30,805 bases of DNA from Alphaproteobacteria bacterium (GTDB taxonomy: Bacteria > Pseudomonadota > Alphaproteobacteria > JAGOMX01): positions 1 through 30,805 of the forward strand of contig JACVCA010000001.1 in NCBI GenBank assembly GCA_016742295.1, in the 5' to 3' direction. The position numbers and the translations under genes are program-made. This document shows positions 1 through 30,805 of the stretch, one piece after another. Every line of letters starts with the position of its first letter. Position 1 is the stretch's first letter. The notes below the pieces were generated by a model. The model made no database searches and was not told where the DNA came from. It saw only the letters and a program-made list of their open reading frames with translations.

Positions 1-1881
1 GTGCTTAGCAAGCTCATCTATTAAAAGATAGACTTCGGAAATAATCCAACGATTAATGGGATGCACAGTCTCTTGAGGCTTAAACCTTTCCTCCCACTGA
101 CATTGATTGTTCTCACACTAACGAAATGCATTCCAAATTTTGGTTGCAAAGTTTCGGTAGCCTTCAACTTGAGAGATCGAAAAATTGATATCACGTCCAG
201 GACCTGCAAGAGCTGCTAAAGCAAAGCGCAAAGCATCTGCGCCATATTTATCCATAAATTCCAAAGGATCCACGATATTGCCTTTGGATTTGGACATTTT
301 CTGGCCTTTTTCATCGCGCACTAGTGCAGTGATATAGACTTTTTCAAACGGCACTTGGCCAGTAAAATGCAGCCCCATCATCATCATACGGGCAACCCAG
401 AAGAAAATGATATCATGGCCTGTAACCAAGACTTGCGTTGGATAACAAATTTTTAATTCAGGCGTTTGATTAGGCCACCCAAGTGTTGAAAATGGCCACA
501 ATGCTGAAGAAAACCAAGTATCAAGGACATCTTCATCCTGGTTCAAGGAGACAGTTTTTCCATAATGCTTTTGTGCTTGTTCTTGCGCTTCTGCTTCATT
601 CATTGCAGCAAAAATAGTCCCATCAGGACCATACCACGCTGGAATACGATGACCCCACCATAATTGGCGGGAAATACACCAGGGCTCAATATTATTAAGC
701 CATTCAAAATAGGTTGTCGCCCAATTTTCCGGAATAAAGCTCATCTTGCCGTCTTGAACTGCTCGAATTGCAGGCTCAGCCAACACTTTGGCATTTACAT
801 ACCACTGATCGGTCAAACGGGGTTCAATAATAACCTCAGAGCGTTCTCCATAAGGCAAGGTATGTACAATAGCTTCAACTTTATCAAGTAATCCCAAGCT
901 TTCGAGTTTTGATACTATAGCCTTTCGAGCTACAAACCGATCTAATCCTCTTAAATCTTCAGGGGCTTCATCGTTCAAACAGGCATTTTCATCAAAGATA
1001 TTAATGCTTGGTAAATTGTGACGTTTACCAACAGCAAAATCATTAAAATCGTGAGCAGGTGTAATTTTCACTACACCTGTTCCCTTTTCCGGATCACAGT
1101 GCTCATCAGAGATAATAGAGATGAGACGCCCCACTAAGGGGACCACCACACTTTTTCCTACAAGATGTTGATAGCGTTTATCCTCAGGATGAATAGCCAC
1201 TGCTGTATCGCCTAAAAGCGTTTCGGGACGTGTCGTTGCAATTGTAATAAAGTGGTCTTTCTCACCATGAATGGGGTAGCGAATATACCACATATGGCCT
1301 TGAGACTCGACATTGTTTACTTCAAGATCAGACACGGCTGTATGCAGTTTTGGATCCCAGTTGACAAGCCGCTTATCTTTATAAATCAAGCCTTGTTGAT
1401 AGAGATCAGCAAAAACACGATTTACTGCCAGACTTAAGCCGTCATCCATCGTAAAACGCTCGCGAGACCAATCAGCCGAAATACCCAACCGCTTTAATTG
1501 AGAGACGATGGTTCCCCCTGATTGCGCTTTCCAAGTCCAAACACGATCAATAAATTTTTTTCGCCCTAAATCATGCCGGGTCAAACCTTCTGTATCCATT
1601 TGACGTTCAACAACCATTTGAGTTGCAATACCTGCATGGTCAGTTCCTGGTTGCCATAGCACATTAAATCCCTTCATTCGCATATATCGTACGAGAATAT
1701 CTTGAAGCGTATGATTAAGGGCATGTCCCATATGAAGGCTTCCTGTCACATTGGGAGGCGGCATCATAATGGTATAAGGTTGGGCTGTGCTGTCTGCTTG
1801 AAACGTAAATGCTTTTGAAGCTTCCCACCGAGCATACTGCGTAGATTCAATAGAGGAGGGATGATAGGTCTTTTCAAGCAT
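1..1881 (-). CDS. valS: Valine--tRNA ligase, 3'-truncated by the window edge and interrupted by an in-frame TAG at 118-120
   Basis: HIGH motif ([10 protein letters not shown]), KMSKS ([10 protein letters not shown]), [25 protein letters not shown]. After WNAFR* the same frame stays open to base 1 as [39 protein letters not shown], which resembles the start of the ValRS anticodon-binding region (NRWI). Confidence 0.97.
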
Positions 1882-1902
1882 AATAATGAATAAATAAAAT
1901 AA

Positions 1903-2586
1903 CTATAAGGCTGTACTTTCTTGCTTTTCTTTCAATAGCTTTTCAATTTGCTCAGCAACCACCCACTTAACGAGCGACGGCAGATGAGCATCCATCCACG
2001 TCTTCAGCATTGGCTTCATAATGGCAAGCATGAACTCTTCCATCGTCTGTTGACCAAATGAGCCATTACTAATCATGTCGTGGACTTTCTCATTGAGCTT
2101 ATTCAAATCTTTTAAAGCGGCGACAGATTTTTGAACAGTTTCAGGGGAGAAAATTGCTTCTTGACGGCTGTGATCAGAGAGAGGGGTTTGATCATCATGG
2201 GGTAATGATTGAGACTGGCTTGTACTTTCTTCTTCTGCATCAACCAAATCCAAAATGTTTTCATAAGATTCACTTAGATTAGGGCCTATTTCAGAGGCAT
2301 TTTTCATATCAACTTTCCTCTCTTGCTTTGGCTTGAGGCGAACCACAGTTCCATCGTGACTTAAAACATCAGTTAAATCAAGGACATCTTCATTTAAAGC
2401 TTGGACTTTAAAAGAGTTATGCTTAGCAATCACTTGAGGAGGACGAGACTTAGAGCTGTGAGTCTCATGATTCTCAATATCCTCAGAAATAATCTGGCGA
2501 ATTGAAGCTAGAACCTCTTCCATTGAAGTCTCATTTTCAATATTAACTTTACTCATTAAATTTTGATCCTCTTCAGTCTTATCCAT
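1903..2586 (-). CDS. popZ: Polar organizing protein PopZ (DUF2497 family)
   Basis: N-terminal SMEEVLASIRQIISED and C-terminal TMEEFMLAIMKPMLKTWMDAHLPSLVKWVVAEQIEK match the PopZ helices, with an acidic low-complexity linker; usual tolC-popZ-valS synteny. Start could be the ATG at 2556. Confidence 0.9.
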   Translation of the reverse strand: MDKTEEDQNLMSKVNIENETSMEEVLASIRQIISEDIENHETHSSKSRPPQVIAKHNSFKVQALNEDVLDLTDVLSHDGTVVRLKPKQERKVDMKNASEIGPNLSESYENILDLVDAEEESTSQSQSLPHDDQTPLSDHSRQEAIFSPETVQKSVAALKDLNKLNEKVHDMISNGSFGQQTMEEFMLAIMKPMLKTWMDAHLPSLVKWVVAEQIEKLLKEKQESTAL

Positions 2587-2603
2587 TGCTAAGCTCTCTC
2601 GTG

Positions 2604-4151
2604 CTAGTATCCAATAAAGGTCTGCTTGGCTTCTTCAAGATGGCCTTTAATATCATAGTTTTCAACAGGAAGACGTAAATTTTTGGCCGTTAATTGTCCG
2701 ACAGCCGCAAGCACCTTATATTGATTTACGCGCTCATCACGGGTTGCTTGGAGAAGCGCCAACTGCGCCCTTAAAAAGTCTTTTTGAGCATCAAGTGCTT
2801 CGACATAAGCTCGCTCTCCAACTTCTGCTTCTAAAAGCGCCCCATCCCGCGCTCTTTCTGCTGCTTTAAGTTGTACTAATACACTTTCAACTTTCTGTTT
2901 AGCAGCAATCCAATCTTCCCAAGCAGTAATTGCAGCTTCAACCGTATCTTTACGCGCACGTTCAAGGTCAAAGCGCGCTTGCGCAGCTTTGTAGGCTCTT
3001 TGACGGATCGTGGCATATTCTCCCCCACCTTGATAAAGAGGAATTGTTAACTTAACAACTGCAGAAGCATTGTTTGATCTATCACGCGAGCTCCGCTGGT
3101 GTAAATAACGTGCTGCCCCTCCTTGAATATCGATTTTTGGCAACAACGCACCACTTGCTGCATCGACATCATTTTTAGCACTTTGTTCATTATAAATAGC
3201 CTGCAAGATTGCCGGATTCAAATCTTTTGCCATCGCTACGAGCGCATCACGTGAAACCGGCAATCCTTCTAAAGGTTTAGGTTGCACAAGGAGGCCAGGT
3301 TTGGCACCTATTACAGTCTGATATTTTGCCACAGTTTTCTGGAGGTCAGCTTCAGCATCAGAAAGTGCAGCCGTAGCTTCAGCCAACCGCGATTCAGCTT
3401 GTGCTTGATTGGTTAAGGTCTTGTCCCCCACTTCAACTGCCACCTTTAGAGCTTGTAGTTGTTCCTTCAGAAAACTCTCATTTTCCTTATTGATCTCAAC
3501 AGCTTTTTCTCTAAATATGACATCCATGTAAGTAGAAATTGCTGCGAAAAGAACTGCTTGTTCAGTATTTAAATAATCATACTGTCCAGCTAACGCTTGA
3601 TTTTCACTGCTTTCTTTATTTGCAAGATCAGTCCCGCCATTGTAAATTGACTGGCTTATATTCAAACCTGCACTTGAGGAATGAATTGTCCTACGGTCCC
3701 TTTCTCTTGCACGAGCATTAGGACTTGGATTCAGAGCAAAAGTCTGATTTTCTGTACGATTGATTCCAGTATCTGTATTGACACTAAGCTTAGGGCGAAA
3801 CTCTCCTAAACTTCTCGAAACTTGTTCGTCACGGGATTTTTGCTCTTCAACTTTACTGCGTAATTGGCTGTTGGTCATATATGCAGAAACTAATGCATCA
3901 AGGAAAGGGTTAATCTTTTCCGAGGGTCCTGCTTTAGCAACTTGATATTCACTAAGCTCTGTTTTTGCATAGGGATTTTCCACTGCCGTAGGAGAGTTGA
4001 TTACAGGTGGCAATGTCTCTGTAGCAGCAATAACTTTATGTTTTCCGGATATGAATGAGCCTAGACTTATATAAAGGAAAGTATACACTATCCACTTTTT
4101 TGGCTGCAAAGATATACAACAATAATTTAAATACATTTGCTGGTTTTTCAT
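2604..4151 (-). CDS. tolC: TolC-family outer membrane efflux channel
   Basis: ALVSAYMTN..L, two OEP repeats, LTIPLYQGG, GERAYVEALDAQ, VLAAVGQLTA. Start codon uncertain. Confidence 0.92.
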   Translation of the reverse strand: MKNQQMYLNYCCISLQPKKWIVYTFLYISLGSFISGKHKVIAATETLPPVINSPTAVENPYAKTELSEYQVAKAGPSEKINPFLDALVSAYMTNSQLRSKVEEQKSRDEQVSRSLGEFRPKLSVNTDTGINRTENQTFALNPSPNARARERDRRTIHSSSAGLNISQSIYNGGTDLANKESSENQALAGQYDYLNTEQAVLFAAISTYMDVIFREKAVEINKENESFLKEQLQALKVAVEVGDKTLTNQAQAESRLAEATAALSDAEADLQKTVAKYQTVIGAKPGLLVQPKPLEGLPVSRDALVAMAKDLNPAILQAIYNEQSAKNDVDAASGALLPKIDIQGGAARYLHQRSSRDRSNNASAVVKLTIPLYQGGGEYATIRQRAYKAAQARFDLERARKDTVEAAITAWEDWIAAKQKVESVLVQLKAAERARDGALLEAEVGERAYVEALDAQKDFLRAQLALLQATRDERVNQYKVLAAVGQLTAKNLRLPVENYDIKGHLEEAKQTFIGY

Positions 4152-4160
4152 CCTTATTCT

Positions 4161-4490
4161 TTAGTAAACTGGCATCGTAAAATCAATTTGTCGAGCCCAG
4201 GCATCAATGCCACCGGCTAAACTTACCACATCTTTAAATCCTTGTTCGCGTAGAAATAAACATGCGTTTAAACTGCGAACTCCCATGTGACATAATGTAA
4301 CGTACTTTTTATCTTTTGCAAGCTGATCAACTTCTTCTCTAAGTAGCTTAAGGGGGATATTTACATGTTCTGGGAAAGATGCCAAGCGTATTTCGAAGGG
4401 CTCGCGTACATCCAACAATATATAGGCCTCATTAGATGCTCGCAAGCGCGCAAAATTTTCTAATGAAATTTCTAAAACTTCATGAACCAT
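4161..4490 (-). CDS. Single-domain rhodanese/sulfurtransferase
   Basis: ILLDVREPFE, HVNIPL, active-site loop CHMGVRS, SLAGGIDAWARQIDFTMPVY (MoeB-type rhodanese C-terminus). Confidence 0.9.
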   Translation of the reverse strand: MVHEVLEISLENFARLRASNEAYILLDVREPFEIRLASFPEHVNIPLKLLREEVDQLAKDKKYVTLCHMGVRSLNACLFLREQGFKDVVSLAGGIDAWARQIDFTMPVY

Positions 4491-4508
4491 AAGATATCTT
4501 TATCATAC

Positions 4509-5159
4509 TCAAAAAACAAAGCGAGTGGGCAGAGAAAACTCTGGCAATGGACAAGGGGCGCAATCAAATATACTACGTTTGGAAATTAAACCATCTTGTT
4601 TTAGCAGCGTGGTTGCTTTACCAAGCTTTTCCTGTATCCACTCAATATAAGCCATTCTCCCACCCTCAGCGAGTTGAGTAAATAACTCCTCAGGAAGCCT
4701 TTGCACCCCCCCTTCAATGAGAATGGCTTGATAGGGTTTCTTTTGGGCAGTACCTCCCCAAAGGTCAGCTTTAACAATATTTTTTAAGAACTTAGGAAGA
4801 GGTGTAAGTAGATCAAGCGCTTGATCAACAAGCTTCGCATCACTCTCGAGCCCTGTTACTGAGACTGCTAGATTTTTTAAGAGCATCAACGAATATCCTG
4901 TCGTACAGCCTATCACCAATACGTTATCTTTAGGTTTAAGGGCTAGAGCTTGAATCAGCCGCGCCAGCACCATTGGCCGCAGCATAAAACGACCACTTGA
5001 AAAATAAAGTTCATCGTCTACATAAGCTACCTTTTGATCTGGCACAAAGAGTTCACGAGGAATTTCATGGAAAGCTTCCAAAAGTAACTGGTCAGTTACC
5101 TGATTAGAGCGAAGCTGACCATCAACCATGGCCTGACGCATTGTTTGAAAATCGAACAT
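4509..5159 (-). CDS. pcm: Protein-L-isoaspartate O-methyltransferase family protein
   Basis: RQAMVDGQLRSNQVTD, IPRELFVP, SAM motif VLVIGCTTGYS, PYQAILIEGGV, QLAEGGRM, LPEF...FVF; typical position upstream of tolC. Confidence 0.88.
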   Translation of the reverse strand: MFDFQTMRQAMVDGQLRSNQVTDQLLLEAFHEIPRELFVPDQKVAYVDDELYFSSGRFMLRPMVLARLIQALALKPKDNVLVIGCTTGYSLMLLKNLAVSVTGLESDAKLVDQALDLLTPLPKFLKNIVKADLWGGTAQKKPYQAILIEGGVQRLPEELFTQLAEGGRMAYIEWIQEKLGKATTLLKQDGLISKRSIFDCAPCPLPEFSLPTRFVF

Positions 5160-5309
5160 AAGTTACAAACCTTTATAAAATGAATTTTTCAATAGTTTTT
5201 ACGCTACCCTTAAGCCATTGGGCAACCTTTTGACCATATTCAAAGTCATCTATGCTCACCTTAATGATTTTTACAAGTTTTTGCTACGTTTTTAAAGAAG
5301 GATGCTTTT

Positions 5310-5483
5310 TCCTTGTCTCAAGTTGCCATAAAAAAGGTACCGAAATACCTCCAGCTTATGCGATTATTTTTCACATAAGATTACGACAATCTTGCCGCAT
5401 TTTAAGTGAATTTCTCTCTCTAATCAAACCTAGCTGGGATGCTCTCAGCTTCAGAGTTTATGGCAAAATAACAAGAATTTCAT
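5310..5483 (-). ncRNA. Candidate structured small RNA or leader RNA, family unknown
   Basis: Upstream TTGAAG-N17-TAATAT, several hairpins with G-U pairs mostly on the minus strand, a UUCG-capped hairpin plus U-run, and 5'/3' end pairing (TTGCCATAAA/TTTATGGCAA). No match to a family I recognise. Confidence 0.4.
5330..5350 (-). terminator. Probable intrinsic terminator
   Basis: Minus strand AGGTAT-TTCG-GTACCT followed by TTTTTA: 6-bp stem with one G-U, UUCG loop, U-tract. Confidence 0.55.
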
Positions 5484-5488
5484 GATTT

Positions 5489-5517
5489 ATATTATAAAAG
5501 GATAAATAGATCTTCAA
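5489..5517 (-). promoter_or_regulatory. Putative sigma70 promoter
   Basis: Minus strand TTGAAG (5517-5512), 17-nt spacer, TAATAT (5494-5489); an overlapping TATAAT lies at 5496-5491. The AT-rich context raises the chance-match rate. Confidence 0.4.
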
Positions 5518-5603
5518 TCTCCAATTCTTACCTGTTAGCTTTTTAGGCTTTGAAGGTTTTGCTCATCTTTTAACCCTTAAATAATTACTTTAATAATTAC
5601 TTT

Positions 5604-7118
5604 TTAAACGGCCATTTTGCGGTAGCTTAAAGCTTCAGCAACATGAGATTTTGCAATAGCCTCAGTTCCCTCAAGATCAGCCAAGGTGCGGGCCACTCGA
5701 ATGACCCGATGATAACCACGCGCAGAAAGCTTAAGTTTTTCAGCAGCTTTGCTTAAGAGAGTTTGGCTTTCTGCTTCAAGGGGAGCTGCTTCTTGTAGGA
5801 TTTGTCCATCAGCTTCGGCGTTACAACGTATTTTTAAACTTCCATTATACTTAGCATAGCGGTCATTTTGTAATTTACGCGCTCTTAAAACCCTTGTTGC
5901 CACCTGCAGACTTGTTTCTGCAGGCGGTGCAAGGTTCAAATCGTTAATACTGGCTGCAGGAACTTCAATATGCAAATCAATGCGATCATAAAGGGGACCT
6001 GAAATTTTGGCTTGATACTGCATAGCGCAACGTGGGGCACGCGAACAGGCGCGCTTTTCATCACTTAAATACCCGCAATGACAAGGATTCATAGCTGCAA
6101 TCAACTGAACACGAGCTGGATAAACAACGTGTGCATTGGCACGCGCGATGACCGCACGCCCAGTTTCAAGAGGTTGACGTAAAGCTTCTAAGGTAGTACG
6201 TGAAAATTCAGGTAATTCATCCAAGAACAATACCCCAAGATGGGCTAAAGAGACTTCTCCAGGTTGTGCTCTCAACCCACCTCCCACTAAAGCCGGTAAC
6301 GAAGCTGAATGGTGGGGGTCACGAAAGGGCCTCTCGCGCATCAGCTTGCCATCTTGCAATCGACCTGAAATACTATGGATCATTGTGACCTCAAGCGCTT
6401 CAACTGCACTTAAAGGCGGCAAGATTCCGGGCAAACGTGCAGCAAGCATCGATTTTCCTGAGCCTGGTGGGCCACTCATTAAAAGACTATGTCCACCAGC
6501 TGCTGCTACTTCCAAAGCACGTTTTGCGAACATTTGTCCTTTAATATCTGCTAAATCAAGCCTATGAGCCGGAAGATCAACAATCAAGGGTTCGGGAGGA
6601 CTCAAGACTTGTGTGCCTTTAAAATGATTAATTAAGGCTAAAAGACTAGGCGCAGCAATAATCTCAATTCCTTCAGCCCATGCAGCTTCACCTCCCCCCT
6701 TTTCAGGGCAAATAATACCTTGATTACGGCTCGCAGCATTTAAGGCGGCTAACAATAATCCTGCAGTTGCTGTTAAGCAACCATCCAATCCCAGTTCACC
6801 CAAGGACGTAAAAGCATTCATCTCATCGGCCGGTAAAATCCCCATACTAACCAAAAGTCCTAATGCAATCGGCAAGTCATAGTGACTACCTTCTTTCTGT
6901 AAGTCTGCCGGAGATAAATTAACCGTTATCCTTTTAGGAGGCAGAGAGAGGCCTAGATTGTGAAGAGCCGCGTAAACCCTTTCACCTGATTCACCTACTG
7001 CTTTATCAGGCAACCCAACTATCTTAAAACTAGGCAGCCCCGGTGACATTTGCACCTGGACATCAATAGGAATGGCCTCAAGCCCTTGAAAAGCAACGGT
7101 TGTAACATGAGAAACCAT
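5604..7118 (-). CDS. comM: YifB/ComM Mg-chelatase-like AAA+ ATPase
   Basis: IVGLPDKAVGES, RITVNLSPADLQKEGSHYDLPIALG, Walker A GPPGSGKS, PFRDPHHSAS, GVLFLDELPEF, AAMNPCHCG, LSARGYHRVIRVARTLADL. Confidence 0.96.
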   Translation of the reverse strand: MVSHVTTVAFQGLEAIPIDVQVQMSPGLPSFKIVGLPDKAVGESGERVYAALHNLGLSLPPKRITVNLSPADLQKEGSHYDLPIALGLLVSMGILPADEMNAFTSLGELGLDGCLTATAGLLLAALNAASRNQGIICPEKGGGEAAWAEGIEIIAAPSLLALINHFKGTQVLSPPEPLIVDLPAHRLDLADIKGQMFAKRALEVAAAGGHSLLMSGPPGSGKSMLAARLPGILPPLSAVEALEVTMIHSISGRLQDGKLMRERPFRDPHHSASLPALVGGGLRAQPGEVSLAHLGVLFLDELPEFSRTTLEALRQPLETGRAVIARANAHVVYPARVQLIAAMNPCHCGYLSDEKRACSRAPRCAMQYQAKISGPLYDRIDLHIEVPAASINDLNLAPPAETSLQVATRVLRARKLQNDRYAKYNGSLKIRCNAEADGQILQEAAPLEAESQTLLSKAAEKLKLSARGYHRVIRVARTLADLEGTEAIAKSHVAEALSYRKMAV

Positions 7119-7261
7119 AATTTTTGAAACTTATTGAAAGCTATCAAAATTATAAATTAAAAGCCTTATTTTCTTTTCTCCGCGGACATCAAATCTTTTA
7201 ATAATAAATTGTTTGCTAAGCATATTGCCCCTTTCATAAAGAACCTCAAGTTCTCAAGATC

Positions 7262-7292
7262 CTATAATATTGACTTTTTGTCAATATTATAG
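7262..7292. promoter_or_regulatory. Perfect 13-bp inverted repeat, putative operator or hairpin
   Basis: CTATAATATTGAC-TTTTT-GTCAATATTATAG, between the BON gene stop and the comM start. Confidence 0.45.
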
Positions 7293-7334
7293 TTGAAAAG
7301 CCCTTTTAATTCTAAATCCTTATAATATTCTAAA

Positions 7335-8081
7335 TTATTGAGCTAAGGGGGCAGGAAAACCAGGTGATTGAAGACCAATATCATTTACTACGGGGGTAGG
7401 CTGTTCATACTGTAGCCCTGCCCCCTGATAGGACACCCCTAGAGGTTGAGGAGACAGATCACTATAATAGGATTGATTTGCAGACGTGTCAGACGAGATA
7501 TTCCCTTTCAAGCGCACATAATTTACAATGTTTTTAACACCACTGACAGAGCGTGCAATTTCAAGGACACGGTCTAATTCTTTCTGATTTTGAGCAATAC
7601 CCATGAGGTAAATCACCCCATCGACTGTTTTAATTGTGTAATTAATAGAGTGTGTATCACCTTCAAACATTAATGCAGTCTTGAGCTTGGCAGTAATCCA
7701 AGCATCACTTGCATAACCTCCAAAACCGCTACCTTCACCAATTTTTGTGTCATCAATTACTTCGCGCACGCCGCTTATAGTCCATACTAAACGCACAGCA
7801 TCAATCTGGCGCTGAACTGTATCAACTTGGCCTGTCAAAAGAACTTTTCCTTCTCGCACTGTAAGCTCAACCATTTCTGAAATTTGTGGATCGTAATCAA
7901 ACCAAGCAGCATTAATAGCGGTGCGGATACTTGTATCACTGACAACCTTACCAAGCCCACGTTCTTCAATGGCTGATGAACCCACTAAAGCCCCTGCTCC
8001 AACTACAGCCACAGGGACACATCCCTGAAGCAAGAGAGAGGGAGCAATTATAGAAAATATACCTAATAACTTGTATAACAT
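7335..8081 (-). CDS. Dual-BON-domain lipoprotein (DolP/YraP/OsmY-like)
   Basis: Lipobox LQGC, two BON domains (VREGKVLLTGQV; DAWITAKLKTAL..TVDGVIYLMG..ARSVSGVKNIVNYV); follows yraN as in the yraLMNOP-type cluster. Confidence 0.9.
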   Translation of the reverse strand: MLYKLLGIFSIIAPSLLLQGCVPVAVVGAGALVGSSAIEERGLGKVVSDTSIRTAINAAWFDYDPQISEMVELTVREGKVLLTGQVDTVQRQIDAVRLVWTISGVREVIDDTKIGEGSGFGGYASDAWITAKLKTALMFEGDTHSINYTIKTVDGVIYLMGIAQNQKELDRVLEIARSVSGVKNIVNYVRLKGNISSDTSANQSYYSDLSPQPLGVSYQGAGLQYEQPTPVVNDIGLQSPGFPAPLAQ

Positions 8082-8109
8082 CGGTTCAAACTCCTCGTAA
8101 CAGTAAGTT

Positions 8110-8475
8110 CTATTTAAGCTGCCATGCGTTCTGCATATGATAAGGCCAGCGCCAAGGCCTTACAACCATAACATCAAATCGACAGATATTATTATGCATA
8201 TTAGGCTGATATGATAAATAAAATAATGCAGCCTTGCTAATTCTTTTCTGTTGATGAGAAGTGACTGCGAATATGCCTGTACTTAGATCATTTCTCGCTT
8301 TAACTTCAATAAAGATTAGGACTTTTCGTCGTTTTGCAATGATATCGATCTCACCTAAGGGCGTACGAAAACGTCGTGCATGAATTCGATATCCTTTCAG
8401 ACGTAAAAACCAAACACACAAGGTTTCTGCTTTATGACCGCGTTGAAAAGCCTGTTGTCTTTTAGCTTGGTTCAT
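8110..8475 (-). CDS. yraN: YraN family (UPF0102) putative endonuclease
   Basis: GHKAE, LRLKGYRIHARRFRTPLGEIDIIA, IFIEVKAR, RFDVMVV. Start placed at the ATG overlapping the rsmI stop rather than the upstream GTG (8529) of the ORF track. Confidence 0.93.
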   Translation of the reverse strand: MNQAKRQQAFQRGHKAETLCVWFLRLKGYRIHARRFRTPLGEIDIIAKRRKVLIFIEVKARNDLSTGIFAVTSHQQKRISKAALFYLSYQPNMHNNICRFDVMVVRPWRWPYHMQNAWQLK

Positions 8476-9352
8476 CAGCTGCAGCCTGCACAAAAAGGGC
8501 CCGCTCATAAATTCTGCGGCGTGACACACCTGTGGTTGTAGCTACAAGCTCAACAGCATCACGCAAAGATTTTTGCTCTAGTACTATTTTTAAAAGTTCA
8601 TCTAAGTCTTGATCTTTACGAGGCTGAGGGCCGCCTGCATCAAGCAAAACAACAATCTCGCCTTTAGGAGCCCCATGTGTAGCATAAAAATTGATTAATC
8701 CTTGCAATTGATCTTTACGAATTTCTTCAAATTTCTTGGTTAATTCACGTGCTACAACGGCTTGACGGTTGCCAAATACAGTCATCATATCTGTAAGAGA
8801 ATCACTTAAACGGCGCGCTGATTCAAAAAAAATGAGGGTGCCGGGAACTCCTAGAAGGTCTGAAAAAAACACTTGTCGTGCCTTAGATTTTGCCGGGGCA
8901 AAGCCTGCAAAATAAAAGCTATGAGTTGGTAAAGCTGAGAGTGTGAGTGCGGCCAGCACCGAGCAGGGTCCTGGCACGCAGACAACATGAAGTCCTTCTT
9001 CAACACAGTTACGTACAAGCTTATAACCCGGGTCAGAAATTAAAGGAGTCCCTGCATCGCTAACTAATGCAATACTTTGACCTTGTTTAAGAGCTTCGAT
9101 GATACGTGGTCTTACTTGTTCTGCATTATGATCATGATACGAAATTAAAGGGGTGTGAATTTGATGAATGGCTAAGAGCTTGCTTGTAACTCTTGTATCT
9201 TCGCAAGCAATCAAGTCTGCTTCTTTCAAAACTGATAGTGCTCTAAGGGTAATGTCTTCAGCATTTCCAATAGGGGTGGAAACAATGGAAAGCCTATTTG
9301 AACATTTTCCTTGATTCACGCGCATTTTATTCCTATTTTTAATCATCCACAT
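8462..9352 (-). CDS. rsmI: 16S rRNA (cytidine-1402-2'-O)-methyltransferase
   Basis: IVSTPIGNAEDITLRAL, ACEDTRVT, ALVSDAGTPLISDPGY, VVARELTKKFEE, KGEIVV. Real start may be the ATG at 9325. Confidence 0.96.
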   Translation of the reverse strand: MWMIKNRNKMRVNQGKCSNRLSIVSTPIGNAEDITLRALSVLKEADLIACEDTRVTSKLLAIHQIHTPLISYHDHNAEQVRPRIIEALKQGQSIALVSDAGTPLISDPGYKLVRNCVEEGLHVVCVPGPCSVLAALTLSALPTHSFYFAGFAPAKSKARQVFFSDLLGVPGTLIFFESARRLSDSLTDMMTVFGNRQAVVARELTKKFEEIRKDQLQGLINFYATHGAPKGEIVVLLDAGGPQPRKDQDLDELLKIVLEQKSLRDAVELVATTTGVSRRRIYERALFVQAAADEPS

Positions 9353-9373
9353 TTATAAAAAGCTGTTAACACG

Positions 9374-10609
9374 ATGCTCTTCCCCTCACTATACTTTTCT
9401 TATAGACCAATTTTAAATATGCTCTGCATAGTCTTACTGCCTTTTATATTAAGTAGTTGCGCAGGCTTAAAAATGGAAGATTCTGATCAAACTACCAAAA
9501 CTGCTGTGCAAAAAGCCCCACTTGCAAAATCTACTCTCAGAGAGCAAGCCTTTCGAGAGTCTGTAGGCAAAATCCGTGTTGCTATTTTGCTCCCCCTTAG
9601 CGGTTCACAAGCCAAGTTAGGTCAAGGTTTACTCAATGCAGCTCAGATGAGCGTCTTTGAGAATGCAGACGATAATTTTGAACTTTTAATATACGATACG
9701 AAAGGAAATGGTCCTTCTGCATTAAAAGCCGCACAAACTGCAATTGATAAAGGGGCGCAGATTATTCTTGGGCCTCTTTTCTCTCAAGAAGTCAAGCATG
9801 TAGCTCCTCACGCTGTCAAGTATGGAGTTCCTGTCATTAGCTTTTCGAATGATCAACAGATAGCAGGACACAGTATATTTACAATGGGCTTTAGTCCTAG
9901 CGAACAGATTCAACGTTTGATGGAAACTGCAAATTCGAGAGGATTAAATCGTGTTGCTGCTTTAATTCCTACCACCCCTTACGGAAAAATCTTACAAAGC
10001 CTTCTCGAAAAGCAAGCTGCAGAAAAAGCTGTTACTTTAACTACCGTGGCTGTGTATAAGCCAGGAATAACAGATTTTTCCGCACAAGCAAGTCAAATTA
10101 AAGCTTCTCATCCGCAAGCCCTGCTTATTCCAGAAGGAGGGAGGCAGTTGCAATTAATTGTCTCATCTTTACTTTATCATGATCTTAATCTTCACCAAAC
10201 TAAGCTTTTGGGAACTGGACAGTGGGATACTCCTGAAATTGCAGATAATGAAAACATTTTAGGGGGATGGTTTGTGGGCTCACCTCCTGAAAATCGGCAA
10301 CGCTTTGAACAAAGCTATCAGGCTATGTATAAGGAGAAGCCCTCCCGATTAGCAACCTTAGCTTATGATGCAGTTTCTCTGGCAGCTGTATTAGCGCGTA
10401 ATACAAAAACCTCCCCCTTTCAAATTTCCTTACTTACTCAACCACGAGGATTTGCAGGTATTGATGGCGTATTTCGCTTATTGCCTGATGGTACTGTTGA
10501 ACGAAAATTGGCTGTGCTTGAAGTTACTGAGAACGGTCTCCTCACCATAAGCCCTGCAGGAACAGGGTTTGAAAACTTATCTTACGACTCATTTCAAGAA
10601 CAGCGTTGA
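9374..10609 (+). CDS. Penicillin-binding protein activator-like lipoprotein (LppC / LpoA C-terminal-like periplasmic-binding fold)
   Basis: Lipobox LSSC, VAILLPLSG, YDTKG, ILGPLFS, PVISFSND, LAYDAV, GFAGIDGVFRLLPDGTVERKLAV; divergent from rsmI as expected. Confidence 0.88.
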   Translation: MLFPSLYFSYRPILNMLCIVLLPFILSSCAGLKMEDSDQTTKTAVQKAPLAKSTLREQAFRESVGKIRVAILLPLSGSQAKLGQGLLNAAQMSVFENADDNFELLIYDTKGNGPSALKAAQTAIDKGAQIILGPLFSQEVKHVAPHAVKYGVPVISFSNDQQIAGHSIFTMGFSPSEQIQRLMETANSRGLNRVAALIPTTPYGKILQSLLEKQAAEKAVTLTTVAVYKPGITDFSAQASQIKASHPQALLIPEGGRQLQLIVSSLLYHDLNLHQTKLLGTGQWDTPEIADNENILGGWFVGSPPENRQRFEQSYQAMYKEKPSRLATLAYDAVSLAAVLARNTKTSPFQISLLTQPRGFAGIDGVFRLLPDGTVERKLAVLEVTENGLLTISPAGTGFENLSYDSFQEQR

Positions 10610-10905
10610 TTTATTACCCAAGACGTGGCACTAAGAACCCAGATTCCAGTAAAAAAAAATAAGAGCAATACCCTATGAAATTATTTAAAGCACAATCACA
10701 ACTCTCATGGCTTTTGTTGAGAATGTAATAACTGTATGAATAAATTCAATACGTCACTATTGCAGTATGTAGTTTATTCGATCCTCTCAGATTTATTTAT
10801 CTCAAATAGAAACATTTTAACTGCTATGAGAGCATTCAACATGCTTTGTGGAGATTGTCAGTGGTAAATTGCTTAGCTTTGCAAACTTCAAAATTAGAGT
10901 TTAAA

Positions 10906-11811
10906 ATGCGCAATATTATGGAATGGTTTGTCAAAGCCAGCCTCTTTTGTTGTGTGGCTATCGCAATTCTTGTTACACTTGCAATCGTTTTATTAATGCT
11001 CATTGAGTCTATCCGATTTTTCAAGTTAATTCCCATCTCAGACTTTTTGTTTGGCTTACGTTGGGCGCCAGGGGCCCTCACAACCGAAGCACCTCTAGGC
11101 TATTTTGGAATAGTTCCATTATTTCTAGGGACTTTTTTAATTACTCTTATTGCAATGGGTATAGCTATTCCATTGGGCCTATTTTCAGCAATCTATTTAT
11201 CTCAATATGCTAGTGGCCAGGTACGCACCATTGTCAAACCTATACTCGAAATCTTGGCAGGTATTCCAACAGTGGTCTATGGATTTTTTGCTGTCATTGC
11301 AGTTTCCCCTTTGCTTCATGATGTAGGAACATACCTGGGGTTGTCAATTTCCTCAGAGAGTGCTTTAGGTATAGGAATTGTAATGGGGATCATGATTACA
11401 CCCTACATTGCTTCACTTTCTGATGATGTCTTAGCCTCTATTCCTGGCGCTATAAGAGATGGATCTTTGGCTTTAGGCGCAACTTTCTCAGAAAGCATCA
11501 AAAGAGCGATTCTACCTGCTGCATTTCCTGGAATTATGGCAGCAATCTTACTCGCAATCTCACGAGCAATTGGCGAAACCATGGTTGTGGTGATGGCAGC
11601 AGGTTACTCTGCAAGGCTTACCGCTAACCCTTTCGATGCAGTTACGACTGTAACAGTCCAAATTGTAAGCCTTTTAACTGGCGATCAAGCTTTTGATAAT
11701 CCAAAGACATTAGCAGCCTTTGCACTGGGGTTAACCCTTTTCTTCATCACATTACTTTTAAACCTTATGGCCATTCGGATTGTTCGTCACTATCGAGAAA
11801 AGTATGACTGA
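10906..11811 (+). CDS. pstC: Phosphate ABC transporter permease PstC
   Basis: FLFGLRWAP, PILEILAGIPTVVYGFFA, GSLALGAT, SRAIGETMVVVMAAG, GDQAFDNPKTLAAFALGL. ATG at 10906 preferred to the TTG at 10846. Confidence 0.95.
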   Translation: MRNIMEWFVKASLFCCVAIAILVTLAIVLLMLIESIRFFKLIPISDFLFGLRWAPGALTTEAPLGYFGIVPLFLGTFLITLIAMGIAIPLGLFSAIYLSQYASGQVRTIVKPILEILAGIPTVVYGFFAVIAVSPLLHDVGTYLGLSISSESALGIGIVMGIMITPYIASLSDDVLASIPGAIRDGSLALGATFSESIKRAILPAAFPGIMAAILLAISRAIGETMVVVMAAGYSARLTANPFDAVTTVTVQIVSLLTGDQAFDNPKTLAAFALGLTLFFITLLLNLMAIRIVRHYREKYD

Positions 11812-13093
11812 GAAATCATCGCAACATCCTTCGAATTTCCTAACTTCCAAACAGCTCCATAAACGTCGTAAAGCTGAGCAAAGATTTAAAGCTTATGGTA
11901 TTTCCACAATTATAATCGTGATATCTGTGCTTTTACTGTTATTGACAGGAATCATTTTTAAAGGCTATTCGGCATTCACCAAAACTGAAATTGCTTTGGA
12001 GATCTTCTACGATCCTAAAGTTTTTAAAGAAAGTATCCCAAAAGCAATCTTGAAAATGAGGGATACGGGGTCTTTAATCAGAAGAGCCTTACAAAAAGAA
12101 TTTCCTGATATTAAAGACTCCGACGAAATTAGGAAAGCTCTGCAACTCATAAGTCCTAATGCTAGAATTTCTTTAATACGAAAGGTTGTTGAAGATCCCA
12201 GATTGATTGGCACTACACGCCTCACGTGGGTTTCGGCCTCAGATAATATCAACCTATTCATCAAAAAACCTCAACAGAGAAAACTTCCCGCTTATCAACG
12301 TCAACTTGATGATCAGAAAATTGCCTGGATTGACCAATTGAGAGAGAGAAAAAAGCTGCGTCAACGCTTTAATGTACAGTTTTTTACAAACGGTGATTCT
12401 CGAGAACCTGAGCAAGCGGGGATTTTAGGCGCTCTTATGGGATCATTTTATACAATGCTTGTCACTCTGCTGCTAGCATTTCCCATTGGTATTGGAGCTG
12501 CCATCTATCTTCAAGAATTTGCTGGGAAAAGTCGTCTCATTTCTTTACTTGAACTTAATATCAGTAACCTTGCTGCCGTCCCTTCAATCATATTTGGATT
12601 ATTGGGACTCGCTGTTTTTCTTAACTTTATGGATTTTCCCAGATCTTCTGCTTTAGTGGGAGGGATGACTTTGTCATTGATGACAATGCCCATCATCATC
12701 CTTGCAGCACGCGCAGCCATACAAGCTGTTCCAAGCTCTATTCGTGAGGCTGCGGAAGGGTTAGGCGCTTCTCGAGTCCAGTTAGTTTTTCATCATATTG
12801 TCCCTCTCGCGATGCCCGGCATCCTCACGGGAACAATTTTAGGAATGGCACGCGCTCTTGGAGAGAGTGCTCCGCTTTTGATGATAGGCATGGTTGCGTT
12901 TGTCGTTGATATTCCTCATACACCTTTAGATCCTACAACCGTTCTGCCGGTACAAATTTTTAGTTGGCTTCGCAATCCAGAACAAGGATTTATTGAAAAT
13001 ACAGCAGCAGCTATTATGGTATTACTCTTGTTTTTAATTTTAATGAACCTCGCAGCTATTGTATTTCGTAAGCGTTTTGACCATAAATGGTAG
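11804..13093 (+). CDS. pstA: Phosphate ABC transporter permease PstA (with DUF3333-type insertion)
   Basis: RRKAEQRFKAYG, FFTNGDSREPEQAGI, NISNLAAVPSIIFGLLG, ARALGESAPLL, VLPVQIF. ATG overlaps the pstC stop (ATGACTGA). Confidence 0.95.
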   Translation: MTEKSSQHPSNFLTSKQLHKRRKAEQRFKAYGISTIIIVISVLLLLLTGIIFKGYSAFTKTEIALEIFYDPKVFKESIPKAILKMRDTGSLIRRALQKEFPDIKDSDEIRKALQLISPNARISLIRKVVEDPRLIGTTRLTWVSASDNINLFIKKPQQRKLPAYQRQLDDQKIAWIDQLRERKKLRQRFNVQFFTNGDSREPEQAGILGALMGSFYTMLVTLLLAFPIGIGAAIYLQEFAGKSRLISLLELNISNLAAVPSIIFGLLGLAVFLNFMDFPRSSALVGGMTLSLMTMPIIILAARAAIQAVPSSIREAAEGLGASRVQLVFHHIVPLAMPGILTGTILGMARALGESAPLLMIGMVAFVVDIPHTPLDPTTVLPVQIFSWLRNPEQGFIENTAAAIMVLLLFLILMNLAAIVFRKRFDHKW

Positions 13094-13105
13094 GTACATC
13101 AAATT

Positions 13106-13879
13106 ATGTCATTTAAGAGCAGAAAAATTAAATTTTCAATTTCCGATCTTAGCCTTTTCTATGGTGATAAGCAGGCTTTATTTGGTGTTGACTTAGATAT
13201 CCTCGAACAGGAAGTCACAGCTCTAATCGGGCCATCGGGATGTGGTAAATCCAGTTTCTTACGTTGTTTGAATCGGATGAATGATAAAATTGATAATATT
13301 CAAATTAAAGGCCAAATTGCACTAGATGGAATGGATATATACGACCGATCGCTTGATATTGTCCGGCTACGCGCTAGGGTTGGAATGGTGTTTCAAAAAC
13401 CCAATCCTTTTCCAAAATCTATATTTGACAATGTAGCCTATGGTCCACGTATTCATGGAATGGCAAATAATGCTAAGGACCTTGATGCGATCGTTCACAA
13501 GAGCTTGCAACGAGCCGGTTTATGGGATGAAGTCAAAGATCGGCTAGATAATCCGGGTACTGGTCTTTCAGGAGGACAACAACAGCGTCTTTGCATTGCC
13601 CGTGCAATTGCTGTAAATCCTGAAGTGATTTTAATGGATGAACCTTGCTCTGCACTTGATCCTATTGCGACTGCAAAAGTAGAAAAATTAATCGATGAAT
13701 TGCGTGAAAAATTGACCATTGTAATAGTTACCCACAATCTACAACAAGCGGCACGTGTGTCACAAAAAGTAGCATTTTTTCATATGGGGAAAATTGTTGA
13801 AGCTGGAGATACTGCTGAAATCTTTACCAACCCTAAAGATGAACGTACGCAAGATTATCTTACCGGACGGTATGGCTAA
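13106..13879 (+). CDS. pstB: Phosphate ABC transporter ATP-binding protein
   Basis: [72 protein letters not shown]. Confidence 0.98.
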
Positions 13880-13914
13880 TACTCTAAACGTAGATTTAAG
13901 GAAAGGAAGCACAA

Positions 13915-14604
13915 ATGAGCTCAAATCATATTGTAAAATCATATGATGAAGATCTAAATTACCTTAATCATCAGATTACTGATATGGGGCAGTTAGTTAT
14001 TTCGCAATTAAAAGCTGCTATCCAAGCGGTGATGAGTCAAGACATTACAATTGCGACCGTAGTTATTGAGAAAGATCCCCTGGTTGATGCTTTTGAAAAT
14101 GAAATTGATACTGTAGCCGTACGAACGATTGCCTTAAGGCAACCAGTAGCTGGAGATTTACGCAGTGTGATTGCAGCTTTGAAAATTTCAAGCCATCTTG
14201 AACGTATTGCTGATTATGCAGCCAATATTTCGAGGCGTGCAATCTCACTTTCAGAGGTTACAAAGTTTCCACCTATGAGTCCTGTACCGCGTATGGCTTT
14301 AGTTGCTGAAAGCATGATCAACGACGTTTTGAATGCTTATACTGCGCGCGATGATGATAAAGCCTTGGCGGTTTGGAAACGAGATGCAGAATTAGATGAT
14401 ATGTATGTAAGCTTTTTAAGAGAGCTTCTGACTTATATGATGGAAGACCCTCGTAATATCGGTCCTTGCACTCAGCTTTTATTTGTTGCTAAAAATATTG
14501 AGCGGATTGGAGACCATGCTACTAACATTGCTGAAATGGTTCACTATATGGTCTCAGGCTTACCATTTAAAGAGCCGAGACCAATCGGCAATAGAGATGC
14601 CTAA
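13915..14604 (+). CDS. phoU: Phosphate signalling protein PhoU
   Basis: HIVKSYDEDL, IALRQPVAGDLR, LERIADYAANI, RELLTYMMEDPRNI, KNIERIGDHATNIAE; purine-rich SD upstream. Confidence 0.97.
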   Translation: MSSNHIVKSYDEDLNYLNHQITDMGQLVISQLKAAIQAVMSQDITIATVVIEKDPLVDAFENEIDTVAVRTIALRQPVAGDLRSVIAALKISSHLERIADYAANISRRAISLSEVTKFPPMSPVPRMALVAESMINDVLNAYTARDDDKALAVWKRDAELDDMYVSFLRELLTYMMEDPRNIGPCTQLLFVAKNIERIGDHATNIAEMVHYMVSGLPFKEPRPIGNRDA

Positions 14605-14738
14605 AAGTATAGATTCTTTTTTAGATCTTCATCCCTCTAAAGCTTTAAGGTCATTTCTAAACTTACTTCTGCCTTATTATACCTAGGAGAGGTATACCGT
14701 CTATTATTTCATTACCAAAGAGTTTATAAGGTTTTTTT

Positions 14739-15587
14739 ATGTTATCTTTAAATTCCTCCCATATTTCACTTGCTGCAGCGAGCCTTGCCGTTTTCATTTG
14801 GGTTATCAGCATAGCCGTCATAAAAGGAGTTCTTTATGAACTTAATTTTTTCTTTTATTTATTTATACGATTTGGTTCTACTTCTCTTATTTTAGCACTT
14901 CCTCTTTATAAGGCGTTAAAAAAAAGAGTTAAACTTAAGAGATATTTTATAGTTTTATTTTTGTGTAGTGCAGCGCTACACGTTCCACTTCAAACTTTAG
15001 CAATTAAAGTCAGCTCTATTTCTTGGTACATCTCCTTTATGGCTTTTAGCCCTTTGTGTGTAACAATTTTCTCAGGGATTTTAAATAAGCATACTTTCTT
15101 TACACTCATTATTGGTATTATAGGTGTATTGTGTTTTACAAACCCGAGTGAACTTAACACTTTCCCTCATATCTACGAAATTGCAGCGCTGCTTGCTTCC
15201 CTTGGTACTTGGACGCTTTTGACAACTTTAATAAAAAAAATAAATTTTACTTACAGTGATTTAGAGATTGCATCTTTGGTTAGTTTTGGAGGATTCTTAG
15301 GGTCTTTTATTATTTTTACCTCACAAAGATTTCCCTTCCAAGCCCTTAATTTAACCTTATCTATCAAGCTCCTTTTTTTAATAATAGGCTCTCCAGTAGC
15401 ATACTGGCTCTTCTCTTTTGGAATTAGGAGCAATCCTTTTATGGCCATCATGAGTCAATATATGGAGTTTATTTTTGGTATCTTGATAGGATTCTTTTGG
15501 TTTCAAGAAAGTCATCTAATAATTCAATGGATTGGATGTTTTTTTATTTTTGTCTCTTTAATTTTAACTCAAAATATCAAGAAATAA
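14739..15587 (+). CDS. EamA/DMT-family membrane transporter (divergent)
   Basis: 282 aa, about ten hydrophobic segments in two halves, motifs FIRFG, IIGIIGV, FGILIGFFWFQE...QWIGCFFIFVSLI typical of the DMT fold. Confidence 0.72.
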   Translation: MLSLNSSHISLAAASLAVFIWVISIAVIKGVLYELNFFFYLFIRFGSTSLILALPLYKALKKRVKLKRYFIVLFLCSAALHVPLQTLAIKVSSISWYISFMAFSPLCVTIFSGILNKHTFFTLIIGIIGVLCFTNPSELNTFPHIYEIAALLASLGTWTLLTTLIKKINFTYSDLEIASLVSFGGFLGSFIIFTSQRFPFQALNLTLSIKLLFLIIGSPVAYWLFSFGIRSNPFMAIMSQYMEFIFGILIGFFWFQESHLIIQWIGCFFIFVSLILTQNIKK

Positions 15588-15654
15588 TCTTGCCGCTTAG
15601 ATAAAGCCATGCTAGGCGTAACTAAATTGTACCATATAATAGGAGAAGCCCTTA

Positions 15655-16788
15655 ATGACTTCAGCAATTCTACCTGAACACCACATTATCCTTTTATTTA
15701 TTTTAATAGGCTGCGCCTATTTAGGCCTATTATCTGAAAAAGTCCCTTATTTATCTCGAATTTCAGGGGTTTTTGTGACTATGTTTTTAGCCTCCCTATT
15801 ATCAAATACACAGATTATCCCACATGAAGCCCCTATCTATGATATAGTCTGGCAATATTTTATCCTGCTTTCTATCCCTTTTATTCTTATGCGTGCTCAT
15901 TTAAAAACGATCATTTCTCAAAGTGGTCCGACATTCACCGCATTTATTATAGGTGCCATAGGGACGATTATTGGATCTATTCTAGCATTCTTACTCATAT
16001 CAATTGGGGAGGAGACTTGGAAAATTGTATCTATGTTTTGTGCCTCTTATATCGGAGGGAGTATCAACTATGTGGCCACTTCAAAAGTACTTGATCTTCA
16101 AAATCAAAATCTATTTTTTGCAGGAAATGCTGCAGATAATGTGGTAATGGCATGTTATTTTTCAATCTTAGGAATCATGAGTTCTCATCCTTTCTTCCTG
16201 CGCCTTTTCAAAAATAAAAATAAAATTTTCCCTACTCCTTCTCTTATTATGCCTGTAACTTCATCTCTTAGTTTGAAAGATTTACTACTCACTCTATTTA
16301 TAAGCACTGGCATCTATAGCCTTTCCTTCTTAATAGGAAAGTTTATTAACGTGAAGGGTACAGAGATTCTTATCGTCACGCTTTTGGTTATTTTTCTAGT
16401 TAATAGTTATCCACGCTTTGTGAAAAAACTTATTCCCTATGAAATTATTGGGTTTATGCTCTTACACATTTTTTTTGCAGTTATTGGAGCAAGTGCAAAC
16501 GTCGTACTTGCAATTCAAGTCGCTCCTAAAATTATTCTGATCGCCTTCGTTATTGTCTTTGTCCACCTCTTGTGGCTCATTTTTTGGGGACGCTGGCTAA
16601 AGATTGGACTGAGAGAGTTGATTATCGCCAGTAATGCTAATATTGGTGGGCCTGCAACCGCAGCTGCAATGGCAACATCCAAACAATGGCCAGATCTTGT
16701 TGTTCCTGGAATTTTATGCGGAACATTTGGATATGCAATTGCAACCTTTATTGGATCAATGCTTAAGTATGTTTTGGAGATTTTTTAG
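15655..16788 (+). CDS. DUF819-family integral membrane protein
   Basis: ASYIGGSINY, AADNVVMA, FFAVIGASA, IASNANIGGPATAAAMA, PGILCGTFGYAIATFIG; AGGAG SD 9 nt upstream. Confidence 0.85.
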   Translation: MTSAILPEHHIILLFILIGCAYLGLLSEKVPYLSRISGVFVTMFLASLLSNTQIIPHEAPIYDIVWQYFILLSIPFILMRAHLKTIISQSGPTFTAFIIGAIGTIIGSILAFLLISIGEETWKIVSMFCASYIGGSINYVATSKVLDLQNQNLFFAGNAADNVVMACYFSILGIMSSHPFFLRLFKNKNKIFPTPSLIMPVTSSLSLKDLLLTLFISTGIYSLSFLIGKFINVKGTEILIVTLLVIFLVNSYPRFVKKLIPYEIIGFMLLHIFFAVIGASANVVLAIQVAPKIILIAFVIVFVHLLWLIFWGRWLKIGLRELIIASNANIGGPATAAAMATSKQWPDLVVPGILCGTFGYAIATFIGSMLKYVLEIF

Positions 16789-16790
16789 TA

Positions 16791-17789
16791 ATGGCTTCCT
16801 TTCCCTCGACGCGCTTAAGACGTCTTCGTCAAAGTTCCGCTATTCGTGACTTGGTTAAAGAAACAAGACTTCATAAAAACCAATTGGTTTATCCTCTTTT
16901 TATAAAAGAAGGGATCTCCGAGCCTATTCCTATTGCATCAATGCCAGGTTATAAGCAGCTAAGTCTGAATTGCCTTAAAGAAGAAATAAAAGAAATTGAA
17001 GCTTTAGGAATTAAGAATATTATTCTTTTCGGCATCCCAGCTCTTAAAGATACACAAGGCTTATCGGCGTGTAGAGAAGATGGAATTGTCCAAAAAGCAA
17101 TTCAACAAATCAAAATTCTTGCGCCTCATCTTTTGCTCATCGTAGATCTCTGTTTCTGCCAATATACTGATCATGGCCATTGTGGGATAATCAATCTTCA
17201 TAACGGAAGCATAGACGTTGATAATGACTTAACCTTAGATATGCTAAAGATACAGGCTATTAGCTTGGCTAAAGCAGGCGCAGATGTTATAGCTCCAAGC
17301 GGAATGATGGATGGAATGGTTGCTGCTGTACGTGAAGCTCTTGACCAAGAAGGATACTACCATATTCCCATTATAAGTTACGGCGTTAAATATGCTTCAG
17401 CCCTCTATGGTCCTTTTCGCCAGGCAACAGAAGGAAAATACTTTGCTGGTAGCCGCAAATCCTACCAAATGGATTTATCAAATGGTCAGGAAGCACTTCG
17501 AGAAGCTGCTCTTGACATTGGAGAAGGGGCAGACATATTAATGGTCAAGCCCGGGCATACCTATCTTGATATCTTATACCGAATTAAACAAGCTTTCCCA
17601 TCCATTCCTTTGGCCGTTTATCATACCAGTGGAGAATATAGTATGATCAAAGCAGCTGCTGAAAAGGGTTGGATTGATGAAAAGCAAGTAATTTTAGAAG
17701 TTATGTCTTCTTTTCAGCGCGCAGGAGCAAATATCATTATAACATATTTTGCCAAAAACGTAGCTCAATGGCTAAAAGAAGATAATTAA
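16791..17789 (+). CDS. hemB: Porphobilinogen synthase (ALA dehydratase), Zn-binding type
   Basis: RLRRLR, DLCFCQYTDHGHCG, APSGMMDG, KYASALYGPFR, EGADILMVKP, AVYHTSGEYSMIKAA. Confidence 0.98.
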   Translation: MASFPSTRLRRLRQSSAIRDLVKETRLHKNQLVYPLFIKEGISEPIPIASMPGYKQLSLNCLKEEIKEIEALGIKNIILFGIPALKDTQGLSACREDGIVQKAIQQIKILAPHLLLIVDLCFCQYTDHGHCGIINLHNGSIDVDNDLTLDMLKIQAISLAKAGADVIAPSGMMDGMVAAVREALDQEGYYHIPIISYGVKYASALYGPFRQATEGKYFAGSRKSYQMDLSNGQEALREAALDIGEGADILMVKPGHTYLDILYRIKQAFPSIPLAVYHTSGEYSMIKAAAEKGWIDEKQVILEVMSSFQRAGANIIITYFAKNVAQWLKEDN

Positions 17790-17917
17790 TTTTCTTGAAT
17801 TTTTCAGAATACGGTTTCCAATTCTACTCCTTAAACTGTCGACACTAAAGATTAAAAATGTTAGTAAAGTCACAGATTTTGAGTCGAGTCATACTTTATT
17901 ACAATTAAGAGTCTTTG

Positions 17918-19096
17918 ATGCAAAACCAATCACAATTATTCTTAGGAATTATCCTGATGCTTTTTATACTCCATCAAAGTTTGGCTTCTTCAGCCCCTAC
18001 TCCTAATCCTCAAATAAATACAAAAGTTGCAACCACTCCTTTGCGCCAAAAAATTGGGCAGATGATTATGATTGGTATACATGGGACTCAAAAGCAAGAT
18101 GCCGAAGTCAAACTGGCTCTATCTCAGGTTGAGCAGGGAGATGTCGGAGGAGTCTTATTTTTTGCCTATAATATTAAAAGTCCTCAACAAATCAAAAGGC
18201 TAACGGAGGCATTTTCTGTTGTAAACTCCCCTGAACCTTTATTGATTGCCATTGATCAGGAAGGTGGAAAAGTCCAAAGGCTTAAAAGGCTGAATGGCTT
18301 TACTGATTATGTTTCCGCTTATCAAGCGGCTCAAACAAAATCCATCTGTGAGGTAAAAGTTTATTACCAAGCTCTAGCCCAAGAACTTAAAAATGCTGGA
18401 TTTAATTTAAATTTTGCGCCTGTGGTTGATCTCCATGGATCTCCTCATGAGCCTCACTCTAAAGCAGCCTGCCCAGTGGTTGGTGGTCTTGAACGTAGTT
18501 TTGGAAAGGAACCGCAAACCGTTGTTGCTTATGCGAAGGCCTTTATAGAAGCTCATCATGCCGTCGGCCTTTTAACTAGCCTAAAACATTATCCCGGTCA
18601 TGGTCTTGCACAAAATGATAGCCACAAAGGCTTGGTAGATATTACAGCAAGCTATGATTCTCTGGAGCGCCAACCTTTCCGCCAACTAATTGCACAAGGA
18701 GTGGTTGATATGATTATGACTGCGCATTTGGTGCATCGCAAAGTTGATGCTAACTATCCCAGTACGTTGTCACAAAATTTTATCGGCCCATGGCTAAGAA
18801 ATGAAGACGGTTTTCAAGGGGTGGTGGTTACAGATGACCTAAACATGGGGGCCATCCAACAACATTACCAATTAAAAGAAATCGTACTACGAGCCATTAT
18901 GGCAGGAAACGACATCCTGGTATTTTCAAATAATGCACTTGCTGCTCAAGGGGTGAAAGGCTTTAAGGCTGATGCAACTATCGCCAGAAAGGTTATTCAA
19001 ATCGTTGAACAAGCTGTTACTGAAGGCCAGCTATCTGAAGAGCGGATTAATGCTTCTTTCATCAGAATCTTAAGTCTAAAAAAACGGTTGCAGTAA
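17918..19096 (+). CDS. nagZ: Exported GH3 beta-N-acetylhexosaminidase (NagZ-like)
   Basis: LIAIDQEGGKVQRL, NFAPVVD, KHYPGHG....DSH, MTAH, TDDLNMGAI; N-terminal signal peptide ending SLA-S. ATG at 17918 (ORF track starts at TTG 17915). Confidence 0.85.
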   Translation: MQNQSQLFLGIILMLFILHQSLASSAPTPNPQINTKVATTPLRQKIGQMIMIGIHGTQKQDAEVKLALSQVEQGDVGGVLFFAYNIKSPQQIKRLTEAFSVVNSPEPLLIAIDQEGGKVQRLKRLNGFTDYVSAYQAAQTKSICEVKVYYQALAQELKNAGFNLNFAPVVDLHGSPHEPHSKAACPVVGGLERSFGKEPQTVVAYAKAFIEAHHAVGLLTSLKHYPGHGLAQNDSHKGLVDITASYDSLERQPFRQLIAQGVVDMIMTAHLVHRKVDANYPSTLSQNFIGPWLRNEDGFQGVVVTDDLNMGAIQQHYQLKEIVLRAIMAGNDILVFSNNALAAQGVKGFKADATIARKVIQIVEQAVTEGQLSEERINASFIRILSLKKRLQ

Positions 19097-19127
19097 TCAC
19101 TCGTGACAAAATTGACTGGAATATACT

Positions 19128-20213
19128 TTGACATTGCATGATCTTTATCTCAATCACTGTGACAAAAATAAGTATCTCACAGATCCAAATCAAGAAAAAA
19201 TTATTGAAGCGCTTCAAGAGTTACCACAATCATTTGTCCACAGAAAAAACTTTCTTCATACCGCACAAGAAGCACTTCAATTCTTATGGGGTCAAAAAAA
19301 ACCTCTCCATATTCAAGGATTTTATATCCATGGTCAAGTGGGCCGCGGTAAAACAATGCTCATGGATTTGTTTTTCCAAAATGTCACACAAATTCGTAAA
19401 AAGCGTATGCATTTTTATGCTTTTATGCAAGAGGTCCATCAACGCATAAGAGTACTGAATGCCAGCCAATCTACAGATCAACCCGTCTTTCTAATGGCAA
19501 AAGAATTTGCGTTGCATTGTCAGCTGTTATGCCTTGATGAATTTCAAGTTAATGATATTGCAGATGCCATGATACTTGGACGGCTTTTTAAAGCTCTTTT
19601 TCAAGTAGGGGTCATAATTGTAATAACTGCAAACCAGCCTCCCCAAAATTTGTATTTAGGAGGACTCCACCGCGAACGCTTTTTACCATTCATAGAGCTT
19701 TTAATGGAACGACTACAGATCATTGAGTTAGAAGGTGAAATTGACTACAGGCGGGAGCTTCTGGCCCAATACCCAGGCTACTATTCACCCCTTACCCCCA
19801 AAACCGATGAAAGTTTACATAAATTGTTTCTTTTGCTAACAAACGGAACTAAGAGTTCTCCTTTTTATTTAGAGATTCACAAGCGTCACTGGCTTATTCC
19901 TAAGGCAGCTAATAGTGTTGGATGGGTACAGTTTAAAAATGTTTGTAAAGAGGCTCATGGAGCCGACGATTACCTGGCTCTGAGTGAGGCATTTAAGATC
20001 ATCTTTATTACGGACATTCCTCAGCTCACTCTAGATGATGTTAATGAAACAAAACGTTTTATAACTTTGATTGATATTCTTTATGACCAAAGAATTCATA
20101 CAATTGTTAGTGCTGCAGCGCCGGCCGATCAACTTTATCTCAAAGGCCCTTACCTTAGTGTTTTTGAGCGTACGACTTCAAGACTTATTGAGATGACCAG
20201 CAGGTCAAACTAA
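19128..20213 (+). CDS. zapE: Cell division ATPase ZapE (AFG1 family)
   Basis: GFYIHGQVGRGKTMLMDLFF, RMHFYAFMQEVH, CLDEFQVNDIADAMILGRL, GLHRERFLPFI, RFITLIDILYD, FERTTSRLIEM. Confidence 0.96.
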   Translation: MTLHDLYLNHCDKNKYLTDPNQEKIIEALQELPQSFVHRKNFLHTAQEALQFLWGQKKPLHIQGFYIHGQVGRGKTMLMDLFFQNVTQIRKKRMHFYAFMQEVHQRIRVLNASQSTDQPVFLMAKEFALHCQLLCLDEFQVNDIADAMILGRLFKALFQVGVIIVITANQPPQNLYLGGLHRERFLPFIELLMERLQIIELEGEIDYRRELLAQYPGYYSPLTPKTDESLHKLFLLLTNGTKSSPFYLEIHKRHWLIPKAANSVGWVQFKNVCKEAHGADDYLALSEAFKIIFITDIPQLTLDDVNETKRFITLIDILYDQRIHTIVSAAAPADQLYLKGPYLSVFERTTSRLIEMTSRSN

Positions 20214-20240
20214 ACTATACTTCTTTTTACCACGACAATT

Positions 20241-20270
20241 GAAGGGAGGTAAACTTTCAACCTCCCCTCT
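20241..20270. terminator. GC-rich hairpin between convergent genes, possible bidirectional terminator
   Basis: GAAGGGAGGT-AAACTTTCA-ACCTCCCCTC: 7-bp perfect core, 10 bp with a G-U on the minus strand; U-tract weak. Confidence 0.45.
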
Positions 20271-20334
20271 TTGAGCGATACCCTTTTTTATTCTAAGGGG
20301 TAAAATTTAATATACTTACAATCTTCATACATTT

Positions 20335-20523
20335 TTAAATTAAACTGTTAAAACAAACTTTCTTCTGTATGTCTTGTGTTTTACTAGAAAAGAAAGGAGA
20401 GTGCATATTCAAAGAGCGTAAGTAACTTCTTTCAGATGCATCTTCGGGACACCTTAAAGGTGAGGCTTCTAGTTGCTGTGTGCATATACCCACCACTATT
20501 CCTGTTACAATAATTTTAAACAT
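20335..20523 (-). CDS. Small putative secreted protein (62 aa), function unknown
   Basis: GAGGA SD 9 nt upstream of the ATG; signal-peptide-like MFKIIVTGIVVGICTQQLEA-S; occupies an otherwise empty gap. Confidence 0.5.
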   Translation of the reverse strand: MFKIIVTGIVVGICTQQLEASPLRCPEDASERSYLRSLNMHSPFFSSKTQDIQKKVCFNSLI

Positions 20524-20727
20524 TCCTTAATTTCCTCATTAAATAAAAAGTTAAACAACTACTTCTTGCAAGCGCAGGAAGCCCGATAGAAGATATCGAT
20601 TTCCTTTATATACATTATTTCCCTAACAAAAAAACATAAAATATCCTTATTGGCAATATAAGGTATTACTAAAGCAAAGTATTTCAATACAGAAAAGAAG
20701 TGGCCTTAAAATAAAGTCTTGAAAGAC

Positions 20728-21615
20728 TTAACTGCTAGATGACTTGAGGACCTCATCAAGATAGTCTGCAAGGGCAGTAACACGTTTTGAAGTTTTTAAA
20801 TGTTCAGGATAAATATAAAATATTTCGACGAGAGGTCCTTCACAATCAGGTAGAACCTCAACCAGATCTACCCCCTCTAATTCAGGATGCTTTGTCCCGA
20901 GTTCAACAATTCCTAACCCCAATTTCGCCGCTTTAAGAAGCCCTTGAGAGGAATTAATTTGTAAAAAAGGTTGACGCGGGTTTTCGGATTGAATTCCCAA
21001 ACGTAAAATCCAATTCACGTTGCCATAGGGATGTAAAGTATCACCCCCAAAACTAATAAGACGATGATGATCAAGATCTTGAGGAGTTTTAGGGGTTCCA
21101 TACTTTTCTAAATAATCCCGGCTTGCAAACAAACCAATACGAAAAGAAGTTAAAGGTTTTTGAACAAGGTCAGGCTGGTGGGGAATATAAGGTCTGATCA
21201 TAACATCAGCTTCATAAAGGTTTGTCCGTTCATCATCACCGAAAATAGTAAGCTGAATGTCAGGATATTTTTCAGAAAAACCAGGTATATAATTAATTAA
21301 CCAAGAATAAGCGATGCTATGAGTAGTTAAAACTTTGAGAAGACCACGCGGTTCAGTATCACCACCATGTAAAAAACGTGTCATCTCCTCTGCTTCAAGG
21401 AACATCTTATGAGCAAACCTATATAGGACTTCACCCTGCCGTGTTAATTCAATGCCACGAGGCTTGCGGTGAAACAATTTTGTATTGAGTGTTTTTGCAA
21501 GGATGCCAATGCTGCGACTCAAGGCAGGTTGACTTAAATCAAGAATAGTAGCGGCTTTGGTAAAACTACCAATTCTTGCCACATGATAGAACAACTTCAG
21601 TTTGTCCCAATCCAT
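20728..21615 (-). CDS. LysR-type transcriptional regulator, VtlR/LsrB-like
   Basis: MDWDKLKLFYHVARIGSFTKAA, LSQPALSR HTH, PDLVQK, DLDHHRLISFG, NPRQPFLQINS. Confidence 0.93.
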   Translation of the reverse strand: MDWDKLKLFYHVARIGSFTKAATILDLSQPALSRSIGILAKTLNTKLFHRKPRGIELTRQGEVLYRFAHKMFLEAEEMTRFLHGGDTEPRGLLKVLTTHSIAYSWLINYIPGFSEKYPDIQLTIFGDDERTNLYEADVMIRPYIPHQPDLVQKPLTSFRIGLFASRDYLEKYGTPKTPQDLDHHRLISFGGDTLHPYGNVNWILRLGIQSENPRQPFLQINSSQGLLKAAKLGLGIVELGTKHPELEGVDLVEVLPDCEGPLVEIFYIYPEHLKTSKRVTALADYLDEVLKSSSS

Positions 21616-21915
21616 TTAACAACTCCCTAAGTAATTTGTTATTAATATCATATAAATAAAAATTATTCCAGAGATAGTCAAAAGAACTAGACATAAAATA
21701 GCATTTTAAGATGCTTCATAACGAAATTCTCGTTTCCTTTCTGTCAGGCTTTAGCGCTTCATCATCTGAACTGGACTCAAATCCTTGCCTTAAAAGCTCT
21801 TCTTTAAAGAAATGCTTTAAATATGTTCCAACAAAGTGTAGATTTTTAAAAAGAAAAAATTAGAAACATACTAATTTTAAATCATCAGCGCTTAATACGT
21901 TATTAAAGGACACGA

Positions 21916-22533
21916 TTGTTCCCAATGGATGGTTTTGAACTTAATAAAATTGTCGCATCTATATTACTAACACTTGTGATTGGAATGGCTTCAAGCCTCA
22001 TCTCTGATGCCTTAGTTACACCAAAGCCTCTCCTTCATAATGTTTATATTGTACCAGGAGTTAAAAAAAATGAACTTTTGTCGGCCTCTACGTTAGAAAA
22101 TGATCCCCCTCCTATTGAGCCACTACTTGCTACAGCAAATGTTGAAAATGGTGCTAAAATTGCAAAGAAATGCGTGCAATGTCATAGCTTGGAAAAGGGA
22201 GGCGCTAATCGTATTGGACCTAACTTATGGGGAATCATTAAGAATAAAATGGCCCATGCTATAGGATTTCCGTACTCAAAAGGGCTTGAGGCTAAAAAAG
22301 ATACCTGGACCTTTGAAAATTTAAATCATTTTATTTATAAACCTCGCGGTTTTATCGCCGGAACAAAAATGTCCTTTGCTGGTTTGGGAAAGGCTCAAGA
22401 TCGTGCTGATTTAATTGCCTATCTTAATACCTTAAGTGATGTTCCTCAGCCCTTGCCATCCTCAACTCAAGAGAGTAAAAAAAACTCAAAGAAAGATATT
22501 CATTCAAAAAGTGAGAATATTAATCAACCATGA
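21916..22533 (+). CDS. cycM: Membrane-anchored class I cytochrome c (CycM-like)
   Basis: MDGFELNKIVASIL anchor, heme motif CVQCH, GPNLWGI, PRGFIAGTKMSFAG, RADLIAYL. Start either TTG 21916 (better SD spacing) or ATG 21925. Confidence 0.9.
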   Translation: MFPMDGFELNKIVASILLTLVIGMASSLISDALVTPKPLLHNVYIVPGVKKNELLSASTLENDPPPIEPLLATANVENGAKIAKKCVQCHSLEKGGANRIGPNLWGIIKNKMAHAIGFPYSKGLEAKKDTWTFENLNHFIYKPRGFIAGTKMSFAGLGKAQDRADLIAYLNTLSDVPQPLPSSTQESKKNSKKDIHSKSENINQP

Positions 22534-24404
22534 GAAAAATACTTGTAAGCTACATCGCAAAAACTCTATACGTGAGTTTCATCTCATGGATGGGCTTCAT
22601 GTCCATTGCTCTCGCAACCTTTGAAAAACCTTATCCATCTCATGGAATAGATCTTTATAATCAACTTAAATATGCCGAAGATTTTAAAAATTTTGATTAC
22701 GTAAATCCTAATGCTCCTAAAGGGGGGGAACTGATTCTTGCAGCTATTGGTGGATTTGATAGTCTTAATCCCTTTGTGATTAAAGGAGTACCCGCCGCAG
22801 GAATGACCTATATTTACGCCTCTTATTTTTATGCCACTCTATTAGCTCACTCCTCTGATGAACCTCTTGCTGCTTATGGATATATTGCAGAAAAGATAGA
22901 ACTTGCTCCCGATCGTTCGTGGATCATTTTTACTCTTCGTAAGAACGCTACGTTCCATGATGGCACATCCATTACTCCTGAGGATGTAATCTTTACTTTT
23001 AATACACTTAAAGAAAAAGGAAATCCGTTTTTTAAAGCGTATTACCGTGAAATCATCAATGTTGAACAAGTCGGCAAGAATCAAGTCAAATTTAGCCTCT
23101 TATCAGGAAAGAATCTAGAACTGCCAGTAATTGTTGGTGATATGCCTATTCTTTCAAAAAATTATTACACAAAGCATAATTTCGAAGATGCTGGCCTTGT
23201 TCTTCCCTTAGGAAGTGGTCCTTATAAAATCGAAGCCATTGATGCCGGCAAATCGATTACCTATAAGCGTATAGAAAACTGGTGGGGTGAGAACTTACCC
23301 GTTAATAAAGGTCACTATAATTTTAATAAAATTAAATACCTCTACTTCCGTGATGGCACAGTTGCATTTGAAGCCTTTAAATCCGGTGCTTATGATTTTA
23401 GGATCGAGAACGAATCAAAGAATTGGGCTAAAGGATATGATTTACCTGCGGTTAAACAAGGAAAATTGATTAAAAAGACTATTCCACACCACATGATTCA
23501 AGGCATGCAAGCCTTGATTTTTAATACACGTCGGGACTTATTTAAAAATTCAGAGGTGCGTCAAGCTTTAAGCTTGCTGTTTGACTTTGAGTGGATGAAT
23601 AAGAATCTTTTTTATGGTTTTTATAAACGTACAAATAGCTATTTTGAAAACTCAGAACTTGCTGGTCATGGTTTGCCTGAACAGGATGAGCTTAAAATCT
23701 TAGAAGCCTACCGCTCACAATTACCAAATGAGGTTTTTACGACTGCTTTCCAGATGCCTATCCTTGATGGGACAAGTAATATTCGCCCACAAATAAGGAA
23801 GGCACAAGACCTTCTCAAACAAGCAGGATGGGTCATGCAAAGCCAAAAACTGATTCACACAAAAACCAATCAGCCCTTTACCTTTGAAATTCTTACCGAT
23901 CAGCCAGTTTACATAAGAATCTTGCAGGGATTTGTGAATAATCTTAAACGAGTAGGTATTGAAGCCAACATTCGCTTGGTTGATGCCGCGCAATATGAAT
24001 CACGTACGGCGAATTTCGATTTTGATATGATTGTACAAAAAATTGGTCAATCCCCCTCTCCTGGCAATGAACAAGTCGAATTTTGGTCTTCAAAAACTGC
24101 CAATATTAAAGGCAGCTTTAATTATGCAGGTATCAAAAACCCGGTGATTGATAGACTTATCGAACAGGTTGTAAAAGCAAGTTCACGCAAACTTTTAATT
24201 GCAGCTACTCGCGCTCTTGATCGGGTTTTACTATGGAATTACTATGTAATCCCTATGTGGCATAACAACACTTATTGGGTTGCATATTGGAACAAATTTG
24301 GTCAACCTAAGGTTATTCCTGCCTATAATTTTCCTTTAGATACTTGGTGGGTCGATTCAAAACTTGAGGAAAAATTAATTGGTTATAAAATACATGAAAA
24401 ATAA
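22530..24404 (+). CDS. yejA: Peptide ABC transporter substrate-binding protein YejA
   Basis: [82 protein letters not shown]; ATGA overlap with cycM. Confidence 0.93.
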
Positions 24405-24418
24405 GGTTTAAGTTTCAT

Positions 24419-25528
24419 ATGCTAACGTATTTTTTAAAGCGATTGGCATTGATTATACCCACGTTATTTGGGATTATTTTAATTAATTTTATCATCGTAC
24501 AAGCAGCACCAGGTGGCCCTGTTGAGCAGATGATTGCCAAAATCCGCGGCACAGCCGTTGATGCTACAGCCCGCATTGGGGGAGGATTTGGTGATATGTC
24601 AGGCGGGCCTTTTAATGACATGGCGGCTCATCAAGGTATGGAGAGTAAATATCGGGGTGCACGAGGGCTCGACCCAGAATTTATCAGCAAAATTGAAAAA
24701 ATGTACGGCTTTGATAGACCAGCCTATGAACGCTTTATCATTCTGGTGAAGGGGTATTTGCGGTTTGATTTAGGAGATAGTTATTTTAAAGATCAATCGG
24801 TTGTCAGTTTAATTCTGAGTAAGATGCCTGTTTCGATTTCATTAGGTCTATGGACCACACTCTTTATTTACCTGATCTCTATTCCTTTGGGAATTGCCAA
24901 AGCAAAACGAGACGGTACAGCCTTTGATACCTGGAGTAGCGCTATTATTGTAGTGGGATATGCAATCCCCGGTTTTCTTTTTGCTATCTTTTTGATCGTA
25001 TTTTTTGCAGGCGGAAACTTTTGGCATTTTTTTCCTTTGCGCGGTCTCATATCAGAAGGTTGGGAAAATTTCTCTATTGTTGAGAAAGTGCGGGATTATT
25101 TTTGGCATATTACTTTACCTGTACTCTCACTAGTAATCGGTGGATTTGCAAGTTTGACGCTTTTAACCAAGAATTCATTCGTTGAGGAGATTAATAAACA
25201 ATATGTGCTTACCGCTCGAGCAAAAGGTTTAACTGAACAACGAGTTTTATATGGCCATATCTTCCGTAATGCGATGTTAATTGTCATTGGAGGGTTACCC
25301 GCAGCTTTTGCGCATATACTCTTTACAGGCGCGTTACTTGTCGAGGTTATTTTTTCTCTCGATGGGCTCGGTTTATTAGGCTTTGAGGCTGCTATAAGCC
25401 GGGACTATCCTGTCATGTTTGGGACGCTTTATATCTTTACCCTAATTAATTTGGTCGTATACTTACTGGGAGACCTTACCTACCGCTTAGTTGACCCGCG
25501 GATTGATTTTGCAAAGCGACAAGGTTAA
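24419..25528 (+). CDS. yejB: Peptide ABC transporter permease YejB
   Basis: [69 protein letters not shown]. Confidence 0.95.
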
Positions 25529-25530
25529 AC

Positions 25531-26571
25531 ATGCTTAGCAATTTGTGCTCCAAAATCAGCCCTCTCACACAACGGCGTATTCAACATTTCAAGGCGAACC
25601 GGCGTGGGTTTTGGTCCCTATGGATCTTTTCGGTTATTTTTATTTTCACGCTTTTTGCTGAATTCATTGCTAATGATAAGCCTTTAATGGTATCCTTCGA
25701 TGATGAGCTTTATTATCCAGTTTTCAAGTCTTATTCTGAAACCACTTTTGGGGGAGAATTTGAAGCTGAAGCCAATTATAAAGATCCTTATGTGAGTGAG
25801 CTCATCCAAAAAAAAGGCTGGATGTTATGGCCCCCCCTTCGATACAGTTATAATACCATCAATTATAACCTACATCAGCCGGCTCCCTCATCCCCATCTC
25901 GCGAGAACTTACTAGGCACTGATGACCAAGGCCGTGATGTTCTTGCACGCCTTATCTATGGCTTTAGGCTTTCAGTGTTATTTGGTCTTACATTGACATT
26001 ATTTAGTTCTATAATTGGTGTTGTAGCAGGAGCAGTCCAAGGTTATTTTGGAGGAGTGATTGATATTACCTTTCAACGTGTTATTGAAATCTGGTCTGGT
26101 CTCCCTGTCTTGTTTCTCCTTATTATCCTTGGTAGCCTTGTTGAACCAAATTTCTGGTGGCTCATTAGTTTAATGCTTTTGTTTAGTTGGATGTCACTTG
26201 TAAACGTTGTACGTGCTGAATTTTTACGTGCTCGTAACTTTGATTATGTCAAAGCTGCAAGAGCGCTTGGACTCCCCACACCTCTCATTATGTTTCGCCA
26301 TGTTCTACCAAATGCAATGGTAGCAACGTTAACCTACATTCCTTTTATTTTAAATGGTTCAATAACAACGCTCACTTCGCTTGATTTCCTAGGTTTTGGT
26401 CTTCCCCCTGGCTCTCCTTCATTAGGCGAAATGCTTGCTCAAGGAAAAAATAATCTCTACGCTCCCTGGCTCAGTCTAACCTCATTTACGGTTGTGGCGT
26501 TTCTTTTGACATTATTGGTCTTTATTGGCGAAGCTATACGGGATGCTTTTGATCCTCGGAAAACAAATTGA
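25531..26571 (+). CDS. yejE: Peptide ABC transporter permease YejE
   Basis: FKANRRGFWSLWIF, AEFIANDKP, LGTDDQGRDVLARLIYGFR, VRAEFLRARNFDYVKAARALG, GEAIRDAFDPRK. Confidence 0.95.
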   Translation: MLSNLCSKISPLTQRRIQHFKANRRGFWSLWIFSVIFIFTLFAEFIANDKPLMVSFDDELYYPVFKSYSETTFGGEFEAEANYKDPYVSELIQKKGWMLWPPLRYSYNTINYNLHQPAPSSPSRENLLGTDDQGRDVLARLIYGFRLSVLFGLTLTLFSSIIGVVAGAVQGYFGGVIDITFQRVIEIWSGLPVLFLLIILGSLVEPNFWWLISLMLLFSWMSLVNVVRAEFLRARNFDYVKAARALGLPTPLIMFRHVLPNAMVATLTYIPFILNGSITTLTSLDFLGFGLPPGSPSLGEMLAQGKNNLYAPWLSLTSFTVVAFLLTLLVFIGEAIRDAFDPRKTN

Positions 26572-28226
26572 TGATCCAACAATCTCCTGAACGAATATTA
26601 CTTGAAGTTAAGAATCTTTCGGTTTCTTTTGGGCATGACAAGAAGGAATTTAAAGCAGTTGATCAAATCTCTTTTAAGATTAAACACGGCGAAACCCTGG
26701 CTCTTGTTGGGGAGAGTGGTTCAGGCAAGACTATTTCAGCACTTTCAATCTTAAGACTTTTGCCTTATCCACTTGCTTATCATCCCAGTGGCCAAATCCT
26801 ACTCGATGGTGAAGATCTTCTTAAAGCGCCGCAAGATCACCTTCATACGATACGAGGGGGAAGAGTGGGTATGATTTTTCAAGAGCCTATGACCTCTTTA
26901 AATCCTCTTCATACGATTGAAAATCAAATTGGAGAATCGCTAAAACTTCATACGTCATTAACTTCAGAACAAATTAAATTGCGACTCCTTGAACTCTTAG
27001 ATTTAGTAGGTTTTTCGGAGGGTACTTCTCGTCTTCAAGCCTATCCCCATGAACTATCAGGTGGGCAACGCCAACGGGTCATGATGGCTATGGCACTTTC
27101 AGCCAATCCTGCTCTTTTAATTGCTGATGAACCCACGACAGCCCTCGATGTAACAACTCAGGCTCATATTTTAGAGCTTTTAAAAAATATTCAGACCAAA
27201 CTGGGAATGGCAATTTTATTTATTACTCACGACCTTGGAATTGTACGTAAATTTGCTCATCGGGTTGCCATTATGCAGAAGGGACAACTTGTAGAGAGTG
27301 GGAAAGTTGCAGAAGTTTTTTCAAATCCCAAACAGCTATATACCCGCCATCTTTTGGCCGCTGAACCTAAAGGTCGCGCTGTCCCGCTTACGCCAGATGC
27401 GCCCATAATTTTGAAAGCCAGCAATTTAGAAGTATTTTTTCCTTTAAAATCTGGTTTTTTGCAGAAGAGGAAGTCAGTCTTACATGCTGTTAAAGATGTA
27501 TCGCTAACACTTTCAGCCGGCCAGACATTAGGCATTGTTGGCGAGAGTGGTTCGGGAAAAACAACTCTTGCGATGGCTATACTGCGACTTCAAGACTCAA
27601 CCGGCCTGATAGAACTTAAAGGCCAAGAACTTCAAGCACTTTCAAACCGTAAATTAAGGCCCCACCGCCGCCATATGCAAATTGTCTTTCAAGACCCTTA
27701 TGGATCTTTGAGCCCCCGCATGACGATCTCAGAGATTATCGGTGAAGGTCTTAAAATTCATCACTTAGCTAAGGATACTCAGCATCAAAGTGAATTGGTC
27801 AAACAGGCGCTGTACAATGTAGGTTTAGAGCCAGAGATGATGTACCGCTATCCCCATGAATTTTCAGGCGGACAACGTCAGCGCATTGCGCTTGCACGTG
27901 CATTAGTCTTAAAACCCTCACTCTTAGTTCTTGATGAGCCGACCTCTGCGCTGGACCGCGCAGTCCAAGTTGACATGATCGATATCCTTCGTAAACTCCA
28001 ACACCAAAACCAATTGGCTTATTTATTTATTAGTCATGACCTTAAAGTCGTTCGAGCCATCAGCCATCAAATTCTTGTCATGTATAAAGGTCAAGTAGTG
28101 GAAAGGGGAACCACTGAACAAATTTTCGAATCCCCTCAACACCCTTATACACAATCCCTCATTGCAGCTGCATTTGATCTCAAAACAACTGACTACATTT
28201 TAGAGGATAAACCTATTTCTCAATAA
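26571..28226 (+). CDS. yejF: Peptide ABC transporter double-ATPase YejF
   Basis: Two NBDs (GESGSGKT twice; LSGGQRQR and FSGGQRQR; DEPT twice). ATG overlaps the yejE stop (TGATG). Confidence 0.94.
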
Positions 28227-28854
28227 GCTGTCCACCTTTTACCTGGCCCTTAACTTTAGAACCGCGTGTTAAAAAAACTTTACCATTACCCTCTTCAAAT
28301 GTAATATTTCCGGAAATAATCGAGTTTTTAAGAATAACGATTTGCCCCTTTTTATCTTCCGCATTACGACTTGTTCGCAGCTCAAGGTTTGTCGCATCAG
28401 AACCTTCAAAGGTAATTTTACGGGCGGCAATTGAAATCGGTCCTTTAAAATGTGAATCTCGTGCCTTCAAAGGGCCATTAATTTCAATTTTACCAGTGAC
28501 AGTCACCTTTTGAACCTTAACAGGCCCATTGAGCACTGCCTCATTAATAAAACTGCCTTTTAAATTACAGGGACCATTCACCACTAAGTTTTTAAACCTT
28601 GCATCTTCGGCATTCATCGGGCCAGAAATTTGCGCTGTTTCTGTCACTGTTGTTCCTTCAAAAACAGCAGGCCCATAAACTTGGACTTTAGATATGTTTT
28701 TTTTCTCATAACGCGCAAAGCCAAAATTTTGAACCGATGCCTGATTTGAGATATCACTACTATTGAGGGACGAAGTATCCGAGCTATTTTCAGCTATAGC
28801 TGAAACAATCGTAATGTTTGTTGCTAAAAATGTGAGGACAATAATTTTTTTCAT
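28213..28854 (-). CDS. Exported hypothetical protein with 16-17-aa [VIL]xGP beta-solenoid repeats (bactofilin-like pattern)
   Basis: AGGAG SD 7 nt upstream; signal peptide MKKIIVLTFLATNITIVSAIA; GP at residues 61, 78, 94, 110, 127; 14-bp tail-to-tail overlap with yejF. Confidence 0.8.
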   Translation of the reverse strand: MKKIIVLTFLATNITIVSAIAENSSDTSSLNSSDISNQASVQNFGFARYEKKNISKVQVYGPAVFEGTTVTETAQISGPMNAEDARFKNLVVNGPCNLKGSFINEAVLNGPVKVQKVTVTGKIEINGPLKARDSHFKGPISIAARKITFEGSDATNLELRTSRNAEDKKGQIVILKNSIISGNITFEEGNGKVFLTRGSKVKGQVKGGQLIEK

Positions 28855-29037
28855 AGAGATTCTCCTGGCTGTTAATAAATTTTCAACTACATATTTATGT
28901 CAAATTGGCATTTAGTCAAGCTAAATATATGAAAAATTATCAAAAGAGTATTTTAAAGTAAGTTTGAGAGTATATGAGAGCCTACTGCAATCTAAAGCAT
29001 TATCCAAAAATGGCTCTAAAGTGTAGATTAAAGAAGG

Positions 29038-29093
29038 GAGGGGTATGCTTTTTGCACATTGGATTGATGCTGCAAAAATTACACATACCCCTC
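29038..29093 (-). terminator. Long hairpin downstream of the 175-aa ORF, possible terminator
   Basis: Outer stem GAGGGGTATG/CATACCCCTC (10 bp), inner stem TTTTTGCA/TGCAAAAA (8 bp); followed by CCTTCTTT on the minus strand. Confidence 0.45.
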
Positions 29094-29111
29094 AAAGAGT
29101 ATCTTTATAGG

Positions 29112-29639
29112 TTACTCTACTTGGGTTTCTGTTACTGAAGAGTGATCTAAAGTATTTGCTCCTGGGTTAGAATCCATAGATTGATCTGAAACATTTTTTC
29201 CAGAGTTAGAATCCTTACTAGGATTAGTGTTAAAGATCTTGAAGGTAAACGTAAGATTTATGATGTCACTCCCAGAATTCTTAACATCGCACTTATAATA
29301 AGTGTAGTTATGTTTCTCGTTACTAGATTTAAGGGCCTCTGTATTTTCAGTAATCATGAAAACATAATTCTGAAGAAACTGTTCCTCTCCATTTGCCGAG
29401 TATCTAAGACGTAGAAGTTTAGACTTTTCAGGCTGGTCAATATCAATTTGAAATTTTTCTTGGCCTGCTGCAGTTTTAAATTGAACCTGTTTTGTTCCTT
29501 TTAGCAAAGCTTTAAGAAGGATTTCTTTATTTGAGGCCTCATTCAGGTCTAGAGCAGATGCATAACCCAAAGTTGTTAGAGAGGGGGTTAGTATCATCAT
29601 AGATAAAATTAATAAACTGCGTTTTAATAAAGCTGTCAT
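29112..29639 (-). CDS. Exported hypothetical protein (175 aa)
   Basis: Signal-peptide-like MTALLKRSLLILSMMILTPSLTTLGYA; GAGAG upstream; no family recognised. Confidence 0.7.
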   Translation of the reverse strand: MTALLKRSLLILSMMILTPSLTTLGYASALDLNEASNKEILLKALLKGTKQVQFKTAAGQEKFQIDIDQPEKSKLLRLRYSANGEEQFLQNYVFMITENTEALKSSNEKHNYTYYKCDVKNSGSDIINLTFTFKIFNTNPSKDSNSGKNVSDQSMDSNPGANTLDHSSVTETQVE

Positions 29640-29862
29640 TTTAAATTCTCTCGTTCAATATTGTAATGGTTATAATTTTGAGATTCCATCCGGAAAATTA
29701 CATTTACTTATCGCTAAATAAATAGTTTTTTCTTAGATGTTTATTTAACAATCATACACCCTTATTTTTATACCCGTCAAGAATAGCTTTACTAGAAAAT
29801 ATCGTTTAAGGCAGCGTATTGTAAGATTTCTTTATTTTTGCATCCCATGCTAGAATATTTTT

Positions 29863-30805
29863 ATGACTGAAATATTCCCTTCTTCCTTATACTCCTCATC
29901 CTTTAAGTTGGAGTCTACTTTTGCACCTGCAGGCGACCAACCCCAAGCTATCCAAAAGCTACTTGAGGGCATCCAACAGGGTGAGCGCAATCAGGTTCTT
30001 TTAGGGGTCACAGGGTCAGGAAAAACATTTACGATGGCTCATGTAATCCAAGAGCTTAATCGACCTACCCTTATTATGGCTCCAAATAAGACTCTAGCAG
30101 CTCAGCTGTATATGGAAATGAAAGAGCTGTTTCCTCATAATGCTGTCGAGTATTTTGTATCATATTATGATTACTACCAGCCGGAAGCTTATATTCCTCG
30201 AAGTGATACTTATATTGAAAAAGAAGCAACCATCAATGAAGAAATTGATCGTATGCGGCATTCAGCCACCCGCGCTCTGCTTGAGCGGCAAGATGTAATA
30301 ATTGTTGCCAGCGTATCTTGTATTTACGGTATTGGGTCAGTTGAAAGTTATAGTCGGATGGTTGTTAAGGTTGAAGCAGGAAAGACTATCGATCAATCCA
30401 CTCTCTTGAAACAATTAATTGCTCTTCAATATAAACGTAATGACATAAATTTTATCCGCGGCACTTTCCGGGTACGGGGCGATACACTTGAAATTTTTCC
30501 TGCCCATTATGAAAATCGAGCTTGGCGGCTTTCATTTTTTGGTGATGAACTGGAGAGCATTCACGAAGTTGATCCTTTAACTAACGAAAAAATAGCTCTC
30601 CTTGAGAATATCACTATCTTTGCCAATAGCCATTATGTCACTCCTGGTCCTACAATGCAGCAAGCAATCAAACAAATTAAAATAGATCTTAAAGACAGGT
30701 TAGAAGAGCTAAATAACACAAATCAGCTTGTCGAAGCCCAGCGACTTCAGCAACGCACAACCTTTGATTTAGAAATGATGCAAACCATGGGAATGTGCCC
30801 TGGAA
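29863..30805 (+). CDS. uvrB: Excinuclease ABC subunit B, 5' part (runs off the window; absent from the ORF track)
   Basis: My translation is open to the edge: [84 protein letters not shown]. Confidence 0.98.

Follow-up and report, generated by a model that had tools for sequence, protein, structure and literature searches.

The in-frame amber codon that seems to interrupt valS, the valine-tRNA ligase (ValRS) gene of this alphaproteobacterial genome, is very probably an erroneous or unsupported base, introduced by assembly or sequencing at the end of a contig. The gene itself is cut by an assembly gap and not truncated. A sequencing or assembly error had already been named as the most likely option in a sequence-only reading of this DNA, and our analysis favours the same option because the TAG lies in the terminal 127-mer of its contig, beside a gap of around 630 nt in valS, and because contig C266, which lies across that gap, also has an in-frame stop near its end.

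The window, i.e., the whole stretch of DNA that was analysed, is the entire contig C72 (G000:C72:1-30805; 30,805 nt), and its base 1 is a physical contig end. Reading the sequence and frame directly places the TAG at window positions 120..118 on the minus strand, as codon 588 of valS and at a distance of 118 nt from the end of C72. The minus strand reads AAT GCA TTT CGT TAG TGT GAG AAC AAT around the stop, the open reading frame 118..1881(-) encodes 587 amino acids, and the valS frame stays open for 39 further codons past the TAG down to window base 1, so that the initial description of an in-frame TAG followed by 39 open codons was borne out by the direct minus-strand reading. The features on which the argument turns are the following:

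118..120, minus strand: in-frame TAG, valS codon 588, aligned with Tyr (TAT, nearest relative) or Phe in homologues
121..1881, minus strand: 5' part of valS, 587 codons, with the complete class-I catalytic domain, HMGH, the editing insertion, and KMSKS
1..117, minus strand: 39 valS codons past the TAG, running off the contig end, 85% identical to the nearest relative at both the amino acid and the nucleotide level
1..127, no strand: terminal 127-mer of contig C72, containing the suspect base 118 and defined by the 127-nt overlaps of contig ends

Residues 1-587 of the valS product score 1012 bits against the equivalog NF004349 (cut-off 704), in a match that covers only positions 1-575 of the 860 positions of the profile, and 919 bits against TIGR00422 (cut-off 612), again with residues 1-587 only. 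The class I motifs are present as HMGH (of the HIGH type) at residues 50-53 and KMSKS at residues 528-532 (window 300..286). According to Pfam, the catalytic domain PF00133 comprises residues 16-568 of the 587-aa product, and the anticodon-binding domain PF08264 comprises residues 610-758 in the nearest full-length relative. The TAG thus falls into the linker between the two domains, and the product ends 55 residues past KMSKS and not, as first described, just after this motif.

Immediately upstream of valS, on the minus strand at window positions 1903-5159, lie genes for a DUF2497 protein, a TolC-like outer-membrane factor (OEP), a rhodanese, and a PCMT-like protein, in the same order as on contig L023 of the nearest relative; the adjacency of the DUF2497 gene and valS is common to both species. 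The remaining approximately 28 open reading frames of C72 form a dense and apparently intact gene array. One overlapping pair among them that had been suspected to be a frameshift consists of two separate genes, RsmI and UPF0102/YraN. The sole lesion in the 30.8 kb of C72 is therefore the one that falls into its last 127 nt.

The nearest relative, P0002 (JGI contig L023), is 90% identical at the amino acid level and 86% at the nucleotide level, in an ungapped alignment of 1881 nt (627 codons), and has TAT (Tyr) at codon 588. Tyr is likewise found at this codon in P0003 and P0004 (82% and 79% identity), while more distant alphaproteobacterial ValRS have Phe. The expectation that homologues carry Phe or Tyr at the position of the stop thus held, with Tyr in the three nearest relatives and Phe further away, and a single T>G change on the coding strand (TAT to TAG; plus-strand base 118, A>C) suffices to generate the TAG. 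Internal stops were absent from the valS matches among the 30 relatives searched, of which two incomplete genomes had no valS match.

Beyond the stop, the 39 codons differ from P0002 at 4, 3, and 10 first, second, and third codon positions, respectively, i.e., mostly at third positions. Codons with only synonymous differences and codons with nonsynonymous ones stand at 7:6 downstream of the stop and at 147:58 upstream of it (Fisher p=0.21), and nothing in these sequence comparisons appears to indicate decay of the 39 codons past the TAG. Searches for a second record of the same region returned little: a degenerate 48-nt DNA pattern across codon 588 had no match in metagenome_contigs, no conspecific ValRS was found among proteins (best non-self match at 90% identity for near lengths and at 62-71% for shorter ones), and looking up the exact 587-aa sequence gave no record. 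The 587-aa "ValRS" of C72 itself sits in the protein collection as P0001.

The missing 3' part of the gene can be located in the same bin. In a tblastn search with the 90%-identical relative P0002, contig C266 proved to carry the terminal 50 codons of valS at its very end (4054..3905(-)), as a fragment that is 78% identical to the relative and matches PF10458 with E=1.6e-8; the same search with a 72%-identical relative missed this fragment and found no C-terminal part of valS in the bin. Residues 1-627 of ValRS are thus encoded on C72 and residues 841-890 on C266, with residues ~628-838 (around 630 nt) unassembled. The PF08264 region falls within this gap, and PF10458 is seen at the end of C266. 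Past the valS end, C266 carries genes for MFS and ABC transporters, arranged as on the relative's contig L023, and the next contig, C58, abuts C266 with a gap of about 1 nt and without overlap. The contig order C72-C266-C58 therefore matches L023, with the locus broken into three contigs, which fits very thin or ambiguous read support. It is the 50 terminal codons on C266 together with the gene order shared with L023 that identify valS as gapped and not truncated. Insertion of an IS element or intron at the break is ruled out, as both ends are homologous to valS up to 0-9 nt and lie about 210 codons apart.

The end of C266 carries a lesion of its own. In the valS frame, its terminal 9 nt (4055-4063, minus strand) read TTT TAA TTT. 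This TAA adds a second stop in frame, which lies 4-6 nt away from the contig end and aligns with Asp839 of the relative. Four of these nine bases differ from the relative, all of them towards T or A. We considered a fold-back artefact as the origin of the nine odd bases, but this was judged by eye and was not discriminating. In the record, the continuity of ValRS as a single polypeptide is therefore broken twice, by the TAG on C72 and by the TAA at the end of C266, and these two stops sit at precisely the two contig ends that flank one gap.

The state of the assembly gives this arrangement its meaning. The source bin is a MAG of 1.63 Mb in 317 contigs (87% complete, N50 of 6.5 kb, 38.6% GC). 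When all contig ends of the bin were compared with each other, five pairs showed exact overlaps of 127 nt, which indicates that the largest k of the assembler was around 127 and hence places base 118 inside the last k-mer of C72. Overlaps between scaffold ends with a length of n or n-1, as seen with metaSPAdes and IDBA-UD, are described as the signature of a de Bruijn assembler whose largest k is close to the overlap length (Chen et al. 2020, PMC7111523). A scan of all contig ends in the bin uncovered no clear in-frame interruption in other long frames ending within ~130 nt of a contig end; pheT, lpxD followed by fabZ, and murF followed by mraY are examples of normal gene ends near contig ends. 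A bin-wide excess of in-frame stops close to contig ends thus has no support, the other ends looking like normal gene ends, and contig-end errors are shown only at the two ends flanking the valS gap and are not demonstrably frequent across the bin.

If the TAG is an artefact, the organism's valS would be an ordinary, single-copy, and intact valine-tRNA ligase gene of which one wrong base (plus-strand base 118, A>C) was kept in the terminal k-mer of C72. This base would have gone uncorrected because read support was too thin or too ambiguous where the contig breaks inside valS, and the C-terminal third of the gene would be absent because of an assembly gap, with no truncation involved. Base 118 would then have poor read support, and the contig end is probably one of low coverage. 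An artefact gives one common cause to the break within valS, the stop in the terminal k-mer of C72, and the stop at the terminus of C266; with real mutations, the three would have to coincide by chance in an essential single-copy gene without further signs of decay.

There is a counterpoint to the simplest form of this explanation, since with reads of 150 nt and k=127 a single erroneous read cannot supply every k-mer over base 118, and the base was either carried by several reads or inherited from an assembly round at lower k. That several reads are needed to carry the base through all 127-mers would suit a real allele of a minority or co-occurring strain that the assembler followed at a branch while the dominant population has Tyr, as would the behaviour of assemblers, which halt at points of uncertainty and leave non-unique sequence in place at the ends of scaffolds (Chen et al. 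2020, PMC7111523). We nevertheless regard such an allele as very unlikely, since a nonsense mutation would not be expected to become at all common in an essential gene with a single copy and since the comparison of contig ends found no contig in the bin, and thus no alternative one, that overlaps C72:1-400. A nonsense allele that is fixed or at high frequency, with valS as a pseudogene and a second ValRS gene in the unbinned part of the genome, could draw on the presence of two in-frame stops in the valS record (TAG at codon 588 and TAA near codon 839) and on the completeness of the bin, which at only 87% could be missing a second copy. The second intact valS that had been proposed as a rescue was not found in the bin, however, where the other matches are IleRS, LeuRS, MetRS, and similar paralogues, and no relative showed two matches with scores in the range of ValRS, other than where a gene was split between contigs or an alignment fell into pieces. 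Furthermore, neither frameshifts nor an excess of nonsynonymous differences were seen before or after the stop, the alignment being ungapped over 627 codons, and none of the marks of a pseudogene (relaxed selection, further lesions, a functional second copy) was observed; the only other lesion in valS is the TAA located 4-6 nt from the end of C266. Both stops would have to lie within 127 nt of the ends flanking the gap by coincidence (127 of 1881 nt for the first, 9 nt for the second), and we consider a fixed nonsense allele very unlikely.

A real TAG could also be decoded or bypassed, be it by site-specific amber readthrough, by a suppressor tRNA, or by a ValRS made in two pieces, with separate translation of the C-terminal one. 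The stop lies exactly in the linker between the catalytic and the anticodon-binding domain, an in-frame GTG follows 18 codons downstream of the TAG with a GGGAGGAAAGG stretch in between, and the 13% of the genome that is missing from the bin leaves room for a suppressor tRNA. Yet TAG is an ordinary stop codon in the source genome. It terminates 296 of 1609 long open frames (18%), and long frames joined in pairs by one TAG (12 pairs) occur no more often than pairs joined by TAA. Nearly all of these 12 pairs have an ATG 0-8 codons past the stop and look like adjacent genes; three pairs, on C102, C152, and C201, depart from this ATG pattern. No other conserved gene is visibly interrupted. ARAGORN detected no CUA anticodon among the 28 tRNAs that it found in the 87% complete bin, and both release factors are present, with an intact RF1 that scores 503 bits against NF001859 (cut-off 400). 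Neither side of a codon reassignment is thus apparent, i.e., neither the loss of RF1 or a tRNA-CUA, nor many in-frame TAGs with a depletion of TAG as terminator.

The site itself also does not resemble a recoding signal. The stop is not conserved in relatives, which have Tyr or Phe instead, and no stimulatory structure is apparent downstream, as the fold of the 120 nt starting at the stop is no more stable than that of shuffled sequences (MFE of -23.9 versus a shuffle mean of -24.3 kcal/mol, z=0.13). The +4 base is U, which constitutes an efficient termination context according to work with E. coli. The earlier suggestion of amber readthrough or a suppressor tRNA found no support: no CUA anticodon, RF1 present, and nothing like a recoding signal. 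As regards a split synthetase, the downstream piece lacks a start codon and ribosome-binding site of its own: the GTG is the first in-frame start-type codon but has no suitably spaced Shine-Dalgarno (SD) sequence, and it encodes the conserved Val of TVHPINRW that is present in the relative, too. Decoding or bypass would moreover leave the TAA at the end of C266 to be explained as well. Altogether, we view decoding or bypass of a real TAG as highly improbable, and we attach just as little credence to its most novel form, in which the TAG is real and fixed and full-length ValRS is made with a suppressor tRNA encoded in the unbinned 13% or as a two-piece enzyme split at the linker.

A few observations on the translation machinery were made along the way. 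The SD-like GGGAGGAAAGG inside valS is found at window positions 83-93 on the minus strand, 8 codons past the TAG, where the relative has GGAGGGAAGAG; no start codon lies 5-10 nt downstream of it, and its occurrence is probably due to chance. The genes prfA (RF1, residues 8-355) and prmC (residues 395-646), the latter encoding the release factor glutamine methyltransferase PrmC, form one open frame of 651 aa on C112 (1465-3420, plus strand; L021) without a stop between them. Relatives have prfA and prmC adjacent with a stop in between, and in G003 and G004 the two genes share a frame with a TAG between them; on C112, either RF1 and PrmC are truly fused or the bin contains a further base error. 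ARAGORN also identified a permuted (two-piece) tmRNA with the tag AKANTANDNYKVVTTLMNDNMVAQAA at G000:C50 1576-1960. Permuted tmRNAs are usual in Alphaproteobacteria.

The biological import of the stop is small, since valS is a housekeeping gene of the ordinary kind with its usual neighbours. What is useful is the link between C72 and C266 and a caution for users of this record regarding lesions up to one k-mer away from contig ends: The true valS spans both contigs with around 630 nt missing and in-frame stops at both ends. Pseudogene counts, screens for codon reassignment, or inferences of essential gene loss that use this MAG should ignore lesions located within 127 nt of contig ends. Errors in uncurated assemblies are known to spread into databases as incorrect protein-coding sequences (Chen et al. 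2020, Genome Res, PMC7111523).

Set against known systems, the gene resembles bacterial ValS (NF004349 / TIGR00422; PF00133 + PF08264 + PF10458) in passing the equivalog cut-offs and in having HMGH and KMSKS, and the same protein is continued here by the 39 codons past the stop and the 50 terminal codons on C266. The gene order OEP-DUF2497-valS-MFS-ABC is the same as in the nearest relative. Unlike in the ValS of relatives, TAG replaces Tyr or Phe and residues ~628-838 are unassembled. With pyrrolysine decoding, amber suppressors, and genetic codes without RF1, the sole likeness is an in-frame TAG in a gene that needs its full length, whereas this genome has RF1, yielded no tRNA-CUA, and uses TAG as a normal terminator throughout, and the TAG in valS is neither conserved nor followed by an RNA structure. 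The local assembly errors described by Chen et al. 2020 were called by missing read support, while C72 was classified by position and comparative evidence; they are otherwise like the case of C72, with a lesion in the terminal k-mer, a fragmented bin, and contig ends that overlap by k.
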